Shown here: piece by piece, positions 1 through 64,000 of the stretch
Numbering within the stretch: position 1 is the first letter of the stretch
Layout: each line of letters starts with the position of its first letter
Source: Alphaproteobacteria bacterium
GTDB lineage: Bacteria; Pseudomonadota; Alphaproteobacteria; Rs-D84
Reading direction: 5' to 3'
Assembly: GCA_017427405.1 (NCBI GenBank)
Contig: JAFRSV010000012.1
Coordinates: 5,103-69,102, forward strand
DNA length: 64,000 nt
Program-made: the position numbers and the translations under genes
Notes under the pieces: model-generated
The model's database searches: none
Seen by the model: the letters and a program-made list of their open reading frames with translations, nothing else
Told to the model about the DNA's origin: nothing

Positions 1-645
1 ATCACAGAAATTGATATAAATCTTGGCAAATCAACCAGTGGTCCCGTGCAATCGAAAATTGTATCGGCATTAGACGGGTTTGATTGGAAACCGGGGTATA
101 GTTATTCGTTTGGTGGTATGGCGGAAATTCAGGGTGAAACAACCGGTGAAATTGGAACGGCGTTCTTGCTTGCCACGGTTTTAACATTTATGTTGTTGGC
201 GGCGATTTTGAATTCTTTGATTCATCCGCTTACCATTGCGACATCAATTATCACAAGTTTTGCGGGCGTGTTTATATTGCTGTTTTTATCGGGGGCATCA
301 ACGAATGTTGGTGCGATGCTTGCGTTCGTTATGTTGGTCGGGTTGGTGGTGAATAATAACATTTTGGTTTTGGAACCGACGGTAAACCGAATCGCAAATG
401 GTGAAAATGCCAAGATTGCATTGTGGACAGAATTGAATAATAAAAAAAATATGGTGTTGATGACATCTATTGCGGTTATGGCGGGTATGTTGCCACAACT
501 GTGGAGTGCCGATGGTATGAAGCGCGCGATGGCGGCGGTTATGATTGGTGGAATGTTGGCGTCGCTGATATGGACATTTACACTAACGCCGGCGTTGTTC
601 TTTGCGATGGAACGCCTGCGCCAAAGACTGAAAAGGAAAAAATAA
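1..645 (+). CDS. RND (AcrB/HAE1-type) efflux permease, C-terminal fragment running off the 5' edge
   Basis: Frame is open from nt 1. Has the hydrophobic C-terminal TM segments typical of RND pumps (LLATVLTFMLLAAILNS, MLAFVMLVGLVVNNNILV, MAAVMIGGMLASLIWTFTLTPALF) and a basic tail. Confidence 0.75.
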   Translation: MTEIDINLGKSTSGPVQSKIVSALDGFDWKPGYSYSFGGMAEIQGETTGEIGTAFLLATVLTFMLLAAILNSLIHPLTIATSIITSFAGVFILLFLSGASTNVGAMLAFVMLVGLVVNNNILVLEPTVNRIANGENAKIALWTELNNKKNMVLMTSIAVMAGMLPQLWSADGMKRAMAAVMIGGMLASLIWTFTLTPALFFAMERLRQRLKRKK

Positions 646-646
646 A

Positions 647-1105
647 ATGCCACAAGAAATTCGATTTTGTAAGCCCGAAGGCAAATATGGATTTTTAAGT
701 CCGTTGGCGGCGTTTCCGATAAAAATGTCTGTGGACGGTGAATATTTTATTTTTCCAACGGTGGAACATTATTACCAAGCGATGAAGTTTTATTCCAAAG
801 ATTCGCGGTTTGGTGTGATTTTGAAATTGGCGGATCCTGATGCGGCGCGGTTGCTTACAAAAACGCCGGAATATAAAATAAATCGTCGCAAAAATTTTGA
901 TAAAGAAAAGTTTGATATTATGGAACGCGCGTTGCGTGCAAAGTTTGAACAAAACCCAAATGCGGCGGAATTGTTGAAATCCACTGGTGATGCGATTTTA
1001 ATCAAATCTTGTCCGGTTTGTTATAAATGTGGTTTCGGTGAAGGCAGTGGTGAAAATCGTATCGGAAAAGTATTGATGCAAATTCGGTCAGGGTTGCAAA
1101 AGTAA
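647..1105 (+). CDS. NADAR (YbiA/DUF1768) family protein
   Basis: 152 aa. FPTVEHYYQAMKF and a C-terminal GENRIGKVLMQIR pattern resemble the YbiA-like N-glycosidase family. Starts 2 nt after the upstream stop. Confidence 0.65.
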   Translation: MPQEIRFCKPEGKYGFLSPLAAFPIKMSVDGEYFIFPTVEHYYQAMKFYSKDSRFGVILKLADPDAARLLTKTPEYKINRRKNFDKEKFDIMERALRAKFEQNPNAAELLKSTGDAILIKSCPVCYKCGFGEGSGENRIGKVLMQIRSGLQK

Positions 1106-1177
1106 ATTTGTTTTTTATTTGCTATATCCGTTTTCATTATTATAATTCGGTGAATTTTTAGATAAAGGTGTTTATGC

Positions 1178-1774
1178 ATGTTAAAACCTGTGGATGTTGT
1201 TTTGTTTGATTTTGATGGAACGCTGTCGTGGCCGGATTCGAATATGGCGTTTGGGCGTTACTGTTTCCGGCGCAGTTTGCGGCCGTGGTTGTTTTTGCCA
1301 CTGATTGGTGTGTGCTTTGTGGCGCGAACTTTTAATCGCGGCGGGGTGTGGTGGCGACAAAATATACGCCGGTTTATTACGCCGAATATGGTTAAAAAAT
1401 TCGTACCGGGTTTTGTGCGCGAACATATGCGGAATCGCTTTGGTTGGGCGGCAGAGCAAATTGCAAATGAACGCGCGCGTGGGAACAAGGTTTTACTGAT
1501 TACCGCATCGCCGGATTACCTGGTAAATGGGTTGGTGCGTGGTTTGCCGTTCGATGCGGTGATTTGTTCGAAAATGGATAAAAAAAGACCATGGAAATAT
1601 GAATTTTTGTGTTGGGGCAAAAATAAAGTTGTTGCGATGGACGAATGGGCGCTGGCACATAAATATATTCCGCATGTGGTGCGGGCGTATTCGGACAGTA
1701 AATATGATTTACCAATGATGTCCATCGCCGATGAACAGGTGTGGATAAATCCGAAAACAGGAATGAGAAGATAA
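1178..1774 (+). CDS. HAD-superfamily (subfamily IB-like) hydrolase
   Basis: N-terminal DxDxT motif (VLFDFDGTL) and a later SDSKYDLPM acidic motif. 198 aa. Confidence 0.6.
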   Translation: MLKPVDVVLFDFDGTLSWPDSNMAFGRYCFRRSLRPWLFLPLIGVCFVARTFNRGGVWWRQNIRRFITPNMVKKFVPGFVREHMRNRFGWAAEQIANERARGNKVLLITASPDYLVNGLVRGLPFDAVICSKMDKKRPWKYEFLCWGKNKVVAMDEWALAHKYIPHVVRAYSDSKYDLPMMSIADEQVWINPKTGMRR

Positions 1775-1784
1775 CACTTTCCGC

Positions 1785-1825
1785 TATTTATCAAAATCTA
1801 GTTCTTTAATCTTTTCTGCGCGGGG
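1785..1825. repeat. Direct repeat copy 1, an orphan duplicate of the rmuC 3' end
   Basis: Identical over 41 nt to 2132..2172 (tatttatcaaaatctagttctttaatcttttctgcgcgggg). The period is 347 nt. Confidence 0.95.
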
Positions 1826-2131
1826 ATAAGTTCCCCTCCTGCGGAGGGGTGCCTCGCTGTAGCGATAGCGAAAGCGGGCGGGGTGGGGGTGAAAATAAAA
1901 TATGTTTCTTTTTTTTATTACCCCCACCTCGTCGCCGTTCGGCGCCACTCCTCCGGGGGAGGAGAACTTCGCTATCTGGAATAATTTTGTAATTATAAAA
2001 ATATAAAAAAATACTAACCCATGCCTCGCTGTAGCCTTGGCGTAGGCGGATGGCACCGAACGGCGACGGGGTAGTGGCCCATACCCCACCGCGTTCCGCG
2101 GTCCCCCCCTTTCCCAAAGGAAAGGGGAATT
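1826..2131. repeat. Cluster of short palindromic family-A repeat units inserted between the two 41-nt direct repeats
   Basis: Carries gttcccctcc-tgcg-ggagggg, ccgttcggcgcc...ctccggggga ggagaac, and ccgcgttccgcgg...ccctttcccaaaggaaagggg hairpins related to copies elsewhere in the window. Confidence 0.85.
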
Positions 2132-3009
2132 TATTTATCAAAATCTAGTTCTTTAATCTTTTCTGCGCGGGGGGTGATTTTGCCGATGGAGGTTTGTAAT
2201 TGTTCTATGTCCGTTTGGGCAAGGTTAAAGTGTTGTGAAACTTTGCCCGCGCGGTCCGCAAGTCGCGAAAGGTCGGTTAGCAACATGTCAAGTTCGCGTT
2301 TAATTTGACCCGCAACACGTTTGATTTTTATGTCTGACAGCACCGCGCGGATTGTGTTTAGTGTTGCCCACAATGTCGCCGGTGAAACAATAAATACTTT
2401 CTTGCGTGCGGCATATTCTATTGCACCCGGGAATTCGCGGTGTAATGTTTCGAATATGGATTCGCTTGCTATAAACATCATTGCAACCTCGGCCGTTTTG
2501 CCGGGTATAATGTATTTTTCCGCGATTGCATCAATGTGCTTGCGGACGTCCAGTTCGAATTGCTTGCGATACAGTTCCGGGTTTTCGCCGTTCATCATAT
2601 GATTGTATGATTCCAATGGAAATTTACTGTCGATAATCATGTCGCCCGGCGGATAGGGCAGGCGGATTATGCAATCGGGCCGCACGCCTGTATCCAACAC
2701 ACTTTGAAACGCGTATGTTTCGGGTGGCATGATGTCGGCGATTAAATCCGCAAGTTGCCGTTCGCCAAATGTGCCGCGCGCCTGTTTATTGCCCATAAGG
2801 ATATTTTTGAAATTCGCGATATCCGAACTGATGTTTTTAAGTTCAATCGCATTTTGCGACAGTGCGCCAAGCCGTTCCGATAACCGTTCGCGCAGGCGTG
2901 CGTTGTCTTCGCGCAGTGCCGACATATCCGTTGTTGCCGGCCGCATAAGCAGCGCGCCCAGCATGATGATTATAACCCCGCACATCGCAATTAAAATATA
3001 AGTTGTCAT
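2131..3009 (-). CDS. rmuC: DNA recombination protein RmuC
   Basis: N-terminal TM segment plus coiled coil, then an RmuC core (GERQLADLI, PDCIIRLP, IIDSKFPLESY). The start at 3009 has an upstream AGGAAA. The longer ORF to 3258 overlaps def and is unlikely. Confidence 0.8.
   Translation of the reverse strand: MTTYILIAMCGVIIIMLGALLMRPATTDMSALREDNARLRERLSERLGALSQNAIELKNISSDIANFKNILMGNKQARGTFGERQLADLIADIMPPETYAFQSVLDTGVRPDCIIRLPYPPGDMIIDSKFPLESYNHMMNGENPELYRKQFELDVRKHIDAIAEKYIIPGKTAEVAMMFIASESIFETLHREFPGAIEYAARKKVFIVSPATLWATLNTIRAVLSDIKIKRVAGQIKRELDMLLTDLSRLADRAGKVSQHFNLAQTDIEQLQTSIGKITPRAEKIKELDFDK
2132..2172. repeat. Direct repeat copy 2, the functional 3' end of rmuC
   Basis: Identical to 1785..1825. 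Encodes the last residues PRAEKIKELDFDK plus the stop of rmuC. Confidence 0.95.
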
Positions 3010-3052
3010 TTGGTTTTCCTTTGCTATCATTTTATTATAAAAGGATTTAGAT

Positions 3053-3553
3053 ATGTTGCAAATGAAACTTTGTGGCGATTTGGTGTTGCGGGAAAAATGT
3101 GCGCCCGTGGGTGCCATAACGCCGGAAATTTTGCAGAATATGGACGAAATGGTTAAAATGATGTCCGAACAAAATGGGGTTGGCCTTGCCGCGCCCCAGG
3201 TTGGTGTGTTGCAACGGTTCTTGGTTATGATGAATCCGGACACAAATGAAGTTTTCAAAATGATAAACCCGGTAATCGTGTCGCGGTCGGCGGAAACGGC
3301 CGTGATGGAGGAAGGGTGTCTTTCGGTATTGGGACCCGACGGGTTGCCGGTCTATGCAAATGTGACGCGGCCGGCGGTTGTGACGGTCGAATGGACGGAT
3401 ACGGCGGGGCAAAGGTGCGCGACGGAAATGTCCGGGTTGCCCGCGCGGATTGTTCAACATGAAACCGACCATTTAGACGGGATTTTGTTTATTGACTATC
3501 TTTCGCCGGTAAAGCGGGAAATGGTTATGCGCAAGGTAAGGCGGCGGAAATGA
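3053..3553 (+). CDS. def: Peptide deformylase
   Basis: GLAAPQ, EGCLSV and QHETDH metal-binding motifs. Confidence 0.95.
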   Translation: MLQMKLCGDLVLREKCAPVGAITPEILQNMDEMVKMMSEQNGVGLAAPQVGVLQRFLVMMNPDTNEVFKMINPVIVSRSAETAVMEEGCLSVLGPDGLPVYANVTRPAVVTVEWTDTAGQRCATEMSGLPARIVQHETDHLDGILFIDYLSPVKREMVMRKVRRRK

Positions 3554-4353
3554 ATGTAGTTCTGATGGGAACACCCGATTTTGTTGTGCCGATTTTTGAT
3601 GCGATTGCCGCACGGCATAATGTTTTGGGTGTCTTTACGCGCGCGCCAAAGCCGGTTGGGCGAAAGCATGTTATTACAAAATCGCCGGTGCACGTGTGGG
3701 CGGAATCGCGGGGGTTGCCGGTCTATCATAAACCCGCCGAATATAATTTTACGCCCGATATGGTCTTTGTTGCGGCATATGGTGCGATATTGCGTGATAA
3801 TGTTTTGAATTCGGCGCCGTGTGTAAATTTGCACCCAAGTTTGTTGCCGCTGTATCGTGGACCGTCGCCGATTATAACCGCAATTAAAAACGGTGATGCG
3901 GAAAGTGGCGTGTGCCTAATGAAAATGACGGCGGAATTGGATGCGGGCGATGTTTTAATGTGTCGCAGGTTTGATATTGATATTGATGATACAACCGAAT
4001 CGGTGGAACAAAAGGTTTCAAAAATTGGCGCGGATATGATTTTGGAATATATGGAAAATCCGCAAAAATATCCCCCAATTCCGCAAAGTGGAAAAATCGT
4101 CTATACGGCGAAAACCGGCGTATACGATGAAATAATAGATTGGAAAAAGATGCCGATTGAAATACATAATTTGGTCCGCAGCATGGGTGCGGGGCGGACA
4201 AAAATAAACGGAATTGATGTTAAGATTTTAAAGACAAAAATGAACGGCGATAATTTGGAAGTTTTAACAATTCAACCCGCGGGTAAAAAACCGATGGATT
4301 GGAAAAGTTTTGTAAATGGACTGCGTGGTGCAGAAATAAAGTTTGGGGAATAA
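3550..4353 (+). CDS. fmt: Methionyl-tRNA formyltransferase (short, 267 aa)
   Basis: MGTPDF N-terminus and HPSLLPLYRGPSPI motif. Overlaps the def stop by 4 nt. Confidence 0.9.
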   Translation: MNVVLMGTPDFVVPIFDAIAARHNVLGVFTRAPKPVGRKHVITKSPVHVWAESRGLPVYHKPAEYNFTPDMVFVAAYGAILRDNVLNSAPCVNLHPSLLPLYRGPSPIITAIKNGDAESGVCLMKMTAELDAGDVLMCRRFDIDIDDTTESVEQKVSKIGADMILEYMENPQKYPPIPQSGKIVYTAKTGVYDEIIDWKKMPIEIHNLVRSMGAGRTKINGIDVKILKTKMNGDNLEVLTIQPAGKKPMDWKSFVNGLRGAEIKFGE

Positions 4354-5096
4354 TGACGCGATATAAAGTAATCTTGGAATACGATGGAACGAATCTGATT
4401 GGGTGGCAAGAAAACCGCCAAGGGCCGTCGGTGCAATCGTTGCTAAAAGATGCGATAGAAAAATTCTGCGGTGCGCGGCCCGATGTTGTTGGGGCTGGGC
4501 GGACGGATGCGGGGGTGCATGCGGTCGCAATGGTTGCGCATTTTGATTTGGATTCCGATGCGGATGCAAATACTGTTATGCGGGCGATGAATTTCTATCT
4601 GAATGATGCGCCGGTGTCGGTTTTGAACTGTGAAATTGTATCTGGGGATTTTAATGCGCGTTTTTCGTGTGTGATGCGGCACTATAAATACATAGTTCTA
4701 AATCGTTCTGCGCCGCCGGTATTGGATAAGAATCGCGCATGGTGGGTGCCACGGAAATTAAACATCAGGAAAATGCGTGATGCGGCGCGGCTTTTGGTTG
4801 GGGAACACGATTGGACATCTTTTAGGGCGTCACAATGCCAGGCCAAAAGTCCAATAAAAACCCTTGATTCTTGCCGTATAGAAAGAAAAGATGATTTGGT
4901 TGTTTTTGATTTTTCGGCGCGTTCGTTTTTGCATCACCAGGTTAGAAATATGGTTGGAACATTGGTTGAAATTGGTATTGGTGCTGATTACGATATAAAT
5001 GAAATCTTTGTAGCGCGCGACCGTTCGGCGGCGGGCGCAACCGCGCCGGCATGTGGGCTTTATTTTATTCAGGCCGATTATGCCACCACCGATTAG
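4353..5096 (+). CDS. truA: tRNA pseudouridine(38-40) synthase TruA
   Basis: YKVILEYDGTNLIGWQ N-terminus and GRTDAGVHA catalytic motif. TAATG overlap with the fmt stop. Confidence 0.9.
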   Translation: MTRYKVILEYDGTNLIGWQENRQGPSVQSLLKDAIEKFCGARPDVVGAGRTDAGVHAVAMVAHFDLDSDADANTVMRAMNFYLNDAPVSVLNCEIVSGDFNARFSCVMRHYKYIVLNRSAPPVLDKNRAWWVPRKLNIRKMRDAARLLVGEHDWTSFRASQCQAKSPIKTLDSCRIERKDDLVVFDFSARSFLHHQVRNMVGTLVEIGIGADYDINEIFVARDRSAAGATAPACGLYFIQADYATTD

Positions 5097-6996
5097 ACGG
5101 AATTTGAATCATCTTGCCAGATTGATATATTACACCACCGTTTTGTATAATTTTATTTGCACACTTTTCGGAATTTATATCAAAGTTTGATGCAATATAT
5201 TTTATGCGTGGGTTTTCACAAAGAGTCAAAAAGTTTTTAGAAAGTGATACAAAATTTTTGAAACAAACGATGTCAAAATTTTTTGCTGAAATTGTGTATA
5301 CGCCTGATTCCGCCGTAAAGCGCAAATTTTCTGTGCCGGGTCGTTCACCATTAAATTTCTTCCAATTATCAAATGCAAAGTAATTTCCACTGTCGTGTGA
5401 TTTGTTAAATTGTAGTTTTCCATCAATTTGTGTGGCGATAAGTTTGCGGTCAGAACTGATATAGAAAATGGGTTTTGGGTTTGCAGCACAAATTGTTATG
5501 CCTGTGGCAATAAGTAAAATTGCGCCAAATGGCCCGATATGCCTGGCGAAAAATTTTCTGAAACTTGTGTCATCTTTGATAAGGATTAAACACGCCAAAC
5601 CAGTGGTTATTAGTATAACTGCGGTGTTCGGTATGTTGCCGATTGTGATTTCTGAATACGGTATTTGTGATAATCTTTCGGCGATTGTGTATGCGTGGTT
5701 ATATATTATGTGCGCAATTTCCAAAGGCGCATGTATGCCGACCAATGCGCATATTGTTCCGATAATTACAAGTGGCATTATGATAAAAGAGAATATTGGC
5801 AAGAATATAATATTGCCGATAATGCCATAAATTGGAATTGTTCCAAAGTGTAAAATTATAAACGGTGCGGTGAACACTGTTGCCACTAATGCGGTTAAAA
5901 CCGCCGTATAGAGATATTTTAATGCTTTGAAATTTGGTGTTCGGGGCTTTATGTTTTGCCACAACCAAATGATTCCGAATATTGCGGCAAAAGATAATTG
6001 AAACCCCGCGGTCATTACATAATATGGATTGAAAATCATAATTGCAAAAAGTGCAATTGATATCATGCGTAATGATAATGCGTTGCGTCCAAACATAAAT
6101 GCCACCATAACAAGCGTAGACATAATAAACGCACGAAGTGTCGCAACGCCGGCGCCGGATATAAAAATATACCCAAGTAAACCAATCCATGTACAGGCAA
6201 GGGCAGGGATACGCGCAGGAACATGGCGAACAAGGGGTGGAATTAGTCTGAATATAAGATAAAATAATATGAATAACCAACCGCCGATAAGTGTCATGTG
6301 ATAACCACTGATTGACCAAATGTGTGCCATGCCATTTGTTGCCCATGTGTCGCGATGACAATCGGGCAGGGCGTTTTTATAACCCAAAACAAGACCATCT
6401 GTTAAAAAAGATTTTGATAATTCGTGTATATGTTCGCGAACGCTGTATACGGCGGAATCCGGCGTATAGATAATTTTTATGTCGCGCAAATATCCGGTTG
6501 CAGAAAGGTTTTTGAAATACATATGCCTTGCGAAATCAAATCCATGTGGTATATCGGCGGGTTTTGGTTTGAACAGGCCGCCGTTGCCGGATATGGTGTC
6601 GCCAACTTTTATATCGATTGTGTCCGTTGTTGATACGCGCACTTTCCCAAAGTTTTCGGTGCACATATATATTTTTGTCTTTTCGCCACCGGTATCAATT
6701 TCTGTTACGCGTCCCCTGATTTCCGTGCCATGTATGTCGTGGCGCAGCATTGGAACATTTTTCATATGTGTGTATATGCCGGCGTATCCAAAACCCAATA
6801 TAAAACACGCGACGATTGCAAAAAATGGTCGCCGCCGCAGTGCGATTATTGCGGAAACACCGATTATAGACATAATTGCAAGTGTGGTAATCTGTGGTTC
6901 GTTAAATAATGAAAAATAAAGTGCGATACCGAACGCCGTCACAATCGGTGACCATAAAAATAAATTTTCGCGTTGATTATACAGAAATTTTTTCAT
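5065..6996 (-). CDS. comEC: ComEC/Rec2 family DNA internalization channel protein
   Basis: 643 aa polytopic membrane protein with a ComEC-like core. The 3' end overlaps convergently with truA. Confidence 0.8.
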   Translation of the reverse strand: MKKFLYNQRENLFLWSPIVTAFGIALYFSLFNEPQITTLAIMSIIGVSAIIALRRRPFFAIVACFILGFGYAGIYTHMKNVPMLRHDIHGTEIRGRVTEIDTGGEKTKIYMCTENFGKVRVSTTDTIDIKVGDTISGNGGLFKPKPADIPHGFDFARHMYFKNLSATGYLRDIKIIYTPDSAVYSVREHIHELSKSFLTDGLVLGYKNALPDCHRDTWATNGMAHIWSISGYHMTLIGGWLFILFYLIFRLIPPLVRHVPARIPALACTWIGLLGYIFISGAGVATLRAFIMSTLVMVAFMFGRNALSLRMISIALFAIMIFNPYYVMTAGFQLSFAAIFGIIWLWQNIKPRTPNFKALKYLYTAVLTALVATVFTAPFIILHFGTIPIYGIIGNIIFLPIFSFIIMPLVIIGTICALVGIHAPLEIAHIIYNHAYTIAERLSQIPYSEITIGNIPNTAVILITTGLACLILIKDDTSFRKFFARHIGPFGAILLIATGITICAANPKPIFYISSDRKLIATQIDGKLQFNKSHDSGNYFAFDNWKKFNGERPGTENLRFTAESGVYTISAKNFDIVCFKNFVSLSKNFLTLCENPRIKYIASNFDINSEKCANKIIQNGGVIYQSGKMIQIPSNRWWHNRPE

Positions 6997-7020
6997 GGGG
7001 CATATTATAGGATTTTATTA

Positions 7021-7050
7021 TTGATTGGCAACCACGATTTTTTGTAGAAT
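7021..7050 (+). promoter_or_regulatory. Candidate sigma70-type promoter for pyrG
   Basis: TTGATT, 18 nt, TAGAAT, about 25 nt upstream of the AAGGAG RBS. Confidence 0.35.
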
Positions 7051-7075
7051 TTTTACACATAAGGAGAAAAAACTT

Positions 7076-8644
7076 ATGTCGAAATATATATTTGTGACCG
7101 GTGGGGTCGTTTCAAGTTTAGGCAAGGGCGTTTCGGCGGCATCGTTGGGCGCCCTTTTACAATCCCGTGGATACAGCGTTCATGTGCGCAAATTTGACCC
7201 GTATTTGAATGTGGACCCGGGGACAATGTCGCCGTTACAACATGGCGAAGTATATGTCACCAATGACGGGTTCGAAACAGATTTGGACCTTGGGTATTAC
7301 GAACGATTTTTGGGTATAAAACTGTCCAAAAACGATTCGGTGTCGGGCGGGCGCATTTATTGGGAGGTTTTAAATGCCGAACGGCGTGGCGATTATTTGG
7401 GTGCGACGGTGCAAATGATTCCGCATGTCACGAACAAGATAAAAGAACATATCGGGGTGCCAACGGATACTGATTTTGTGATTTGTGAAATCGGTGGCAC
7501 GGTCGGTGATATCGAAGGCAAAGTTTTTCTTGAATCGATTCGACAATTTGCAAACGAGGTGGGTCGCCGAAATGTTATGTTCGCGCATTTAACACTTGCG
7601 CCATATTTGGAACAAAGCGGTGAATTGAAAACCAAACCAACCCAGATGTCGGTGCGGCGGTTGCTTGAAAACGGGATTCAGGCGGATGTTTTGTTCGTGC
7701 GGTCGCCGCGTATGCTGACCGCGGATGAACGCGCAAAGATTGGTATGTTCTGTAATTTGCCGGCGAAAAACGTTATTACCAGTATGGATGTTGATAATAT
7801 CTATAAGATTCCGTTGGTTTATGACGGACAAGATGTTTTCAATATAATGGCGCAACACTTTGGTTTGCCAGAGGCCGCCGGTGATATGTCGAAAATTAAA
7901 AAAATAGAACAGTATTTGAATGCGGATTTACCGGTATGCACCGTTGGTGTGGTTGGAAAATACTTTGATGTGGCGGATGCGTATAAATCGTTGAACGAGG
8001 CGTTGTTTCATGCGGGAATTCAAAACAATGTGCGCGTAAAAATAAAAAAGATAGATGCGGAAAATTTTTCAGACACAGATTGCGCGGATGTTGATGCGAT
8101 TCTTGTGCCCGGTGGTTTTGGGGTGCGTGGGGTCGAAGGCAAAATTGCCGCGGCGCGGTATGCGCGTGAAAATAATGTTCCGTATATGGGGATTTGTTTG
8201 GGAATGCAGGTCGCCGTCATAGAATTTATGCGAAATATTGTTGGGGACGAACGTGCAAATTCTACGGAATTTACAAAAAATTGCACGCCGGTCATAGATA
8301 TTATGCGCGATTGTGATGCGGAAAATATGGGCGGAACTTTGCGTTTGGGTGCGTACCCGTGTGAGATTAAATCCGGGACAATGGCGGAAAAAATCTATGG
8401 TTCAAATCATATTTCCGAACGGCATCGGCACAGGTACGAAGTGAACATTGAATATAAAGATACGTTGGAAAAAAACGGTATGATAATTTCAGGTATGTCG
8501 CCTGACGGTAAATTGCCAGAAATGATAGAGATACCGTCGCATAGATTTTTTGTGGCGGGACAATTTCATCCGGAATTTCAGAGTAATCCGTTTACCGGAC
8601 ATCCGTTGTTCAATGCCTTTGTTGCCGCGGCAAAAGACAAGTAA
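7076..8644 (+). CDS. pyrG: CTP synthase
   Basis: GGVVSSLGKG N-terminus, GATase GICLGMQ and HRHRYE motifs. AAGGAG RBS before the ATG at 7076. Confidence 0.97.
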   Translation: MSKYIFVTGGVVSSLGKGVSAASLGALLQSRGYSVHVRKFDPYLNVDPGTMSPLQHGEVYVTNDGFETDLDLGYYERFLGIKLSKNDSVSGGRIYWEVLNAERRGDYLGATVQMIPHVTNKIKEHIGVPTDTDFVICEIGGTVGDIEGKVFLESIRQFANEVGRRNVMFAHLTLAPYLEQSGELKTKPTQMSVRRLLENGIQADVLFVRSPRMLTADERAKIGMFCNLPAKNVITSMDVDNIYKIPLVYDGQDVFNIMAQHFGLPEAAGDMSKIKKIEQYLNADLPVCTVGVVGKYFDVADAYKSLNEALFHAGIQNNVRVKIKKIDAENFSDTDCADVDAILVPGGFGVRGVEGKIAAARYARENNVPYMGICLGMQVAVIEFMRNIVGDERANSTEFTKNCTPVIDIMRDCDAENMGGTLRLGAYPCEIKSGTMAEKIYGSNHISERHRHRYEVNIEYKDTLEKNGMIISGMSPDGKLPEMIEIPSHRFFVAGQFHPEFQSNPFTGHPLFNAFVAAAKDK

Positions 8645-8965
8645 TTACTTACCGAATATAAAATCCGAATTCGATGATATTTTAACGATTTCGTCAATGT
8701 CATCGTTTTCGGATGTGTGTTGTCGAATCGTTTTTCCGCATTTTTGACATTTGTGTGTAATAATGTATCCATCCCTATTGGGTTCGGCGGAAATTGGTTC
8801 CATCATACCGCCACATATTGCGGCGCGGTCGCCGGGGTTATTATCAACATGGCGCGACCATAAACATTTTGGGCAATGGTTTGTGTATCCATTGCCCACG
8901 ACCGTTGCCCCACAATGGGCGCAAACAAAATCTTCAACGGTTTTTGTGAATTTTTTCATTTGCAA
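8645..8965 (-). CDS. RNHCP domain zinc-ribbon protein
   Basis: YTNHCPKCLWSRHVD plus additional CxxC pairs (CAHCG, CQKCG). Confidence 0.6.
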   Translation of the reverse strand: MQMKKFTKTVEDFVCAHCGATVVGNGYTNHCPKCLWSRHVDNNPGDRAAICGGMMEPISAEPNRDGYIITHKCQKCGKTIRQHTSENDDIDEIVKISSNSDFIFGK

Positions 8966-8968
8966 AAA

Positions 8969-9217
8969 TTACAGCCCAAGTGCATTACGATACATCTTGG
9001 TCAATTCGTCGGTTTCGTCCAATTCATCCGGGTCCATTTTGCGCAGACGAATCATTTGCCGAATATATTTCGGGTCATATCCGGCGGATTTTGCCTCTGT
9101 AAAAATTTCTTTGATATCCGCAGCGATGGCCGCGCTATCTTCGTTTAATTTTTCGATTCGTTCAATGATACCAAGCAATTGTTGGTTATCAAAACTTCCG
9201 TGGTTTGCATTTTTCAT
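8969..9217 (-). CDS. gapR: GapR-like DUF2312/UPF0335 nucleoid-associated protein
   Basis: 82 aa. LLGIIERIEKLNEDSAAIAADIKEIFTEAKSAGYDPKYIRQMIRLRK matches the alphaproteobacterial DUF2312 pattern. Confidence 0.8.
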   Translation of the reverse strand: MKNANHGSFDNQQLLGIIERIEKLNEDSAAIAADIKEIFTEAKSAGYDPKYIRQMIRLRKMDPDELDETDELTKMYRNALGL

Positions 9218-9296
9218 TGATGTTTTCCCCTTGTTAAAGTGACCTTTTTATGATATACAATAAAACATAAAAATCAACCAGAGAGATTGCAAAATT

Positions 9297-10670
9297 ATGA
9301 CAAGATTTACAAAAATAACTGCTTCGATTGGTCCAAGTTGCGAAAGTCCGGCCGTTTTGCGAAAAATGATTTTGGCGGGCGTAAATGTGTGCCGTATGAA
9401 TTTTAGTCACGATACTGGCGACGCCCAGGGTAAAAAAATTGACGCGATTCGTAAAATATCGGCGGAATTAAATATGCCCGTGGGGGTGTTGGTTGATTTG
9501 CAGGGGCCAAAGCACCGAATCGGTAATTTCAAAACCGAAGAAAAATATCCAATTTCGGTGGGACAAACATTTGTTTTTGATTCTGACTCTGCGCCGGGTG
9601 ATTCGCGGCGTGTGCAATTGCCGGATGCGGATGTTATGCGTTCGTTGCATGTCGGTGAAAGAATTTTGTTAAATGACGGAAAAATCGAAATGCAGGTGAC
9701 CGAAGTTTTACCCGATTCGGTTAAAACCAAGGTAATTCGCGGAACGGAAATTTGGTCGCGTCGCGGATTTAACTTGCCGGATACAATTGTTGATACATCG
9801 GTTTTAACCGAAAAGGATAGGGCGGATTTAGAATATGCTTTACCTAAAAATCCGGATTGGGTGGCGGTTTCTTTTGTGCAACGGCCCGAAGATATTGCCG
9901 AAGTTCGTGATTTTATTACCGCGCATACCGCACGCCCAGTAAAAATAATGGCAAAAATAGAACGCAAAAGCGCGGTTGAACAAATTGATGAAATTGCGCG
10001 CGCGGCGGACGGAATTATGATTGCGCGTGGGGATATGGCGGTTGAATTGCCTTTTGAACAAGTGCCGGCGATTTCACGACATATTATACGCGAATGTCGG
10101 CGATTAAATCGACCGGTCGTTATGGCAACACAAATGCTGGGGTCGATGGTGGAAAGTGAATTTCCAACGCGTGCGGAAATAAGTGATGTCGCAAATGCCG
10201 CGTATTTGCGCGTGGATTCGACAATGACATCCGAAGAAACAACTATTGGTGCGAATCCGTTAAATGTTATTGAAACAATGGCAAAGATTTTAGGTTATTC
10301 GGACGACGATGCGATGGCAAATCCAAATGATTGGGTTCGTGCGGAAAATCCGTCGGATAATAATGATTGGTCGCGGTCGGTGTCTTCGATGGCGTACCTT
10401 AATAAAGCAAGTGCGATAATTGTTTTTGCACGTGACACCGAATCGGTAATAAAGATTTCTTGTCGGCGGCCGGATACAAAAGTTATTGCCGTGTGTGATG
10501 ATGAAATTGTTGCAAATCAACTTTGTTTGGTGCGTGGTGTGTTTCCGGTCTATACGCCGGATTTATTCGCACAGCGTGATTTTGTTGCCGTTGCGCATAA
10601 TGTCGATATTATGCACGGAAATATCGTTGTTGTTGATGGTGAAAATGTAAGTTTGCAAAATCTTGATTAA
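9297..10670 (+). CDS. pyk: Pyruvate kinase
   Basis: CRMNFSHD, DLQGPKHR, MAKIERKSAV, IMIARGDMAVE and MATQML motifs. Confidence 0.95.
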   Translation: MTRFTKITASIGPSCESPAVLRKMILAGVNVCRMNFSHDTGDAQGKKIDAIRKISAELNMPVGVLVDLQGPKHRIGNFKTEEKYPISVGQTFVFDSDSAPGDSRRVQLPDADVMRSLHVGERILLNDGKIEMQVTEVLPDSVKTKVIRGTEIWSRRGFNLPDTIVDTSVLTEKDRADLEYALPKNPDWVAVSFVQRPEDIAEVRDFITAHTARPVKIMAKIERKSAVEQIDEIARAADGIMIARGDMAVELPFEQVPAISRHIIRECRRLNRPVVMATQMLGSMVESEFPTRAEISDVANAAYLRVDSTMTSEETTIGANPLNVIETMAKILGYSDDDAMANPNDWVRAENPSDNNDWSRSVSSMAYLNKASAIIVFARDTESVIKISCRRPDTKVIAVCDDEIVANQLCLVRGVFPVYTPDLFAQRDFVAVAHNVDIMHGNIVVVDGENVSLQNLD

Positions 10671-10673
10671 ATT

Positions 10674-10913
10674 TTATTGTTCAATCGGCGGAAAGCAATC
10701 GCCACCGGAATCAGGACAGCAATTCCAACCTAAATCGCCCATATCTGTATATGTTTCGCCCGGACAACAACCGTTTTTATCGGGGGTACACACAGGTTGT
10801 TCATGCTTTGATAAAATGCCGGTGATATTGTGTTTCATTACATATACCGTTGCAAACGCGGTTACAACACAGGTTATTATGCACGCAATAATAATTTTAT
10901 ATTTTGTTTTCAT
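10674..10913 (-). CDS. Small Cys-rich membrane-anchored or secreted protein (hypothetical)
   Basis: 79 aa with an N-terminal hydrophobic segment and 7 Cys in the C-terminal 45 aa. Packed between pyk and the lipoprotein gene. Confidence 0.4.
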   Translation of the reverse strand: MKTKYKIIIACIITCVVTAFATVYVMKHNITGILSKHEQPVCTPDKNGCCPGETYTDMGDLGWNCCPDSGGDCFPPIEQ

Positions 10914-10916
10914 TTC

Positions 10917-12548
10917 TTATTCCGTGATTTCAACCGAATCGATATATGTCCGACTTATGTTATCCAATGGGACGGGTTGATAATCTTCGGATGTTATAGA
11001 TTCAGAATCGTTTATTGGCAATATGGTTGATGTGTGGAATATCGGTTCGCTATTTTTTTGTGACGAATGATTTACGCCGTATGTTTTCGCGCTATATTTT
11101 CCACGAAAGCGTTCGGGTATCTTTATATAGTCCAATGGGTTCACACCGTCTGAATTCAAAGGCGCGCTTTCCGCCGCAGACATATGTGTTCCGCCCGTTC
11201 GGTATATCGGGACGGTGAACGCCGCTGGTTCGATGCGGGCGGTGGATGTTGTCCCATCACCATTAAGGCGCATAATGCGCAGTGCCCGTTCGTTTGTACC
11301 GTCGGTATGTAACCGGAACAGGCCGTTTATGCCGGTATAACCACTGGGGCTTGTTAAATGCGCGCGCGTGTCTTGGGGTGAATAAAGAGTTCCAATGGCA
11401 AGCATTGTTGCATCGTATCCGATAGTTGACATACGCGTTGGATATGTCCCAGTGGCGATTGAATACATGTTTCTAAAATCATCTGGAATGTCGGGTAATG
11501 TGGCGTATACGGCGCCGGTCATGGTTAAATCAGATGCGATATCACTATCTTCCCAAAGTGGGGTGCCATAGAATTTTACATCGCGCGTGCCGACACCATA
11601 ATAGCGCAAAAATGACGCAACAGATTTTGTATCGTTTCCGTCACCAAGGAATAAAATCGAATCGTATGGCAAATTGCCCAATGTGTCGACACGGTTCAAA
11701 TTTTCAAGTTGGCGCGATAACGAACGTTTTTCCGAACTACTTAAAATTTCATGATTTATTATCCCGGATAAAATTTCTTTGGCGCGTGTGTTTGCCGCAT
11801 TGCGTGCGTTATACATTGATGCCGACATTGCGGTTTCTTTTATCGAATCGGTATTTCGTTCGTCATAGTAAAATATGCCAACATTATTTATGTCGTAAAA
11901 GCCGGCAATTGCATCCGCGGCGCCCGCCATAACCGGACCAGATGTGTTGTTTGGTGCGATAACTATAAAGTTTTTTGCACCGTTTGCAGACATTTCAGCA
12001 ATTGCAGATTCAACAATGTTTGTTGGCATAACCGCCATACTGATTACACCATCGCCAACCGCAGATACATCAGATGTAAAAGACAGCGCCGGTATCGCAG
12101 ATGGCTTTTTATCACGCAGCAACCGCGCGTTGTCGGCGAACACCGGTCCGATAATCATTTCGGGGTTTGATGCCAATGCCCGTTCGATTGTTTCGCCTGT
12201 GTCGCCGGTGCCGGTGTCAAAAAAGTTTATTTGTAACCCATCGGGGGCAAATTGCATGGCCGCCGATTCAATACCCAAACGAATCGTTTTCCCGATTTTC
12301 GCATTTGCGCCACTTGTCGGAATAAGCACTGCGATACTATGCGATGCGTCGGGTGCGGAACCATACATCCCAAGGGAATATGTTCCGTATTGCAACTGGG
12401 TCGGTGCGGTGATTGGCACATCGGTGTATTCCGAACGCCACGCAGAACCCTTGTTGCCATGACACGATGAAAGTAGCACCGCAATACAAGTTAAACCAAA
12501 AATCTGTTTTATAATATGCATTGAAAAATCCATTTTATTCTGTATCAT
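10917..12548 (-). CDS. LpoA/LppC-like periplasmic-binding-fold lipoprotein
   Basis: Lipobox LLSSC after a signal peptide, followed by a Peripla_BP_6-like body. Alternative starts at 12533 and 12521. Confidence 0.65.
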   Translation of the reverse strand: MIQNKMDFSMHIIKQIFGLTCIAVLLSSCHGNKGSAWRSEYTDVPITAPTQLQYGTYSLGMYGSAPDASHSIAVLIPTSGANAKIGKTIRLGIESAAMQFAPDGLQINFFDTGTGDTGETIERALASNPEMIIGPVFADNARLLRDKKPSAIPALSFTSDVSAVGDGVISMAVMPTNIVESAIAEMSANGAKNFIVIAPNNTSGPVMAGAADAIAGFYDINNVGIFYYDERNTDSIKETAMSASMYNARNAANTRAKEILSGIINHEILSSSEKRSLSRQLENLNRVDTLGNLPYDSILFLGDGNDTKSVASFLRYYGVGTRDVKFYGTPLWEDSDIASDLTMTGAVYATLPDIPDDFRNMYSIATGTYPTRMSTIGYDATMLAIGTLYSPQDTRAHLTSPSGYTGINGLFRLHTDGTNERALRIMRLNGDGTTSTARIEPAAFTVPIYRTGGTHMSAAESAPLNSDGVNPLDYIKIPERFRGKYSAKTYGVNHSSQKNSEPIFHTSTILPINDSESITSEDYQPVPLDNISRTYIDSVEITE

Positions 12549-12569
12549 TTTACTACAAAGGATTCATAA

Positions 12570-13358
12570 ATGCAAACGGGGCTTTATATTGTTGGAACAC
12601 CTATTGGAAATCTGGGCGATATGTCGCCGCGGGCGGTGGATGTTTTGAAAAATGTTGATTTAATCGCCGCCGAAGATACACGGGTTTTTGCCAAAATTGC
12701 GTCACATTTTGATATAAAGACGCGGCGCGTGTCATGTCATGAACATAATGAACGGGATGTTGTTGGTGGATTGATAGAAAAAATTATGGGTGGCGAATCG
12801 GTTGCGGTTGTGACCGATGCGGGTATGCCGGGCGTCAGTGACCCGGGATACAGAATCGTGCGCGCGGCGCGTGACGCGGGTGTGCCGGTCTATGTTGTGC
12901 CGGGGCCGACGGCGGTTATATCGGCGTTGGTGCTGTCGGGGTTTCCGACAGACCGGTTTACATTTTGTGGCTTCTTTGATGAAAAGAAATTACGCGATGA
13001 TAATAAAATTCGGCATACGATTGTTTACTATGAAAGCCCGAATCGGATTATGAATACAATCGATACGATTGCGCGGGTTATGCCGGAACGGCAAATTGCG
13101 ATTGTGCGCGAAATTACAAAAATTCATGAACAGGCGATAATTGGGTATCCGGCGGAACTAAAAAATATCGAACCGCCACGTGGGGAAATTGTTATTGTGG
13201 TTGCGCCGGCACCGGAACACAAAATGTCTGATGCGGAAATATCGGAAATTGTGAACGATGTCGTTGCAAATTCAACCAAGGCCGCGGCAAGCGATTTGGC
13301 GGCGCGTGCGGGGATTTCAAAAAAAGAAGCCTATCGCCGTTTGGTTAAAAAGGATTAA
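12570..13358 (+). CDS. rsmI: 16S rRNA (cytidine1402-2'-O)-methyltransferase RsmI
   Basis: LYIVGTPIGNLGDMSPRA, AEDTR and YESPNR motifs. Confidence 0.9.
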   Translation: MQTGLYIVGTPIGNLGDMSPRAVDVLKNVDLIAAEDTRVFAKIASHFDIKTRRVSCHEHNERDVVGGLIEKIMGGESVAVVTDAGMPGVSDPGYRIVRAARDAGVPVYVVPGPTAVISALVLSGFPTDRFTFCGFFDEKKLRDDNKIRHTIVYYESPNRIMNTIDTIARVMPERQIAIVREITKIHEQAIIGYPAELKNIEPPRGEIVIVVAPAPEHKMSDAEISEIVNDVVANSTKAAASDLAARAGISKKEAYRRLVKKD

Positions 13359-13363
13359 AGCAT

Positions 13364-13918
13364 ATGATAAAATTTGTTGGTGGTTTTGAAAATGTACGCG
13401 ATTTGCCACAAACGCAATTTCCGGAATATGCGTTTGCGGGACGCAGTAATGTTGGAAAATCATCACTGATAAATGCGGTGCTGGGGCAAAATGTTGCGCG
13501 AACATCAAATACGCCGGGGCGGACACAGACACTGAATATGTTTAATGTGGATGATAAAATTATAATTCTTGATTTGCCGGGGTATGGTTATGCGCGTGTG
13601 TCGCGTGCGGATGCGGCGCGGTGGATGATGCGATTCCAAGAATATATTATGACGCGGCGACAATTAAAGCGGTTGTTTATTTTGATTGATTCGCGTGTTG
13701 GGGCGCGTCCGTCGGATACGGAACTTATGGAATTTTGTGATGCAAACGGGATATCCTATCAAATCGTTTATACGAAAAAGGATAAACGGGTGCGCGAAAA
13801 AGACCAGGTTATGATTTGTGCAACCGAACATTCGGCGATGGTTGATGATATTGTTGAAACATCCGCCGAAAAAAAATATGGTATTGATAACCTAAGGGCG
13901 ATAATTGGTATCAAATAA
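13364..13918 (+). CDS. engB: Ribosome biogenesis GTPase YihA/EngB
   Basis: GRSNVGKSSLIN (G1), DLPGYG (G3) and TKKDK (G4). Confidence 0.9.
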   Translation: MIKFVGGFENVRDLPQTQFPEYAFAGRSNVGKSSLINAVLGQNVARTSNTPGRTQTLNMFNVDDKIIILDLPGYGYARVSRADAARWMMRFQEYIMTRRQLKRLFILIDSRVGARPSDTELMEFCDANGISYQIVYTKKDKRVREKDQVMICATEHSAMVDDIVETSAEKKYGIDNLRAIIGIK

Positions 13919-16430
13919 AAATATCTTTTGTGTTTCGAATCCGGCAAAGATTTTGGACGGTCTTTGGCGGATTATAAATGATTCCGGTATTGATTTGACG
14001 GATATGCTGATTTTCTTGCCGAATCGGCGGGCGGTGCGCAGTGTTGAAAAAATGATTGTTGATAAAGTTGGACATGCGACACTTTTGCCGCGATTGGTGC
14101 CACTGGGCGAAGGCGTTGAAGATGTTGATTCGGATGATGAAAAATTTGGAACCGTTTCAACATTGGAACGCGTTGTCGCAACCGCGTATTTATTGGCGTC
14201 AATTCCGACAATTAAAAATATATCAAATGCGTTGCCGGTTGCCCGAACACTGATTACTATGCAAGATTATTTGGAAAACAGTTCTGTTGATATTGCCGAT
14301 ATTGATTGGACAACATTGGTTGATGATAAATATGCAAAACATTTTCAAGACAAAGCGCAAATTTTATCGGTGCTGTCGCGTGTGCAAAATGAAATTTTTG
14401 GGGGGCGTGATACGGAAACAAAACGCCGGAATTCCGATGTATACGCGTGGTGTGATTATGTAAAAAATATGGATGCGAATAAATCGTTGGTTGTTGTTTG
14501 TGGGTCAACCGCAAGTGTTCCCGTCACGCGTGATTTAATGTCGGTGATTGCATCATTGCCAAACGGGCGAATAATTTTGCCGGGGCGGATTTCCGGGCAA
14601 AAGGAAGATTTCAAATTGGATACAAACCCGTATAATTCAGAATATAAATTTTTGTCGGCAATCGGTGTTGATGTATCAGATGTCCAAGAAATTGATGTCG
14701 GCGCGTCACATATTGATTTTATGAATACGGCGTTTTCCAATGTATACAGCGATTTAAATGATTGTGATTTATCGAATTGTCATTTAATAGAGGCCGCGCG
14801 TGAATCCGAAGAAGCGGCCGTCGTCGCCGAAATTACGGCGCGTGCAATTCGCGACAAAAAAACGGTTTTAATTATAACGCCCGATGCGGCGGGAAACCAA
14901 CGATTAAAAACTGAATTTGAACGCCGAAACATTGATGCGGATTTTTCGGGTGGCCTGTCCGGCACAATGACCGCGGCGGGGCGTGCGATTTTGAATTTGT
15001 TTGATGATTGGATTGAAAATGGCACTAATTATTTTGAAGAAATTTATTCGCGTAATAATTTTAATCTGTTTGATACGGTTGCGGAAATTGTTGATAAATA
15101 TGATGAAAGTTTTGCACCGCAGTTTGATGTTGAAAATCCTGAATCTGTTGTGGTCTGGACGGCGATAAAAAAACTTTCCGATTGTTTGATGGGTAAGAGT
15201 ATACAGGTTAGTTTGACCGATGCGCGCGCATTTATTGCGGATGCAATTGGTGGTGTTCGTGTGCGACCGCCGATGAATGACGCGACAAATGTTTGTGTTT
15301 TGGGAACAATAGAATCGCGTATGCAAACGGCGGACGTGGTTATACTTACCGGATTGAACGAAGGTATGTTTCCGGCAACCGGATATGAAAACCCATGGTT
15401 GCCACGGCAAATATCAAATCAAATTGGGTTGCCGTCACCGAATCACAAGGTGTCACTGATGGCACTTGATTTTATGAATTTGTCGTGTGGACCAGAGGTT
15501 TATTGGACACGAAGTCGTGTGTCTGGTGGTGTTCAAACCCAGGAATCAAGATTTCTTTCGCGTGTGGTTGTTGCGCGTGGTCGCTTTGATACAGACGTGG
15601 CAAGTGATATATTGACCGCCGTGCGTTCGCGTGATGTGGTCGAATTTAATCCGTTATGCTATGCTAACCCGCAACCGCCAGCCGATTGGAAAGATGTATA
15701 TGTCACAAGGTTGGAATTGTTGATACACAATCCGTATGCGTTCTATGTGCAGAATATATTGCGGTTGCGTCGAATGAATGATTATTGGGTTGGTGCCGAT
15801 GTGCGTGATTTTGGAACACTGGTGCATAGCGTTTTGGAAGTTGCACCAACGAATGCGACCGAACAGTGGCTGGTTGCGGAAATGGACAGGCGCGCCATAG
15901 ATGCCTTGGGACGGCAAAATTTGATATTTTATTTCTGGCATCGGCGGTTCATGGAAATTGCGCCGGTTGCACTTCAAATGTTGCGCGAAACGGATGGCGC
16001 GCTTGTTGAAATTGAAGGTGTGGTGAATATCGCCGGACGCAATGTTCGTGCGCGTGCCGACCGAATTTGGGATGGTGGCGTTTTGGATATTAAAACGGGT
16101 GCCGCACCAAGTAAAAAGCAATTGGCCGACGGAACAATGCCACAATTACCGTTAGAGGCGTATATGTTGCAAAAACATGGTTTTCGTTTTCGGACAACGG
16201 TCAAAAGTGAAACGCCAATTATGCAGTTTTTGCAACTTAAATCCGGGGACGCAAGGATTATAAATTTTGATGTCGAAGAGACCGCAACCGCAATAAATGC
16301 AGCGTATAGCAAGGTCAAAGAATTATTTAATATGTATTCGGCGGGTGGGGCGGAATATGAATATCGCCGAACCGGTGAACAAAAATATCAAGAATACGAT
16401 GACTTTGCGCGGGCAGATGAACGCGATTAA
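13905..16430 (+). CDS. addB: Double-strand break repair protein AddB (alphaproteobacterial type, short at 841 aa)
   Basis: N-terminal LIFLPNRRAVRSVE pattern and a C-terminal PD-(D/E)xK-like ARADRI...LDIKTG...PQLPLEAYML. Confidence 0.75.
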   Translation: MVSNKNIFCVSNPAKILDGLWRIINDSGIDLTDMLIFLPNRRAVRSVEKMIVDKVGHATLLPRLVPLGEGVEDVDSDDEKFGTVSTLERVVATAYLLASIPTIKNISNALPVARTLITMQDYLENSSVDIADIDWTTLVDDKYAKHFQDKAQILSVLSRVQNEIFGGRDTETKRRNSDVYAWCDYVKNMDANKSLVVVCGSTASVPVTRDLMSVIASLPNGRIILPGRISGQKEDFKLDTNPYNSEYKFLSAIGVDVSDVQEIDVGASHIDFMNTAFSNVYSDLNDCDLSNCHLIEAARESEEAAVVAEITARAIRDKKTVLIITPDAAGNQRLKTEFERRNIDADFSGGLSGTMTAAGRAILNLFDDWIENGTNYFEEIYSRNNFNLFDTVAEIVDKYDESFAPQFDVENPESVVVWTAIKKLSDCLMGKSIQVSLTDARAFIADAIGGVRVRPPMNDATNVCVLGTIESRMQTADVVILTGLNEGMFPATGYENPWLPRQISNQIGLPSPNHKVSLMALDFMNLSCGPEVYWTRSRVSGGVQTQESRFLSRVVVARGRFDTDVASDILTAVRSRDVVEFNPLCYANPQPPADWKDVYVTRLELLIHNPYAFYVQNILRLRRMNDYWVGADVRDFGTLVHSVLEVAPTNATEQWLVAEMDRRAIDALGRQNLIFYFWHRRFMEIAPVALQMLRETDGALVEIEGVVNIAGRNVRARADRIWDGGVLDIKTGAAPSKKQLADGTMPQLPLEAYMLQKHGFRFRTTVKSETPIMQFLQLKSGDARIINFDVEETATAINAAYSKVKELFNMYSAGGAEYEYRRTGEQKYQEYDDFARADERD

Positions 16431-17194
16431 TCGATTTTAATCATTAGTCCGCAATGGTCGGTTGGTTTTTCACCACTGCGTGGGGCGGTGTCGATTTCAC
16501 ACTTTGTAATCATTTTTTCTGCGGTTTTGTTCGCCATAAAATAGTCAAGGCGCAGACCGTGTTTGTTTTCAAAACTGCGTTGGCGATAACCATACCAAGT
16601 GTATCCGATTTCATCGGGGTGCATTTTTCGCCACATGTCGGTCCAACCATCATCAAACCACCCTTGTAAAATTTCGCGTGCCGCGGGGGCGGAAATACTG
16701 GACCCCACATAGTTTTCCGGTTTCCAAATATCACGGTCGGCAATTGCCACATTAAAATCGCCGCCGATTATTACCGCTTCGGGTGAATCAATGTATTGTT
16801 TTATGTATTCGCCAAATGCGCGCATCCAATCAATTTTATATTCGAACTTTGGTGATGTTTCAGATTCGCCGTTCGGCATATATACGTTTATAACACGGAT
16901 GCGACCGTCAATTACCGTTTCCAAAAATCGCGCGTTTATATCGGTATAGTTCGGTATTCCGCGGACGGTGTCTTCGATAGAAAATTTTGAAAAGGTCGCG
17001 ACGCCGTTCCAACTTTTTTGTCCAAAAACCTTTATGTTGTATCCGTATTCTTCGAATATATTATGCGGAAAACCGGCGGTTTCAACCTTTAATTCTTGGA
17101 CCAAGATTGTGTCATATTCGCCCGATTCAAGGATTTTTATAAAACTTTCCGCGTGGGCGCGAATCGAATTGATATTGATGGTTAGTATTTTCAT
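16427..17194 (-). CDS. xthA: Exodeoxyribonuclease III
   Basis: MKILTININSIRA, VQELK, GDFNV and a C-terminal PTDHCGL. The start at 17194 has an AAGGAAAG RBS. The upstream ORF extension to 17545 is spurious. Confidence 0.9.
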   Translation of the reverse strand: MKILTININSIRAHAESFIKILESGEYDTILVQELKVETAGFPHNIFEEYGYNIKVFGQKSWNGVATFSKFSIEDTVRGIPNYTDINARFLETVIDGRIRVINVYMPNGESETSPKFEYKIDWMRAFGEYIKQYIDSPEAVIIGGDFNVAIADRDIWKPENYVGSSISAPAAREILQGWFDDGWTDMWRKMHPDEIGYTWYGYRQRSFENKHGLRLDYFMANKTAEKMITKCEIDTAPRSGEKPTDHCGLMIKID

Positions 17195-17263
17195 ATTTGC
17201 AATCTTTCCTTTTATGGGTATAATAACCTTAATAAATTGTAAAAACAACAAGGATTTTGAATC

Positions 17264-18847
17264 ATGAACAGTATGTTTCAATTTTTGGAAAGGGCGGTTG
17301 AAAAATGGCCGAACGGCATTTATTTGGTGCGTGAAAATGTGACATTTTCGGACTTTATGAAAATGGTTCGTGCGCGTGCGGCGACACTTTCCGCACTTGG
17401 GGTGGGGGCCGGCGATGTCGTTGGAATTTTGTCGCATAATATACCGGCGTTTCCAATAACGCTGTTTGCAATTTGGTTTTTGGGTGGAACGGTGCTGTTG
17501 CTGGATACGAATTTGACGCCGTTCGAATACGATAACATGGCCCAAATTACAAAGTGTAAATTCGTTTGTGCGGAAAAATCGTTCTTTTATAAAACCGATG
17601 TGTTTCAGTTTTTTGATATCACGACCGCGGATGCGGGTGAAAATCCCGATTTGAAACCGGCGGAATTAAAGCCGGCGGATATCGCGACATTGTCGTTTAC
17701 GTCGGGTTCGACCGGCACGCCAAAGGTTGTGCCACTTTCGCACTATAATTTGTTGGAATGTGCAAATTCATTGTTGGATATGCGCGAATGGTTTGAGGTT
17801 GGCGATGTCATGTATGGATTTTTGCCGATGTATCATATTTTCGGGTTTGCGGTGGAAATACTTGCAACATTGCAATATGGCGCGGGGGTGTTGTTGCAAC
17901 CGACCGTCAATCCAAAGGAAATCTTGGCGGATTTCAAACGCTATCGTCCACATGTGATTCCGGCGGTCCCAAGATTGTTTGAGGTTTTTCGTAACAAAAT
18001 CATCGATGGAATAAAGGCACAGCATAAATGGTGGCTGTTTTCGTTCGTGTTGAAAAATGCAGATTTGTTAAAGAAAATCGGCCTGCGTAAATTGGTGGAT
18101 GCGGCGTTTCGTCCGGTGTTGGATGTGTTTGGGGGGCGCGTAAAATTGCTGATTGCGGGTGGTGCGGCGACAAAGCCCGAAATTGAAAATTTCTTTGTCG
18201 CGCTGGGCCTTGGGTTTATTCAGGGTTATGGTATGACCGAAACGGTTGGGCCGATTTGTATTTCCAAACCGTGCAAGGGTCGAATCCCATTTGCATTTGG
18301 CGCACCAACCACGAATAACGAGGTTGAAATCCGTGATAAAAATGAAGACGGTGTTGGTATTTTATGGCTGCGCGGGAATCAGATTTTTAATGGGTATCTA
18401 AATAATGACGATGCGAATAAACAGGCGTTCGATGACCGCGGATTCTTTAACACCGGCGATATGGTGTCGATGGATAAAAACGGCGAATTGCACTTTGCTG
18501 GTCGCAAGAAACAGGTGATTGTTTTGGACAGTGGTAAAAATGTTTATCCGGATGAGTTGGAAGGTTTGTTCATAAATATCCCGGGGGTAAAAAATGTTGC
18601 GGTGTTTGAACACAAGGTAAAAGATAAAACTGTTTCGTATGGTGTGTTCAGTGTTGATAAAGATATGACGATGGAAAAACTGTCTGCGGCAATTGCGGCG
18701 GCGAATAAAAAGGTCGCGTCCTATAAATGGGTGACGCACTTTGCGATGACAACCGAAGATTTGCCGATGACCAGCACGCAAAAGGTCAAACACCACATTG
18801 TCCGTCAGAATTTGATTGATGGGAAATATCCGGATAGGAAAGAGTGA
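17264..18847 (+). CDS. AMP-dependent acyl-CoA synthetase/ligase
   Basis: SFTSGSTGTPKVV AMP-binding signature, GYGMTET, NTGD. Confidence 0.85.
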   Translation: MNSMFQFLERAVEKWPNGIYLVRENVTFSDFMKMVRARAATLSALGVGAGDVVGILSHNIPAFPITLFAIWFLGGTVLLLDTNLTPFEYDNMAQITKCKFVCAEKSFFYKTDVFQFFDITTADAGENPDLKPAELKPADIATLSFTSGSTGTPKVVPLSHYNLLECANSLLDMREWFEVGDVMYGFLPMYHIFGFAVEILATLQYGAGVLLQPTVNPKEILADFKRYRPHVIPAVPRLFEVFRNKIIDGIKAQHKWWLFSFVLKNADLLKKIGLRKLVDAAFRPVLDVFGGRVKLLIAGGAATKPEIENFFVALGLGFIQGYGMTETVGPICISKPCKGRIPFAFGAPTTNNEVEIRDKNEDGVGILWLRGNQIFNGYLNNDDANKQAFDDRGFFNTGDMVSMDKNGELHFAGRKKQVIVLDSGKNVYPDELEGLFINIPGVKNVAVFEHKVKDKTVSYGVFSVDKDMTMEKLSAAIAAANKKVASYKWVTHFAMTTEDLPMTSTQKVKHHIVRQNLIDGKYPDRKE

Positions 18848-18931
18848 TTAGTGTAAGTGGCTAGTGGTTAGTTATAAAAAACGGGTGCATTCGCACCCGC
18901 ACTAACCGCTTACACTAACACTAACCACTAA
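18848..18931. repeat. Imperfect 84-nt palindrome with two inverted stop-codon-rich heads flanking a GC hairpin, between convergent genes
   Basis: ttagtgtaagtggctagtggttagt ... GGGTGCattcGCACCC (18883..18898) ... actaaccgcttacactaacactaaccactaa. The A-run on the left acts as a T-run for mnmE transcripts. Confidence 0.8.
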
Positions 18932-18934
18932 TAA

Positions 18935-20332
18935 TTACTTTCCCAAACATAATTGTGAAAATGTCATGTCCAGTATTTCGGCGGTGCCGATGGTGCCCAG
19001 TATTTTGCCAATTGCGTCTGCCGCGTATCGCACGTGTTCAGATAAAATATCATAGTCGCCATTGAAATCGTTCAATGCCGCAAATAATTCATCGCGCGCG
19101 GTCATCAACAGGTCGTATGTGCGTGCGTTTATCATGACCGTGCTTTCGCCGTTGTTTGTGATTTCTGCGATTCGGTTTCGAATTTCGTGCATAAGTTCCG
19201 ATATGCCCGCACCGGTTTTGGCGGAAACATATATTGCGCCGCGTATGTCGCGTGAATCGATTGTATCAGATTTATTTACAATTAGGATTTCCACTACCCC
19301 GTCGGGTGCTACCCGCCATCCGCCTTCGCGAAACGCTACGGCGCGACTTCGCCCCTTCGCCAGCGAAGGGGAACTAGTGGCATCGATGACATGTAAAACT
19401 ATATCGGCGTTGGCGATTTCGGTGTTGGTGCGTTCAATTCCGATTTTTTCCACGAAATCCACTGTATCGCGCAGGCCGGCCGTATCAGATAAATTTACCA
19501 TGTATCCGTCAATGTCCATTTGTGCGGACACGACATCGCGCGTTGTGCCGGGGATATCGGATACTATGGCGCGCGCAGAACCGACAATGCGATTGAACAG
19601 TGAAGATTTTCCGACATTTGTTTCGCCAACGATTGCGATATTTATTCCGCACATTATTGCACGTGAAACTTTGTAATTGCCCAATACGCCGGAAACCGCC
19701 GTATAGAGCGTTTTTATATGTTCCAAAATTATATCAGAAATGTTTGGTGGTAAATCGTCGGCGTCATAGTCCGTCATTGCGGCAGCGTATGCGGATATTT
19801 CCAGCATTTGGTCACGCCAATTTTCATAAATCGCACCGTCGCCACCCATCATTGAACGCAGTGCCGCCGCGCGCTGCTTATCCGTTTGTGCGTCAAGCAA
19901 CGCAACCAATCCGTCAACATCCGTCAAATCCATTTTGCCATTATAAAACGCGCGCCGCGAAAATTCACCAGGGGTGGCGACACGCATATTATGCCCGCGC
20001 AAAAATTCAAAGATTTTATTTATAACCGCCGGCGCGCCGTGGCATTGAATTTCGATTATATCGGTGCCGGTAAAACTGTGCGGTGCGGCAAAATAGATAA
20101 CGACGCATTGGTCGATTATTTCGCCATTATCATCGCGCAGGTTTGTAAAATATGCGTGTCGGGGTACGATGCCACTACCCCCCGGCGTTCCACGCCGTAC
20201 CCCTTCGCCAGCGAAGGGGAGAACGAGGCGTTGCGCGAATTTTTCTAAATCATTTCCGGATATACGAATCACCGCAACGCCGGATTTCCCATGCCCAGAT
20301 GATAATGCAAAGATTGTGTCGTTGTTATTCAT
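18935..20332 (-). CDS. mnmE: tRNA modification GTPase MnmE, carrying two in-frame repeat insertions
   Basis: GETNVGKSSLFN, DTAGLR, NKSD and a C-terminal CLGK. Repeat-derived segments are PFAGEGVRRGTPGGSG and TSSPSLAKGRSRAVAFREGGWRVAPDGVV. Confidence 0.95.
   Translation of the reverse strand: MNNNDTIFALSSGHGKSGVAVIRISGNDLEKFAQRLVLPFAGEGVRRGTPGGSGIVPRHAYFTNLRDDNGEIIDQCVVIYFAAPHSFTGTDIIEIQCHGAPAVINKIFEFLRGHNMRVATPGEFSRRAFYNGKMDLTDVDGLVALLDAQTDKQRAAALRSMMGGDGAIYENWRDQMLEISAYAAAMTDYDADDLPPNISDIILEHIKTLYTAVSGVLGNYKVSRAIMCGINIAIVGETNVGKSSLFNRIVGSARAIVSDIPGTTRDVVSAQMDIDGYMVNLSDTAGLRDTVDFVEKIGIERTNTEIANADIVLHVIDATSSPSLAKGRSRAVAFREGGWRVAPDGVVEILIVNKSDTIDSRDIRGAIYVSAKTGAGISELMHEIRNRIAEITNNGESTVMINARTYDLLMTARDELFAALNDFNGDYDILSEHVRYAADAIGKILGTIGTAEILDMTFSQLCLGK
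19291..19380. repeat. Family-A long repeat unit (90 nt = 30 codons) inside mnmE
   Basis: ccactacccc...ccccttcgccagcgaagggg aactagtgg, with terminal inverted CCACTA/TAGTGG. Related to 1828..1890, 2021..2080 and 24109..24174. Confidence 0.85.
20172..20224. repeat. Family-A short repeat unit inside mnmE
   Basis: ccactaccccccggcgttccacgccgtaccccttcgccagcgaaggggagaac. Near-identical to 24572..24619 and 27222..27268. Confidence 0.85.
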
Positions 20333-20333
20333 C

Positions 20334-20909
20334 TTACTTGTTTCCGCTTATTTCTTTTAATGCCATCGGGACCAGTTTTGATACCCCCGCGTCCGGATTT
20401 TGTGCAACCAATTTTTGTGCCATTTCGATTATGTCCATACGGCGGTACCCCAATGTTTCCAATGCCGCCAACAAATCGGGCAGGGCGCCCGTGTCGCCGG
20501 ATGTATCAAATGCAAACGATGCGCCACCAACCTTGGACTTTAATTCAACAATGATTTTTTCCGCGACCTTTTTGCCGACACCCGGCGCGGTTGCGATTGT
20601 TTTTGCGTCGCCGGTTGCAATTGCGGTCAGGAGCGTATCGGTCTTTATCGTGCCCATTATCGCCATGGCAACTTTGGGCCCGACACCCGACACACCGTTT
20701 AGCATATTGAATAGATTTTGTGCGGCGGGCGTTCCAAACCCGAACAAACGAATCGAATCTTCGCGTACAACCGTTTCAATCCACAGCGATATGTTCGTCC
20801 CCAATGTCAATGTTTCCGGCGTATATACCTTGTACCCGACGGGGCCCGCCATCAAAATAATGAACCCGTCACCAATATAATCAACAATGCCTTGCAATTT
20901 TCCAATCAT
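20334..20909 (-). CDS. ruvA: Holliday junction helicase subunit RuvA
   Basis: MIGKLQGIV N-terminus, HhH region (GVSGVGPKVA, APGVGKKVAEKI) and a C-terminal domain III. Confidence 0.93.
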   Translation of the reverse strand: MIGKLQGIVDYIGDGFIILMAGPVGYKVYTPETLTLGTNISLWIETVVREDSIRLFGFGTPAAQNLFNMLNGVSGVGPKVAMAIMGTIKTDTLLTAIATGDAKTIATAPGVGKKVAEKIIVELKSKVGGASFAFDTSGDTGALPDLLAALETLGYRRMDIIEMAQKLVAQNPDAGVSKLVPMALKEISGNK

Positions 20910-20960
20910 TTGCTATCCTTTGCCGGTAATTTTAATCTAATTAAATCAAAAGGTCAAATC

Positions 20961-21677
20961 ATGAGCGGACATAGCAAATGGCACAACATTCAACATAAAA
21001 AGGGTCTTGCCGACGCGGCACGCAGTGGATTGTTCACGAAACTTGCGCGCGAAATCACGATGGCGGCGAAATTGGGCGATAAAAATCCGGATAATAACCC
21101 GCGGTTGCGTCTTGCGATTTTACAGGCGCGCAAGAATTCTATGCCGAATGACAATATCAAACGCGCAATTGACAAGGCGTCGGGTGCGAGTACCGAAAAT
21201 TATGTGGCGGTGCGGTACGAAGGTTATGGCCCGGGCGCGGTGCCGATTATAGTAGAGGCGTTGACCGACAACCCGCGGCGCACCGTGCCAGAGGTACGGA
21301 ATATCTTTTCCAAGCATGGTGGCAACATGGGCGAAGAGGGCAGTGTCGCATTTATGTTCACGCGCGTTGGGCAAATTTTCTATCCGGCGTCGATTGGTAA
21401 AACCGAAGATGAAATGATGGAAATTATTATGGACGCGGATGCGGACAATTTGGAAACAACCGACGAAGGTTTTATCATTACAACAAAACCTGATGATTTT
21501 ATGAATGTGCAGAAAAAGATTGCCGATGTTTTGGGTGAACCGGAAAATGCGGAATTGACATGGATTCCGAATATGCCGGTGGACGTGGACGAAGAAGCAT
21601 GGGACAAGGTTGAACGCCTGGTTGATGCGTTGGACGATAATGACGATGTGCAAAAGGTGTTTACCGGCGCGGCGTAA
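20961..21677 (+). CDS. yebC: YebC/PmpR family DNA-binding regulator
   Basis: MSGHSKWHNIQHKKG N-terminus and a conserved body. Confidence 0.95.
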   Translation: MSGHSKWHNIQHKKGLADAARSGLFTKLAREITMAAKLGDKNPDNNPRLRLAILQARKNSMPNDNIKRAIDKASGASTENYVAVRYEGYGPGAVPIIVEALTDNPRRTVPEVRNIFSKHGGNMGEEGSVAFMFTRVGQIFYPASIGKTEDEMMEIIMDADADNLETTDEGFIITTKPDDFMNVQKKIADVLGEPENAELTWIPNMPVDVDEEAWDKVERLVDALDDNDDVQKVFTGAA

Positions 21678-21679
21678 AA
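21649..21679. repeat. Direct repeat copy 1 (the yebC 3' end)
   Basis: 28 of 31 nt identical to 22355..22385. The last 20 nt are identical (tttaccggcgcggcgtaaaa). Confidence 0.9.
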
Positions 21680-22347
21680 TGAGGGTTGAAATTGATGAAT
21701 TAGAAAACGCAAAACGGTGTGCAGAGCAAAATTTGGCACCGTTTGCGCATAAAATTGCAAATAGATTGGCTGTGGACGACGTGTGTATTGTTGGGGGTGC
21801 AGTGCGCGATTCGGTGTTGGCGGCAATAACTGGTAGAAATTTTTATGTCAAAGATTGGGATGTTGTATGTGCAAAGGCACCTGTGATTCACGATAATAAA
21901 AATATCTTGGGGGTTAAAGAAAATTCTTTCGGCGGAACCAAGGTCGAATTGCGTAATGTTGGTGTGGTGGATATTTTTCAATATTATACGAATAATCCAC
22001 AAGTGATTATTGCGAATACTTTCGATTTTAATTGCAACAGTTTGTTTTATCTTGATGGAAAAATTTATGAATCTATGTTCTTTTTGCATTTTATTGAAAC
22101 GGCGGAATTGTTTGTGTGCAATCCGCATAAATATAAGCCGGCGCATATTGTCGCGCGGGCGTTAAAATTTCAGATCGTTTTTAAAGAACAATTTGGAATT
22201 GACGTAAAATTAAACTATAGAATTTTACATGAAATATATTCTTTGACGGATACGGATAAAGATCAAATGTTGGAATATATGCGTCGGCATAATTGGTCTA
22301 TTTACAATAGTGTTTGGCAAAAATTTTTGGATATCCGTGCACATTGA
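21679..22347 (+). CDS. Minimal (222 aa) CCA-adding/poly(A) polymerase-family nucleotidyltransferase head domain
   Basis: IVGGAVRDSVL (GGxVRD), DWDVV (DxD) and NTFDFNCNSLFY (RRDFTIN-like). Visibly AT-rich. The ATG overlaps the yebC stop region. Confidence 0.65.
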   Translation: MRVEIDELENAKRCAEQNLAPFAHKIANRLAVDDVCIVGGAVRDSVLAAITGRNFYVKDWDVVCAKAPVIHDNKNILGVKENSFGGTKVELRNVGVVDIFQYYTNNPQVIIANTFDFNCNSLFYLDGKIYESMFFLHFIETAELFVCNPHKYKPAHIVARALKFQIVFKEQFGIDVKLNYRILHEIYSLTDTDKDQMLEYMRRHNWSIYNSVWQKFLDIRAH

Positions 22348-22354
22348 TAAATTT

Positions 22355-22385
22355 TGCAAAAAATATTTACCGGCGCGGCGTAAAA
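22355..22385. repeat. Direct repeat copy 2 (duplicate of the yebC 3' end)
   Basis: See 21649..21679. The period is 706 nt. Confidence 0.9.
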
Positions 22386-22740
22386 GTGTAAGTGTTAGTG
22401 GCTAGTGTTAGTCCGTCACGACCGCGGTGCGGTCATGCCGCGACGGGTGTGCGGGGCAACGCCCCGCGTTTTTTGCAAAATTCCAGAGACGCGTCACCCC
22501 GCCGAAGGGCGGGGCCCAGGCCGAGCGTAGCGAGGACTTGCTCCGCAGGAGATTTTTCATTGTGAAACAATGAAAAACATAAATGTCTGCGACGCAGGTG
22601 CTCACATACGTTCGCACTGGATCCCGGCCTTCGCCGGGATGACGGCACTCTGGAATTTTTGCACAAGAAACCAGTGTAATGCACTGATTCCACTATCCGC
22701 TTACACCAACACTAAAAAATCGCCGTTTGGCGATTTTTTT
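22386..22740. repeat. Nested composite of palindromic repeats, bounded by inverted stop-rich heads and ending in a bidirectional terminator
   Basis: Head gtgtaagtgttagtggctagtgttag (22386..) against inverted ccactatccgcttacaccaacactaa (22690..22715). An inner unit at 22475..22662 is bounded by inverted GCAAAATTCCAGAG/CTCTGGAATTTTTGC. Includes a family-B unit at 22619..22644 and the hairpin AATCGCC-gttt-GGCGATT with A/T runs at 22714..22740. Confidence 0.8.
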
Positions 22741-22744
22741 ATCC

Positions 22745-22996
22745 TTGCCCCGATTCGCAAATTTTGATAGTATCTAGGTGAACCAAGATGGGAATCTGGT
22801 TCAGGGACGTAGAACATCCCGTGTTTGTGCGGCACAAAAGTGTCGTAATCTGTTTATGGTGCTTTTGTGCCATTTCCCTGGCTGTTATTGGTCGGGGTGC
22901 CACGTAAGTGGGGGTATTCACAAACATGCCTGTTCTAACGCCCTGACCGTCCTGTTTTTGGTGACGGTTTTTTAAAATAAAACAGGGAGTAAACAG
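22745..22996 (+). promoter_or_regulatory. Structured leader copy 1: promoter, uORF, three-strand switch, terminator
   Basis: TTGCCC, 17 nt, TAGTAT (22745..22773). uORF 22788..22907. Strand 1 CCCTGGC 22876..22882, strand 2 GGTCGGGG 22890..22897, strand 3 CCCTGACC 22941..22948. Terminator GACCGTC/GACGGTT plus T-run at 22945..22973. RBS and ATG at 22997. Confidence 0.6.
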
Positions 22997-24028
22997 ATGA
23001 GGAAAATAAATTTATTCAACCGTAATATAAATTCAGCGTCATACCGCGGCAACGGGTCTCGCAAAAATGTGCCGTCATTCCGCGGAAACGTGGAATCTCC
23101 GCGGTATTGTAGAGAATCGGTCTGCGGTAAAACTGACGGGATCCCGGCTTTCGCCGGGATGACGAGAGGAAAGCGCGCTATGATGGCGAAAATATGCGGG
23201 ATGACGATGATTGCGATTACGGCGTTATTTGCCACGCCGTCATTCGCAACGCCAACGGAATTGGACAAGAAAACCGTTGCATCCAAGGCCTATGTCGACA
23301 CGAAACAGGACAAAATCGAAACCGGGTTGGTGGAGTTTAATGGCAACCCAGAACTTATGTTGCCGGCGATTACGACATATGATTCTACAAGTGGTTTGGT
23401 TGGTAATAGAATCGGTATTTTGGACCAGGAAACTGTTGCAAGTGATGAGGGTACTTTACGCATTTATAGCTATGCATATGACTATGGTTCCGAAATGGAC
23501 AATTTTGTTCCAACCGTTCGTGCCGTGGCGGATGCGCTTCAAGACGTTCAATGGTTTCCCTTTTCCTGGAACAATAACGTATTCCCCGCTGCAATCGACG
23601 CATATAGTGTGACTTTTGACCCGACATCAACACATGTAAACGGAAATTGGCCATATAATCAACAAAACTATTTGGTTCGTGCCGACACATTTGCAAATTC
23701 CCTTGCCCTGAAACAAAATAAACTGCCAGAACTAGATACTAACTTAGTGCTTGGGCAAGCTGGTAAAAGTGTACTTGCGCCAACCACGGCTGGCAATGTG
23801 ACACAGGTTGCACTTTGGGATGCCGATGGGGCAGAACCAGACGCATGGGATGTGGGTACATATTTCTCGGATGCTACCGCAGATGAACGTAACGCGATTA
23901 ATTACTCTATTCCAACCGTCGGTGCAGTAGCGGTCGGTCTTAACCAAAAACAAAACAAAATGGTATGCGCCGGTTGGGACAGTGATACGCACACCGATGA
24001 ACATTGTTGGTTGTGGAGTATAGAGTAG
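22997..24028 (+). CDS. Secreted protein paralog 1 (unknown function)
   Basis: Signal-like IAITALFATPSFA. The next ~100 aa are near-identical to the 28949 gene (TELDKKTVASKAYVDTKQDKIETGLVE...). Shared C-terminal C-x(11-12)-CWLW. Residues ~5-60 are encoded by in-frame family-B repeats. An alternative internal start lies at 23180 (MMAKICG, RBS GAGAGGAAAG). Confidence 0.65.
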   Translation: MRKINLFNRNINSASYRGNGSRKNVPSFRGNVESPRYCRESVCGKTDGIPAFAGMTRGKRAMMAKICGMTMIAITALFATPSFATPTELDKKTVASKAYVDTKQDKIETGLVEFNGNPELMLPAITTYDSTSGLVGNRIGILDQETVASDEGTLRIYSYAYDYGSEMDNFVPTVRAVADALQDVQWFPFSWNNNVFPAAIDAYSVTFDPTSTHVNGNWPYNQQNYLVRADTFANSLALKQNKLPELDTNLVLGQAGKSVLAPTTAGNVTQVALWDADGAEPDAWDVGTYFSDATADERNAINYSIPTVGAVAVGLNQKQNKMVCAGWDSDTHTDEHCWLWSIE

Positions 24029-24038
24029 CGTTAATATG

Positions 24039-24062
24039 CGGGCGCGGACGCGCCCGTTTTTT
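24039..24062 (+). terminator. Rho-independent terminator
   Basis: CGGGCGC-ggac-GCGCCCG followed by TTTTTT. Confidence 0.8.
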
Positions 24063-24222
24063 CGTCATTCCGGCGAAAGCCGGAATCCCACTAAGGTTGC
24101 AGAGAAAACACGCCCCGGCGGGTGCTACCTGCCACCCCTCTCTTCGTCGCGCCAAAGGCGCGACAGAGGGGAACTTTGCTCTGCAATAAAACTGACGAGA
24201 TACCGCCTTTTGGCGGTATGAC
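24062..24222. repeat. Repeat cluster: family B, family A, family B
   Basis: tcgtcattccggcgaaagccggaatccc (B). ccccggcgggtgctacctgccacccctctcttcgtcgcgccaaaggcgcgacagaggggaac (A). gacgagataccgccttttggcggtatgacg (B). Confidence 0.8.
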
Positions 24223-24224
24223 GT

Positions 24225-24518
24225 TTACAATTCCCCATACATTGCGTTGAATAATTTTATCAATAATTCTGTGTTTTCGATGTCGGGAAACGACAGCATT
24301 GGTTTGGCGCCGGGGTATGGAATTTCCGGTGTTGCATTCGGGATAATTTTTTGTGCCGCCGTGGTCGGTTTAATTAGCAACCGGTTGTCATAAATTCCGC
24401 CGATGATTTTCCCGCGATAGTAAATAATGTATTCGCCCATCATCGCGCGATATGTTATGTCGGGCAACGCGGATAATTGCGTAAGCACGAAATCTAAAAA
24501 TTCTTTGCTTGATGGCAT
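24225..24518 (-). CDS. TfoX N-terminal domain protein
   Basis: 97 aa. YRAMMGEYIIYYRGKIIGGIYDNRLLIK matches the TfoX_N pattern. The longer ORF to 24575 runs into the ruvC repeat. Confidence 0.65.
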   Translation of the reverse strand: MPSSKEFLDFVLTQLSALPDITYRAMMGEYIIYYRGKIIGGIYDNRLLIKPTTAAQKIIPNATPEIPYPGAKPMLSFPDIENTELLIKLFNAMYGEL

Positions 24519-24574
24519 GCAACCAATATAACAATAATCGAATATAAAAGCAATTTTATAAAACTGTTTTGCCA

Positions 24575-25102
24575 CTACCCCCCGGCGGTTCCGCCGGACC
24601 CCTTCGCCAGCGAAGGGGATAATAGTTCGAATCGGGTTGTGTTGGCGTGGGCCAGGGCGATTGCGATGGCATCGCTTTCGTCCGCGGTTTTGGGGTTTGC
24701 GGCGGGCAATAAAATTCGCACCATTTTATCGACCGCGGTTTTATCCGCATGACCCGCACCGGTTAGAATTTTTTTTACTTTGTTTGGTTCGTATTCGAAC
24801 ACCGGAATTTCACGCACAGACACCGCAACCATTGCCGCCGCGCGCGCATGGCCCAATATCAATGTCGTTGTCGGATTTTTATTCACAAATGTTATTTCCA
24901 TACTGCATTCATCGGGTGAAAATGTTTCGCAAAGTTTTGTGACACCGTTGAATATAATTGCAAGCCGTTCGGGCAGTGCACCGGTTTTCTTGGGCAAGAT
25001 AACACCACTGGCCACATATTTTCTTTCGTTGCCGTTTGTGTCGATGATTGCCCATCCAGTATGTAAAAGCCCCGGGTCGATTCCGAGTATTCGTTTCGTC
25101 AT
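24575..25102 (-). CDS. ruvC: Holliday junction resolvase RuvC, with C-terminal tail and stop codon supplied by a repeat
   Basis: ILGIDPGLLHTGWAII N-terminus and a DESDAIAIALAH catalytic region. The last ~15 codons plus TAG lie in the family-A unit at 24572..24619. Confidence 0.92.
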   Translation of the reverse strand: MTKRILGIDPGLLHTGWAIIDTNGNERKYVASGVILPKKTGALPERLAIIFNGVTKLCETFSPDECSMEITFVNKNPTTTLILGHARAAAMVAVSVREIPVFEYEPNKVKKILTGAGHADKTAVDKMVRILLPAANPKTADESDAIAIALAHANTTRFELLSPSLAKGSGGTAGG

Positions 25103-25106
25103 TTTG

Positions 25107-25445
25107 CTATTTCCTGAAACTTATTTTGCCGACGCAAGACGTGCCAAAGTATTTGTTTATTTTCTTTGTGATTTCCGGAACCATATAAGACAGATTTAAT
25201 GTATACGCCGGATTCCGTGGTCTTAGTGTTATATTATACGTTCCGTCGCGTTGTTTTTTTATCGCACAAATGTCGGCAAGGTTTGAAATTTCCGGACCAA
25301 TTATTTCCGGCCAACGTGCAACAAGGTCGGAATCCGATGCGCGAACACCAAAAATTTTCATCAGCCCCCCAAGCGCGCCCGCAATTGTTTGTGGGCGTTT
25401 TATGCGTTTGGTGAAATCATTTTTATTTTGGTTTGACATAGACAT
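25107..25445 (-). CDS. DUF721/DciA-like protein
   Basis: LVARWPEIIGPEISNLADICAIK...LSYMVPEITKKINKYFG...KISFR matches the DUF721 pattern. Start is at 25445 or 25439. The longer ORF overlaps mltA. Confidence 0.65.
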   Translation of the reverse strand: MSMSNQNKNDFTKRIKRPQTIAGALGGLMKIFGVRASDSDLVARWPEIIGPEISNLADICAIKKQRDGTYNITLRPRNPAYTLNLSYMVPEITKKINKYFGTSCVGKISFRK

Positions 25446-26526
25446 ATTCTTTTGGCATAAGGATGTACATTTCGCCTTGGGAATGTTGGCCGTGCGCGTA
25501 TTTATATGCTTCGTCGCCCTTGCCAAAGAATATATCGGCGCGAACGAAACCACGTATCGCACTGCCGGTGTCTTGGGCAATCATAAGGCGTCTAAATTTT
25601 TGTCCGTCCGAAAGGGTTGTATCAACGTATACGGGCAAACCCAACGTATAGAGCGAATCGTCCATCGCGATACTGCGTATTTTTGAAAGCGGTGTCCCAA
25701 GTTTTCCAATCACATCCGGTGGTACCGATTCATAGAAATATACATACCGCGGATTGTTATAAATTACTTCGCGTGCAAGTTTTGGATTTTTCTTTAAATG
25801 TTTCCAAACCGCGTCTGCGGAATAACCGCCTTCGGGTTTTATGCCACGGTTGCGCAATTGTTCGCCAATCGATTTGAACGGCATGTCGTTTACGGCGGCA
25901 AAGTTTAGTTTTACCATTTTGCCGTCAGGGAGTTTTAACATACCGCTGCCTTGGATTTGTATGTTTTGCACATCGACGATGTTCGCCCAATAAAGAACAC
26001 GGCCAATTTTATCCAGAACGATTTTTTCCTTTGGCACGCCACGAAAGTTTTGACCGTTGGTTGGAACACCCATAAGTGGTTCGTTGCATTCGGCGGTTTT
26101 TGTGCGGCACGCCGGAATTATTGGTGAATAATATCCGGTAAATGTCCCCCGCGTCGTTCCGTTGTCATTATATATTTTATAAGGTTGAAAGTGCGATTCA
26201 AACCATGCGCGCACCGTTTCGGTGTCGGCACTGGCACTGGGCAGCATATTGCATTTTTCTTGGAATAACGCACGGTCGGGTATTACGCGGCCGGTGTATT
26301 GAATTTTTGCCTTGCACGAATTACGAAACGCCTGGAGTGCATATCGCACATCGTCATCCCGCCATCCGGGCAGGTCCGAATAAGACACTTTTTTCAAATT
26401 TTCGGACGGAATCGTCGAATCGTCGCCCGTGTGCGTTGGTGTCGAAACATCGCAAGACGCCAGCACCGCGCCCGCGATAACCAGTAAAATTCCCCTTTTT
26501 ACCAGTTTAATTATGTTTGTTGTCAT
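25423..26526 (-). CDS. mltA: Murein transglycosylase A
   Basis: Signal peptide with a lipobox-like LASC, an MltA domain, and a 3D-domain AQDTGSAIRGFVRADIFFG. Confidence 0.88.
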   Translation of the reverse strand: MTTNIIKLVKRGILLVIAGAVLASCDVSTPTHTGDDSTIPSENLKKVSYSDLPGWRDDDVRYALQAFRNSCKAKIQYTGRVIPDRALFQEKCNMLPSASADTETVRAWFESHFQPYKIYNDNGTTRGTFTGYYSPIIPACRTKTAECNEPLMGVPTNGQNFRGVPKEKIVLDKIGRVLYWANIVDVQNIQIQGSGMLKLPDGKMVKLNFAAVNDMPFKSIGEQLRNRGIKPEGGYSADAVWKHLKKNPKLAREVIYNNPRYVYFYESVPPDVIGKLGTPLSKIRSIAMDDSLYTLGLPVYVDTTLSDGQKFRRLMIAQDTGSAIRGFVRADIFFGKGDEAYKYAHGQHSQGEMYILMPKEYVYVKPK

Positions 26527-26606
26527 TTTTTTAATTCCCCCACTTGTAAAATTCCCCTTGTATGCTATATTATCATAAAACGAGTCATAAAAAAAGGAGC
26601 AATCGC

Positions 26607-27047
26607 ATGGCTAAGTTCAATATTATATCTCAGTTCTTGAAAGACATTTCTTTTGAAAGTCCAAATGTCCCGGATTTATTCTTTAAACAGGATAACGGCC
26701 AGGCGGAATTGGAAATCAATATCGATATGCAGGTCAAAGGTTCGGAAAAAAATCTGTTTATGGTTGATTTGATTACAAAAATTCATTCGAAATTAAAGGC
26801 CGATTCGAAATCTATATTCTTGATAGAGGCGACATATTCCGGCCTGGTGCAGATGGAAGAAGAAAAAGACGAAGAAAAGAAAAAACGTACACTATTGATT
26901 GATGTGCCGACATTGCTGTTCCCGGCGGTGCGCGCATTGGTGACACGCCTTACGGCCGAATCCGGATTCCCACCGTTTGCAATGCAGATGGTTGATTTTG
27001 CAGATTTGTATGAAAAGCGGAATCAAAAGCAAGCCGAAGCAAAATAA
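26607..27047 (+). CDS. secB: Protein-export chaperone SecB
   Basis: FNIISQFLKDISFESPN N-terminus typical of SecB. AAGGAG RBS. Confidence 0.9.
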   Translation: MAKFNIISQFLKDISFESPNVPDLFFKQDNGQAELEINIDMQVKGSEKNLFMVDLITKIHSKLKADSKSIFLIEATYSGLVQMEEEKDEEKKKRTLLIDVPTLLFPAVRALVTRLTAESGFPPFAMQMVDFADLYEKRNQKQAEAK

Positions 27048-27052
27048 GAAAA

Positions 27053-27076
27053 ACGCACCGAACGGTGCGTTTTTTT
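27053..27076 (+). terminator. Rho-independent terminator of secB
   Basis: ACGCACC-gaac-GGTGCGT followed by a T-run. Confidence 0.85.
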
Positions 27077-27097
27077 GTTGGGTTAGTGATTGTTCCA

Positions 27098-27301
27098 GAG
27101 TACAAAGTTCCCCTCCTGTGGGGGGGTGGCGGGTAGCACCCGCCGGGGTGGTCTTTTATAAATTATTCAGAATACCACACCCCGCCCAGTTCCACTGGGC
27201 ACCCCTCTCTAGAGGGGAACTACCACCTCCCGGCGTTCCACGCCGTACCCCTCCACAGGAGGAGAACCAGCACTCTGCGGCCCCGCCGCAAGGGCGGGGC
27301 T
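27098..27301. repeat. Cluster of three family-A units (one inverted, two tandem) plus a GC hairpin
   Basis: Units at 27104..27152 (inverted), 27175..27222 and 27222..27268. GCCCCGCC-gcaa-GGGCGGGGC at 27280..27300. Confidence 0.85.
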
Positions 27302-27368
27302 TAAATAACCACTTTTTGCGATTCGGTTGTTTTTGTGATATATTTATTGGGATAGGGGGAATTGGGTT

Positions 27369-28559
27369 ATGGCCAAAGATAAATATATCTCTATGCGTGA
27401 TTCACTTAGTGGGTTTTCGTTCGCAAATCTTGGTATTTTTACTGGATTTGCCGATGGTATTTATAATGCCGTTTATTCATTGGTTATTTTGGAAATTTTT
27501 ATGAATTCCGCGGTTGTTGGTGTTTATGTTGCGATTTATTCGGTGTTCTGTATGATTGTTGCGTTATTCGCACATGAGATTTTTCGCCAATTTTCCAAGA
27601 CCAAGGTTTTCTATTTCGCACTGCTGATGTTGGTTGTGTGCTATGCGATGATGGGTTTTTCCGTGTTGCCACGAACGTTTATTGTTTTGGATTACACCAG
27701 TGGCTTTGCAATCACGCTTACCGCGATGTTGGTGCCACTGTTTATGTCAGATTTTTCGCGTGATGTTGGTATGGCGCGGCTAAATTCGCGGTATCATTTG
27801 TGGATGAATATTGGTGCGCTGTTTGCGCCGATGTTGGCGGTGATTGTTGCAACCCGATTCGGTAATCGGTCGGCGTTCTTTTTGTCATCGGCAATTTATT
27901 TGGGGGCGTGGGTGTTTTTTAGGTATTTTCATTTAACCCAAGAAGACAAAGTTATAAAACCCGTTAGCCCGCGGCGGACGGTGCGTGCGCTTTGGCGTAA
28001 TACAGTTGAATTTTTCAAGACGCCCGGAATGACACGTGCCTATATTGTGAATTTTGGTTATTATTCGTTGCGGGCGATGCGGTTTTTGTATGTTCCGATT
28101 GTGGTGATTGAATCAGGCTTTACCAAGGATACATTGGGTTTGGTTTTAAGTATCGGGATTGTGCCGTATTTGATTTTATCCGAAATTATGGGGCGTTTGG
28201 TGCGAAAATTTGGAAAAAGTATATGGTTGGTTTTGGGTTTCGGTTCGTTTGCGGCGTTTTCGGTATGGGCGACATTTGCGACCGGTTTTCCACTGCTTGC
28301 CATATTTGTGTTGTGGCAGATTTCCGGCGCCCTGATGGAACCGGTGCATGATTTGTTATTCTTTGATGGAACAAAGCAGGCGCAACAGACAAAGTTTTAT
28401 GGTGTGTTTCGCACAAGTTGCAATTTGCCAAGTGTGATTGCACCCGGTATTGGCGCAGCATGCATCGCGGCGTTCGGAACAACCGCGGCGGTGTGGTGGG
28501 TGACGGCCATAATAGGCGTGATTTCGATTGCGGTATTGATGGTAAGAAAAAGAGTGTAA
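27369..28559 (+). CDS. MFS transporter
   Basis: 396 aa, about 12 hydrophobic segments, two-halves architecture. Confidence 0.8.
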   Translation: MAKDKYISMRDSLSGFSFANLGIFTGFADGIYNAVYSLVILEIFMNSAVVGVYVAIYSVFCMIVALFAHEIFRQFSKTKVFYFALLMLVVCYAMMGFSVLPRTFIVLDYTSGFAITLTAMLVPLFMSDFSRDVGMARLNSRYHLWMNIGALFAPMLAVIVATRFGNRSAFFLSSAIYLGAWVFFRYFHLTQEDKVIKPVSPRRTVRALWRNTVEFFKTPGMTRAYIVNFGYYSLRAMRFLYVPIVVIESGFTKDTLGLVLSIGIVPYLILSEIMGRLVRKFGKSIWLVLGFGSFAAFSVWATFATGFPLLAIFVLWQISGALMEPVHDLLFFDGTKQAQQTKFYGVFRTSCNLPSVIAPGIGAACIAAFGTTAAVWWVTAIIGVISIAVLMVRKRV

Positions 28560-28561
28560 TT

Positions 28562-28643
28562 GTTAGTGGCTGGTGGTTATCCGTCACCGCTGGTGCGGTG
28601 CCGAGACTGCGCCGGGGCTTTGCCCCGGCTTGGTGTTTGTGCG
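28562..28643. repeat. Post-stop element (stop-rich head plus two hairpins), left direct repeat of the 1.3-kb cassette
   Basis: gttagtggctggtggttatccgtcaccgctggtgcggtgccgagactgcgccggggctttgccccggcttggtgtttgtgcg. The 43-nt core 28595..28637 is identical to 29915..29957. Confidence 0.9.
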
Positions 28644-28709
28644 TCTGGTCGCGACGGAGCGGTAGCGAAGACGGATGCGCCCGTTTTTTGTTGCCGATAC
28701 TTTTTTCGC

Positions 28710-28948
28710 TTGTTTTTTATACCCATGTTTTGATAAAATATTTATATCGGTGGGTGTTCCATCGATGGGGTGTCAAGACCCGTGGTTCCGGATGTCCGTG
28801 GGGACAAAAAACACCTCCAACCCAGGGTGGTTGGAGGGCGGTGAATATAAAGAATAAACCCACTATTTTCTCGGAACATAGTCTTGAACCTCCAACCACT
28901 TGAAGTGAATTCGGTGGTTTTTTGTTACATAAAAAAGGAGGAAAATAT
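28710..28948 (+). promoter_or_regulatory. Structured leader copy 2: promoter, 5' hairpin, uORF, three-strand switch, terminator
   Basis: TTGTTT, 18 nt, TAAAAT (28710..28739). Hairpin TCGGT/ATCGA at 28747..28765. uORF 28765..28857. Strand 1 CCTCCAACC 28814..28822, strand 2 GGTTGGAGG 28829..28837, strand 3 CCTCCAACCAC 28889..28899. Terminator AACCAC...GTGGTT plus T-run to 28923. RBS AAGGAGG. Confidence 0.7.
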
Positions 28949-29878
28949 ATGAAAAAATTTATCGCGTTATCTGTATTTGCAACATTGTTTACAATGCCGT
29001 CATTTGCGGAATCAACGGAATTGGACAAGAAAACCGTGGCATCTAAGGCATATGTCGATACAAAACAAGATAAAATCGAAACCGGGTTGGTGGAACTTAA
29101 TGGGATTATGTTGCCGGCGATTACGACATATGATTCTACAAGTGGACTTGTTGGTAATAAGATAGGTATTTTGGATCAGGAAACAATTGTAAATGATGAA
29201 TTCAGCTTACGTAATTACGGTTCTGATGGTGGCTATAGTTCCGAAATGGATAATTATGTTCCAACCGTTCGTGCCGTGGTAGAAGGATTGGGGGGCAAAC
29301 AAGACATCCTTCCGGGGGCATGGACAGATACAATAAGTGTTTACGCGATGGCCTCTACCGGTGGGCAAACGATTGATTTGACCGCGACCGCGGGGGAAGT
29401 TGACCCACGTTATATCACTGCGGGTGGGTCGCAACCACTTACCAAAAAATCCGGGGCGGATAATGTTATATTGTATATCAATGGAACAAAAACATTGGCG
29501 CAGTATCAAACATCAAACTTTGGTGGAACCGGTGAGGACGCAACCGTAGGTCAAAAATATATCAAGGGTGCGTTGGTGTCGTTGGAACTGCTGAAAGATG
29601 TGTACAGTGCGTTGCATAATGAAATTCAAAATGCAACCCCAACCGGCACGCCGAACACACTTGCAAATTATGGTGCAAATGGCGCGCTGGGCAATGGGGT
29701 TGCGACCGCAAATGCGCCAACGCATAATGCGACAACCGGCGAATTGGAAAACGGCGCAAATATCGCAACCATTGCCGCCGTCGACACCCGCCAGAAAAAA
29801 CGCACCTGTGCCGGGTATGAAACCGGGCATGAAAATGATCCGGATTATTGTTGGCTTTGGGATTTTCCAGATGATTGA
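28949..29878 (+). CDS. Secreted protein paralog 2 (unknown function)
   Basis: Signal peptide MKKFIALSVFATLFTMPSFA. The N-terminal ~100 aa and the C-terminal CAG...CWLW are shared with the 22997 gene. The central ~180 aa are unrelated. Confidence 0.75.
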   Translation: MKKFIALSVFATLFTMPSFAESTELDKKTVASKAYVDTKQDKIETGLVELNGIMLPAITTYDSTSGLVGNKIGILDQETIVNDEFSLRNYGSDGGYSSEMDNYVPTVRAVVEGLGGKQDILPGAWTDTISVYAMASTGGQTIDLTATAGEVDPRYITAGGSQPLTKKSGADNVILYINGTKTLAQYQTSNFGGTGEDATVGQKYIKGALVSLELLKDVYSALHNEIQNATPTGTPNTLANYGANGALGNGVATANAPTHNATTGELENGANIATIAAVDTRQKKRTCAGYETGHENDPDYCWLWDFPDD

Positions 29879-29889
29879 TGAAAATTAGT

Positions 29890-29963
29890 GTTAGTGGTTA
29901 TCCGTCACCGCACGGCGGTGCCGAGACTGCGCCGGGGCTTTGCCCCGGCTTGGTGTTGGTGCG
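29890..29963. repeat. Post-stop element, right direct repeat of the cassette
   Basis: gttagtggttatccgtcaccgcacggcggtgccgagactgcgccggggctttgccccggcttggtgttggtgcg. The period to the left copy is 1320 nt. Confidence 0.9.
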
Positions 29964-29973
29964 GAACAAATAT

Positions 29974-30083
29974 ACCCCCCCCGGCGGTTCCGTTGGCACC
30001 CCCTTTACACAGTGAAGGAAACTACCCCACCACGTCACCGCACGGCGGTGCCGCGGTCCCCCCCTTCACAAAGTGAAGGGGAA
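29974..30083. repeat. Two tandem family-A units
   Basis: ccggcggttccgttggcaccccctttacacagtgaaggaaac and ccgcacggcggtgccgcggtcccccccttcacaaagtgaaggggaat. Confidence 0.8.
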
Positions 30084-30151
30084 TAAAAAAAATAAATTGC
30101 ATAGTGTTTTTTTTGCGGTATCATACGGGGCGTATAGCAAAGGAAGTTATT

Positions 30152-31225
30152 ATGGCAAAGAAAGAAACGGCGGCGGCCACGACGGGCGCGAAAAATCCGG
30201 CACTTGAATCGGCACTTGCACAAATTCAAAAGCAATTCGGCAAAGAAGCAATTATGAAAATGGGCGATGGTTCCCAACAGAATATAGAGGCGATTTCTTC
30301 GGGGTCATTGGGCCTTGATATCGCGCTTGGGATTGGTGGTTATCCGCGTGGACGAATCGTTGAAATCTATGGCCCTGAAAGCAGTGGTAAAACAACGCTT
30401 GCCCTGCATGCGGTGGCCGAGGCGCAAAAGAAAGGCGGCACGTGCGCATATATCGATGCGGAAAATGCGCTGGACCCAAGTTATGCGAAAAAATTGGGCG
30501 TTGATGTTGCGAACCTTATTATATCGCAACCTGATTCAGGGGAACAAGCGTTGGAAATTGCGGATACGCTTATTAAATCTGGCGCGGTTGATGTTGTCGT
30601 TATCGATTCGGTTGCGGCGTTGGTGCCCAAGGCGGAATTAGAGGGCAATATCGGCGACAGTTTTGTTGGAACGACCGCGCGTTTGATGAGTCAATCGCTG
30701 AAAAAACTTGCGGGGTCTGTGTCGCGCAGTAATACTTTGCTTATCTTTATCAATCAGATTCGTATGAAGATTGGTGTTATGTTCGGAAATCCAGAGACAA
30801 CCAGTGGTGGTAATGCGCTGAAATTCTATGCTTCGGTGCGACTTGATATTCGGCGCACGGGCGCAATCAAAGACAAGGAAAATGTCATCGGAAACGAAAC
30901 GCGGGTCAAGGTTGTGAAAAATAAAGTCGCGCCACCTTTCCGGACGGTTGATTTCAAAATTATGTATGGCGAGGGGATTTCGCGCATAAGTGAAATCTTG
31001 GATATGGGTGTGAAGTATGACTTTATCGACAAGGCGGGCAGTTTCTATTCGTACAACAATGAACGCATAGGTCAGGGTGAGGCGAACGCGCGTCAGTGGT
31101 TAAAGGACCACCCAGAGGCGCAACAAGAATTACTTGATAAAATTATGGCGCGTGCGGGTGGTATTGCCGAAGAAATGACGACCGGTCCGTCGGACGATGC
31201 GGACGAAAGTGTGATGGAAGAATAA
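30152..31225 (+). CDS. recA: Recombinase RecA
   Basis: GPESSGKTT Walker [11 protein letters not shown], and a full-length RecA pattern. Confidence 0.97.
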
Positions 31226-31230
31226 CTTGT

Positions 31231-31258
31231 TCGGGCGGCGTTTGTCGCCCGATGCTTT
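31231..31258 (+). terminator. Probable terminator of recA
   Basis: TCGGGCG-gcgtttgt-CGCCCGA followed by a T-rich tract (tgcttt). Confidence 0.55.
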
Positions 31259-31276
31259 AATCAAAAGGGGGTGGGT

Positions 31277-32164
31277 ATGAATATAGCAAAGATGTGGGCT
31301 TTGGCACAAATTGTTGTACGTGCGCATATCTTGAATTGGATATGGCGGCCGCGCGCGGTACGCAGTGCGGTTAGGTGTGATGTTTTTTCTGATGTTGCAG
31401 TGCGTTATTTTAAACGCTATTTGCCGGCCGTGAATTCTGTAGAGGAAATGCCGATTATAAAAAATGACGATAATGAAAAAATTTTTACAATGTGGCAACA
31501 GGGTGAAAAATCTGCGCCCCCGTTGATTCAGGCATGCTTTCGCAGTATTCGTCGTCACTGTAAACAGGAATTGATTGTGTTGGATGATAATAATTTTGAA
31601 CGATATGTAAATTTGCCACGGGAAATAGTTGAAAAATATCGGGCCGGTAAAATAAGACGTGCACATTTTGCGGATATTGTTCGTGTTGAATTGCTGTATG
31701 AACATGGTGGAATATGGTTGGATTCAACCGCGTTTGTGACCGCGCCAATACCACAATGGATTATCGATTTGGATTTCTTTGTTTATATGGTTGGTAATGT
31801 TGGGCAAAAGTATTCTTATATGCAAAACTGTTTCATTCGTGCGCGCAAAGGTGCGTATTTGTTGGCGGCATGGAGGGCGATGATAATTGATTATTGGATG
31901 CATGAAAATCATTGCTTTGATTATTTTATGCATCAGTTGTTATTTAAAACTTTGGTTGAAAATGATGAAAGGGCGAAGAAATACTTTGCAAATATGCCAC
32001 ATGTTGACCAAGATCCAACACATGCGTTATGGCATGCATATAAACATAAACCATATGATGAAAAGTTGTTTGAACAATTGACGGCGGGTGCGTTTTTTCA
32101 AAAATGCGCCTATGCCGATGCGCCATTGCCGGGGACATTTGCAGAGGCAATATGTAAAATGTAA
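31277..32164 (+). CDS. Capsular polysaccharide synthesis (Caps_synth-type) glycosyltransferase
   Basis: IFTMWQQGEKSAPPLIQACFRSIRRH...RRAHFADIVRVELLYEHGGIWLDSTAF resembles the Caps_synth/Gly_transf_sug family. Confidence 0.65.
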   Translation: MNIAKMWALAQIVVRAHILNWIWRPRAVRSAVRCDVFSDVAVRYFKRYLPAVNSVEEMPIIKNDDNEKIFTMWQQGEKSAPPLIQACFRSIRRHCKQELIVLDDNNFERYVNLPREIVEKYRAGKIRRAHFADIVRVELLYEHGGIWLDSTAFVTAPIPQWIIDLDFFVYMVGNVGQKYSYMQNCFIRARKGAYLLAAWRAMIIDYWMHENHCFDYFMHQLLFKTLVENDERAKKYFANMPHVDQDPTHALWHAYKHKPYDEKLFEQLTAGAFFQKCAYADAPLPGTFAEAICKM

Positions 32165-32176
32165 AAAGGTAAGGAT

Positions 32177-33193
32177 ATGCAACCCAAAATATCAATAATT
32201 ATTCCAATGTATAATGTTGAAAAATACCTGCGGCGGTGTTTGGACAGTGTGCAAAATCAAACTTTTGCCGAATGGCAGGCGATTTGTGTCGATGATGGTT
32301 CGCCGGATAATTCGGGGCAAATTGCCGAAGAATACGCGGCACGTGATAATCGGTTTGTTGTGGTGCACAAAGAAAATGGCGGTTTGTCTGATGCGCGTAA
32401 TGCCGGTATGCCGTATGCAACTGGTGAATACATTATGTATTTGGACAGTGATGATTTTATTCATCCACAAACAATGGAAATTGCGTATGCCGTGGCCTGG
32501 CGTGATAAGGCGGATATTGTTGCATATACATATGACCGGTTTTATCGTCCGCAATTGATGGTGTATCATAAGTTGGGTTTGAATACTGATAATGTTCGGC
32601 CATTGGGGATTAGAAAAAAATACAATGTTGAAAAAGTAAAATCGCGTGTGACGGATGATGTTTTTGAATACGCAACCGAACGTGCGCACAATATGTTGAA
32701 TAAAAAACGCAAGTGGCTAATTAAACATTGTCAGGTTTGGAAAAATATGTATCGGCGGGAACTTGTTGCGGATACGCCTTTTATCAAGGGGATTTTATTT
32801 GAAGATTTTCCGTGGTGGAGTATCGTTATGTTAAAAAATCCACGCGTATCGATTATAAATTTACCTTTGTATTACTATATACCAAACTTTGGCGGAATTG
32901 TGTTGTCGGCAAAACAATTGCGGATTATGCAATCACTATGTACGGGAATTTCCCACGCATACAGCGTTTATAAAAAATCAGCAACCGATTACCAGATGAA
33001 AAAATGGCAAGAACAATTTATGTGGTATTTTGTAAATTGGGCCTTTCGAAAAATAAAATATCTAAAGTCAGATGAAGAAATAAAAGTTGCCCGCGAAACA
33101 TTTGGTGGGTTGAAAAGTATTGGGTTGTTTGATAATGTTCCAAATGAATGGTATGAACTAAGAAATAAAATATATAAATTCATTGGTAATTGA
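32177..33193 (+). CDS. Family 2 glycosyltransferase
   Basis: ISIIIPMYNVEKYL, VDDGSPDNS and LDSDD motifs. Confidence 0.85.
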   Translation: MQPKISIIIPMYNVEKYLRRCLDSVQNQTFAEWQAICVDDGSPDNSGQIAEEYAARDNRFVVVHKENGGLSDARNAGMPYATGEYIMYLDSDDFIHPQTMEIAYAVAWRDKADIVAYTYDRFYRPQLMVYHKLGLNTDNVRPLGIRKKYNVEKVKSRVTDDVFEYATERAHNMLNKKRKWLIKHCQVWKNMYRRELVADTPFIKGILFEDFPWWSIVMLKNPRVSIINLPLYYYIPNFGGIVLSAKQLRIMQSLCTGISHAYSVYKKSATDYQMKKWQEQFMWYFVNWAFRKIKYLKSDEEIKVARETFGGLKSIGLFDNVPNEWYELRNKIYKFIGN

Positions 33194-33194
33194 T

Positions 33195-34328
33195 ATGAAA
33201 AAAATAAATATAGCATTTTGTTTGCGTGATATGCAGATAGGTGGTGTAGAATCCGTTCTAATTCGTACGTTAAACGCGTTGTTGAACCAGCAAGATGTTG
33301 TTATTCATGTGATTACATATGTTGATATACACGAAGATGTATATAAAAGATATTTTGCCGAACATCCTGAAATAAAATTGTGTTCTTTGTATCCTTGTCA
33401 ATGGCTTGGGACAAAATTGCCACATTTTTTTCTTTGGCGTTTGTTTATGCATTTTGTACGTGATATTTATCGTTCATGTAAACGTTTTTTTGTGATGAAA
33501 AAATTGAAAGATATTGATGTTTTTATCGATTATCATGATATGGATTTTGTGGGTGAGTTAAAAAAAATTAAATCCGCCAAGAAAATAGCCTGGTTTCATT
33601 CTTCGTTGGGGGTTTTTATTAAACAAAAATTTGTAAACCGATTAAAATTTTATGATAAACTTGTCGTATTGACCGATGGATGTGCAAACGATTTGATGAC
33701 ACTGTGTCCGCAGTATAGTAGTAAAATTATAAGAATTTATAATCCGATAGATGTTGATAATATCAAAAGTGTCGCAGATAAAAAGCCTGTGTTGAAAGGA
33801 CGTTATTTTTGTTCGGTTTCAAGGTTATCAGGTGATAAAGATATAAAAACATTATTAAATGCATTTGATTTGTTTTGGCAAAAAAATAAAGGGCCCGATG
33901 TCAAATTGGTGTTAGTGGGTGATGGAAACAAAGCAGATGAGTATAAAAAATATGCACATTCTTTGAAATCATATGAACACATTATGTTTGTTGGAATGCA
34001 AAATAATCCGTTTGTCTATATGCGACATGCGCTTGCAAACATATTGTCAAGTTATGGTGAAGGTTTTGCGTTGGTGCTGGTTGAGGCGGCGGCTGTTGGA
34101 ACATTGAACATCGCGTCAAATTGTAAATATGGACCAAAAGAGATTTTATTAAATGGGCGTTCAGGTATGCTTTTTGAACCCGGGAATTATTTGCAATTGG
34201 CAAAATGTATGGATGATGTTTATAATAAAAAGGTTGATGTGCCGGCCATGATTAAGGAAATGGATGCATCATTAAATCGATTTGAAACAAAAACAATTAT
34301 CAAAGAAATTAAATCGTTGTTTTTGTAA
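33195..34328 (+). CDS. GT-B (family 4-like) glycosyltransferase
   Basis: C-terminal SYGEGFALVLVEAAAVG (E-x7-E) motif. Confidence 0.8.
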   Translation: MKKINIAFCLRDMQIGGVESVLIRTLNALLNQQDVVIHVITYVDIHEDVYKRYFAEHPEIKLCSLYPCQWLGTKLPHFFLWRLFMHFVRDIYRSCKRFFVMKKLKDIDVFIDYHDMDFVGELKKIKSAKKIAWFHSSLGVFIKQKFVNRLKFYDKLVVLTDGCANDLMTLCPQYSSKIIRIYNPIDVDNIKSVADKKPVLKGRYFCSVSRLSGDKDIKTLLNAFDLFWQKNKGPDVKLVLVGDGNKADEYKKYAHSLKSYEHIMFVGMQNNPFVYMRHALANILSSYGEGFALVLVEAAAVGTLNIASNCKYGPKEILLNGRSGMLFEPGNYLQLAKCMDDVYNKKVDVPAMIKEMDASLNRFETKTIIKEIKSLFL

Positions 34329-35145
34329 ATCTTTTTGGAATTTTTATGACCCATTGTATACCAATCATTCCGGGCTTTCCAATCGCATATATTGGGCGGA
34401 ATATGCGTTGCATAATGCGCGCGATTTTTATGTGTGTTTCGCCGTGTGCGGTTTTGGTTGTGACCGCGTTTATTGTTCCGTTTCCGCGGCGGCGCAGATG
34501 ATTTACCCAATCGGCACCACGTTTTTCCGCTTTCTTAATCAACATATTCATATCAACCGCGCCAAAGTGAAGCAGATATAAATTTTTATCAATGTGGAAA
34601 TTTTTGCCTTTGACATGATGAAAACCACTGCCCCAACGGGCGGGACGGAATAAGACAACCGGTTTTGTGTACCGCGTGGAAAGCAGTGCATATTCGCGCT
34701 GTGATAACATTGGTTTTGATGTGTCGATTGTTTTTTCTGTTTTCATATTTTGCCCAATGTCGAATCCAAGTCCGGAAACGGTTGTTTTATATTTTGATTC
34801 GGACAGATATTCGCAAAGTGATTTTTTTGCGTTCGGGTCAACGATTAAAAATTCGTCCGAATCGCAACCGATTACAATATCATAAGTTTTGAATAATTTA
34901 TTTGCTAAATCCGAAATTTTTCCGATTCTGTATTTGTCGCCCGCGGTGCGTGACATATCCGTGTGTGGCAGTTTTATTATGTTTGCACCATTAGCGTTTT
35001 TTGGCGCATCTTGGTCGGTGCCGTCAAGAATTATATAGAGATTTTCGTTGCCCAATTCATGGCCGTAATATTCAACCCACCGCGATAGAAAAAATTCATC
35101 ATTTCGCGCCATTGTGATGGCGGCAATTTTTTTTAGTTTTTGCAC
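34309..35145 (-). CDS. Glycosyltransferase family 2-like (Glyco_tranf_2_4-like) protein
   Basis: AAITMARNDEFFLSRWVEYY...YIILDGTDQ...CDSDEF pattern. Confidence 0.55.
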   Translation of the reverse strand: MQKLKKIAAITMARNDEFFLSRWVEYYGHELGNENLYIILDGTDQDAPKNANGANIIKLPHTDMSRTAGDKYRIGKISDLANKLFKTYDIVIGCDSDEFLIVDPNAKKSLCEYLSESKYKTTVSGLGFDIGQNMKTEKTIDTSKPMLSQREYALLSTRYTKPVVLFRPARWGSGFHHVKGKNFHIDKNLYLLHFGAVDMNMLIKKAEKRGADWVNHLRRRGNGTINAVTTKTAHGETHIKIARIMQRIFRPIYAIGKPGMIGIQWVIKIPKRFTKTTI

Positions 35146-35981
35146 AGTGCCCTCGATATAACATATTTTGTTTTACGCAATAAGATTTTAACAGGATTTT
35201 TTGTTAAAAGCCAATTTATATATTTTGTTCCGAATGTTTCGCGCGCCGAAAATAAAATATCATCTTGCAATTTTTTCGGAATATGATTCATCACATATAA
35301 AATTTGTCGCCCGTATGCGCCGAAATGCCGCGTAAATGAAAGTTTCTTGATAAACGGCATACGGATTTTATAAAGTTGTTTGATGCGATTATAAATTCCG
35401 CGATTGTATATATTATAAATACATTTCCATGCGATTTTATGTTCGTTTAATTTGCGTGTGAATCCGTTTTCATAAAGCGCGGTCACCATTGTTTTGTTTT
35501 CGACACGTTTTACCGACATGATAAAATCGCTGAACCATTTTGACATAAATACGTTGGGCCGCATACCGATAAACCAAGATTGAATGTGTTGGAATTTGCC
35601 ACCTGTTTTTTTAACCATACCGAATGCATCGGTGCCGAAAGATTCCATCTTGTTTAGGTATTCACCAATATCAAACAATGGGCCATATACGCTGTCGTTC
35701 ACCATATACATAAAATCATAGTTTGATAAATTCGTATTTTCGGTTGCCCAAATATATGCGCGTTTGTATGAACCAAAATCATATTCACCGTGGCGCGCAC
35801 CGGCGACATATATGCAGTATGGTTTTATTTTTTTTAGTTCAGATTCGTCGCAATCAGAATCCATAACCAAAACACAATCACCGTATTTTGCAAATTCGCG
35901 AATCATATGCATCAGTCCGGAATTTATTTTTCCGTTTTTATCGTAACCAGCAATTAAAAAGATGCGTTTAATTTTTTTCAT
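35133..35981 (-). CDS. Rhamnan synthesis protein F (RgpF)-like glycosyltransferase
   Basis: IFLIAGYDKNG...YGDCVLVMDSD...GEYDFGSYK...NDSVYGP resembles the RgpF family. Confidence 0.55.
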   Translation of the reverse strand: MKKIKRIFLIAGYDKNGKINSGLMHMIREFAKYGDCVLVMDSDCDESELKKIKPYCIYVAGARHGEYDFGSYKRAYIWATENTNLSNYDFMYMVNDSVYGPLFDIGEYLNKMESFGTDAFGMVKKTGGKFQHIQSWFIGMRPNVFMSKWFSDFIMSVKRVENKTMVTALYENGFTRKLNEHKIAWKCIYNIYNRGIYNRIKQLYKIRMPFIKKLSFTRHFGAYGRQILYVMNHIPKKLQDDILFSARETFGTKYINWLLTKNPVKILLRKTKYVISRALCKN

Positions 35982-36903
35982 GTTTTAGTTTTTCTATAAA
36001 TTTATCCATTATATCATCATAGATTTCATTGCGATCGTATTCTTTGAATTTTTCTGTCCCACGATAGCTTTGTGTGGATTGTGTTGTTGCTGAACCGCGA
36101 TTCAATCTTGCAATATATTCATCATAAGATTTTGTGTAGTAGTGATTTATTCTCAATTTATTATATGCAGGCGGATTATTTGTTTGATTTATATAGCCCA
36201 ATTTTTTTCCGTTGTTATCGATTGTCCAACCCGCAATGAAATTGGCATGTAGACTTTTGTATTCGACTAATAGACGTGGATTGACGATAGATTTTACACC
36301 CCATGTTTTTTTTGCGTGGTGTTTATAATTTTCTATGACCAGTCCGTTTGGTTTGTGAATATGTCCGGATGAACCGTATATTACCCATGTAACGACCAGT
36401 TGTGCAAAATTCTGTGGTAATGTGTGCAAAAATTCAGTAACGGTTTTATGATGAACCGGAATCAGAAATTCATCCAAATCAATCAATGCCAACCATCGTG
36501 TATCTTCTGTGTGATTGTTTATTATATCCAAGTATGCTGGTAATTGCATGTGTTTACCGGGAAACCAATGATATTCAACAATGCCACGTTCGATGTATGG
36601 GGCGAGTATTTCTCTGGTGTTATCATTTGAACCATTGTCATATAGAAAAAATTTTTTTATGCCGACGAGTACGTGAAAATCTAGCCATTCTTTTAGGTAT
36701 GGTCCTTCGTTTTTCATAATCGCACCAATGGCGATTTCGTTTGTAAATTTCTTTGTTTCATCAGTGTGTAGAACATTAAAATATTTACGAATGCCAAGTT
36801 GCAATATACCACGAAACGCGCGACGATAACTTTTCACAGGAATCCAAAATGTTAAAAGTTTTGAAAAAATTTTTTTTCGTTTTGATATTTTTGGTAATGC
36901 CAT
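35968..36903 (-). CDS. GT92/DUF23-like glycosyltransferase
   Basis: NEGPYLKEWLDFHVLVGIKKFFLYDNGSNDNT...IDLDEF pattern. Confidence 0.6.
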   Translation of the reverse strand: MALPKISKRKKIFSKLLTFWIPVKSYRRAFRGILQLGIRKYFNVLHTDETKKFTNEIAIGAIMKNEGPYLKEWLDFHVLVGIKKFFLYDNGSNDNTREILAPYIERGIVEYHWFPGKHMQLPAYLDIINNHTEDTRWLALIDLDEFLIPVHHKTVTEFLHTLPQNFAQLVVTWVIYGSSGHIHKPNGLVIENYKHHAKKTWGVKSIVNPRLLVEYKSLHANFIAGWTIDNNGKKLGYINQTNNPPAYNKLRINHYYTKSYDEYIARLNRGSATTQSTQSYRGTEKFKEYDRNEIYDDIMDKFIEKLKHEKN

Positions 36904-36951
36904 ACATAAGCCTTTTTTTAGACCTTAAAGCAAAAGTTATTTTTTTTCAAT

Positions 36952-36973
36952 AAAAAAACCGGCGATTGCCGGT
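36952..36973 (-). terminator. Rho-independent terminator of typA
   Basis: On the minus strand, ACCGGC-aatc-GCCGGT followed by TTTTTTT. Confidence 0.8.
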
Positions 36974-36980
36974 CTCGGTG

Positions 36981-38819
36981 TTATAATATTTCATCTTTGC
37001 CGCGGGCAAGTTTTTTGCGTTTGCCGCTGTCCAATTCTTTTTTGCGCAAACGGATTGTTGCGGGCGTGACTTCCACCAATTCATCGTCTTGGATATATGA
37101 TAACGCTTCTTCCAACGACATTTTGCGCGGTGGCGCAAGGAATAATTTTTCATCGGCCGTCACACTGCGCACATTGGTCAGTTCTTTGCCCTTTATTGGA
37201 TTGACCTCTAAATCATTTTCTTTGCTGTGTTCGCCAATAATCATACCGGAATAAACCTCGGTCTGGGGGCCAACAAACAAAACACCACGTGGTTCAAGGT
37301 TGTGCAACGCGTATGTCGCCGTAACACCGTTTTCCATTGAAACCAAAACACCCGGGCGATATTGCACAATTGGACCACGATATGGGCCATATTTATCAAA
37401 CACGCGATTCATAATACCGGTGCCACGCGTGTCGGTGCGGAATTCCGAAAGGTATCCGATAAGTCCGCGTGATGGCGCAGAAAACACAATACGCGTTTTG
37501 CCGCCACCAGATGCCTTCATTTCGGTAATTGTCGCCTTGCGCTTGGTCATTTTTTCAATAACAACGCCACTGAATTCATCATCGACATCAACAACGACTT
37601 CTTCGATTGGTTCCAACATTTCGCCGTTTTCGCCCGTGTGCATAACAACGCGTGGACGCGACACCGAAAGTTCGAAACCTTCGCGGCGCATTGTTTCAAT
37701 CAAAATCCCAAGTTGCAATTCGCCACGACCGGAAACTTCGAAAGATTCTTTGTTTTCACTTTGTGTGACTTTTAGTGCGATATTGGTTTCGGCCTCTTTG
37801 AAAAGACGTTCACCAATCATACGTGATGTAAGTTTTTTACCACTTTTCCCCGCAAGTGGTGATGTGTTTACGAAAAATGTCATGGTAAGGGTTGGTGGGT
37901 CAATCGGCATTGCGGGAATCGGTTCGGTGACTTCTGGCGCGCAAAGCGTGTCCGTCACGGTTGCCTTGCTGAATCCGGCAACGACGACGATGTCACCCGC
38001 CGACGCACTGTCGCGGGAAATTTTTTCAATTCCGCGGTGTTCAATAATTTTGGTGATTTTGGCGTTTTCGATAAATTCACCGTTCATATTTATTGCCTTA
38101 ACACTTTGTCCGACACGCACAGTACCCGATTCGATTTTTCCGGTAAGTATTCGGCCGACATACGGGTCCGATTCAAGGGTTGTTGCAAGCATGGTGAACG
38201 GGGCATCAATCATGCAACGCGTACCATTGCAATCCGGTGCCGGCACGTGGTCAACAATAAGTTGGAACAATGGGGTCAAATCCCGGTGTTCGTCGTTCAA
38301 ATCGCGCACCGCCCAACCGTCGCGTCCAACCGCATAAAGGTATGGAAAATCAAGTTGTGCATCGTCCGCACCCAATTTATCGAACAGGTCAAAAGTTTCG
38401 GATAAAACTTCGTCCGGGCGGGCATCGCCACGGTCAACTTTGTTGATACAAACAATAGGGCGCAGCCCCAGTTTTAATGCCTTGGATAATACGAATTTCG
38501 TTTGGGGCAGGGGGCCTTCGGCACTGTCGACCAATAGGACAACACCATCAACCATTGACAAAATACGTTCTACTTCACCACCAAAGTCCGCGTGGCCCGG
38601 CGTATCAACGATGTTTATTTTATAATCACGCCAAATGACCGATGTCGGCTTTGCGGAAATGGTAATGCCGCGTTCGCGTTCGATGTCGCCACTGTCCATC
38701 ACGCGGTCATCCACGCGTTCATCTTCGCGGAAAGTTCCCGCCTGTTTCAACATATTATCGACCAAGGTTGTTTTTCCATGGTCAACGTGTGCAATAATCG
38801 CGATGTTTCTAATTTTCAT
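36981..38819 (-). CDS. typA: Translational GTPase TypA/BipA
   Basis: AHVDHGKTTL, DTPGHADF and NKVD, with an EF-G-like domain layout. Confidence 0.96.
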   Translation of the reverse strand: MKIRNIAIIAHVDHGKTTLVDNMLKQAGTFREDERVDDRVMDSGDIERERGITISAKPTSVIWRDYKINIVDTPGHADFGGEVERILSMVDGVVLLVDSAEGPLPQTKFVLSKALKLGLRPIVCINKVDRGDARPDEVLSETFDLFDKLGADDAQLDFPYLYAVGRDGWAVRDLNDEHRDLTPLFQLIVDHVPAPDCNGTRCMIDAPFTMLATTLESDPYVGRILTGKIESGTVRVGQSVKAINMNGEFIENAKITKIIEHRGIEKISRDSASAGDIVVVAGFSKATVTDTLCAPEVTEPIPAMPIDPPTLTMTFFVNTSPLAGKSGKKLTSRMIGERLFKEAETNIALKVTQSENKESFEVSGRGELQLGILIETMRREGFELSVSRPRVVMHTGENGEMLEPIEEVVVDVDDEFSGVVIEKMTKRKATITEMKASGGGKTRIVFSAPSRGLIGYLSEFRTDTRGTGIMNRVFDKYGPYRGPIVQYRPGVLVSMENGVTATYALHNLEPRGVLFVGPQTEVYSGMIIGEHSKENDLEVNPIKGKELTNVRSVTADEKLFLAPPRKMSLEEALSYIQDDELVEVTPATIRLRKKELDSGKRKKLARGKDEIL

Positions 38820-38934
38820 ATATTTGCCCTTTTTTAGCACAGAATTTTATCATGTATTTTTGCATTTTCAAATAAAATTTGATTTTGCTTATGGGGTGCT
38901 ATATAATGCAAACGTAATGCCGAAAGGATTAAAC

Positions 38935-39399
38935 ATGGAAAGAAAATTTAAAAGAGATGTTTCAGAAAGTTTAAAATGTTTGCATTCGATTTTGTTGAAA
39001 AAGGCTAAATTGCAAAATTTATCGAAAGACCAGTTTCAAAAATGTATGGAATATTTGAATTTTTTGCAATTTGTTGCTTCTAATACCGCGGCATGTTGTA
39101 ATCCGGAATATTTTGTTAAAAATGTTCAAAAAATGGGATTTGACGTGCAAACGAATTTTAATTTGTTTGACGTTGACGAGGTGGCTGCACAGTGTGTTTA
39201 TGACATTATGCTATGTCGGCGTGACTATATATATTGGGGTGATGAAAAACTGCGCAAGACCGGGAAATTTTTTGAGTATAAATACAAATCACGACAAGAA
39301 GCAATCGATGCGATGCGTCTGTTCAAACGCGATGTAATTCAGATGGTCGGTGGTATGATTCCGTATTTTATGCGAAATTTGCTTGGTAAAAACAGATAG
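38935..39399 (+). CDS. Hypothetical protein (AT-rich orphan)
   Basis: 154 aa ORF with an upstream TTGATT, 17 nt, TATAAT promoter-like sequence near 38880. No recognisable motifs. Confidence 0.45.
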   Translation: MERKFKRDVSESLKCLHSILLKKAKLQNLSKDQFQKCMEYLNFLQFVASNTAACCNPEYFVKNVQKMGFDVQTNFNLFDVDEVAAQCVYDIMLCRRDYIYWGDEKLRKTGKFFEYKYKSRQEAIDAMRLFKRDVIQMVGGMIPYFMRNLLGKNR

Positions 39400-39528
39400 A
39401 ACACCGTCTGTTTCTATTAGTGTTTTTCCTGATTTTAGTGTGGTCGTCCATCCGCCTTCGCCGATAAGTGTTAAGTTTGTTTTACTATTACAAACAAATG
39501 CTACGGCGCGATTGGGCGGAACGGGCTA

Positions 39529-40809
39529 TTAGTGTTTTCCACCAATCTTCGTGCGGCCGCCCATTAATGGTTGCAGTTTTTTCGGAATGTTCACGGACCC
39601 GTCAGCGTTTTGGTGGTTTTCAATTACCGGCACCAATGCGCGGGGCAGGGCGATTCCAGTGTTGTTTAATGTTGCGACAAATTTCACTTCGCCGGTTGCG
39701 TTTTCGCGATAGCGCGTGTTTGTGCGGCGGGCCTGAAATTGGCCAATTGATGAACAAGACCCCAATTCCCGATATGCGTTTTCGGATGGGAACCATGCCT
39801 CGACATCATTCATTTTCACTTTGTTGAATCCCATGTCACCGGTGGAATTTGCAATTACGCGATATGGTAATTCCAAATCCGCCATAACTTCGCACAGGTT
39901 ATTTAATAAGTGTTCGTGCATTTCGTCGCTTTGTTCGGGGGTGCAAAATACATATTGTTCAACTTTGTTAAATTGGTGCACACGAACAATTCCGCGCGTG
40001 TCGCGACCGGCGGCGCCGGCCTCTTTGCGAAAGCATGGCGAAAAGCCCGCGTATTTTATTGGTAATTCGTTTTCAGATAAAATTTCATCCGCGTGCATAG
40101 AATTCAAAACAATTTCCGCCGTCCCGGTTAGACAACGGTCGGTTCCTTCCAACATAAACACATCATTATTCATAACCGATAAATCCGAACCCATAAAATG
40201 TCCCGCGTTGAATATGGTTTGTGGTTTGGAAATTGATGGACATTCAATATATTTGAAACCTTTGCTAATCAATTTTTGAATTACATATGTTTGTATGGCC
40301 AGTGATAATTCCGCCGCTTCGCCGGCAAGTGCATAAACGCGTGTGCCACAAACACCTGCGATTTTTTCCGGCATCCACCAACCATTCATATCAAGTAATT
40401 CCCACTGGGGCCGCGGGGTGAAATCAAATTCGCGTGGGGTGCCGACACGGCGAACCTCTACATTTGTGGAATCGTCCGCGCCAACGGGTGCATCGGCCGC
40501 CGGAATTTGTGGAACGCGGTGCAAAAGGTCGTTTAACTTTGCTTCCTTTTCCGCAAGTTCCGCCAAATCGTTTGCAATCTCTTCGCCAATTTGTTTGGAT
40601 TTTGCGATAAGTGGCGCCTTGTCCGTGGCGGTTGGAATTTCGCGCGAAAGTTTATTTTTTTCGGCGGTTTTCGTTTGGGTAATTGTCTTTAATTCGCGAA
40701 CGCGCACATCCAATGATAAAATGTCATCGACAACATCCGGAAAGTTTTTTACCCGGCATGCGTTTTTTACAATATCTGGGTTTTCACGAATAAATTTCAT
40801 ATCCAACAT
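39529..40809 (-). CDS. serS: Seryl-tRNA synthetase
   Basis: N-terminal coiled coil and class II motifs (FRKEAGAAGRDTRGIVRVHQF, GIALPRALVPVIEN). Confidence 0.96.
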   Translation of the reverse strand: MLDMKFIRENPDIVKNACRVKNFPDVVDDILSLDVRVRELKTITQTKTAEKNKLSREIPTATDKAPLIAKSKQIGEEIANDLAELAEKEAKLNDLLHRVPQIPAADAPVGADDSTNVEVRRVGTPREFDFTPRPQWELLDMNGWWMPEKIAGVCGTRVYALAGEAAELSLAIQTYVIQKLISKGFKYIECPSISKPQTIFNAGHFMGSDLSVMNNDVFMLEGTDRCLTGTAEIVLNSMHADEILSENELPIKYAGFSPCFRKEAGAAGRDTRGIVRVHQFNKVEQYVFCTPEQSDEMHEHLLNNLCEVMADLELPYRVIANSTGDMGFNKVKMNDVEAWFPSENAYRELGSCSSIGQFQARRTNTRYRENATGEVKFVATLNNTGIALPRALVPVIENHQNADGSVNIPKKLQPLMGGRTKIGGKH

Positions 40810-40826
40810 TTGTCATCCTTTTTTAC

Positions 40827-41729
40827 TTATGCGTTTGCGTTAAGGTATGCGATGGCATCCATTGCCGCGGTGCAACCCGTGCCGACCGCCGTTGCAATTT
40901 GCATTTTTAGTCCCGAATGAACGTCGCCGGCGACAAACATTCCGCGTGGTAACGCGTCCGGTGCCAATCGCCCAAGTTCGTCGCGTTTGATGTTTTCGGT
41001 TAAATAATCGGTGTTTGCTTCGTGTCCAATCGCAACAAAAATTCCGTCACAGATAATTTGTTCATCGTTTGTTGTTGTTGCAATCAGTTCACCGTTTTCG
41101 GAATTCGGGCGCGCCGATATAGATTTTAATTCTGTGTTGAATACACATTCGATATTAGATTTTGCCGCGACGCGGTCACGGATGATTGCTTCGGCGCGGG
41201 TGAATGCAGATTTGCGATAGATGATTTTTACCGTTTTTGCAATGTCCGCTAAATACAGCGCATCGTTTAGTGCGGAATTGCCACCACCGATAACAAGAAC
41301 CGTTTTGCCACCATAGAAAAATCCATCACATGTTGCACAATATGAAACACCGCGGCCAAAGAATTCACGTGCGCCCGCAATTTCAAGTTTTCGCGGACTG
41401 GCCCCCGTTGCCAAAATAATACTGCGCGTGTCATATTTTTTTCCGTGTGTGTCGGTCAGTGTAAATGTATTGTTTTCACCGTTTTCAATATGCGCGATTG
41501 TATTCATTTCGATTTTTGCACCGAAAGATTCCGCTTGCCCTTTCATAAATTGGATAAGGTCAAAACCCGACCCACGAAATCCGGGGTAATTTTCAAGTGT
41601 TGCGATTCCGGCGGTTTGTCCGCCAAGTGTGTCGCCACCCATAACAAGTGTGTTTTTGTTTGCACGTCCGCAATACAGTGCCGCGGTCAATCCCGCCGGC
41701 CCAGAACCCAAAATAATAACATCGTACAT
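40827..41729 (-). CDS. trxB: Thioredoxin-disulfide reductase
   Basis: GSGPAG, redox CATC and GGGNSA motifs. Confidence 0.93.
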   Translation of the reverse strand: MYDVIILGSGPAGLTAALYCGRANKNTLVMGGDTLGGQTAGIATLENYPGFRGSGFDLIQFMKGQAESFGAKIEMNTIAHIENGENNTFTLTDTHGKKYDTRSIILATGASPRKLEIAGAREFFGRGVSYCATCDGFFYGGKTVLVIGGGNSALNDALYLADIAKTVKIIYRKSAFTRAEAIIRDRVAAKSNIECVFNTELKSISARPNSENGELIATTTNDEQIICDGIFVAIGHEANTDYLTENIKRDELGRLAPDALPRGMFVAGDVHSGLKMQIATAVGTGCTAAMDAIAYLNANA

Positions 41730-41792
41730 GTAAAAATCCTTTTTGTGGGTCATAACATAGCACAAATTCATCAAATGTGCCATAAAAAATTC

Positions 41793-42287
41793 TTATTTGC
41801 CGAAATGCTTTTTTAGTGTTTGATACGCGGCGGAAATTTTTGCAAATTCGGCACCCGATGAATCGGATGTTTTTGCCGTATCCGGGTGATATTTTTTCGC
41901 AAGTGCGCGGTATTTTACACCAATTTCACGCCACGATGCGGTGATTGGTAATTCAAGTGTTTTGAATGCCGAAACAATTGCCGACGGCAGTGATTTTTTT
42001 GGTGGCATTTTATCAAAACTTGCGCGGCCGGTAATAAAATCGTTCAAAAATTTTATGTAATCGGCGGTGTCTTGGGGACTGCGTTTGCCGACCGGTTCGC
42101 CGAATGTTTGGCGTTCCCAATCTTCTTCGATTTCATCGGCGGACATATTCGCATAGTAATTCCAATTTTTATTGTATTCGGCGGCGTGTTCCTTGCAAAA
42201 AGACCAGTATTCTTTTAGGTCGCGTGTCTTTGGTGCGCGACAAGTGCCCGCCCGTGTGCAACCGGGAAAATCACATTTTTTAATCAT
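41793..42287 (-). CDS. J-domain protein with an N-terminal Cys-rich region
   Basis: C-terminal J domain with HPD (KKYHPDTAK). The start at 42287 overlaps the xerD stop. Confidence 0.7.
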   Translation of the reverse strand: MIKKCDFPGCTRAGTCRAPKTRDLKEYWSFCKEHAAEYNKNWNYYANMSADEIEEDWERQTFGEPVGKRSPQDTADYIKFLNDFITGRASFDKMPPKKSLPSAIVSAFKTLELPITASWREIGVKYRALAKKYHPDTAKTSDSSGAEFAKISAAYQTLKKHFGK

Positions 42288-43152
42288 TGTTTGTGTGTCC
42301 TTTTTTATCTGAAAGTGGGTGATGTTCGGCGACAACCTGTTGCAATTTTTCAGGCAGAACATGCGTGTAAATTTGTGTTGTTGATATGTCTTCGTGTCCA
42401 AGCATGGTTTGAATTGCCCGCAAATTTGCACCGTGCGACAGCAAGTGCGATGCAAACGAATGTCGCAAAACATGCGGGCCAACGCGCGTAGGCGCAATTC
42501 CGGCAAGTGTCGCACATTTTTTTAGCAATTTGAAAAAACCGTCGCGTGTTATGTGCCCCGATGCACCGCGCGATGGAAAAACAAATTTCGATTCGTCCGC
42601 ATCGCGCATACGCAACCATCGGGCAAGGGCGGTTTGTGCTTCGGCATGCATGGGGACAATGCGTTCCTTGGAACCCTTGCCGTGAATCAAAAGGCGGTCG
42701 CCAAGTATCGCCGTCATTGGTAATTCGCAAAGTTCGGACACACGCAGGCCCGATGCGTAAATCAATTCTATCATTGCACGCAGACGGGTTGCATTGCGGA
42801 CATCGCCCGCCGAAGATATAAGTAATTCGATTTCTTCGGTGGTAAGTAATTTTGGTAACGGTTTTGGTCGTTTGGGCAATTCGATGTTTGTTGCGGGATT
42901 TTTTGTAATTATATGTTCCAACATTAAAAACTTATAAAATCCGCGCAGTGCGCTCGCCTTGCGGGCGATGGATGTTGGGCACGCAGACAGTTCGCCAAGG
43001 TATTTTTGAATATCCGTGGCGGTGGCGTTTACCAATCCGCCATTTATCGCCGCGTCCGCCATACGTAAATCGTTGGCATACGATGCAAGGGTGTTTTTGC
43101 TGCGCCCTTTTTCGGCGGAAAGTGCCTCTAAGAAAACATCGATATAGTTCAT
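42280..43152 (-). CDS. xerD: Tyrosine recombinase XerD-like
   Basis: N-terminal EKGRSKNTLASYANDL, and catalytic HVLRHSFASHLL and LGHEDISTTQIYTHV. Confidence 0.8.
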   Translation of the reverse strand: MNYIDVFLEALSAEKGRSKNTLASYANDLRMADAAINGGLVNATATDIQKYLGELSACPTSIARKASALRGFYKFLMLEHIITKNPATNIELPKRPKPLPKLLTTEEIELLISSAGDVRNATRLRAMIELIYASGLRVSELCELPMTAILGDRLLIHGKGSKERIVPMHAEAQTALARWLRMRDADESKFVFPSRGASGHITRDGFFKLLKKCATLAGIAPTRVGPHVLRHSFASHLLSHGANLRAIQTMLGHEDISTTQIYTHVLPEKLQQVVAEHHPLSDKKGHTNND

Positions 43153-43283
43153 TATTCGTATAATATAACCTCGGTCACGTTGTTGGTTGGCGGAAAATAT
43201 ACCATCATCAAAACAACAAGTATGATGATTAGTATGCATACAACGAATTTCCACAGACCAGAACTTTTTTTACGCAGTGGCAT
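43152..43283 (-). CDS. Small (43 aa) single-TM protein, translationally coupled to xerD
   Basis: AAGGGGGA RBS 5 nt before the ATG. Hydrophobic core FVVCILIIILVVLMMV. Its TAA overlaps the xerD ATG (TAATG). Confidence 0.4.
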   Translation of the reverse strand: MPLRKKSSGLWKFVVCILIIILVVLMMVYFPPTNNVTEVILYE

Positions 43284-43299
43284 TTGTGTCCCCCTTTTT

Positions 43300-44358
43300 T
43301 TATATTGTATCAAACCCAGCGATAAATATGCCCGCCGCAGCAATGATAATTAGTGGCGGTGCAATAATCGCAAGCAATGGTGGCAATGTGCCGTTCGCGC
43401 CCAGTGCACTAAATATATTTAGTAAGAAATACAATATGAAACATGTAAGTATTCCAATGGCAAATTTTGTTCCAAAACTGTGGTTGCGGCGTTGGTGTGT
43501 TTGTGAAAATGCAACCCCAAGTGTCGCCATTGCAATCATACTAAGCGGTAAAAACAGCAGTGTCCAAAACTGAATAATATGCCCGTGCACCGGAACACCA
43601 ACCGCAGACATTTTCTTGATAAATTGTGGCAGGTTCCAAAATGAAATTTGGTCGGGTTGCAGGTATCGGTCAAGTATTGTTTTGGGTGTTATTTGTGTTT
43701 CGCGTGTCCATGTATCGCGGTGCGCGTGTCCGGTTGCGTCGAATATATTTGCGTTTGCGGTGGTAAGTGTGTTCCCCGAAAGTGTTGCGCGCGCGGTGTC
43801 AACGTGGGCGTTTAACCTAAAATTCGAATCTTGAACCATGATTGTTGTGTCATGAAAGATTAAATCTGTGTTATCTTGGGTTACATTTTTTGCGATAATG
43901 GTTGTGTATTCATCGCCCGAAAAATCACGCACCCATATTTTCCCGTCAACTAATTTAAGGTATTCGGAACTTATATTTTTTGAACGCAGATTTACCGCAT
44001 ATGGATTTATAACCGTTGTTGCAAATACGCCGATTAAAAATGCGCCAACCAAAAAAGGTCGCGCCATTTGATATGGTGAAAGCCCCGCGCCGGAAATGAT
44101 GACACCTTCACTGGACCGGGTAAGGTTATAGTATGCGACCAAAGTTCCCATAAAAACCGCAAGTGGTAAAAACATCGGCACATATTCGACAAGACGTATC
44201 CATGCGTCGTTTAGTGCAAGCAGTGCCGTTGGGTACCCAGGCAACCTTTCGACAAAGGTGACCGCGAATATGATTCCGCACACAATCAGCAATACCAACC
44301 CAACGCCCATAAAAAAGCGTTTGAATAAAAATCTTGAAAGAATACGACTGTGTGCCAT
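43300..44358 (-). CDS. LptF/LptG family LPS export permease
   Basis: YjgP/YjgQ-like topology with 6 TM segments and a central periplasmic domain. Confidence 0.75.
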   Translation of the reverse strand: MAHSRILSRFLFKRFFMGVGLVLLIVCGIIFAVTFVERLPGYPTALLALNDAWIRLVEYVPMFLPLAVFMGTLVAYYNLTRSSEGVIISGAGLSPYQMARPFLVGAFLIGVFATTVINPYAVNLRSKNISSEYLKLVDGKIWVRDFSGDEYTTIIAKNVTQDNTDLIFHDTTIMVQDSNFRLNAHVDTARATLSGNTLTTANANIFDATGHAHRDTWTRETQITPKTILDRYLQPDQISFWNLPQFIKKMSAVGVPVHGHIIQFWTLLFLPLSMIAMATLGVAFSQTHQRRNHSFGTKFAIGILTCFILYFLLNIFSALGANGTLPPLLAIIAPPLIIIAAAGIFIAGFDTI

Positions 44359-44460
44359 TTTGGTTATTGCCTGTTTGGAAAGTATAGCCTGTTTATTTCC
44401 CGATTGCAAAATTAAAATGAATATTTATAATATGTCGGATAAATAAAAAGGAAGTATAAA

Positions 44461-44931
44461 ATGGATAAAAAACCAATATCAAAACAGGGATTTGAAAACA
44501 TTATTCGGGAATTAAAAGATTTGAAAGAGGTGCAACGCCCCGATATACTTAAAACCGTGCAATGGGCGCGGTCACTGGGCGATTTGTCGGAAAATGCGGA
44601 TTACAGTGCCGCCCGTGAAAAACAGCGTCAGATTGATAAACGAATTCAATACTTGGAAGATTTGGTGAACAATGCCGCGGTTATTGATATCGATTCTTTG
44701 TCGGGCGACCGCGTTATTTTTGGCGCACGCGTTGTGTGCGAAGACGAAGATGGAAATCGTATGCAGTGCCGAATTTTGTCGGATATCGAATCGGATGGAA
44801 AACAGGTTATATCATGCACTTCGCCGGTGGGGCGTGCGCTTATTGGGCGGTGCGTTGGGGATACTTGCGTTGTGCGGTTGCCGTCGGGTGAACGCGAATA
44901 TGAAATCTTAGAGGTTAAATTCAAGGAATAG
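44461..44931 (+). CDS. greA: Transcription elongation factor GreA
   Basis: Size and pattern fit GreA (LSENADYSAAREKQ...), with a C-terminal FKBP-like domain. Confidence 0.92.
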   Translation: MDKKPISKQGFENIIRELKDLKEVQRPDILKTVQWARSLGDLSENADYSAAREKQRQIDKRIQYLEDLVNNAAVIDIDSLSGDRVIFGARVVCEDEDGNRMQCRILSDIESDGKQVISCTSPVGRALIGRCVGDTCVVRLPSGEREYEILEVKFKE

Positions 44932-44940
44932 GGGGGCATT

Positions 44941-46698
44941 TTGTCCATAAGGCTTTTGCCTGATTATTTGGTCAATCAAATCGCCGCCGGCGAAGTTGTT
45001 GAAAACGGCGCAAGTGTCGTCAAAGAATTGGTTGAAAATGCGCTGGATGCCGGCGCGGACCAGATTATTGTTGATGCCCACGATGGGGGACGAACACTTA
45101 TAAACGTTGTTGATAATGGTTGCGGTATGGCGCGCGATGATTTGAAAAATTGCACTATGCGGCACGCCACATCAAAGTTACCCGACGATGATTTAATGAA
45201 TATAAATTTTATGGGATTTCGTGGCGAAGCCTTGCCGTCAATTGCGTCCGTGTCTGATATGACGATTGATACATGTAATGGTGTGGATAAAAATGGTTGG
45301 CACCTTGATTGCGGCACGGGTGAAATAAAACCGTCAGATTGGCAAAGCGGAACACGAATTCGTGTGCAAAATTTGTTTGCAAAAACGCCGGCGCGGTTAA
45401 AATTCTTGCGCAGTGACAGGGTTGAAACCACGGCGGTGTTGGATGTGATAAAACGCCTTAGTATGGCGCGAACGGATGTTGGTTTTGTGCTAAATAACAA
45501 ATGGCGTTTTCCAAAGGGACAACCACTGATTGACCGAATCGTTGCCGTTATGGGTGATGATGTGCGTGGGCGTATGCGTGAAGTTTTGGCGGAATCTTCA
45601 TCAGGTGCGATGAAAATTTCGGGGTATATTTCCGAACCGACCTTGCGCCGTGCATCATCGGTGGACCAATTTTTGTTTGTAAATGGCCGGCCCGTAAAAG
45701 ACAAGGTTTTGGTTGGGGCGTTGCGTGCGGCATATATGGATGTTATGCATGCACGGGAATTTCCGCTGTGCGCGTTATATTTGACATTGCCGCCGGCAAA
45801 TGTTGATGTCAATGTTTCGCCGACAAAAAATGATGTGCATTTTTTGGAACCGTCGCACGTGCGTGCGTTTATTATAAAGTCCCTGCGCGATGTGTTGGCG
45901 CAAAATATGGTGGATGTGCCGCGTGCGTCCGTACAAAATTTTTCGGAAAAAATTTCATTTGGTAATGCACCCGTTTTAACGCCACACTTGCGCCCCGCGT
46001 CATCGGCACCAATGGTGCATTCGCCGAATAAAATACAAAATCCATTTGCACAAAGTTTAATGTCTGATTTTGGCGCGATACAAAAAATGGAAACCGCACC
46101 GGTGCAAGAAAATGTTGATGATGTTTTTGACGATATGCCACTTGGGCGCGTGATAGGGCAAATTGCGAATAAATATGTTCTTGCCGCGACGGCGGACAGT
46201 TTGGTTGTCGTTGACCAACACGCGGCGCATGAACGCATTACATATGAAAAATTGCGCACGCATGCGATAAAATCGCAACCGTTGCTGACCCCGATTGTGG
46301 TGCGATTGCGCGCCGAAGATGTTGTCGCGGTTCTGACCATTACCGATGATTTGCGCGAAAGCGGGTTGGCAATTGATGCGTTCGGCGATGATGCGGTTGC
46401 GATTTTTGAAAAGCCCGCAGATTGGGATATGGATTGGGTGGCGGCATTGCACGCAATTGCGGACGAAGTTCGCGCATACGGACATTCAAGTCAGATAAAA
46501 GAAAAATTGCATCTTAAACTTGCGAACTATGCGTGTCATCATTCGGTGCGCGCGGGGCAAAAGTTGAATATGGAACAAATGAACGCGTTGTTGCGCGATA
46601 TTGAAAAAACCACGCGCGGCGGCGAATGCAACCACGGCCGCCCGGTTTATAAATTTATTCCGATTACACAAATTGATGGATGGTTTGAAAGGGTGTAA
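44941..46698 (+). CDS. mutL: DNA mismatch repair protein MutL (TTG start)
   Basis: IAAGEVVE, ELVENALDAG and DNGCGM GHKL motifs, plus a C-terminal CNHGRP. Confidence 0.93.
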   Translation: MSIRLLPDYLVNQIAAGEVVENGASVVKELVENALDAGADQIIVDAHDGGRTLINVVDNGCGMARDDLKNCTMRHATSKLPDDDLMNINFMGFRGEALPSIASVSDMTIDTCNGVDKNGWHLDCGTGEIKPSDWQSGTRIRVQNLFAKTPARLKFLRSDRVETTAVLDVIKRLSMARTDVGFVLNNKWRFPKGQPLIDRIVAVMGDDVRGRMREVLAESSSGAMKISGYISEPTLRRASSVDQFLFVNGRPVKDKVLVGALRAAYMDVMHAREFPLCALYLTLPPANVDVNVSPTKNDVHFLEPSHVRAFIIKSLRDVLAQNMVDVPRASVQNFSEKISFGNAPVLTPHLRPASSAPMVHSPNKIQNPFAQSLMSDFGAIQKMETAPVQENVDDVFDDMPLGRVIGQIANKYVLAATADSLVVVDQHAAHERITYEKLRTHAIKSQPLLTPIVVRLRAEDVVAVLTITDDLRESGLAIDAFGDDAVAIFEKPADWDMDWVAALHAIADEVRAYGHSSQIKEKLHLKLANYACHHSVRAGQKLNMEQMNALLRDIEKTTRGGECNHGRPVYKFIPITQIDGWFERV

Positions 46699-46833
46699 GT
46701 GTTGGCGCGTTCGTTTTTTTTCCTCGTCATACCGCGGAAACGCGGTATCCTGTCGTCATAGTTGAAGCCACCAGATACCGCTTTGCAGCGGTATGACGAC
46801 ACTAACACTACTACTACCACTTACCACTAACAC
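46692..46833. repeat. Post-stop composite: stop-rich head, two family-B palindromes, inverted head
   Basis: gtgTAAgtgttgg ... cgtcataccgcggaaacgcggtat ... gataccgctttgcagcggtatgacgac ... cactaacactactactaccacttaccactaacac. Confidence 0.8.
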
Positions 46834-46840
46834 TTTCTTC

Positions 46841-47084
46841 TTGCTTTTCGTTTTCATAATTTACTAAAGTGAAATTGTCGGCGGGTGTTCCGTCGATGGG
46901 GGGTAACGACCCGTTCATACGTTGCCAAAGTGGCGTAAAAAAACTCCAACCCGTGGGTTGGAGGGTCGTGAATAATATCGGGGATTCCCGATAAAATAAG
47001 CGCACAATACGTATGAATTGTCGTTAACCTCCAACCACTTGAAGTAATTCGGTGGTTTTTGTTTTGATACCAAGGGAGGATTCA
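46841..47084 (+). promoter_or_regulatory. Structured leader copy 3: promoter, 5' hairpin, uORF, three-strand switch, terminator
   Basis: TTGCTT, 18 nt, TAAAGT (46841..46870). The conserved block tcggcgggtgttccgtcgatgggg starts at 46878. uORF 46896..46994. Strand 1 CTCCAACC(C) 46944..46952, strand 2 GGTTGGAGG 46956..46964, strand 3 CCTCCAACCAC 47028..47038. Terminator AACCAC...GTGGTT plus T-run to 47060. RBS AGGGAGG. Confidence 0.7.
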
Positions 47085-48251
47085 TTGAGAAAAATCATTG
47101 TTGCAATTTGCGGAATGTTCATAACCATCATTTCTTTTGCAGCACCTGGACATTATGCAACACCAGATGGAACAAGCAACTTTGGTGATGCTTGGCATTT
47201 CAATGAAAACGCTACATATAATGTCGATATTGGAACAAGTTTTTACAGTGAACTGTCAGAACAGATATGTAAAAAAGAAGATTGTTCTGTAGAGTCGGGT
47301 CAAGGAACATATAATGATGAAAGAGCGATAGTATTGGATGTTGCGCGCGAGATATATAAAAATGGTGCAAAGTTTTGTACGACGCAAATTCAGGGCGCCA
47401 ATGCAAATGGCTGGTCTTATACCTGGATTGATTATTATAGCAATTCTAATTACGATAATAAATGCAGAGTTTATTGCAAACCCGGCTATGATCCAGAAAG
47501 TAATTGTGATAAAAAACTTTCAGGAGAAATCTGTGATGACCCAGATTATGGTATGTTTAATGAACATAAAATTATAAATGCTGGCAAAGGTGAAACAGGG
47601 CGATTTACAAAAGATATGGCTGTTTTTAGTGTTGATAATGAAACAGGAAGTAGTGATTCAAATCCGAAAACCGCAAAACATGTGGTGTTGGGTATAATAA
47701 AAAAAGATGAAAGTGGAAATGGGGTATTGGTTGCACCTATTCAAATTATCGCCAAAAGAGCGCATAATCCAATTGAAAGTTGGATATATAGTGCAAGTTA
47801 TCAAGAAAGTTTGGCTGCCGTAACTGTTTTATGCCCGCAAGGTTTTCAGGTTGATAATAGTGAAAAATGTGTTTTAACACCAAAATGTAAACAAGAACAA
47901 CAAGATGCCGAAAACGATGCGTTGCCAATGTGTAGTGGCTATGGGCATTATGATGCAATGCAACACACAATAAAAATACAAAGTACGGGTGGCAACAAAT
48001 GTAAGTATTATCGATGCAAAGAATCGAATTATGGATTTGAAAAAGGCAGTCAACATAAGTGTGTACCGTGTGGCGAGACAAAGAAATCTGGCGTTTTGCA
48101 CGGTGAGTGTAAAGTGTGCGCCACGGGGGAATTGTTTGATAAAAATGAGAGCAATGGTTGCAAAACGGCGCGAAAAATCACCAAAGAGAAAATGCGGGCG
48201 TGTTTTATGAAAACTGACCCCGATGAGTTTAAGACTTGTGTGAATAATTGA
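47085..48251 (+). CDS. Cys-rich secreted protein (unknown function, TTG start)
   Basis: Signal peptide MRKIIVAICGMFITIISFA. About 30 Cys, with CxxC-type spacing in the C-terminal third (KCVPCGETKKSGVLHGECKVCATGELF). Visibly AT-rich. Confidence 0.65.
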   Translation: MRKIIVAICGMFITIISFAAPGHYATPDGTSNFGDAWHFNENATYNVDIGTSFYSELSEQICKKEDCSVESGQGTYNDERAIVLDVAREIYKNGAKFCTTQIQGANANGWSYTWIDYYSNSNYDNKCRVYCKPGYDPESNCDKKLSGEICDDPDYGMFNEHKIINAGKGETGRFTKDMAVFSVDNETGSSDSNPKTAKHVVLGIIKKDESGNGVLVAPIQIIAKRAHNPIESWIYSASYQESLAAVTVLCPQGFQVDNSEKCVLTPKCKQEQQDAENDALPMCSGYGHYDAMQHTIKIQSTGGNKCKYYRCKESNYGFEKGSQHKCVPCGETKKSGVLHGECKVCATGELFDKNESNGCKTARKITKEKMRACFMKTDPDEFKTCVNN

Positions 48252-48257
48252 TAAAAG

Positions 48258-48318
48258 ACCACCCCGTCGCCGTTCGGCGCCACCCCTCCACAGGAGGGGA
48301 ACTTTACACCCACCACTA
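48258..48318. repeat. Family-A repeat unit
   Basis: accaccccgtcgccgttcggcgccacccctccacaggaggggaactttacacccaccac. Confidence 0.85.
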
Positions 48319-48385
48319 TTTCCTTTACTTTCGCTGTTTTTTTTTCTATTCTTGGTCCAGAAATAATGAAAAAGGAGAAAAATCT

Positions 48386-48712
48386 ATGGAAGAAACAGCG
48401 GTTGTTGAAACGGTACAAACGGTTGCGGATAGCGCGGCACAGCCCGCACAGCAGGGCAGTTGGAGTGGTTTGTTGCTTTACTGTTTGATTGTGTTCGCGG
48501 TGATTTACTTGTTTATGGTGCGGCCTAATAAAAAGCGTATGGCTGAATATCAAAAGATGGTGGACAGTATTCAGGTTGGCAATCGTATTCTTGCCGCCGG
48601 AATTTATGGAACGGTTAAAAAAATCGGCGAACGGACGATTGAAATGGAAATCGCCCCCGGCGTTGTGATAGAGGTTAGCAAGAACGCCGTCGCAAGTGTA
48701 GAGGCAAAATAA
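48386..48712 (+). CDS. yajC: Preprotein translocase subunit YajC
   Basis: Single TM followed by FMVRPNKKRMAEYQKMVDSIQVGNRI...GIYGTV, the YajC pattern. AAGGAG RBS. Confidence 0.88.
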   Translation: MEETAVVETVQTVADSAAQPAQQGSWSGLLLYCLIVFAVIYLFMVRPNKKRMAEYQKMVDSIQVGNRILAAGIYGTVKKIGERTIEMEIAPGVVIEVSKNAVASVEAK

Positions 48713-48725
48713 AAGGGTTGTGCAG

Positions 48726-50282
48726 ATGTTAAAAAAATTGCTGATTGTTTTTGTGGCGATATTTGGTGTGTTGCTTTCGGTGCCGACAATGTTTCCGAAC
48801 ACGGCGAAGTATTTCCCGTCGTTTATGCACCCGATATCGTTGGGGTTGGATTTGAAAGGTGGTGCGCAGTTGTTGCTTGAGGTTGATACCAAAACGATGT
48901 TCGATGAAAAGTCGGTGCAACTGTATGACGAAGTGCGCAGTGCGATGATTGACCGGTCAAAGGGTATGATTCGTTTTTCGGGCCTTAAAAATGTCGATGG
49001 TGTGGTGTCGTTGGTTGTGCGCGAAGATGACGAAGTGTCCAAGGCCAAGGGACGGTTGAAAAGCGTGCTGGGTGATACGGTGGATATTTCTTCGTCGGGA
49101 AATACAATCACACTTTCGTATTCGGAAAAGCAAAAGGAAGAAATGATTCAGGATGCCTTGGCGCGCAGTATCGAAATTGTGCGGCGGCGTATTGATGCAC
49201 TGGGGACCAAAGAACCGTCGATTCAAAGTCAGGGCGGAAAATATATCATGGTGCAATTGCCGGGTGTTGATAATCCGGAACATATCAAGGAATTGATTGG
49301 AAAGACCGCAAAGATGACCTTTCATTTGGTAAATGAAAATGTCACGCCGGAACAACTGGCGTCGGGTGTTGCGCCGGCGGGAACAGAGTTTTTGCCGTAT
49401 ATGGAAAGCCCGTGGTCGCGTGTGCCGGTCTATTCACGTATAGAGGTTTCGGGTGAAAGTTTGAAAGATTCCCAGGCGGATTTTGACCAAAATAATATGC
49501 CGGTTGTGACGACAGTGTTCGATGCGACGGGTGCGCGGCGATTCGCAAAACTGACCACTGAACACGTGAATGAACGATTCGCAATTGTTTTGGATGGCCA
49601 AGTTTTGTCTGCACCGACGATTCGCGAACCAATTCCGGGTGGACGTGGTCAGATTTCCGGCGGATTCACATTACAAGGTGCGAAGGATTTGGCGGTGTTG
49701 CTGCGCAGTGGTGCGTTGCCGGCCCCGTTACAGGTTATCGAAGAACGCACGGTTGGTGCGGGGTTGGGCGCCGACACGATTGCCCAGGGCAAGGTTGGGT
49801 CGTTGGTTGGTGTGGCGTTGATTATGTTATTTATGATAATTGTGTATCGCGTGTTTGGCTTTATTGCGGACATTGTTTTACTGGTAAATTTGGCGATGAT
49901 TATTGGCGTGTCCGCGTTGATGGGCGCGACATTGACGTTGCCCGGGATTGCCGGTATCGTGTTGACGCTTGGTATGGCGGTTGACGCAAACATTTTGCCG
50001 TTCGAAAGAATTCGTGATGAAATTCGGTCGGGTTCAACACCGTTGCGTGCGGTTGATTCCGGATTTAATCGTTCGATGAAAACGGTGTTGGACGGTGAAC
50101 TTACGAATTTAATTTGTGCGCTTATTTTATTCCAATTTGGTGCGGGACCGATTCGCGGGTTTGCGGTGACGCTGTCCATCGGTGTTATCACAACATTGTT
50201 CACATGTATATGGTTGTCGCGCGTCCTTATCGATTGGTATATGCGTGGAAAAAATAAAAAAATTGGTTATGTAAAAAAGTAA
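48726..50282 (+). CDS. secD: Protein translocase subunit SecD
   Basis: SecD periplasmic domain (LGLDLKGG) and C-terminal 6-TM RND-like core. Confidence 0.93.
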   Translation: MLKKLLIVFVAIFGVLLSVPTMFPNTAKYFPSFMHPISLGLDLKGGAQLLLEVDTKTMFDEKSVQLYDEVRSAMIDRSKGMIRFSGLKNVDGVVSLVVREDDEVSKAKGRLKSVLGDTVDISSSGNTITLSYSEKQKEEMIQDALARSIEIVRRRIDALGTKEPSIQSQGGKYIMVQLPGVDNPEHIKELIGKTAKMTFHLVNENVTPEQLASGVAPAGTEFLPYMESPWSRVPVYSRIEVSGESLKDSQADFDQNNMPVVTTVFDATGARRFAKLTTEHVNERFAIVLDGQVLSAPTIREPIPGGRGQISGGFTLQGAKDLAVLLRSGALPAPLQVIEERTVGAGLGADTIAQGKVGSLVGVALIMLFMIIVYRVFGFIADIVLLVNLAMIIGVSALMGATLTLPGIAGIVLTLGMAVDANILPFERIRDEIRSGSTPLRAVDSGFNRSMKTVLDGELTNLICALILFQFGAGPIRGFAVTLSIGVITTLFTCIWLSRVLIDWYMRGKNKKIGYVKK

Positions 50283-50293
50283 GGGGTTTGGTT

Positions 50294-51157
50294 ATGAAAC
50301 TGCATTTTATGAAGTATCGGAAATTGTCGTATTGGATTTCGGGTGTGTTGATTTTGGGTTCTATTTTTTCACTCTGGTTCCGGGGACTGAATTACGGAAT
50401 CGATTTTGCCGGTGGTATTTCGATGGAGGTGACATCCGTCGAATCTGATTATACTGTTGATAAAATGCGTCATGATTTGGCGGCGTTTAATCCGGAATTG
50501 CAATCGGTGGACGATAATGCAATTCTGATTCGTGTTGGTTTGCCCAAGGGGGCGACCGATGCACAACAAAATGAACGCGTGCGTGAAATCAAGGATATTT
50601 TGGGGAATCGTGTTGAATATACCCAGGTGCAAATTGTCGGGCCAAAAATTGGTGGCGAATTGGTGCGTGGTGGTATTTGGGCTGTGTTGGTTTCATTTAT
50701 TTTGATGGCGGTGTATGTATGGATTCGCTATCGCGGTGGTTATGCGGTCGGTTCGTTTGTGTCGTTGGTGTTTGACTTTGTGTTGATGTTTGGGTTCTTT
50801 TCGGCGACGGGACTTGAATTTAATCAAACGGCGATTGCAATTATTTTGATGGGTGTTGGGTATTCAATTAATGACAAGGTTGTGAACTATGACCGAATCG
50901 ATGAAAATATAAAAAAGTATCATAAGATGCCGATGGATGAATTGATTGATTTGTCGGTCAATGAAATGTTGTCGCGAACATTGCTGACCAGTATTACAAC
51001 AATGCTTGCGTTGGTTGGACTTTATGTGTTTGGTGGATTGGCATTGCAAGAATTCGCGTTGGCGATGGCGTTTTCAATTGTGATGGGGACACTTACCAGT
51101 ATGTATATTTCAAATGTTATTTTGTATCACTTTAATTTGCGTGAAACAAAATACTAA
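50294..51157 (+). CDS. secF: Protein translocase subunit SecF
   Basis: GIDFAGG motif and a SecF 6-TM core. Confidence 0.92.
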   Translation: MKLHFMKYRKLSYWISGVLILGSIFSLWFRGLNYGIDFAGGISMEVTSVESDYTVDKMRHDLAAFNPELQSVDDNAILIRVGLPKGATDAQQNERVREIKDILGNRVEYTQVQIVGPKIGGELVRGGIWAVLVSFILMAVYVWIRYRGGYAVGSFVSLVFDFVLMFGFFSATGLEFNQTAIAIILMGVGYSINDKVVNYDRIDENIKKYHKMPMDELIDLSVNEMLSRTLLTSITTMLALVGLYVFGGLALQEFALAMAFSIVMGTLTSMYISNVILYHFNLRETKY

Positions 51158-51182
51158 AACACCTTGCCAAGGAGAGGGGCAT

Positions 51183-52697
51183 ATGAAAAATTTATTAAAA
51201 ATCTTTTTTGGTGGATTCCTTTGGCTGTCGGTGATGGCGGGTGCGCGCGCCGACAGTTTGTTTTTCGAAGATGAACCAATTCAAAACGGAATAAATGTTT
51301 TTGATATGTCGCGTAATTTTGCCGAAATATATGAAACATTGGCGGGGGTTAGTTGGGGTGGAAAAAATATAAAAGTTGCAATCGAAGGTTTGGAAAATCT
51401 GAATCCGAATGCACACATCGCGGCAACCGATGAACGTGTGGTTTTGGTGTGGGGCGATACAATTGTTGGAAACTATCCGGCGCCGGAACCGCGTGATTGG
51501 AATGCGTATGGTGAAATTACAACGGCGTTGGTGCTGAAAATGCGTGAACGTGATATGTCAATGGCGATGGCAAATGAAACGGATATTTATCGGGCGGTTG
51601 TTGATTCGCTAATGCGGGGAATTGATGAAAATGGTCGTTATGTTTTGGCGGATGAAACATCGCCACTAAATGACGGTCGAATACTTACCAGTGTTGGTAT
51701 CGAAGGCGCGCGTGATGAGCGCGGTAATTTTCGGGTGCTGGGGGTGTATCGTGGTTCGCCGGCGGATAATGCGGGGATAAGTGATGGCGATTTAATTGGC
51801 GAAATAAACGGAACGTTGGTTTCGGAAATATCTGATTCGGCGTTGGCGTCGATGATGTCGGGCTTTAATTCGGGAACGGTAAAGATGACATTACTTACAC
51901 CATCGGGTCAGCGGCGCGTTGTCGTTCGGCGTGCGACAATTGTTATTGCCGATGCGGATGTTGTTTTTATGGATGATGTGAATGGTGGAATTCTTAACAT
52001 AATCGTAAATAAAATATCGAACGGTGCGGTTGCAATAATTAGCGAGGCATTGAAAAAACATCCTGATGTTTCGGGGGTAATTTTGGATTTGCGTGCGGCG
52101 GATGGTGATGATGAAAGGGCGGCGGCAAAATTGGCGGGGCTTTTTATCGGGCCGCGACCGATTATGCGTATTATTGAAAATACGCGTGATGAATTAGAAG
52201 TTGTTCCGGCGGATAATGCCGTGACCGATGCACGTGTTGTTGTGGTGGTTTCAAATATGACGCGTGGCACCGCAGAGGCGATTGCCGCCGCGTTCTATGA
52301 AAATGGTCGCGGGGTGTTGATTGGAACGCCAACATCGGGGACGGCGCGAATTGCGTCGACATTGACACTTCGTGATGGTGGGGCGTTGCGGTTGTTAAAC
52401 AAATCAATTAAAACCGGGATGGGACGAAAAATTGATGGACGTGGCGTGTTCCCGATGGTGTGTTTATCGAATATTCGGACCGGTGCGCAACAAAGTGCGT
52501 TCTTTATCAATGTGGTCAATGGTGATTTCCGTTGGCACGATTATAATGCGGATAAAAGTGTTAGTGCCGATTCGGTGCGAAATGGTTGTCCGACAATTAC
52601 AAATGGCGAAGATGAAGATTTGCTTGCCTTGGCGGTTGCAGTGCAGATTTTAACCGATTCCAAAGTTTATAGTCGATTGTTAAACTATGAAGAATAA
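51183..52697 (+). CDS. S41 (C-terminal processing peptidase)-like protein with PDZ domain
   Basis: Signal peptide, PDZ (VLGVYRGSPADNAGISDGDLIGEING) and an S41-like core (VVVVSNMTRGTAEAIAAAF...LIGTPTSGTARI). Confidence 0.65.
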   Translation: MKNLLKIFFGGFLWLSVMAGARADSLFFEDEPIQNGINVFDMSRNFAEIYETLAGVSWGGKNIKVAIEGLENLNPNAHIAATDERVVLVWGDTIVGNYPAPEPRDWNAYGEITTALVLKMRERDMSMAMANETDIYRAVVDSLMRGIDENGRYVLADETSPLNDGRILTSVGIEGARDERGNFRVLGVYRGSPADNAGISDGDLIGEINGTLVSEISDSALASMMSGFNSGTVKMTLLTPSGQRRVVVRRATIVIADADVVFMDDVNGGILNIIVNKISNGAVAIISEALKKHPDVSGVILDLRAADGDDERAAAKLAGLFIGPRPIMRIIENTRDELEVVPADNAVTDARVVVVVSNMTRGTAEAIAAAFYENGRGVLIGTPTSGTARIASTLTLRDGGALRLLNKSIKTGMGRKIDGRGVFPMVCLSNIRTGAQQSAFFINVVNGDFRWHDYNADKSVSADSVRNGCPTITNGEDEDLLALAVAVQILTDSKVYSRLLNYEE

Positions 52698-52711
52698 AAA
52701 AGGTGTTGCAT

Positions 52712-53356
52712 ATGTTTATCACACGTGAAAATAAATTGAATTGGTCGCGGATTTTAATTGGTGCAACCCTGACGGTTGCGTTGGTGTTCGGCGGAATTTT
52801 TGGATTCGATATTCCGGTGTTTAATTTTTTGCATCGGTTCGATTGCGTGACATGTGAATATATCAGTGAAATTTTTGGGGCCAAGGTTTGGTTGGTTGTT
52901 TCGTTAATTGCGCTTTGTGTTTTTTATGTGCGAAAATTTTCGCATTCGAAAAATTTTTTCAGCGATGTTTACGGGCGTGTAAAAAATAGTTATGCATTTA
53001 TGGTTTTTGCGTCCGTATTTCTTGCGTCGTTTGTTGGTGTTATTTTAAAGGTTTTAATTGGTCGGGCGCGCCCGGTCTTTTACGAGGCATTGGGTATGAC
53101 CGGTTTTTTCCCGTTCGCGCGTGATTGGGCGTTTCATTCTATGCCGTCGGGGCATGCGATGGCATCGTTTGCTGGACTCATTATGATTGGAATGCTGGTG
53201 CCACGCGCCAAGTGGTTCACGTGGACATTGGCGATTGTGATTGGTGTATCGCGTGTTTGTGTCGGTGTGCATTGGCCGTCTGATGTTATATTAGGCGCGT
53301 TTATCGGTATGGTTGCGGCGGATATTGTTTGGGCAATTGTTGCACGTGATAAATAA
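52712..53356 (+). CDS. PAP2 family phosphatase
   Basis: KVLIGRARP, PSGH and SRVCVGVHWPSD phosphatase motifs. Confidence 0.85.
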   Translation: MFITRENKLNWSRILIGATLTVALVFGGIFGFDIPVFNFLHRFDCVTCEYISEIFGAKVWLVVSLIALCVFYVRKFSHSKNFFSDVYGRVKNSYAFMVFASVFLASFVGVILKVLIGRARPVFYEALGMTGFFPFARDWAFHSMPSGHAMASFAGLIMIGMLVPRAKWFTWTLAIVIGVSRVCVGVHWPSDVILGAFIGMVAADIVWAIVARDK

Positions 53357-53408
53357 TATTTTGTTTCGGGATGCTTTTTGTGTTTTTTTATGATATAATG
53401 TCCGCGGT

Positions 53409-55640
53409 ATGAGTGGTCAATCAAGATTTTTGCCGGAAAGTGTTTCGGGGGCTTTGCGTGGGCTGTGCGCAAAGTTGTGTGGTGTTGCAATTTTGATTTT
53501 GGCGGCCTGGTTGGTTGTCACGCTGATTTTTCATAACCCATATTTGACGGGTGTTGCTGCATCTGGAAATTTTGGAACGCAAAGTTTGATTGGAAATTTT
53601 GTTGGTTTGTTTAGGTATGTGATTGGTTATGTGCCGACGTTATTTTTGTTTCTGTGTATTGCACGGGCGGGACTTATTTTATTGTCTGGGGCGGCGCGCG
53701 ACGGAACACCAGAGTATAATATATTGCGTGGATTTGTTGCAATATGCCTTGGGGCGGCGGGGTTTGGTTTGATTGCGCCACGGACAACATATGGTGGTAT
53801 GATGGGTGCGGTTGCGGCGGCGGATGTTTTGAATTTGATGGGCGGTGTTGGCGCGATAGTTATTGGTGTTTTGTGTTTGTGTGGCTTCTTTATGATTGCG
53901 GGAATTTTGTTGCATATAAGTTTTGCCGATGTTATTCGAATTGTGCGTAATGTTATTGGTGTGGTGCGGTGGGTGCTGACCGCGTTTCATTTGATGAAAC
54001 CAGTTGAACCAGAAACCGAAGAAGAATCAGAAGAAGATGTAGAAGAAGAGACAGATGACGAAGAGGAAGAAGGGGAAGAAGAAAAACCGAAACCACGTCG
54101 CAAGCCCGCACGCCGGCGCGCCGTATCAAAAAGTGCGGAAGTAATAGAATATGAATTGCCCGACCCAGAATTTTTGGAAAAATCTAATTTTGGCAAAAGT
54201 GTTGTGACACCAGAATTAAAACAAAATGCGCGCGCGATGGAAATTCATTTTGCCGAATATGGTGTGAACGGGCATGTCGTTGGAATTCGCCCGGGACCGA
54301 TTGTGACACTTTATGAATTCAAACCCGACAGTGGTGTGCGTATGGTTGATATTAGCAAAACCGTCAAAGATATGACGCGTGCGATGGCAACGGAAAACAT
54401 CCGTATCGCGCATATTCCACGCACGGAACTTATCGGTGTTGAAATGGTGAATTTGAATCGCCAAACGGTCCGGTTCCAAGGTTTGGTTGCGGACGATGCA
54501 TTTGTGAATTCTAAATATAAAATACCGCTTGCACTGGGGGTTGATATCGGTGGCAATCCGATGTATTTCGATTTGGCCAAGATGCCGCACGTGTTGATTG
54601 CGGGGCGCACCGGGTCGGGTAAGTCCGTGTTTGTGCAATCGATAATTATGTCGGTGCTGTATCATTTTACGCCGGACAAGTGTAAACTTATGATTATTGA
54701 CCCCAAGGGTGTTGACTTTGGGTTCTGGGACGATATCCCGCACCTTATTACGCCGATTATAAAACTTGACCCGAATGCGGCGGTGAATGCGCTTAAATGG
54801 TCGGTCCAAGAAATGGAATTGCGGTATAAACGTTTGCTGGATTTCGGTGTGCAAAATATAGAGGCATATAACGAAGCGGTTGCCGCTAAACGCGCCGCGG
54901 GCGAAGTTGTGACCAAACAGGTTGCCGTCGGTACGAACGAAGAAACCGGCGAATTAGAATATGAAACGCAAACAGTTGATTTGTCAGATATGGCATATTT
55001 GGTAATTGTTATTGATGAAGTCGCCGATTTGATGGGTGTTGCCCGTAAAGAGGTCGAGGCCTGTGTCCAACGTTTGGCGCAAAAGGCGCGCGCCGCCGGA
55101 ATTCATCTTGTTATGGCGACCCAGCGACCCGATGCTACAACCATCACCGGTGTTATCAAGGCGAATTTCCCAACGCGTATTTCTTTCCAGGCGCGCAGTA
55201 ATATCGACAGTATGACGACATTGGGCGAAAAGGGTGCGGAAAATTTACTTGCGTGTGGTGATATGTTGTTTAGCGAGGCCGGACGTGTCCCCGTGCGCAT
55301 ACACGGTGCGTTTATCGAACCCGCTGAAATGACGCGTGTGGCGGATTTCCTGCGTGCGCAGGGCGAACCGGAATATGTGTCTGGTGTTGTTGATGGCGAA
55401 GACGGTGGTGCGGTGGCCAGTGGTGCGGTGCCGGGCATGTCCGTCAGTACGGGTGATAAAGATGCCGACCTGTATGCCCAGGCCAAAGAGTATGTTATCA
55501 AAGATAAAAAGCCAACAATATCTTATATCCAACGGCGTTTAAGTGTTGGTTATAACAAGGCCGCCGGGTTTATGGAACGCATGGAACAGGAAGGTATCGT
55601 CAGTGCGCCCGACCCGAACGGCAAACGGCATATATTGTGA
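53409..55640 (+). CDS. ftsK: DNA translocase FtsK
   Basis: N-terminal TMs, acidic/basic linker, GRTGSGKS, ATQRP, and a gamma winged helix (ISYIQRRLSVGYNKAAGFMERME). Confidence 0.95.
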   Translation: MSGQSRFLPESVSGALRGLCAKLCGVAILILAAWLVVTLIFHNPYLTGVAASGNFGTQSLIGNFVGLFRYVIGYVPTLFLFLCIARAGLILLSGAARDGTPEYNILRGFVAICLGAAGFGLIAPRTTYGGMMGAVAAADVLNLMGGVGAIVIGVLCLCGFFMIAGILLHISFADVIRIVRNVIGVVRWVLTAFHLMKPVEPETEEESEEDVEEETDDEEEEGEEEKPKPRRKPARRRAVSKSAEVIEYELPDPEFLEKSNFGKSVVTPELKQNARAMEIHFAEYGVNGHVVGIRPGPIVTLYEFKPDSGVRMVDISKTVKDMTRAMATENIRIAHIPRTELIGVEMVNLNRQTVRFQGLVADDAFVNSKYKIPLALGVDIGGNPMYFDLAKMPHVLIAGRTGSGKSVFVQSIIMSVLYHFTPDKCKLMIIDPKGVDFGFWDDIPHLITPIIKLDPNAAVNALKWSVQEMELRYKRLLDFGVQNIEAYNEAVAAKRAAGEVVTKQVAVGTNEETGELEYETQTVDLSDMAYLVIVIDEVADLMGVARKEVEACVQRLAQKARAAGIHLVMATQRPDATTITGVIKANFPTRISFQARSNIDSMTTLGEKGAENLLACGDMLFSEAGRVPVRIHGAFIEPAEMTRVADFLRAQGEPEYVSGVVDGEDGGAVASGAVPGMSVSTGDKDADLYAQAKEYVIKDKKPTISYIQRRLSVGYNKAAGFMERMEQEGIVSAPDPNGKRHIL

Positions 55641-55706
55641 TTTTTATGCTTTGTAAATGGGATTTTTTGTGATATAATTCGGTCATAAAACTAAGGAGAA
55701 AAATAA

Positions 55707-56954
55707 ATGAAAGGATATTTGTCTATATTTGCTTTGGCGGCATTTGTTGGGGTTGCACCCGCGTTTGCGGCGACGAATTTTGGTATGGGCGGCGCATCGG
55801 CGGCGAACCTTAATACCACGACACCCGCGGTGCGTGATAACCCAAATGTGAATTATCAAAAGTATGAAACGCGTACCACCACGCGGACCTATGCGGTGCC
55901 GGTGCGCCAATCAAATGTTGGATATACGACAACAACCAATAACTACTATACTCCGGTCAATCGTGGCCAGGTGTATTATAATAATAACGCCGGTTCGTCC
56001 GCCGTGTCGACATATAATCGTTCGTCCATGGTACGCAGCCAGGTTAAACGCAAATATTACCTTGCGCATCCGTTCTTTCAACCGACCGAAGGTAAGTTCG
56101 GGGCTATAACGGATATTTCATATAATATGAATTCTTATGATTTAGATTTTCTGTTGTTGCCAGAATTGATAGAGGAAAATCCTAATTTTGATACCAAGGC
56201 AAAATGGAGTGCGCGTGGATTCGCCCTTAAAGAAGATTTAAGTTATGGTATCACAGACCGGTTTGCGGTTTTGCTGATGGGGCGGTTTGATTCCACAAAA
56301 TATAAATTTGATTGGTCCAGTGCACCGGATGATGAAATGAAAGACAATGGTCTTAATATCTATGGGGCCGGGGTTCAATGGCGCTTTGTTGATAACGCGG
56401 AATGGATTGCGACCGCGTCTGCGTATTATGAACGTCAACAAGATGTTGCAAATGAATTTGTTTTGGATTTAAAGGGTGGGTATAAAATTTCCAAATCAAC
56501 AATCTATGGTTTATTGCGTGGTTGGTTGGTAAGTTTTGATGATAAATATTATGGCAATGGTATCACAGGTTCAGACGAAGAGGGTAGAGAAGCATCAATT
56601 TTCGTCGCGTATAATGGTGACACGCAGACAACATTGTTCGTCGAAGGTGGCGTTGGCGTGTTCAGTGTGTTAGATGAAGATTGGACATTGAACCTAGAGG
56701 CGATATATGGTCACTATGATTGGCATGGTCAGGCATCAATCAGGGCCGAACTTGGGTGGCAACCGAATGATTGGTTTGCGTTGACGTTGTATGGAAAAAC
56801 ATCATTCTTTGATACCGCCGATGGGCAAAAGTTGGATGCATACATGACATATTATGATGATGCAAATCAGATGCAATGGGGCAACCTTGGCCAGGCCCGG
56901 GTTGATAAGTATAAAGAAATGTCAGTTGGGGGTCGGATTATATTCTACTTCTAA
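55707..56954 (+). CDS. Outer-membrane beta-barrel protein (hypothetical)
   Basis: Signal peptide ending APAFA, a T/N/Y-rich low-complexity N-terminal region, alternating beta-strand pattern, and terminal aromatic residues (IIFYF). Confidence 0.6.
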   Translation: MKGYLSIFALAAFVGVAPAFAATNFGMGGASAANLNTTTPAVRDNPNVNYQKYETRTTTRTYAVPVRQSNVGYTTTTNNYYTPVNRGQVYYNNNAGSSAVSTYNRSSMVRSQVKRKYYLAHPFFQPTEGKFGAITDISYNMNSYDLDFLLLPELIEENPNFDTKAKWSARGFALKEDLSYGITDRFAVLLMGRFDSTKYKFDWSSAPDDEMKDNGLNIYGAGVQWRFVDNAEWIATASAYYERQQDVANEFVLDLKGGYKISKSTIYGLLRGWLVSFDDKYYGNGITGSDEEGREASIFVAYNGDTQTTLFVEGGVGVFSVLDEDWTLNLEAIYGHYDWHGQASIRAELGWQPNDWFALTLYGKTSFFDTADGQKLDAYMTYYDDANQMQWGNLGQARVDKYKEMSVGGRIIFYF

Positions 56955-56966
56955 TTCGTGCGTTTG

Positions 56967-56992
56967 AACCGGCGGCGCAAATGTCGCCGGTT
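56967..56992 (+). terminator. Probable terminator hairpin
   Basis: AACCGGCG-gcgcaaatgt-CGCCGGTT, with only a weak T tract after it. Confidence 0.45.
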
Positions 56993-57021
56993 GCTTTATA
57001 AAAAATATGGGAACAGATTAG

Positions 57022-57726
57022 ATGCGAAAAATTTTAATCGGATTTTTGGGAATAATGGCGTGCGCCGGTGTGCGTGCCGAAGGTTTGGTTGATGATACAT
57101 CCGACCCATTGTTTCTGACGGCGCGTGGTCGGTTATTGTCACGCACGATTTTTGATTACTTTGAAAACGGTTTGCGTGTGGGCCAGTATTTGAACTATGG
57201 CGTTGTTGATGGTTTGGTTGTTGGTGGAAATTTTTATTACCAACGTGATTTTGACGGGGATGAAAGTGGTTTTTCAAGCGCGGATTTGAATGCACTTTAT
57301 CGTGTTGCGAATTCGGCGGATAATCATCTGATTTATGATATGTTGGGTGGTGTAAAGTTTGGTGGTTCGCATCGGTTGCGTTCACCTGATTTCGCGGATT
57401 CGGTGTATTACCTTGGGTTCCGGTTTGGTCAGCAATATGAACATGTGACACTTGCCGCGACCGTAAAGTCCAGTTGGATTTTTAATAACGAACATGGAAT
57501 CGCGTTTATTGATTTTTCGCCGGATTTATATTTGCGTGTGACGGCGGATTGGCGGGTTGGTGTCGGTGCAACTTTGCGCAAGGCGACCGATAAATGTTAT
57601 GACGAAGAAACCGTTGGCGGACGCATTGTTCGGCAATATGGCCGGACGCAATATGTTGGGCATTTCGATTATTCGTTTGAATCGGAAAAGTTTACGACCG
57701 GACTAAAAATAAATATCTTGTTCTAG
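57022..57726 (+). CDS. Outer-membrane beta-barrel protein (hypothetical)
   Basis: Signal peptide, alternating-hydrophobicity strands, and a terminal ...LKINILF. Confidence 0.55.
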   Translation: MRKILIGFLGIMACAGVRAEGLVDDTSDPLFLTARGRLLSRTIFDYFENGLRVGQYLNYGVVDGLVVGGNFYYQRDFDGDESGFSSADLNALYRVANSADNHLIYDMLGGVKFGGSHRLRSPDFADSVYYLGFRFGQQYEHVTLAATVKSSWIFNNEHGIAFIDFSPDLYLRVTADWRVGVGATLRKATDKCYDEETVGGRIVRQYGRTQYVGHFDYSFESEKFTTGLKINILF

Positions 57727-59009
57727 TTTTCGGAATCTTTGTTTGCACGGGCGCGCAATGCGTTCCAGTATTCAAGACGCTTTTTAATTTCGCGTTCGAA
57801 TCCGCGTTCGATTGGGTGATAGAAACTTTGGCGTTGCATACTTTCGGGAAAACAATTTTGACCGCTACATCCGGATTCCGTGTCCGGGTCATAAATATAA
57901 CCTTTGCCGTATCCCATTTCCCGCATCATTTTTGTTGGCGCATTTAAAATGTTTTTTGGTGGCATAAGGTTTGATGTCTGTTTCGCCACCGCATAAGATG
58001 CCATTTTCGCGCGGTCAACCGAAACACTTTTCGGTGCCGTCCCAAGATAGATTACAAGTTCGGTCAGGGCAAGGTCGCCTTCGGGACTGCCCATGCGTTC
58101 GTAAACCTGCCATGCGGCAAGGGCAATTTGCATCGCGTTCGGGTCGGCAAGGCCAACATCTTCCATTGCGAATCTTGTCAGGCGACGGAAAATGTACATT
58201 GGGTCCTGGCCCGCGGTCATCATGCGCGCAACCCAATAAAGCGCCGCGTCTGTATCACTTGCGCGCAATGATTTATGCACGGCGGAAATCATATTGTAAT
58301 GTTCATCGCCGGTTTTGTCCGAAAGCGGTGCGCGCTTTTGAATCACGTTATCAAGTTCGTCGGGGCCAAGGTTTTTTTTGAATTTTGCATTTACCAGGTA
58401 TTCAACCGTGTTTAGCAAGAATCGCGCATCGCCGTCGGAAATTTCCGCAAGGTGTTTTTTTGCATCCGCGCTTAGGGGCAATTTTTTGCCGATAAATTTT
58501 TCCGCGCGTTCAATGAGTGTCGCCAAATCCGCCGTATTCAGTGGTTCCAAAACACCAATGTGGCAACGCGATAACAACGCGTTATTCAAATTAAAACTTG
58601 GGTTTTCGGTGGTTGCACCAATAAAGACAACTGTGCCGTCTTCCAAATATGGCAGCAATGTATCCTGTTGTGTTTTGTTGAATCGATGAATTTCGTCGAT
58701 GAACAAAAGTGTGCCACGCCCAATGGCTGAATTGGTGCGTGCAACCTCCATCGTTTTCTTTATGTCCGCCGTGCCGGAAAAAACCGCAGACATGGGAACA
58801 AAATCCATATCAACCGAATTTGCCAATGCGCGCGCAATTGTGGTTTTTCCACATCCCGGTGGCCCCCACAGCAACAGGTTTGAAAGTTTATGCGCCACAA
58901 CCATGCGGCGGACAATGCCGTTTTCGCCAAGCAGTGCCGTTTGACCCACGACATCGTCAATCGTGTTCGGACGCATTAAATCGGCAAGTGGACGTGAATT
59001 ATTCTGCAT
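57723..59009 (-). CDS. rarA: Replication-associated recombination protein RarA/MgsA
   Basis: GPPGCGKTT, FIDEIHRFNK, and a MgsA C-terminal domain. Confidence 0.93.
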   Translation of the reverse strand: MQNNSRPLADLMRPNTIDDVVGQTALLGENGIVRRMVVAHKLSNLLLWGPPGCGKTTIARALANSVDMDFVPMSAVFSGTADIKKTMEVARTNSAIGRGTLLFIDEIHRFNKTQQDTLLPYLEDGTVVFIGATTENPSFNLNNALLSRCHIGVLEPLNTADLATLIERAEKFIGKKLPLSADAKKHLAEISDGDARFLLNTVEYLVNAKFKKNLGPDELDNVIQKRAPLSDKTGDEHYNMISAVHKSLRASDTDAALYWVARMMTAGQDPMYIFRRLTRFAMEDVGLADPNAMQIALAAWQVYERMGSPEGDLALTELVIYLGTAPKSVSVDRAKMASYAVAKQTSNLMPPKNILNAPTKMMREMGYGKGYIYDPDTESGCSGQNCFPESMQRQSFYHPIERGFEREIKKRLEYWNALRARANKDSEN

Positions 59010-59088
59010 TTTATTCTTCTTTATTTTATGGTATAATCATAGAAAATAAACATTTGGTTGGCAATATATAAAATATAGGGGAAATATT

Positions 59089-61101
59089 ATGCGCGTTTTT
59101 GTAAATGTTGATGATAAACGGTGGAAAAAATATGATATCGATTTTGAAAAAATCGCCAATGCCGCGGTGACCGCTGTATACAAGAATTCAGAAGTGTCGA
59201 TTACATTGGTAAATGATGCGGAAATAAAGAAAATAAATAAAAAATATCGCGGAATAAACAAACCGACAAATGTGCTATCTTTTGAATTGGACGATGATGT
59301 GTTGTTGGGCGATATTTTTATATCGTTGGATACCGTTCGACGTGAAGCAAAATCAGAAAATATATCGGTGGCGGAACATACGGCGCATATGATTGTGCAT
59401 GGTGTTTTGCATCTTTTGGGATATGATCATTTGAACGACAAAGATGCGGAAAAAATGGAAAAAAAGGAAACAGCCATACTAAAAAAATTGGGATATAAAA
59501 ATCCCTATACGGCGGAATCCGGCGTATGCAACGATGAATCGTGTTGCCCGGGTGGAAAATTTGTTGTTGGGTTAAAAAAGTTTTTTCGTGGTGCGTTTGG
59601 TCGAACATTAGTTTATTCATTGTGTGCGGTGGTGGCAAGTTTTGGGTTTGCGCCATTTAATTTTTGGTGGGCGACGCTGATTGGTATTGGTGGCGCGTAT
59701 TTATTGTCGTTGAAAAATTTAGTTGGTGTTTCGGCGTGGCGAAAATTTTGGCGGATTTTCCCGTTTGGCGCGGTGTATGCAATTGCGATGTTTTGGTGGG
59801 TGTTGAACAGTATTTATGTTGTGCCAGAATTAGCAAGTCAATTTGCAATTTGGACGGTTCCAGGAATTATTGGAATCGGTATTGTTGGTGGAATTATTTT
59901 TACACCGCCATTTTTGGCAATTTCTTCTATACGGCTAAATCCGGCGTGTAGACCGTTTTTGTTCGCGTCGGTTTGGACACTGGTTTTATGGTTGCGTGAA
60001 TGGTTGTTCACCGGGTTTCCATGGAATCCGATTGCGAATATATCGTTGCAAAATTTACATGTTGCAAATTCAATGTCGCTTTATGGCGCGTTGGGACTTA
60101 CCTTTGTGATTATTGGTGTTATTGCGGCGGTTTGTGAAATTATAAAAAACAGGCGCGATGGATTAAATTGGTTCGTGTTGCTATGTTTTTTGATGTTTGG
60201 TGTGGTTGGAATTTTGTATGGCCGGCGGAATATAACCCTTGTTCAAAATAGTTGTGATGTCTTGCCGCGGCCGGTTATAAGGATTGTGCAACCGGCGCAG
60301 AGCGCAATTCAAAAGGCAACATATTCGCGTGCGGTGGCGTTGCAAAATGCGAATCATAATATAAATGTAATGACCGAAATTGCGTCGTCCGAAGGCGAAT
60401 ATGATTTGGTTGTTTTCCCGGAAACGGCGTATCCATTTGTTATGATGCCAGGGGATATTGTTTCAATGGCGCGGATTTTAGATAAACCGATGGTTATAGG
60501 TGCGAATTATTTTGATGATGGGAAATTATATAATTCAATGTTGATGGTGAATACGGATGCCACGGTTTCCGGCGTATACAGCAAATCGCACCTTGTGCCG
60601 TTTGGGGAATATCGTCCGTTTGGTGATTTAATTCCCACACCGGGACAATTGACGGCGGGCGATGGACCGGAATTGATAAAAATGAATCTTGGGGGCAAGA
60701 ATTTTGTTTTTGCACCCGCGATTTGTTATGAAGTTATTTTTTCTGATTCACTTATTCCGCGTGGGAAAATACCAAATGCAATTATAAATATCACAAATGA
60801 TAATTGGTTCGGAAAAACGCCGGGAACATATCAACACCTTGGTATGGTGCGGCGGTATGCAATTGAATCGGGTGTGCCGATTGTGCGCGCAAATTATTCG
60901 GGTATAAGTGCGTTTGTTGCCGCCGATGGTAATATCGAAGCGATGATTCCAATTGGTGTTGCGGGACATATTGATGGTACGGTTTGTGGCGCGCATAGAA
61001 CGGCGTACAGGAGGTTTGGTCGTGATATGTGGATGATAATTATTTTGGTCGTGTCGTGTTTGGGAACAATATGGATTGCGGGCGTGACACGGAAAAAATA
61101 A
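59089..61101 (+). CDS. Single ORF fusing YbeY endoribonuclease (aa 1 to ~145) to apolipoprotein N-acyltransferase Lnt (aa ~165 to 670)
   Basis: YbeY motif HGVLHLLGYDH. Lnt has multiple TMs plus a CN-hydrolase E-K-C triad (VVFPETAYP, SKSHLVPFGEY, APAICYEVIF). There is no stop and no in-frame ATG/GTG/TTG in the junction. Confidence 0.8.
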   Translation: MRVFVNVDDKRWKKYDIDFEKIANAAVTAVYKNSEVSITLVNDAEIKKINKKYRGINKPTNVLSFELDDDVLLGDIFISLDTVRREAKSENISVAEHTAHMIVHGVLHLLGYDHLNDKDAEKMEKKETAILKKLGYKNPYTAESGVCNDESCCPGGKFVVGLKKFFRGAFGRTLVYSLCAVVASFGFAPFNFWWATLIGIGGAYLLSLKNLVGVSAWRKFWRIFPFGAVYAIAMFWWVLNSIYVVPELASQFAIWTVPGIIGIGIVGGIIFTPPFLAISSIRLNPACRPFLFASVWTLVLWLREWLFTGFPWNPIANISLQNLHVANSMSLYGALGLTFVIIGVIAAVCEIIKNRRDGLNWFVLLCFLMFGVVGILYGRRNITLVQNSCDVLPRPVIRIVQPAQSAIQKATYSRAVALQNANHNINVMTEIASSEGEYDLVVFPETAYPFVMMPGDIVSMARILDKPMVIGANYFDDGKLYNSMLMVNTDATVSGVYSKSHLVPFGEYRPFGDLIPTPGQLTAGDGPELIKMNLGGKNFVFAPAICYEVIFSDSLIPRGKIPNAIINITNDNWFGKTPGTYQHLGMVRRYAIESGVPIVRANYSGISAFVAADGNIEAMIPIGVAGHIDGTVCGAHRTAYRRFGRDMWMIIILVVSCLGTIWIAGVTRKK

Positions 61102-61105
61102 AAAC

Positions 61106-61309
61106 TTATTTACGATAGTATTTTAAAACATAAATGCGCACCGCGGACGACAGGTTCGTTCCAATGGTGCGCTTTTCATCGATTTCGTCAATGATTTTTG
61201 CAACCGGTTTGTTGATTTCGTGGGCAATTTCGTGCAAGGCATCGATAAATTCATGTTCCAATGAAAGGCTTGTTTGATGACCCGATAAAGATACAGATAT
61301 TTTTTTCAT
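61106..61309 (-). CDS. Ribbon-helix-helix (RHH_4) domain protein
   Basis: ISVSLSGHQTSLSLEHEFIDALHEIA...NLSSAVRIYVLKYY matches the RHH_4 pattern. Confidence 0.8.
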   Translation of the reverse strand: MKKISVSLSGHQTSLSLEHEFIDALHEIAHEINKPVAKIIDEIDEKRTIGTNLSSAVRIYVLKYYRK

Positions 61310-61310
61310 A

Positions 61311-61739
61311 CTATATTTTTCCCCCGGCAAGGCATTCATAAATTGCACGATAAATATCATTATATTTTCGTAAAAGTTGAAGCCCAATATTGTCCATCAT
61401 TACGCATGTTCCCGATGTGTCGAATGCAAACCAAAATAAATCATTTCGGCCAAATACGGTTTTTCCACGAAGTGCCGGAATGTTTGTAAGGTCTTGGTTT
61501 ATTGCCAATATGTCGGGGATTGGATGCGTGCGCCCAGTTTTATATTCGTTGGGACCAAAGATATATCCGTTCCCAAGTTTAATTCCACCACAAATTTGAT
61601 AAAACTTTATAAATTCATTTGGCAACATCGCGGCACGAATCTTTTGCAGATTCATATTCAGAATCGTGATTTGGCCGGTCGGCGTGGCCGGTGCAAAAAA
61701 TGCACCATGTTGTTTCAAAGATTCAAGTAGTTGGTTCAT
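61311..61739 (-). CDS. SMI1/KNR4 (SUKH superfamily)-like protein
   Basis: LPNEFIKFYQICGGIKLGNGYIFG...FGRNDLFWFAFDTSGTCVMMD resembles SUKH-1 immunity-type domains. Confidence 0.55.
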   Translation of the reverse strand: MNQLLESLKQHGAFFAPATPTGQITILNMNLQKIRAAMLPNEFIKFYQICGGIKLGNGYIFGPNEYKTGRTHPIPDILAINQDLTNIPALRGKTVFGRNDLFWFAFDTSGTCVMMDNIGLQLLRKYNDIYRAIYECLAGGKI

Positions 61740-62242
61740 GATTGGTTGCGTCCCGTGTTCATTGTTGCGGCAAATTGACTAAGCCGGTCGGCCGTGGCGT
61801 TTCCGCCGTTACCACTTATTGTTGAATGTATCGGCAGGTAAATTTTCTTTTCAGGATTCGGCAACCATATTGTTTCATTTCCATATTGTTCGATGATAAA
61901 TCGGTCAAGGTTTTGTGAATGTGGAAATGTGGCGCACATAAACATATTTTCAATGTCTAATTTGCCACCCCAAACAAGTGGCGTGCGAAAACGAAATGAC
62001 AAGTTCGCCGGTAATGCACGGCCCATCAATAAATCCATAAATTCATCACGGCTAAGGTTCATTAGTGCCAGTTCTTGGACACAGTCTGATAATGAGCGCA
62101 TAAATTCATGGCATAGTTTTTTGTATTGTGCAAACCAATCAGATGGCACCGCGGAAATTTTTGGCTGTATCGGGGTGACCGGCATATCCGGCATTTTCAT
62201 GTCAGATAATCTTTTTTCCGCGATTGATTGGTTCCATTGCAT
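61736..62242 (-). CDS. Hypothetical protein (possible degenerate HNH-like beta-beta-alpha motif)
   Basis: 168 aa. TPLVWGGKLDIENMFMCATFPHSQNLDRFI has P-x3-GG-x5-N...H spacing. Coupled to both neighbours (ATGA and TAATG overlaps). Confidence 0.5.
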   Translation of the reverse strand: MQWNQSIAEKRLSDMKMPDMPVTPIQPKISAVPSDWFAQYKKLCHEFMRSLSDCVQELALMNLSRDEFMDLLMGRALPANLSFRFRTPLVWGGKLDIENMFMCATFPHSQNLDRFIIEQYGNETIWLPNPEKKIYLPIHSTISGNGGNATADRLSQFAATMNTGRNQS

Positions 62243-63186
62243 TATGATTTTCCAATGTATCCGGTTACGGTGCCGATGTATGTAGAAAACGCTTCGAACA
62301 ATTCAGCGTCGTAATCGTCAGGTTTCATGTTTTTGTGTTCACTTACATATTTCACAAAATCCGCAGTATTGTCAAATGTTATAATTAAATCGTCACCCCG
62401 TTGCACGGGTTCGGTCGGTTCGATTATAAATCCACGCAGTTTAATATCGTTTGCCGTTTCGCCCAGTGTGTCATCAAATATCGTGACCAGTGTTTGAATT
62501 GATTCGACCATTGTGTTCGGTGATGCCTTGGTTGCGATAATCCACATAGATTGGTCGTATGCGATGGCCACAGTCGGATTTTGCAACTTTCCAATTCGGT
62601 CACATTTTTTGATTATGTATTCAGCATTTTCAAGTGCGGTTCGAATTTCGGGTGAATTTGTGTTTTGGGTCGGTTGTGGTGTTGTCACAGGTCTGGGCAT
62701 TTGTTGCAATGGCGGGGTTGGAATTGTTGCAGTTGGTCTTTGGACGGGCGGGCGCAGTCCCATTGGTGACATTGGTCGCGGTGTCAAAGATATTGCGGGC
62801 GCAGGGCGGGGGCTGAATGTTTCCTTGCTTTTATTTTCCGCCTTTGGTTTTTCCGGGGCAGGGGTTGGTTGAATCACGGGTTGTTGTGGTACGATTACAA
62901 TGTTTGATTTTTGTGGCATCGTTGATGTTATATCTTTTACGCGTTTTGTCCGTGGGCGGACAATCAGATACAATCCGATTAGTGCAATAAAAAGTGCCGC
63001 AATTAGTGAGATATAAAAGTCCGGTTTAATTTCTGAACGATTCGCCTGAAGCGTGCCAAGGTATTCCCAATGTGCCGCCGACAGCATATCGAACCCATAA
63101 TTTGTATTCATCCAAAGGGTTGTTATAAGCGTAATCGACAACAACCATAAAATGCCCAATAAAAATTTTTCAAAAAATCTTTTCAT
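62242..63186 (-). CDS. Membrane protein with a Pro-rich linker and a C-terminal globular domain (hypothetical)
   Basis: Two N-terminal TM segments, about 90 aa of P/Q/T-rich linker, and about 140 aa of C-terminal domain. Confidence 0.6.
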   Translation of the reverse strand: MKRFFEKFLLGILWLLSITLITTLWMNTNYGFDMLSAAHWEYLGTLQANRSEIKPDFYISLIAALFIALIGLYLIVRPRTKRVKDITSTMPQKSNIVIVPQQPVIQPTPAPEKPKAENKSKETFSPRPAPAISLTPRPMSPMGLRPPVQRPTATIPTPPLQQMPRPVTTPQPTQNTNSPEIRTALENAEYIIKKCDRIGKLQNPTVAIAYDQSMWIIATKASPNTMVESIQTLVTIFDDTLGETANDIKLRGFIIEPTEPVQRGDDLIITFDNTADFVKYVSEHKNMKPDDYDAELFEAFSTYIGTVTGYIGKS

Positions 63187-63199
63187 AGCGTTTAAATTA

Positions 63200-63215
63200 T
63201 ATCACAATTGTGATA
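63200..63215. promoter_or_regulatory. Perfect 16-bp palindrome (candidate operator) in the divergent intergenic region
   Basis: TATCACAATTGTGATA. On the minus strand it abuts a TATAAT located 9 nt before the ATG at 63186. Confidence 0.5.
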
Positions 63216-63229
63216 AAGTAGAAAGTGTT

Positions 63230-63910
63230 ATGATGAATTTGAATTATCTTTTTGATGATATCCATGAAATGCAGGCATGTTGGGTTGAAGATTGCGCAAC
63301 CGATGCGGCGGATTTGGCGGCGGCGGCGGACATCGTGTTGGAAAGTGGTGTGTCGTTGATTTCGGTGCCTTGTGGGGCGGCGGGCGAGATTTGGCCGTGG
63401 ATTGAAAAAAATAATATCAAAATTGTGAATCGTTTCGATTTTGCCATTGATAAAGATGTGATTGATGCGGTGTCGGAATTGTCGCGGTCTGTGACCGGGG
63501 CGTTCAGGTCTGGCGCGGTCGGTGCCCAGGTTTTTGTTCGTGTGGCGGATTTGTTGCAATTTTGCGATGCGATGAAACCGGTGCGGAATGATTTGTTTTT
63601 TGATAAAAATTTTTCCGTTGCGATTGATATTGATGAAATGCGTGGTCAAAATTGGTCGGCGGTGTTTGATGCACTGCGCGAAATTGTGCCCGATGCGATT
63701 TTGATAACGGCGAAAGGTGATTCGTTTGATGCAAATTCTGATTTTGTTGGAATTGTTTTTGATATGCTAAATAATTGGAATTTGAAATCAGATTTGCATT
63801 TGTGGTTTGGAAAAAATATGTTTCGCGTAAGTCAGGTTTTACGCCTTTGTGAAAAAATTCAACCGGACTTGGTTCAAAATATGCGTGTGTTTACCGGCGT
63901 GAAAGGATAA
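63230..63910 (+). CDS. Hypothetical protein
   Basis: 226 aa ORF with normal composition, divergent from the four-gene operon. No motifs recognised. Confidence 0.5.
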   Translation: MMNLNYLFDDIHEMQACWVEDCATDAADLAAAADIVLESGVSLISVPCGAAGEIWPWIEKNNIKIVNRFDFAIDKDVIDAVSELSRSVTGAFRSGAVGAQVFVRVADLLQFCDAMKPVRNDLFFDKNFSVAIDIDEMRGQNWSAVFDALREIVPDAILITAKGDSFDANSDFVGIVFDMLNNWNLKSDLHLWFGKNMFRVSQVLRLCEKIQPDLVQNMRVFTGVKG

Positions 63911-64000
63911 TATATTTTGGTTCGGCGGTGCCGGCCATATTCTTTTTTTGATAACGCGTTTGGATAATGTCGTGTGCCAAATTCGTTTCGTAAAGGGTTG

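Follow-up and report, generated by a model that had tools for sequence, protein, structure and literature searches.

What does a short DNA segment do when it carries its own promoter and terminator and, between them, strands that can pair in more than one way? Such a segment lies at positions 22745-22996 of the window, the 64,000-nucleotide stretch of alphaproteobacterial DNA that was analysed. The window is chromosomal (ruvC, recA, mutL and secD are present). The original prediction had read the segment as a diverged third copy (copy 1) of a leader that recurs twice further downstream (copies 2 and 3). As detailed below, copy 1 is a genuine member of a previously uncatalogued family of structured leader RNAs, ~200 nt long, with a terminator or an anti-terminator fold. 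Judged from sequence, the segment 22778-22975 is probably the ~195-nt 5' leader of a secreted-protein gene and acts in cis as a riboswitch-like transcription attenuator.

Elements and predicted fold of the copy 1 leader

Direct reading of positions 22500-23300 delimited the copy 1 cassette as 22745-22996 and its RNA as 22778-22975 (198 nt). All elements listed for copy 1 in the original prediction were present where it had placed them, and the reading bore out copy 1 as a third leader whose parts follow the same order (Table 1). The Shine-Dalgarno-like GGGAG or GGAGG and the ATG of the orthologs are spaced as in copy 1.

Table 1. Positions of the leader elements and associated features in the window
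Feature	Position	Strand	Description	Basis
Upstream terminator-like hairpin	22714-22740	+	AAAAAA-TCGCC-gttt-GGCGA-TTTTTTT; 5' of the promoter, insulates the cassette	Read directly
Promoter	22745-22773	+	-35 TTGCCC (22745-22750), 17-nt spacer, -10 TAGTAT (22768-22773)	Read directly
P0	22780-22802	+	5' hairpin GAACCA(A)GAU-GGGA-AUC UGGUUC with GNRA loop; holds ATGGG (22788-22792)	MFE fold
Strand a	22801-22807	+	UCAGGGA, G-rich, resembles strand 2; partner is strand 3 (P1 outer) or strand 1	
a:3 helix	22803-06 with 22941-44			MFE fold
P1 inner, 5' strand	22808-22816	+	Partner 22931-22940	MFE fold
P1b, 5' strand	22820-22829	+	CGUGUUUGUG; partner 22919-22928, CACAAACAUG	
P2	22831-22871	+	Long hairpin; arms GGCACAAAAG (22831-22840) and CTTTTGTGCC (22862-22871); motif UCGUAAUC at 22843-22850	
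Strand 1	22876-22884	+	CCCUGGCUG; CCCTGGC at 22876-22882	
Strand 2	22889-22899	+	UGGUCGGGGUG; GGTCGGGG at 22890-22897; partner is strand 1 (P3) or strand 3 (anti-terminator)	
P3 (1:2 helix)	22876-84 with 22889-97			MFE fold
P4	22900-22911	+	CCAC-GUAA-GUGG; short in copy 1, longer in relatives, with AUAWA and AAAG internal loops	
3' strands of P1b and P1 inner	22919-22940	+	P1b 22919-28; P1 inner 22931-40	Pair counts and fold
Strand 3	22939-22949	+	CGCCCUGACCG; CCCTGACC at 22941-22948; final GACC(G) opens the terminator 5' arm	
Intrinsic terminator	22945-22975	+	GACCGUC CUG / UGG (U) GACGGUU and U-run; GACCGTC 22945-22951, GACGGTT 22963-22969	MFE fold
SD-like sequence and start codon	22985-22999	+	GGGAG 22985-22989; ATG 22997-22999	Read directly
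ORF downstream of copy 1	22997-24028	+	First 61 in-frame codons are palindromic-repeat sequence; signal peptide from 23180/23183, then motif PTELDKKTVASKAYVDTKQDK	
Copy 2 (type A leader)	28710-28948	+	Promoter, P0, P1, P1b, P2, strands 1/2/3 (CCUCCAACC / GGUUGGAGG / CCUCCAACC), terminator	
Copy 3 (type A leader)	46841-47084	+	Architecture as in copy 2	

The minimum free energy (MFE) of the 198-nt RNA was -88.1 kcal/mol, with z = -6.5 relative to 200 dinucleotide shuffles, and the MFE structure included helix 1:2 and the terminator. This fold, together with alignment to the family model described below, displayed in copy 1 the full architecture of one subfamily, type B: P0 with its GNRA loop, strand a, P1 inner, P1b, P2 with UCGUAAUC, strands 1 and 2, P4, and strand 3 fused to the terminator. 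The original prediction had listed a 10-bp hairpin as an extra feature of copy 1. This hairpin is P2, which is present in all members of the family and has a conserved loop motif (UCGUAAUC).

A simple consensus scan called neither the promoter nor the terminator of copy 1, because the promoter agrees with the consensus in only 8 of 12 positions and the terminator stem is bulged. For this reason the two calls rest on the conserved position of these elements across the family.

A family of related leaders

Type A relatives were collected with a 19-mer derived from copies 2 and 3, which led to 14 true relatives. In the window GGTTGGAGG and its complement occur five times, exclusively in copies 2 and 3 (0.22 in shuffled sequence). 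The second subfamily, type B, was uncovered through homologs of the downstream protein, many of whose paralogs are preceded by a copy 1-like leader. A 16-mer from P0 combined with a second motif yielded 31 different type-B leaders, drawn from genomes and metagenomes. The 16-mer GATGGGAATCTGGTTC alone matched 118 or more loci, mostly by chance and in unrelated phyla (~277 matches are expected in 596 Gb), so the true matches were filtered by the second motif.

A first covariance model (R1) added seven type-B leaders lacking the exact 16-mer and two type-A variants. A second model (R2) was built from 35 relatives, leaving out copy 1, its near-identical ortholog L182 and one further leader (L019). 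R2 matched positions 22777-22973 over its full length (model positions 1-228) with 107.8 bits and an E-value of 1.6e-31, whereas the next match in the window scored 8 bits. Copy 1 is therefore a bona fide type-B leader, neither unique nor degenerate. Copy 1 had been described as a diverged third copy; it does not stand alone, but is a typical representative of a larger subfamily, of which at least 40 members occur in MAGs of rumen and gut Alphaproteobacteria (order Rs-D84, relatives of Candidatus Enterousia).

The type-B model also matched five type-A leaders over their full length (L012, L005, L016, L009 and L004; 16-26 bits, E-values 2e-5 to 1e-2), and it gave no match to copies 2 and 3 of the window at E-values up to 10. 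In the MFE folds of copies 2 and 3 the order of helices, P1b included, is that of copy 1. Types A and B were treated as two probable branches of one architecture, a relation that for the type-A copies of the window is indicated by fold order and not by the model.

Leaders of this family are present in at least three copies in the 64 kb and in at least 5-6 copies in related MAGs. Close relatives of the leaders and of their genes are confined to uncultured gut and rumen Alphaproteobacteria MAGs, Candidatus Enterousia among them. Many of the sequences are recent paralogs that share even the cassette of upstream terminator and promoter.

Conserved promoter and terminator, and the ATG near the 5' end

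A promoter-like pair (TTGNNN, 16-18 nt, TANNNT) was found equidistant from P0 in 29 of 30 type-B and 11 of 12 type-A leaders; in one further type-A leader (L017) the pair lies 5-6 nt closer to P0. The commonest type-B form is TTGACC, 17 nt, TATAAT, and the -35 and -10 boxes of copy 1 are weaker than the family consensus. In most type-B paralogs, as in copy 1, GGCGATTTTTTT stands directly 5' of the -35 box. The fixed distance between promoter and P0 suggested that the transcript begins a few bases 5' of P0. At the other end, a hairpin followed by a T-run overlaps strand 3 in every family member. All leaders with enough 3' sequence are followed on the same strand by a gene with a Shine-Dalgarno (SD) sequence. 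In most leaders this gene starts 20-35 nt past the T-run, and farther away where repeats intervene.

The ATGGG near the 5' end had been interpreted in the original prediction as the start of an upstream ORF. If so, the leader could work by attenuation of the trp/his type, with a ribosome on this uORF choosing between helices 1:2 and 2:3. Most members do have an ATG followed by GG, and an arrangement of 1:2, 2:3 and terminator exists. However, there is no SD-like sequence in the 14 nt preceding the ATG, and the ATG lies only ~10-20 nt past the -10 box, hence near the start of the transcript. The ORFs range in length from 7 to over 70 amino acids in both types and stop at unrelated positions, and no runs of regulatory codons were found. 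The ATG is absent from five members, being replaced by AGAAGGGA in L021, L036 and L038, by AGACGGGA in L043 and by GGUGGG in the type-A variant in L016. In type B it is part of the P0 stem and GNRA loop. The ATGGG of copy 1 thus consists of the end of the P0 5' arm and the GGGA loop, and it does not correspond in position to the ATGGGG of copies 2 and 3. Leader-peptide attenuation was rejected on the lack of an SD sequence, the loss of the ATG in five members and the 7 to over 70 amino acid spread of ORF length; we consider it extremely improbable.

Fold I in the type-B leaders

The fold shared by the type-B leaders (Fold I) was defined by RNAalifold and by pair counts on the 31 type-B sequences. 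In this set 96.9% of the cells were paired and 24 of 42 pairs had changed on both sides. The covariation value was 0.49 compared to 0.19 in shuffled alignments (0/500 shuffles), and partners slid out of register gave at most 0.12.

In the family P0 is a 9-bp hairpin with a GGGA loop, and its 5' arm covaries among the relatives (e.g. GAACUG, GAGUCA, AGAA/UUCU). P1 outer pairs UCGGGG of strand a with CCCCGA of strand 3 in the RNAalifold structure; in copy 1 and L182 the strand a pairing contains a compensatory A-U. P1 inner (6-7 bp) joins family columns 33-39 with 234-240, and most of its pairs were altered on both sides. P1b (8-11 bp) joins the linker that follows a conserved GCC to the stretch preceding a conserved UGAU. 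No other helix of the family covaries as strongly as P1b, in which a column can show as many as six pair types. Helices 4 and 5 in P2 covary, and so does P4 (helix 7). P1 inner and P1b together make a rod that closes a four-way junction of P2, P3 (the 1:2 helix) and P4. A separate hairpin (P5) initially assigned to type B was dropped, as the sequence is mostly the 3' strand of the long-range P1b; a local hairpin remains only in the alternative fold. The MFE structure of every full-length member of the type-B set was Fold I with the terminator.

Covariation of the switch strands

The original prediction held that strand 2 has two possible partners, strand 1 and strand 3, the latter fused to the terminator. 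It proposed covariance analysis including copy 1 as a check, and named a lack of covariation for helices 1:2 and 2:3 in a larger alignment as a refutation. For this analysis a gapless alignment (A7) of 39 distinct type-A and type-B leaders was used, in which the strands were anchored independently on their own C-run or G-run; the alignment was built with distinctive spacers. Helix 2:3 was paired in 89.5% of the cells, with changes on both sides in 8 of 11 pairs and a covariation value of 0.489 (shuffle mean 0.170, 0/500; slid partners at most 0.14), and helix 1:2 was paired in 86.9%, with changes on both sides in 6 of 9 pairs and a value of 0.548 (shuffle mean 0.218, 0/500; slid partners at most 0.19); the shuffle control takes no account of relatedness, and since paralogs are frequent in the set, the cells counted far outnumber the independent compensatory events. 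Both alternative helices were thus supported, in agreement with the predicted choice of partners, and the refuting outcome did not occur. The fusion of strand 3 to the terminator was likewise borne out.

Duplexes formed by strands of the same leader were more stable than non-cognate combinations. In permutation tests the counts for 2:3 were 0/5000 with all sequences, 0/5000 in type B and 5/5000 in type A; for 1:2 they were 0/5000, 8/5000 and 2/5000, respectively. Pairing of strand a with strand 1 gave 37/5000 in type B and had no support in type A.

Positions of strand 3 that lie outside both a:3 and the terminator stem still track strand 2. The type-A leaders fall into groups in which CCUCC-A-ACC goes with GGU-U-GGAGG and CCUCC-UG-ACC with GGU-CA-GGAGG. 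In type B the extension GGGG-UG with CA-CCCC displays the pair types U-A, A-U, G-U and U-G. Position i=7 of helix 2:3 tracks the type of terminator, being G-C in 16 sequences and U-A in eight.

The substitutions in copy 1 follow the same pattern. Compared to copies 2 and 3, three pairs of 2:3 have changed on both sides (G-C to U-A, A-U to G-C and U-A to C-G) and strand 1 follows, which confirms that compensatory change has kept both pairings. Relative to the type-B consensus the changes are compatible with wobble pairing (strands 1 and 3 each have a C to U and an A to G substitution), and in strand a one G has become A, which makes a Watson-Crick A-U with the U in either of these strands. The 1:2/2:3 alternative of the original prediction was therefore upheld, but strand a, the P1/P1b rod and the conserved promoter at fixed distance had been overlooked.

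Two competing folds

Among the possible duplexes 2:3 was the strongest in all 31 type-B leaders (-15 to -24 kcal/mol, compared to -9 to -17.5 for 1:2 and -8 to -15 for a:3). Forcing three G-C pairs of 2:3 carried a penalty of 5-18 kcal/mol for the full-length RNA and of 0-13 kcal/mol for RNA ending ahead of the 3' arm of the terminator. In the two forced structures inspected (copy 1 and the canonical type-B leader L180), P0 was retained, a:1 enclosed P2, and 2:3 enclosed P4 and a local hairpin built from the region of the P1b 3' strand. In type A the corresponding local hairpin (ACWAU/AUWGU) was paired in 100% of the cells, with covariation at one pair.

Helix 2:3 crosses P1 inner and P1b, i.e. 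it is pseudoknotted relative to the rod, and for this reason the two cannot coexist. This suggested that the choice between them is made during transcription or is driven by a factor. Since Fold I is the ground state by the above margins, the anti-terminator would need kinetic trapping or a stabilizing factor.

An antiterminator helix that masks the 5' arm of a terminator is the standard logic of anti-termination. In copy 1 the 2:3 helix covers GACC, four of the seven bases of the terminator 5' arm. A mechanism can be proposed on this basis. The promoter, at its fixed distance, would start the RNA at P0. Four strands, a (UCAGGG), 1 (CCCUGGC), 2 (GGUCGGGGUG) and 3 (CGCCCUGACC), would then build two mutually exclusive folds. 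In Fold I strand a would pair with strand 3 and strand 1 with strand 2; a:3 would cap the rod (P1 inner plus P1b) that closes the P2/P3/P4 junction, GACCGUC would stay free, the terminator would form and transcription would end before the gene. In Fold II the 10-bp helix 2:3 would sequester the first four bases of the terminator 5' arm, leading to readthrough. This fold would require that the rod has not formed, and strand a could then pair with strand 1. The two folds would serve as an on/off switch, with an effector setting the choice during transcription; a small molecule, an ion, or a protein or RNA acting in trans are candidates.

It has to be considered whether Fold I alone is used, the leader being a constitutive structured 5' UTR or insulator that contributes to stability or processing, or offers a landing pad for a protein or ribosome, and ends in a leaky terminator. 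The complementarity of strands 2 and 3 would then be a by-product of the likeness of strand a to strand 2 and of strand 1 to strand 3. All 31 members have Fold I as their thermodynamic ground state, the helices of this fold hold by far most of the covariation, and 2:3 is incompatible with the rod. Against this reading, strand 3 sites outside a:3 and the terminator covary with strand 2, namely at the UG/CA insertion of type A and the UG:CA extension of type B. Moreover, strand a of type A consists of no more than GGGG, whereas 9-10 nt of its strand 3 remain complementary to strand 2, and in every case 2:3 exceeds 1:2 in length and strength. A purely constitutive role is thus unlikely, and a switch between Fold I and Fold II is the preferred reading.

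Downstream genes

The genes downstream of all three copies encode proteins with a signal peptide. Searches of Pfam, PHROG and NCBIfam gave no match for the three proteins. The genes following copies 1 and 2 are paralogs (45% identity) with a common motif (PTELDKKTVASKAYVDTKQDK); the gene following copy 3 is unrelated. ORFs were recovered for 42 of 43 leaders, and most encode a hydrophobic, signal peptide-like segment either at the start or past an in-frame stretch derived from repeats; a few of the ORF calls (e.g. L175) look spurious. None of these ORFs has a known domain, and the genes give no hint of a ligand. All 189 of 189 homologs of the downstream protein were annotated as hypothetical. 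An AlphaFold2 model of the downstream protein, based on an alignment of 42 sequences, had a pLDDT of 55.6, which was too poor for a fold search.

The position of these genes bears on the possibility that the unit is an independent sRNA gene, whose terminated transcript of ~195 nt would act in trans (e.g. on paralogous leaders or on mRNAs) while the downstream gene has a promoter of its own. The unit does have its own promoter and a strong terminator, many paralogous copies share strand sequences, and in copy 1 the real signal peptide starts 200 nt farther downstream. The same-strand gene with an SD sequence that follows all leaders with enough downstream sequence speaks against it, as does the conservation of an alternative pairing that removes the terminator. 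In addition, no second promoter is evident between the terminator and the ATG in the ortholog L182. A free-standing sRNA is for these reasons quite improbable.

In copy 1, 183 nt of palindromic repeats lie between the ATG next to the leader and the signal peptide. This raised the question whether copy 1 is a decaying relic, cut off from its gene by repeat insertions, in which the strand differences reflect drift. The weak -35 and -10 boxes and the minimal P4 would fit decay. However, in the near-identical ortholog L182 the leader directly precedes an intact gene, and the 61-codon insertion is in frame in copy 1, as are similar insertions in at least nine other loci. All helices of copy 1 are intact, as also reflected in the z value of its fold, and all strand substitutions preserve pairing, by wobble pairs and by A-U pairs in a:3 and a:1. 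Decay of copy 1 is thus very doubtful.

Relation to known regulatory RNAs

Searching with the 4227 families of Rfam 15 gave, apart from tRNAs, no family match at the gathering threshold in the window or in 17 loci of relatives from other species. At E-values up to 10 copy 1, copy 2 and L180 gave only spurious matches to snoRNA, sRNA, miRNA and short cis-regulatory fragments. Among the papers searched, none linked Rs-D84 with riboswitches.

With terminating riboswitches and orphan riboswitch candidates the leader has in common a large conserved 5' domain, a multi-helix junction, strong covariation, a terminator 5' arm that is common to the alternative helix, and the occurrence of several copies per genome before functionally related genes. 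It differs from the terminating riboswitches in that the genes it probably controls encode secreted proteins and not enzymes or transporters, and in that the strands of the switch are part of the conserved fold, where they swap partners four ways, and not of a separate, variable expression platform. Two hallmarks of metabolite riboswitches, a covarying structured domain and a platform of mutually exclusive terminator and anti-terminator, were found in the leader, ligand binding being hypothetical.

The trp, his and pheA leaders resemble it in pairing 1:2 and 3:4 (terminator) or 2:3 (anti-terminator), with a strand 3 that is common with the terminator. Unlike these, the leader has no translatable peptide, and it has a structured sensor domain of ~100 nt, a long-range rod and a fourth strand located upstream. 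T-box leaders are also long and structured, end in a terminator/anti-terminator and occur in many copies per genome, and P2 of the leader contains a possible T-loop-like motif (UCGUA). However, the leader has no T-box sequence, specifier loop or Rfam match, and its downstream genes are unrelated to amino acid metabolism. By eye, type B resembles the cobalamin riboswitch (RF00174) in its four-way junction and in the strings GGGAAUCUGG, GGUG...AAUCC and GCCAC-like. Membership in RF00174 was rejected, as the Rfam model did not match copy 1 or L180 at E-values up to 10. The leader is thus a new family within a known mechanistic kind, the terminator/anti-terminator riboswitches or attenuators, outside the catalogued families.

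Significance

Candidatus Enterousia belongs to the order Rs-D84, whose members have genomes of less than 1 Mb; these bacteria have neither respiration nor standard transporters, and none has been brought into culture (PMC12306168). It is conceivable, though at present speculative, that the leaders represent a new class of riboswitch or a new form of effector-dependent anti-termination, working by a four-strand swap of partners between a:3 plus 1:2 and a:1 plus 2:3, and that they are the main control of the secreted and surface proteins in Rs-D84, an order of gut Alphaproteobacteria with reduced genomes and a probable dependence on partners, sensing a signal of the host or of a partner organism. 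For RNA biology, the leaders provide a well-populated and strongly covarying family with two conserved competing folds, suited to the search for ligands and to the study of fold choice during transcription. For the organisms, a structured leader that is repeated within a genome before genes of secreted proteins is a candidate master switch for surface presentation in Rs-D84.

Composition and variation of the type-B leader cassette

Because the sequence GGCGATTTTTTT was also found ahead of most type-B promoters, the terminator, the promoter and the leader seem to duplicate together as a single cassette. The corresponding hairpin of copy 1, the type-B leader of the window, is listed in the table with the other features. 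Two loci, L042 and L154, carry the type-B leader as a natural deletion variant. It has retained the 5' hairpin P0, strands a and 3 and the terminator, and has lost the 3' half of P2, strands 1 and 2, and P4. This variant would have no anti-terminator, and the gene downstream is apparently intact.

Location of the features discussed
Feature	Location	Remark
Small hairpin between A-run and T-run, AAAAAATCGCCGTTTGGCGATTTTTTT	window 22714-22740	directly 5' of the -35 box; sequence reading
Palindromic repeats	window 22997-23180	sequence reading
SD-like/anti-SD-like type-A strands (examples)	window 28814-28837, 28889-28897, 28938-28943	GGAGG, CCUCC
Type-B leader deletion variant	L042:1339-1475; L154:2562-2698	
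Inverted-repeat regions upstream of MRI... genes	L052:1236-1358; L054:1298-1420; L023:1311-1435	

The P0-derived 16-mer GATGGGAATCTGGTTC, used to harvest type-B leaders, was present in genome contigs of more than 100 unrelated genomes (Clostridia, Acidobacteriota, Planctomycetota and others; loci L056-L173). By our own calculation about 277 occurrences are expected by chance in 596 Gb. The occurrences are consistent with chance rather than with a wider family.

In the copy-1 gene, short palindromic repeat elements (e.g. GTCATTCCGCGGAAACGTGGAATC and ATCCCGGCTTTCGCCGGGATGAC) separate the signal peptide from the leader-proximal ATG, and the same arrangement was found at L024, L031, L176, L177, L179, L184, L187, L188 and L192. 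The reading frame is kept open across the repeats, for 61 codons in the copy-1 gene and at most about 100 at the other loci. These ORFs often begin with a common MKKINLFNRN, followed by the repeats, which presumably resemble the frame-keeping palindromic elements of Rickettsia.

Type-A leaders and genes without a leader

The switch strands of type A are Shine-Dalgarno (SD)-like or anti-SD-like, and the SD of the downstream gene itself is GGAGG; masking of the SD by strand 1 or strand 3, when unpaired, is therefore a further possibility. This likeness is missing from type B, whose strands are GGGG/CCCC.

The downstream-protein homology search also yielded genes starting with MRI... that have no leader, none of them in the window. 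Immediately 5' of these genes, inverted repeats of 16-46 nt (AAAAACCAAGGTTTTT / AAAAACCTTGGTTTTT) bracket 30-80 bp; the group includes L018, L033, L039, L049-L051 and L055. The repeat-flanked segment resembles an invertible promoter of the kind that would serve phase variation.

Follow-up and report, generated by a model that had tools for sequence, protein, structure and literature searches.

A structured leader RNA family with attenuator-like alternative pairings in small-genome gut Alphaproteobacteria

The described RNAs closest to the leader reported here are riboswitches of the terminator/antiterminator type, especially the multi-copy c-di-GMP-I (GEMM-I) riboswitches. Like these, the leader is a 5′-UTR RNA in which covarying helices surround conserved bases, with an optional hairpin and GNRA-like loops; its 3′ fold overlaps an intrinsic terminator, and it occurs in many copies per genome, occasionally in tandem, before genes for surface or secreted proteins and regulators. 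It differs from c-di-GMP-I-type riboswitches in having no sequence or structure match in Rfam 15, in its closing helices, which total 13–16 bp and are predicted to be stable without ligand, in an additional upstream anti-antiterminator strand together with the two small alternative hairpins Pa and Palt, and in its narrow distribution (metagenome-assembled genomes, MAGs, of gut Alphaproteobacteria). Riboswitch-type leaders that act through intrinsic termination are uncommon in Proteobacteria. With the trp, his and leu/phe leader-peptide attenuators, the leader shares a four-strand logic directly before the gene, in which 1:2 pairing forms the anti-antiterminator, 2:3 pairing the antiterminator and 3:4 pairing the terminator. 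Unlike them, it is without a conserved leader ORF, Shine–Dalgarno sequence (SD) or regulatory codons, it adds long-range helices and a three-way-junction domain that is conserved, and the genes behind it are not biosynthetic.

Other leaders resemble it in single traits. A terminating default fold, with a weaker terminator-overlapping helix that needs stabilisation, is shared with BglG/RAT and ANTAR leaders, the three-hairpin scheme with an anti-antiterminator is shared with PyrR leaders, and the possibility that one trans factor controls a multi-gene regulon is shared with PyrR, BglG/SacY RAT, ANTAR and TRAP leaders. TRAP leaders carry 9–11 (G/U)AG repeats, and ANTAR leaders carry tandem hexaloop hairpins with A1/G4, the second overlapping the terminator. 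When the three leaders found here and the family consensus were inspected by eye against these motifs from the literature, the PyrR loop ARUCCAGAGAGGYU, the 29-nt RAT and TRAP GAG/UAG repeats were all absent; the loops of P4 (3–8 nt) and Palt (6–18 nt) are both variable, and no ANTAR-like terminator overlap was seen. A candidate RNA-binding regulator was not found among the 30 of 58 long ORFs of the analysed DNA that were scanned, in which the matches were housekeeping families and GreA. The Mg2+ M-box, too, is a large leader of many helices, in which a compact state with long-range pairing sets the choice between terminator and antiterminator, and in the T-box, as here, the antiterminator is thermodynamically the weaker of the two structures and depends on an external partner. 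However, the leader has no Rfam match to T-box (RF00230) or ykoK, and it comes from a different phylum (Alphaproteobacteria). No specifier loop or T-box bulge was seen, the 2:3 helix being a continuous 9-bp duplex without a bulge.

A first-pass annotation, made from the sequence alone, had recognised no known riboswitch class in this leader, in agreement with the Rfam 15 scans. At gathering thresholds, nothing was matched in the whole window (the 64,000-nt stretch of contig JAFRSV010000012.1 that was analysed, from an Alphaproteobacteria bacterium of the Rs-D84 lineage), and only tRNAs were matched in 17 related loci of both subtypes; E-value scans of the three leaders gave chance-level scores only (≤18 bits, E ≥ 0.8, versus gathering scores of 35–71). 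Literature searches on Enterousia, on structured RNAs of microbiomes and on the motif strings turned up no description of the leader RNA (for PMC8040213, in the first 200 of 408 supplementary files). The window holds three copies, of which copy 1 (28710–28948) is composed of the following parts.

28710–28739, + strand: promoter, with −35 box TTGTTT (28710–15), an 18-nt spacer and −10 box TAAAAT (28734–39)
28746–28766, + strand: P0, the 5′-terminal hairpin of 8 bp, AUCGGUGG (28746–53) with CCAUCGAU (28759–66), loop GUGUU; from the MFE fold and covariation
28767–28782, + strand: Pa, GGGG (28767–70) with CCC(G) (28779–82); its loop contains the P1c 5′ strand UCAAGA (28773–78)
28785–28791, + strand: P2 5′ strand GUUCCGG, pairing with UCGGAAC (28871–28877)
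28794–28805, + strand: P3 hairpin, GUCC-GUGG-GGAC; from the MFE fold and alignment
28806–13, + strand: A-rich linker
28814–28838, + strand: P4 (anti-antiterminator), strand 1 CCUCCAACC (28814–22), loop, and strand 2 GGUUGGAGG(G) (28829–38)
28840–28860, + strand: P6, GGU (28840–42) with ACC (28858–60), around a conserved GAAUA...GAAUAA module
28863–28881, + strand: Palt, CUAU (28863–66) with AUAG (28878–81); its loop is the P2 3′ strand (28871–77)
28882–28887, + strand: P1c 3′ strand UCUUGA, pairing with 28773–28778
28889–28923, + strand: strand 3 CCUCCAACC (28889–97) and intrinsic terminator, AACCAC (28894–99) with GUGGUU (28914–19), U-run to 28923
28937–29878, + strand: SD GGAGG (28937–41) and gene from ATG 28949, encoding a 309-aa protein with a signal peptide

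The TTGTTT-18-TAAAAT promoter of the first-pass annotation was read at the same site, in the extended form TGaTAAAAT (28731–39, TG at 28731–32), and its −10 box is conserved: a TGnTAtAAT box is near-invariant 7–9 nt 5′ of P0 in 81 aligned homologues. The hairpin that follows exists, with 8 bp in place of the 5 bp that had been assigned to it; seven of its eight pairs are changed on both sides, with compensatory changes in 14–36 sequences per pair. The 9-bp hairpin (28814–22 with 28829–37) and the second copy of its 5′ strand at 28889 were found at the places given for them, give or take a few bases, and the terminator-like hairpin with its T-run was confirmed immediately before the RBS and ATG of the 28949 gene. 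The terminator stem covaries (one pair is AU:42/GC:21), and hairpin and U-run are present in essentially all 72 leaders analysed, so placed that the general layout of an intrinsic-terminator attenuator is found: a hairpin and U-run before an ORF, with a 5′ half able to pair upstream. Promoter and + strand terminator are kept in register in >68 homologues, and neither was called by a simple consensus scanner, as the −35 box matches 3/6 positions and the terminator loop exceeds 8 nt. The scanner did call a minus-strand terminator from P4 and the complement of the A-run, which we regard as a by-product of the A-rich linker, as there is no minus-strand gene to use it. What the annotation had overlooked are P1 and P2, which dominate the energetics, together with Pa, Palt and the P6 module.

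The annotation had also reported that the same architecture recurs twice in the window, at 46841–47084 and, in diverged form, at 22745–22996. These copies have the following parts.

46841–47060, + strand: leader copy 2 (type A), promoter TTGCTT (46841–46) and TAAAGT (46865–70)
46877–97, + strand: P0 of copy 2, followed by GGGG (46898–901) and the P5 hairpin (~46972–93)
46944–51, 46956–64 and 47028–36, + strand: strands 1, 2 and 3 of copy 2
47033–38 with 47052–57, + strand: terminator of copy 2, U-run to 47060
47074–48251, + strand: SD GGGAGG (47074–79) and gene from TTG start 47085, encoding a 388-aa cysteine-rich signal-peptide protein
22745–22974, + strand: leader copy 3 (type B), promoter TTGCCC (22745–50) and TGaTAGTAT (22765–73)
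22780–802, + strand: P0 of copy 3; Pa follows as GGGA (22804–07) with UCCC (22817–20)
22809–15 with 22932–39 and 22821–29 with 22919–27, + strand: P1c and P2 (the clamp) of copy 3
22876–83, 22890–97 and 22941–48, + strand: strands 1 (CCCUGGCU), 2 (GGUCGGGG) and 3 (CCCUGACC) of copy 3
22945–51 with 22963–68, + strand: terminator of copy 3, then U-run
22985–24028, + strand: SD GGGAG and gene from ATG 22997, encoding a paralogue of the 28949 protein (43% identity)

Copy 2 was fully upheld: the type-A covariance model scored copy 1 (28746–28923) at 171.6 bits and copy 2 (46877–47060) at 156.2 bits, the latter over the full model. Copy 2 differs from copy 1 by two compensatory pairs in P1c, and an optional P5 hairpin (46972–46993) is inserted in its P6 region. 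Within the window, CTCCAACC occurs six times (1.18 expected), always in the two type-A leaders, and a 20-mer and a 24-mer occur exactly twice each (0 expected). The kinship of copy 3 was upheld in another form. It was not recovered by the type-A model with default filters, and with filters off a search of 801 nt gave it a weak 14.5 bits (E=1.5e-4), the alignment being confined to P0, P1 and the terminator. It is a clear member of a distinct sister subtype, type B, which has the same helix order and is present in other genomes; in ten type-B sequences, 29 of 60 predicted pairs show compensatory changes. The folding z-scores of copies 1, 2 and 3 are −2.9, −5.4 and −5.5, respectively.

The homologous leaders that the annotation proposed to seek in relatives were found by covariance-model search and pattern scan. 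Elsewhere, type A gave ~90 full-length matches of 86–176 bits in a set of 119 loci; they come from species-level MAGs (~45 or more) from gut Alphaproteobacteria, many of them labelled Candidatus Enterousia. Candidatus Enterousia has been assigned to order Rs-D84, whose members are uncultured gut bacteria with genomes <1 Mb, without standard transporters and with many hypothetical membrane proteins (PMC12306168). A 16-mer scan for type B (596 Gb) returned mostly chance matches and five real loci; independently of the pattern search, type B was found upstream of 3/3 homologues of the 28949 gene that had been selected by protein, and six further loci carry it. Types A and B occur side by side in genomes, each consistent within itself. 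Three copies lie in the 64-kb window and at least eight in one red-deer MAG, and one locus is a tandem triple in which each unit has its own −10 box. In IMG/VR viral contigs the family is absent; a phage origin was considered and rejected, the 11 pattern loci there being plain palindromic terminators with no model match >19 bits. The leader thus belongs to a real structured RNA family, previously uncatalogued, in small-genome gut Alphaproteobacteria.

The association with downstream genes holds across the family. A same-strand SD and start codon follow strand 3 at a median distance of ~50 nt in 68/72 leaders; because this gap leaves no space for one, the downstream gene would have no promoter of its own. 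The first-pass description, a structured leader of about 200 nt upstream of signal-peptide genes, was borne out in the window with a length of ~190 nt, and elsewhere about one-fifth of the family members precede small HTH regulators, not secreted proteins. The genes behind family leaders encode lineage-specific secreted proteins, small XRE-type regulators and one EcoRI-type methylase. The 309-aa protein of the 28949 gene has no Pfam domain, and its 184 homologues, all from Alphaproteobacteria MAGs, are unnamed or 'hypothetical'. In the 22997 gene, 183 nt of in-frame palindromic repeat elements lie between the start and the signal peptide, which begins at an internal ATG (23180). The gene for the 388-aa protein is directly followed by yajC-secD-secF.

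Alignment of the homologues shows that the helices are under selection. In the proposed structure 91.9% of cells are paired and 436 cells carry double changes, versus 78.2% and 142 in shuffles; 0/500 shuffles reached any observed measure, and slid controls were 36–50% paired. On these sequence comparisons, covariation supports P0, the long-range helices P1 and P2, P3, P6 and the terminator, plus Pa and Palt. In P1c, 6/6 pairs have double changes (26–34 sequences at four of them), and 95% of cells are paired. P2 is variable in sequence, yet 7–9 bp are complementary in 63/66 leaders, with a mean duplex energy of −8.3 kcal/mol versus −3.6 kcal/mol in shuffled controls; in type B each of its eight pairs has 2–6 double changes among ten sequences. 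P3, which is much longer in type B and in homologues frequently has a GNRA-like tetraloop, has 80% of cells paired in a region where the MAFFT alignment is imperfect. The P6 column pair 139–181 is GC:31, UA:17 and CG:6, around near-invariant GA-AUA and AAUAA. Pa column pair 47–60 is GC:45, AU:11 and GU:6, and type B has GGGC/GCCC, GGCA/UGCC and GGGA/UCCC; when a G of Pa changes, its neighbouring C changes and strand 3 does not, and the rival pairing of this G with strand 3 would leave 17 unpaired. For Palt, column pair 188–207 is UA:39 and AU:24 with no one-sided changes, and other forms are CUAA/UUAG and GCAU/GUGC. The linker between the P2 3′ strand and the 3′ strand of Palt is 0 nt in 63/66 leaders, so P2 and Palt exclude each other sterically. 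Three further readings of the fold were rejected: a pseudoknot of the P0 loop with the A-rich linker is compatible with copy 1 only and is not conserved, a K-turn in P6 misfits in strand order and bulge, and the GGCGGUG of P6, which recalls ops/JUMPstart, covaries as a helix (GG.U/ACC versus UG.U/ACA) and so is not a fixed signal.

The mutually exclusive 1:2, 2:3 and 3:4 pairings of the first-pass annotation are supported, decisively so by three-way covariation between subtypes. Strands 1/2/3 read CUCCAACC/GGUUGGAGG/CCUCCAACC in type A, ..GGAGU with ACUCCAACC in a type-A variant, and CCC(C/U)GAC/G(G)U(C/U)GGGG/CCC(C/U)GACC in type B; the search pattern itself prescribed strands 1 and 2 for type A, which makes their invariance in that set uninformative, and their covariation is read from three type-A variants and ~10 type-B sequences. 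Because the three strands co-vary in this way, both the 1:2 and the 2:3 pairing are under selection. The 2:3 pairing comprises 7–10 bp and covers the first 4 nt of the terminator stem, which thereby overlaps strand 3. It is stronger than 1:2 by 0.6–7.3 kcal/mol in 12/12 correctly parsed leaders; automated parsing misplaced the terminator in 3/15 (copy 2, L049b and L248), which were read by eye. A trans-acting RNA carrying GGUUGGAGG appears unlikely, since types A and B coexist self-consistently and CTCCAACC is found nowhere else in the window.

Energy calculations predict that the RNA alone prefers the terminator (OFF) state. The fold forced to contain the antiterminator is a median of 13.8 kcal/mol worse than the MFE, and the MFE of nascent prefixes contains P4, not the antiterminator, in 71/72 leaders. 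With the P1/P2 clamp in place, the gap at the decision point is 11.9 kcal/mol; blocking the 5′ strands of the clamp reduces it to 1.7 kcal/mol, and the antiterminator is then the MFE in 21%. The clamp is thus worth ~10 kcal/mol, and without it the antiterminator is approximately isoenergetic with the anti-antiterminator. Because the energy models never form the antiterminator unaided, it is from covariation (of 2:3, Palt and Pa) and only from it that the ON fold is drawn.

We conclude that the leader is probably a cis-acting transcription-attenuation RNA of a new family, riboswitch-like or factor-dependent, that is off by default. Transcription would start just 5′ of P0, and the RNA would then adopt one of two folds. 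In the OFF fold, the clamp of P1c and P2 would close a multi-helix domain with P3, P4 (1:2) and P6, leaving AACC of strand 3 free to enter the intrinsic terminator before the SD and start codon, so that the downstream gene is not transcribed. In the ON fold there would be local hairpins only: the Pa loop would hold the P1c 5′ strand and the Palt loop the P2 3′ strand, and the 2:3 helix, as antiterminator, would use up the 5′ half of the terminator while closing a three-way junction in which P6 and Palt take part. Termination and readthrough at the leader terminators are model predictions. Because the RNA alone is predicted to prefer OFF, we infer an effector that shifts the balance towards ON; this putative small ligand, ion or protein may stabilise the conserved 3′ antiterminator domain or hinder the clamp, and the genes behind the leaders, for secreted or surface proteins and small HTH regulators, would thereby be switched on as one regulon. 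Riboswitch-like traits are the conserved bases of the junction and internal loops, the GNRA-like P3 loops, the optional P5, the multiple copies per genome and the tandem triple. Besides the antiterminator that the energy models never form unaided, further points speak against this attenuation reading: the clamp strands vary, so a sequence-specific factor cannot target the clamp directly; P1 and P2 together are far longer than the ligand-gated P1 of typical riboswitches; and the regulated genes offer no metabolic hint of a ligand.

The same clamp could serve a switch of opposite sign, although we consider this unlikely. In such an OFF-type riboswitch, a ligand would bind the closed pseudoknotted junction (Pa/P1c/P2 with P3, P4 and P6) and lock the clamp, leading to termination; without ligand the clamp would form too slowly, and strand 3 would displace strand 1, giving readthrough. 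Pa and P1c can make an H-type pseudoknot (2-nt loop 1, 6–7-bp stem 2, 0-nt loop 2), the P1c/P2 junction has conserved bases (ACCC[G/U]U, AUAG-U and AAC), the clamp decides the outcome energetically, and the P1c 3′ strand is made only 1–2 nt before strand 3, which implies a very short time window. However, a clamp predicted to be stable by ~10 kcal/mol without ligand is unlike the short P1 of known OFF switches, and the strongest sequence conservation lies in the 3′ antiterminator-junction domain, not in the clamp.

More doubtful is a constitutive element without sensing, either an independent ~180-nt sRNA gene with a leaky terminator or a fixed attenuating 5′ module for low expression. The selection on the 2:3 pairing and Palt, which would be roleless in a single fixed fold, argues against it, as does the dependence on readthrough of the downstream genes without their own promoter (68/72); a 2:3 helix consistently stronger than 1:2 is sensible only if displacement sometimes occurs. 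Such an element would account for the predicted termination of the RNA alone, for the promoter and terminator of each unit, with separate −10 boxes in the tandem triple, and for the typical sRNA 3′ end in which a terminated RNA would end.

The attenuator geometry that the first-pass annotation called classical does look so, and the ribosome-mediated mechanism that goes with it, in which a ribosome translating a leader peptide over strand 1 would release strand 2 to pair with strand 3, is very improbable. ATG ORFs do run through strands 1 and 2 in copy 1 (28765–28858) and copy 2 (46896–46976), and a ribosome could block the variable clamp strands without sequence recognition. These ORFs, however, read strand 1 in different frames, have no preceding SD and no run of regulatory codons, and an ATG ORF crosses strand 1 in only 18–33% of the 72 leaders per frame, with no conserved frame or start. 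A P0 base pair dictates where the ATG stands, and the alignment, read by eye, shows a different triplet there in a sizeable minority of homologues. Because there is no conserved leader peptide, a ribosome is unlikely as the sensor. Finally, a repeated DNA element without RNA function (mobile promoter cassette, MITE or recombination site), which the multiple copies, possible tandems and palindrome-rich genomes might suggest, is hardly credible, as the stems vary yet stay complementary (the double-change excess above), the unit is strand-specific and always lies between a promoter and the SD of a same-strand gene, terminal inverted repeats or target duplications were not seen, and viral contigs in IMG/VR lack it.

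In summary, an off-by-default attenuation RNA remains the favoured reading, and its design is unusual: two competing helix sets are both kept by covariation, a long-range clamp sets the outcome, and 2:3 is slightly stronger than 1:2. Tentatively, and with less confidence than in attenuation itself, the leaders may form a riboswitch class not described before, or a novel RNA-binding regulator may target them. They would sense one global signal, such as an ion, a second messenger or a metabolite supplied by host or partner. With several to dozens of leaders in each sub-1-Mb genome, this would switch all of the variable surface and secreted proteome, and the small HTH regulators, of the obligately dependent Rs-D84 bacteria. 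The many lineage-specific genes behind one leader family would constitute a large regulon, and this would indicate the signal that governs interaction with the host or partner. If the global-signal reading is true, RNA-based attenuation would be the main regulatory layer of a reduced genome.

On direct reading of 28500–29300, 46700–47300 and 22600–23200, every element that the first-pass annotation had listed in the leader of the 28949 gene (copy 1) was present, the one exception being the length of the first hairpin, which does form but has a stem of 8 bp (28746–53/28759–66) and not 5 bp. The promoter is composed of TTGTTT (28710–15), an 18-nt spacer and TAAAAT (28734–39) preceded by TG. The 9-bp hairpin pairs CCUCCAACC (28814–22) with GGUUGGAGG (28829–37), and the AACC of a second CCUCCAACC (28889–97) opens a terminator-like hairpin (AACCAC 28894–99/GUGGUU 28914–19) that is followed by a U-run, GGAGG (28937–41) and the ATG at 28949.

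Elements of the leader (coordinates of copy 1)
7–9 nt 5′ of P0: extended −10 box of the promoter, conserved in homologues
28746–66: P0 hairpin, double changes in 7 of 8 pairs
28767–70 (GGGG)/28779–82 (CCC(G)): Pa, its loop holding the P1c 5′ strand
28773–78/28882–87: P1c, double changes in 6 of 6 pairs
28785–91/28871–77: P2, tested sequence by sequence
28794–805: P3 hairpin
between P3 and P4: A-rich linker
28814–37: P4, strand 1 paired with strand 2
28840–42/28858–60: P6, enclosing a conserved GAAUA...GAAUAA module
at the P6 region of copy 2: inserted, optional P5 hairpin
28863–66 (CUAU)/28878–81 (AUAG): Palt, its loop being the P2 3′ strand
28889–97: strand 3
end at 28923: terminator

All six occurrences of the 8-mer CTCCAACC in the window (1.2 expected) fall within copy 1 or copy 2 (46841–47084), and longer conserved blocks occur exactly twice each (0 expected). 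Folding z-scores of the three leader regions against shuffles were −2.9, −5.4 and −5.5. On the minus strand, P4 and the complement of the conserved A-rich linker mimic an intrinsic terminator (28814–28837, 46944–46963), and no minus-strand gene is placed to use it.

A scan for CTCCAACC-N3-8-GGTTGGAGGG in one genome per species returned at least 119 loci; among the matches listed, about three quarters are true whole-leader homologues, the sources are gut, rumen or faecal MAGs, several genomes have multiple loci, and the records bear the labels Candidatus Enterousia, 'Alphaproteobacteria bacterium' or 'uncultured Rickettsiales'. Genomes of the host lineage, order Rs-D84, are <1 Mb, and its members are presumed to rely on other organisms (PMC12306168). 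A covariance model and a search of relatives had been proposed as a check, and the model built from 68 sequences found at least ∼90 full-length leaders (86–176 bits) in the pattern loci, including copies that the pattern had missed. Its scores were 171.6 bits for copy 1 and 156.2 bits for copy 2, the claimed recurrence. Neither the pattern nor the model found leaders in IMG/VR viral contigs. In agreement with the earlier statement that no known riboswitch class is matched, an Rfam 15 scan of the window at gathering thresholds gave no match, E-value scans of the three leaders gave chance-level matches only, and in 17 related loci Rfam matched tRNAs alone. No description of the leader RNA was found in literature on Enterousia, on microbiome structured RNAs or under motif strings. 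The leader RNA is a new family that is not in Rfam.

The third copy (22745–22996) had been described as a diverged form of the same leader. It has the same helix order, but belongs to a sister subtype, here type B, copies 1 and 2 being type A; the window contains two type-A leaders, one type-B leader and no further copies. The type-A model aligns 22767–22982 over its full length but scores it at only 14.5 bits (E=1.5e-4; 801 nt searched, filters off), and P0, P1 and the terminator are the only parts that match. Relatives were found through the P0 sequence of the third copy (loci L018, L121, L161, L168 and two in L189). When loci were instead chosen by protein alone, as homologues of the 28949 protein with 30–46% identity (P0079, P0109 and P0053), a type-B leader was present in the intergenic region just upstream of all three. 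RNAalifold of ten type-B sequences gave the type-A helix order, with compensatory changes in 29 of 60 predicted pairs.

The type-A helices were tested on the 68-sequence alignment with 500 shuffles and slid-partner controls. Standard pairs filled 91.9% of cells (78.2% in shuffles) and both-side changes 436 cells (142 in shuffles); no shuffle attained any observed pairing measure, and sliding the partners lowered pairing to 36–50%. Double changes occur in all three pairs of P6, one pair of the terminator stem is AU in 42 sequences and GC in 21, and one pair of Palt is UA in 39 and AU in 24, with zero one-sided changes. A Pa pair is GC in 45, AU in 11 and GU in 6; the rival pairing of its covarying G with strand 3 left 17 sequences unpaired. 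P2 was too variable for MAFFT and was therefore tested per sequence: it forms 7–9 bp in 63 of 66 leaders, with a mean of −8.3 kcal/mol (−3.6 in shuffled controls).

The mutually exclusive 1:2, 2:3 and 3:4 pairings (P4 as anti-antiterminator, antiterminator and terminator, respectively) proposed earlier are borne out by the three strands, which change together between subtypes. Type A has CUCCAACC, GGUUGGAGG and CCUCCAACC as strands 1, 2 and 3, and in three type-A variants strand 2 becomes ..GGAGU and strand 3 ACUCCAACC jointly. In type B the strands are CCC(C/U)GAC, G(G)U(C/U)GGGG and CCC(C/U)GACC, so at least two positions have changed on all three at once. Because the two types share genomes and each is internally consistent, strands 1 and 3 pair with strand 2 of the same molecule, and a shared trans RNA is unlikely to be their partner. 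For a blindly chosen segment just 5′ of and into the terminator stem, the search for a best partner led, in the 12 correctly parsed leaders, to the 3′ arm of the hairpin that precedes it (7–10 bp), and in all 12 the 2:3 duplex was stronger than 1:2, by 0.6–7.3 kcal/mol. P2 and Palt, which both covary, are likewise mutually exclusive, since the linker between their 3′ strands is 0 nt in 63 of 66 leaders. Pa could form an H-type pseudoknot with P1c, or else be part of the open state. These pairings are most simply read as two exclusive folds, OFF and ON, both under selection.

Energies were computed with thermodynamic models, not kinetic simulations. Forcing the 2:3 helix cost the full leader a median 13.8 kcal/mol relative to the MFE, and in nascent transcripts ending 0–12 nt past strand 3 the MFE contained P4, not the antiterminator, for 71 of 72 leaders. 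The gap at the decision point was 11.9 kcal/mol; with the 5′ strands of the clamp (the long-range helices P1c and P2) unavailable it was 1.7 kcal/mol, and the antiterminator was the MFE in 21% of leaders. The RNA alone should therefore terminate; in these models the clamp should determine which fold forms, and the switch should be poised in its absence.

In the proposed mechanism, the OFF fold would comprise P1c, P2, P4 and the terminator, and the ON fold Pa, Palt and the 2:3 antiterminator, which would close a junction with P6 and Palt. OFF would be the default, and an effector (a small ligand or a protein) would turn the leader ON by favouring the antiterminator fold or hindering the clamp. 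That the leader is a cis-acting transcription attenuator is highly probable, and the first-pass interpretation was essentially right; the full statement, with a default-off state and an effector-driven ON direction, we consider reasonably likely. An OFF-type riboswitch, in which a ligand locks the clamp, appears unlikely. Ribosome-mediated attenuation is disfavoured because an ATG-initiated ORF crosses strand 1 in only 18–33% of leaders per frame, no start or SD is conserved, and strand 1 is read in different frames in copies 1 and 2. A constitutive sRNA or fixed attenuating module would leave the maintenance of the 2:3 pairing and Palt unexplained, and a DNA-level repeat is contradicted by compensatory changes in the stems and by the strict orientation that the element keeps towards genes.

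For 68 of 72 type-A leaders, a start codon preceded by an SD lies on the same strand, a median of ∼50 nt past strand 3, so transcription of the gene requires readthrough. By a crude hydrophobicity rule for N-termini, which probably overcounts, 52 of 68 products are signal-peptide-like; our estimate is ∼50. Nearly all of these have no Pfam domain; the domains present in a few are Listeria-Bacteroides repeats, an Ephrin-receptor-like domain and a Gly-rich domain. Small XRE-type HTH proteins of three families make up about 15 of the products, and a single product is an EcoRI-type adenine methylase. In Alphaproteobacteria MAGs, 184 relatives of the 28949 protein were found, all unnamed or 'hypothetical'. 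We take the N-terminal motif of this protein family, SKAYVDTKQDKI, to resemble tail-fibre proteins, and phage receptor-binding proteins may be the origin of the secreted proteins. In L248 (41–3993), phage-type terminase, portal (Head-tail_con) and Bbp19 genes immediately precede a homologue of the 28949 protein that has a type-B leader, with a weak VirB8 match nearby. The window neighbours of the leaders are core genes (secB, recA, ruvC, greA, mutL, yajC-secDF). Behind copy 2 (47085–51157), the cysteine-rich secreted-protein gene overlaps the start of the yajC-secD-secF cluster on the same strand, so copy-2 readthrough might also feed transcription of protein-export genes.

Short palindromic repeats (e.g. 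CGTCATTCCGCGGAAACGTGGAATC, GGGATCCCGGCTTTCGCCGGGATGACG) occur throughout these genomes, in the window at 23003–23175, 22600–22660 and 46700–46790, and 3′ of the leaders in L033, L075, L018, L121 and L168. In the gene behind the type-B leader of the window, a 183-nt block of them lies in frame between ATG 22997 and the signal peptide; this gene may now start at 23180 or have a 61-aa N-terminal extension. Just 5′ of leader promoters are stretches dense in CACTAAC/GTTAGTG-like repeats (46795–46835, 28560–28580 and 22690–22720 in the window; L248, L249). At type-B loci this position also has a hairpin in which AAAAATCGCC and GGCGATTTTTT enclose a loop, with an A-run on one side and a T-run on the other. 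Such sequences may act as insulating terminators or represent a further repeat family. L107 has, on the minus strand at 5556–6163, a tandem array of three complete leader units 5′ of one small HTH-like gene, and every unit has a −10 box of its own; unit 1 has no clear terminator, and in unit 2 the terminator stem has moved 2 nt from strand 3. A ComEC-type competence protein (5065–6996) and a small protein whose TfoX_N domain match is weak (24225–24575) hint at DNA uptake in this reduced genome, unrelated to the leaders.

The leader finding is real, and the family is akin to known attenuators and riboswitches: it works like terminator/antiterminator riboswitches and factor-dependent antitermination leaders and shares the four-strand logic of the trp attenuator. 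The features that define leader-peptide attenuators and T-boxes are absent from it, as are, in a by-eye comparison with features described in the literature, those of ANTAR, PyrR, TRAP and RAT targets. Four features are distinctive: the long, ligand-independent-looking clamp, the upstream anti-antiterminator strand, two small hairpins with clamp strands hidden in their loops, and the presence of many copies in a reduced genome, where they form a regulon of lineage-specific surface proteins.

Follow-up and report, generated by a model that had tools for sequence, protein, structure and literature searches.

Two stretches of the window, by which we mean the whole 64,000-nucleotide segment of Rs-D84 DNA analysed here, resemble each other from the −35 box of a promoter to a ribosome-binding site and cannot be aligned beyond it. 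The question raised by these stretches, hereafter labelled copy A (28710-28948) and copy B (46841-47084), is what the sequence between promoter and gene does. Their overall identity is 61%, and the proteins encoded immediately downstream are unrelated (best BLASTP E = 0.16). Together with the helices that are kept in relatives, this agrees with the preliminary description of the locus, which had taken the pair for a functional RNA as opposed to a recent duplication. Copy B is likely to act in cis as a 5′ leader of approximately 190 nt, with its own promoter and two mutually exclusive shapes, and to decide on termination before the gene of a secreted protein.

The blocks shared by the two copies begin at the promoter. 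In both, an 18-nt spacer separates the hexamers, and 7 nt beyond the −10 box lies TCGGCGGG (at 46878 in copy B) or TCGGTGGG (at 28747 in copy A), so the equal promoter spacing reported at the outset can be read directly from the sequence. A consensus promoter scan did not call either leader promoter, and the hexamers are weak, the −35 boxes matching at 3 of 6 positions; the position of the −10 box is kept in all 14 leaders of the subfamily to which A and B belong, and this family-wide conservation is better evidence for the putative promoters than the hexamer match. The window contains two exact matches to the 24-nt block TCGGYGGGTGTTCCRTCGATGGGG, where chance predicts 0; the copies agree at 22 of its 24 positions, with both differences falling on a single pair of hairpin P1 that changes from U-A to C-G, the one compensatory change that had been proposed. 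The 20-nt ‘strand 3’ block, AACCTCCAACCACTTGAAGT, also occurs exactly twice (0 expected), and GGTTGGAGG and CCTCCAACC are confined, within the window, to leaders A and B; these exact-match counts uphold the statement that the switch strands are identical. The two copies also share a terminator. The terminator was not called by a simple scan because its loop is longer than 8 nt, and is predicted by both ViennaRNA and RNAalifold as a 7–10-bp stem followed by a U run. One statement of the preliminary description has to be corrected, namely that the central region of the two copies is simply unrelated: this region contributes helices P2b, P3 and P4, and the copies differ there by compensatory changes (two pairs in P2b and four in P3). 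The positions of all parts, and of a third copy in the window, are given in Table 1.

Table 1. Leader copies in the window and the parts assigned to them.
Feature	Positions	Strand	Evidence or remark
Copy B promoter	46841..46870	+	TTGCTT (46841-46846), 18-nt spacer, TAAAGT (46865-46870); distance from −10 box to P1, 7 nt
Copy B P1 hairpin (GUCGGCGG / CCGUCGAU)	46877..46897	+	In minimum-energy fold; 6/7 pairs covary in subfamily
Copy B G1 (GGGGG) and P2b 5′ strand (UAACGAC)	46898..46910	+	Partner 47019-47031, minimum-energy fold
Copy B P3 5′ strand	46913..46922	+	Partner 47008-47017; 6/6 P3 pairs change on both sides in subfamily
Copy B P4 hairpin (GCCA AAG UGGC)	46924..46934	+	Minimum-energy fold, subfamily alignment, RNAalifold
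Copy B C1, ‘strand 1’ (CUCCAACC), P5 5′ arm	46944..46951	+	Minimum-energy fold; invariant in subfamily
Copy B G2, ‘strand 2’ (GGUUGGAGG)	46956..46964	+	Partner C1 (fold I) or C2 (fold II)
Copy B P6 region: conserved GUGAAUAAUA, inserted hairpin 46977-46992, AAAAUAAG	46965..47003	+	Minimum-energy fold
Copy B H2 of fold II (ACAAU...AUUGU)	47004..47021	+	Loop is P3 3′ strand (47008-47017)
Copy B P2b 3′ strand and C2, ‘strand 3’ (CCUCCAACC, 47028-47036)	47019..47036	+	
Copy B putative intrinsic terminator (AACCACU ... GGUGGUU, U run)	47033..47062	+	First 4 nt shared with C2
Copy B ribosome-binding site (AAGGGAGG) and 388-aa Cys-rich ORF	47072..48251	+	TTG start at 47085; signal-peptide-like N-terminus
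Copy A promoter (28710-28739) and leader (28741-28925)	28710..28925	+	TTGTTT (28710-28715), 18-nt spacer, TAAAAT (28734-28739)
Copy A parts: P1 28746-28766, C1 28814-28822, G2 28829-28837, C2 28889-28897, terminator 28894-28919		+	
Copy A ORF, 309-aa secreted protein of a large variable family	28949..29878	+	
Third copy, canonical type (CCCYGAC/GUCGGGG), before ORF 22997-24028	22778..22986	+	Covariance model R1

The family reaches well beyond the window. For the 309-residue protein encoded after copy A there are 186 homologues, each of them either unnamed or annotated as a protein of an alphaproteobacterial metagenome-assembled genome (MAG), and three distant homologues are preceded by a leader of the same architecture in which the strands CCCYGAC/GUCGGGG replace CUCCAAC/GUUGGAG. 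We refer to the former as the canonical type and to the latter as the window type. An 18-mer of the canonical type, scanned against one genome per species, is found at approximately 70 places in gut and rumen alphaproteobacterial MAGs, including three Candidatus Enterousia species; MAG RGIG3039 accounts for about 23 pattern matches and Red_deer_3_mag_193 for 13. The remainder are scattered chance matches in other phyla, and among viral contigs the 18-mer has a single match, which is not a leader. The covariance model R1, built from 59 non-redundant leaders, has 80 matches in the fetched loci. It recognises the third window copy over its full length (112.4 bits, E = 3.5e-31), with a shortened P6. 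Copies A and B also match R1 over their full length, at the weak scores of 16 and 19 bits and with the search filters off, so their membership rests on the shared architecture and on a 14-member subfamily. This subfamily was assembled from metagenomes with a G2...C2 pattern, after which C1 was also required; 12 of 120 stretches are true leaders, most of the others being unrelated hairpins because the G2...C2 pattern reads identically on both strands. With the 12 added to A and B, the window-type set comprises 14 leaders, and these further leaders together with the weak R1 scores mark A and B, judged by their sequences, as a divergent subfamily. The inserted P6 hairpin of copy B is also present in three related leaders (L165, L205 and L225). 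Altogether the family has at least 80 predicted members in MAGs of gut and rumen Alphaproteobacteria, that is, Ca. Enterousia and its relatives. One MAG contains at least 20 of them, and a tiny genome often has at least 10; these bacteria are members of the order Rs-D84, and their genomes are below approximately 1 Mb (PMC12306168).

Compared with shuffled sequence, both window-type copies fold more stably (copy A, z = −2.9; copy B, z = −6.4) and into the same architecture, hereafter fold I. Starting from the 5′ end, hairpin P1 is followed by a long-range closing helix P2, composed of P2a (G1 with C2) and P2b, by helix P3, the short hairpin P4, hairpin P5 (C1 with G2), the P6 region and the terminator. 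Comparative data support these helices in each set of sequences. Across the 59 canonical leaders, 94.2% of cells are paired, as opposed to 80.3% in shuffled sequences and at most 46.5% when the partners are slid against each other, and both sides change in 4 of 5 pairs of P2b, all 8 of P3, 5 of 6 of P4 and 7 of 8 of P6. For the 14 window-type leaders the paired fraction of cells is 89.6% (78.1% in shuffled sequences), and 21 pairs covary, among them 6 of 7 in P1, 5 of 7 in P2b and 6 of 6 in P3; for the terminator of this subfamily the paired fraction is 89.8%, and RNAalifold, unaided, recovers P1, P2, P4, P5 and the terminator. The 80-member alignment shows both-sided change in 43 of 55 pairs. 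The pattern of conserved paired strands and variable spacers that had been noticed in the two copies holds, and is strengthened by the covariation in the 14- and 80-member sets. What had escaped the first reading is the long-range pairing in P2 and P3, hairpin H2 as an alternative, a third copy in the window and the kinship to sRNA-Xcc1.

The canonical leaders also reveal which strand is under constraint. C-G and U-G pairs alternate in many places, columns 6-21 (29 and 29) and 173-200 (32 and 26) being examples, and because the opposite strand would have C-A mismatches there, it is RNA of this strand that is constrained. Helices P5 and G2:C2 are invariant inside each subfamily, in the window type partly because the search pattern forces them to be, and so their support comes solely from differences between the subfamilies. 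A separate observation concerns the P1 apex of canonical leaders, AUGGGAAUC, which has its complement in GRUUUYCAU, the terminator loop, itself unusually large (A4 columns 10-19 and 290-303; for example, L010:9755-9764 and 9960-9972). The longest duplex between the two averages 8.0 bp, against 5.2 in shuffled sequences, and reaches at least 7 bp in 51 of 59 canonical leaders, whereas window-type leaders do not evidently show it. In canonical leaders this complementarity may represent a kissing contact by which the OFF state is held in place. On the minus strand, P5 (28814-28837 and 46944-46963) reads as a terminator-like hairpin with a T run and is called as such by the consensus scan, because an A run precedes P5.

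In a second fold (fold II), G2 pairs with C2 and not with C1, and hairpin H2 then forms with the 3′ strand of P3 as its loop. The helices G2:C2, P6 and H2 can form a three-way junction, with the internal loop AUACAA in canonical leaders and GAAUAUA in the window type, and H2 covaries between A and B (ACUAU/AUAGU and ACAAU/AUUGU) and within the window-type subfamily (one pair is A-U in 10 leaders and U-A in 4). Between the subfamilies it is wholly different with complementarity kept (AUCA/UGAU and ACAAU/AUUGU). The pair that extends G2:C2 in canonical leaders, 204-278, is U-A in 28, G-U in 21, A-U in 3, U-G in 3 and G-C in 2. Between subfamilies, C1, G2 and C2 have changed together at two positions (CCCCGAC/GUCGGGG and CUCCAAC/GUUGGAG), the pattern expected of a strand with two partners. 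This coordinated change supports the dual pairing of strand 2, which can pair with strand 1 or strand 3, and is in line with the terminator/antiterminator switch put forward in the preliminary description. The leader has two mutually exclusive folds, both with covariation. Pairing of G1 with C1, considered as an additional part of fold II, is weak (3–5 bp) in most window-type members and is not claimed here.

The two folds differ in what they leave of the terminator. In copies A and B, the 9-bp G2:C2 helix covers AACC, 4 nt of the terminator 5′ arm, and in the canonical type it covers columns 285-287, with 2–3 nt of the arm; the overlap is partial in both types. Because of this overlap, fold II should prevent termination. 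The calculated energies of fold I and of the structure with G2:C2 forced are −88.1 and −76.0, −68.6 and −58.3, and −82.0 and −61.6 kcal/mol in the three window copies; fold I is favoured by 10–20 kcal/mol in all three, which suggests that the resting state is probably OFF, that is, termination.

A co-oriented ORF with a ribosome-binding site follows 68 of 76 leaders, mostly 10–20 nt past the end of the model. Except where a repeat element intervenes, approximately 25–40 nt separate the U run from the start codon. Signal-peptide-like N-termini are found in 56 of the 68 ORFs. These ORFs fall into 8 BLAST clusters, the ORF of copy B being a singleton, and neither Pfam (8 downstream proteins) nor PHROGs (6) gave a family match; an AlphaFold2 model of the copy A protein made with 42 homologues has a pLDDT of 55, too poor for a fold search. 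The copy A locus varies between strains. The cassette of leader and ORF is absent in one strain (L005:2840-3000, corresponding to window 28560-30150), where it would lie between an MFS transporter gene and recA, and in other strains an ORF of 319 or 353 residues stands behind a near-identical leader A. The copy B locus shows no strain variation, with 12 of 12 contigs alike. The ORF behind the third window copy (22997-24028) and 11 related ORFs (for example, L009:10001-10993) are without a signal peptide; from a putative start MKKINLFNRN... they continue with a repeat-like segment (..IPAFAGMT..) ahead of the family domain.

The leader is a structured regulatory RNA that belongs to no Rfam family. 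A scan of 4227 Rfam families at gathering thresholds, with permissive local scans of the three window copies, matched none of them. Its nearest relative in Rfam is sRNA-Xcc1 (RF02221), an integron-encoded small RNA of Xanthomonas that also occurs in phages and genomic islands. The best related canonical leader scores 48.3 bits against RF02221, below the gathering threshold of 53 (local E = 1e-7), whereas copies A, B and the third copy do not match it even at E ≤ 10, and the reciprocal search of genuine Xcc1 loci with R1 returns nothing significant (5.6 bits). In this alignment the 3′ half of the canonical leader corresponds end to end to the whole RF02221 model, whose structure is that of fold II: the canonical leader can form its closing helix (here G2:C2), its P6 with an AUACAA-type internal loop and inner hairpin, and H2, and has its C-rich 3′ strand. 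As opposed to sRNA-Xcc1, where the U run directly follows the closing helix, the Rs-D84 leaders have a separate terminator that competes with that helix, additional strands G1 and C1 and hairpin P4, and are without downstream target boxes; in the window type, moreover, GAAUAUA stands in place of AUACAA.

We analysed four genuine sRNA-Xcc1 loci as controls, from phage Aaphi23, Shigella phage POCJ13, a Nitratidesulfovibrio plasmid and N. gonorrhoeae (69–86 bits). All four (L251:560-830, L252:560-810, L128:1370-1625 and L129:1370-1580) carry a1/b1-like boxes upstream that are complementary to the J strand and the H2 loop, as are P2b and P3 in the Rs-D84 leaders, and these boxes pair with the element in both minimum-energy folds computed (the plasmid and N. 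gonorrhoeae loci). At three of the four, a second copy of both boxes (a2/b2-like) abuts the ribosome-binding site of the next gene, which at the two phage loci encodes an antirepressor (ant). This is the layout of the c4 antisense system of phages P1 and P7, in whose immI operon the order is a1 b1 – c4 – a2 b2 – icd/ant; the literature that we searched holds no description of a c4-like layout at Xcc1 loci. In Rfam, c4 RNA is family RF01695, and a c4-a1b1 motif appears in PMC2864571; RF01695 has no match in the window or the related loci.

The likeness of the leaders to c4 would lie in the logic of this layout, in which two short upstream boxes are complementary to an exposed loop and an exposed strand of a structured RNA. 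Upstream boxes of this type are present in the leaders, where the J strand and the loop of H2 find their partners in the 5′ half through P2b and P3, both with strong covariation. The downstream part of the layout is not seen: the complementarity of a′ and b′ to the leader's own downstream region and to those of other leaders is 6.5 and 6.6 for the one and 5.4 and 5.5 for the other, and inspection of copies A and B by eye reveals no a2/b2-like boxes. The output differs as well, being an intrinsic terminator in the leaders and, in c4, a translation block followed by Rho termination, and so do the controlled genes, which encode secreted proteins here and antirepressors there. By analogy, the leader looks like a cis-acting, terminator-coupled derivative of a c4-like system.

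Three rival readings were weighed. In the first, the element would be an independent gene for a trans-acting sRNA that works by antisense, as sRNA-Xcc1 or c4 would, and ends at the terminator, with the downstream gene transcribed separately. The resemblance of the 3′ half of related copies to RF02221, the promoter and terminator that the element possesses and the phage c4-like layout of genuine Xcc1 loci all speak for such a gene, but we regard it as unlikely: the leaders have no downstream target boxes by the own-versus-other comparison above, they are adjacent to and co-oriented with an ORF in 68 of 76 cases, and the short distance from U run to start codon leaves no room for a second promoter. 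Moreover, P2b and P3 are copy-specific, and therefore their pairing partners must be in cis.

Very improbable, in our judgement, is a repeat that acts at the DNA level without any RNA function, such as an attC-like recombination or cassette site, an anchor for gene conversion or a MITE. The many family copies per genome, the loss of the copy A cassette in one strain and the variable ORF in others would fit such a repeat, as would the occurrence of sRNA-Xcc1 in integron cassettes (bioRxiv 10.1101/2025.06.18.660453). A DNA repeat does not, however, account for the many compensatory changes and the strand-specific G-U alternation, for the conserved order of promoter, terminator and ribosome-binding site, or for the finding that copies in the same genome differ most in the helices, where pairing is still kept. 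Attenuation by a translated leader peptide has been suggested to us by an AUG in CGAUGGGG, which opens short ORFs of 31 codons in A and 33 in B, and is scarcely credible given that this AUG is absent from leaders L164 and L248 and from the whole canonical subfamily (GGUUCGGGG), that neither length nor frame of the ORF is conserved, and that the AUG has no ribosome-binding site and is inside P1 and G1.

A cis-acting leader, the reading that we prefer, can be compared with the terminator/antiterminator expression platforms of riboswitches and T-boxes. Multi-copy c-di-GMP-I riboswitches, for example, control surface-protein genes. Similar to these platforms, the element lies 5′ of its gene and combines a predicted intrinsic terminator with a helix that competes for the terminator 5′ arm and with an anti-antiterminator (P5 and P2), and it occurs in many copies per genome before envelope or secreted proteins. 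The parts that define an attenuator are found in it: a predicted terminator hairpin with U run between leader and ribosome-binding site, and an exclusive alternative helix that overlaps the 5′ arm. As opposed to riboswitches and T-boxes, which consist of an aptamer and a short expression platform, both states of the leader are large, supported by covariation and involve almost the whole RNA; no known aptamer family was matched in Rfam and no ligand pocket was recognised.

The mechanism that we propose builds on features that are observed: the helices covary, they exclude one another and they overlap the terminator, and the gene context is as described above. In fold I, the 5′ half would zip onto the 3′ half through P2a (G1:C2), P2b and P3, with C1:G2 forming P5; the terminator arm is then left free, and the terminator can therefore form (OFF). 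In fold II, G2:C2 would close the three-way junction with P6 and H2, a shape like that of sRNA-Xcc1, and would take 4 nt (window type) or 2–3 nt (canonical type) of the terminator 5′ arm, giving read-through (ON). We infer that termination actually takes place, that OFF and ON are assigned in this sense and that an input signal exists. Because fold I is the thermodynamic ground state, expression would need a factor that shifts the RNA towards fold II or makes its 5′ half unavailable, and candidate inputs include a small ligand, a protein, another RNA and the kinetics of co-transcriptional folding. The many copies of the leader probably co-regulate a set of surface and secreted protein genes in gut Alphaproteobacteria with reduced genomes.

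A wider reading is conceivable, and we put it forward tentatively, with less confidence than the cis-acting leader itself. The leader would be a domesticated, cis-only descendant of c4 and sRNA-Xcc1, used as a bistable terminator switch that co-ordinates, or stochastically varies, dozens of surface and secreted proteins in sub-megabase Rs-D84 gut symbionts; the Rfam entry ‘sRNA-Xcc1’ would then cover no more than the 3′ half of a regulatory RNA that is larger, has two states and carries a1/b1 and a2/b2 boxes. The signal for such a bistable switch could be a ligand, a protein or the leader's own terminated transcripts. If sRNA-Xcc1, which is widely annotated, is re-read in this way, it may belong to a c4-like antisense switch before antirepressor or toxin genes, which could be tested in E. 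coli Stx phages.

For the new family itself, dozens of covarying pairs behind two competing folds represent unusually strong comparative support. The leader appears to control the main variable repertoire of secreted proteins in uncultured, genome-reduced gut and rumen Alphaproteobacteria, of which it is not known how they interact with host or neighbours (PMC12306168), and it offers an experimental handle, as a reporter fusion could show when the secreted-protein genes are switched on.

The surroundings of the leaders contain further repeats. Directly after the stop codons of many genes, we identified heptad-like repeats of the form GTTAGTG/GTAAGTG (14 matches, 3.7 expected), located in the window at 18853-18932, 22394-22407, 28562-28575, 29890-29903 and 46818-46831 and present in related loci as well. 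Just past mutL and upstream of the copy B promoter lies a long imperfect palindrome with two sub-hairpins (46711-46809), similar to REP or MITE elements. In many of the Red_deer MAG copies, repeats related to it (GCCGTCATTCCGGCGAA...) are inserted between leader and ORF.
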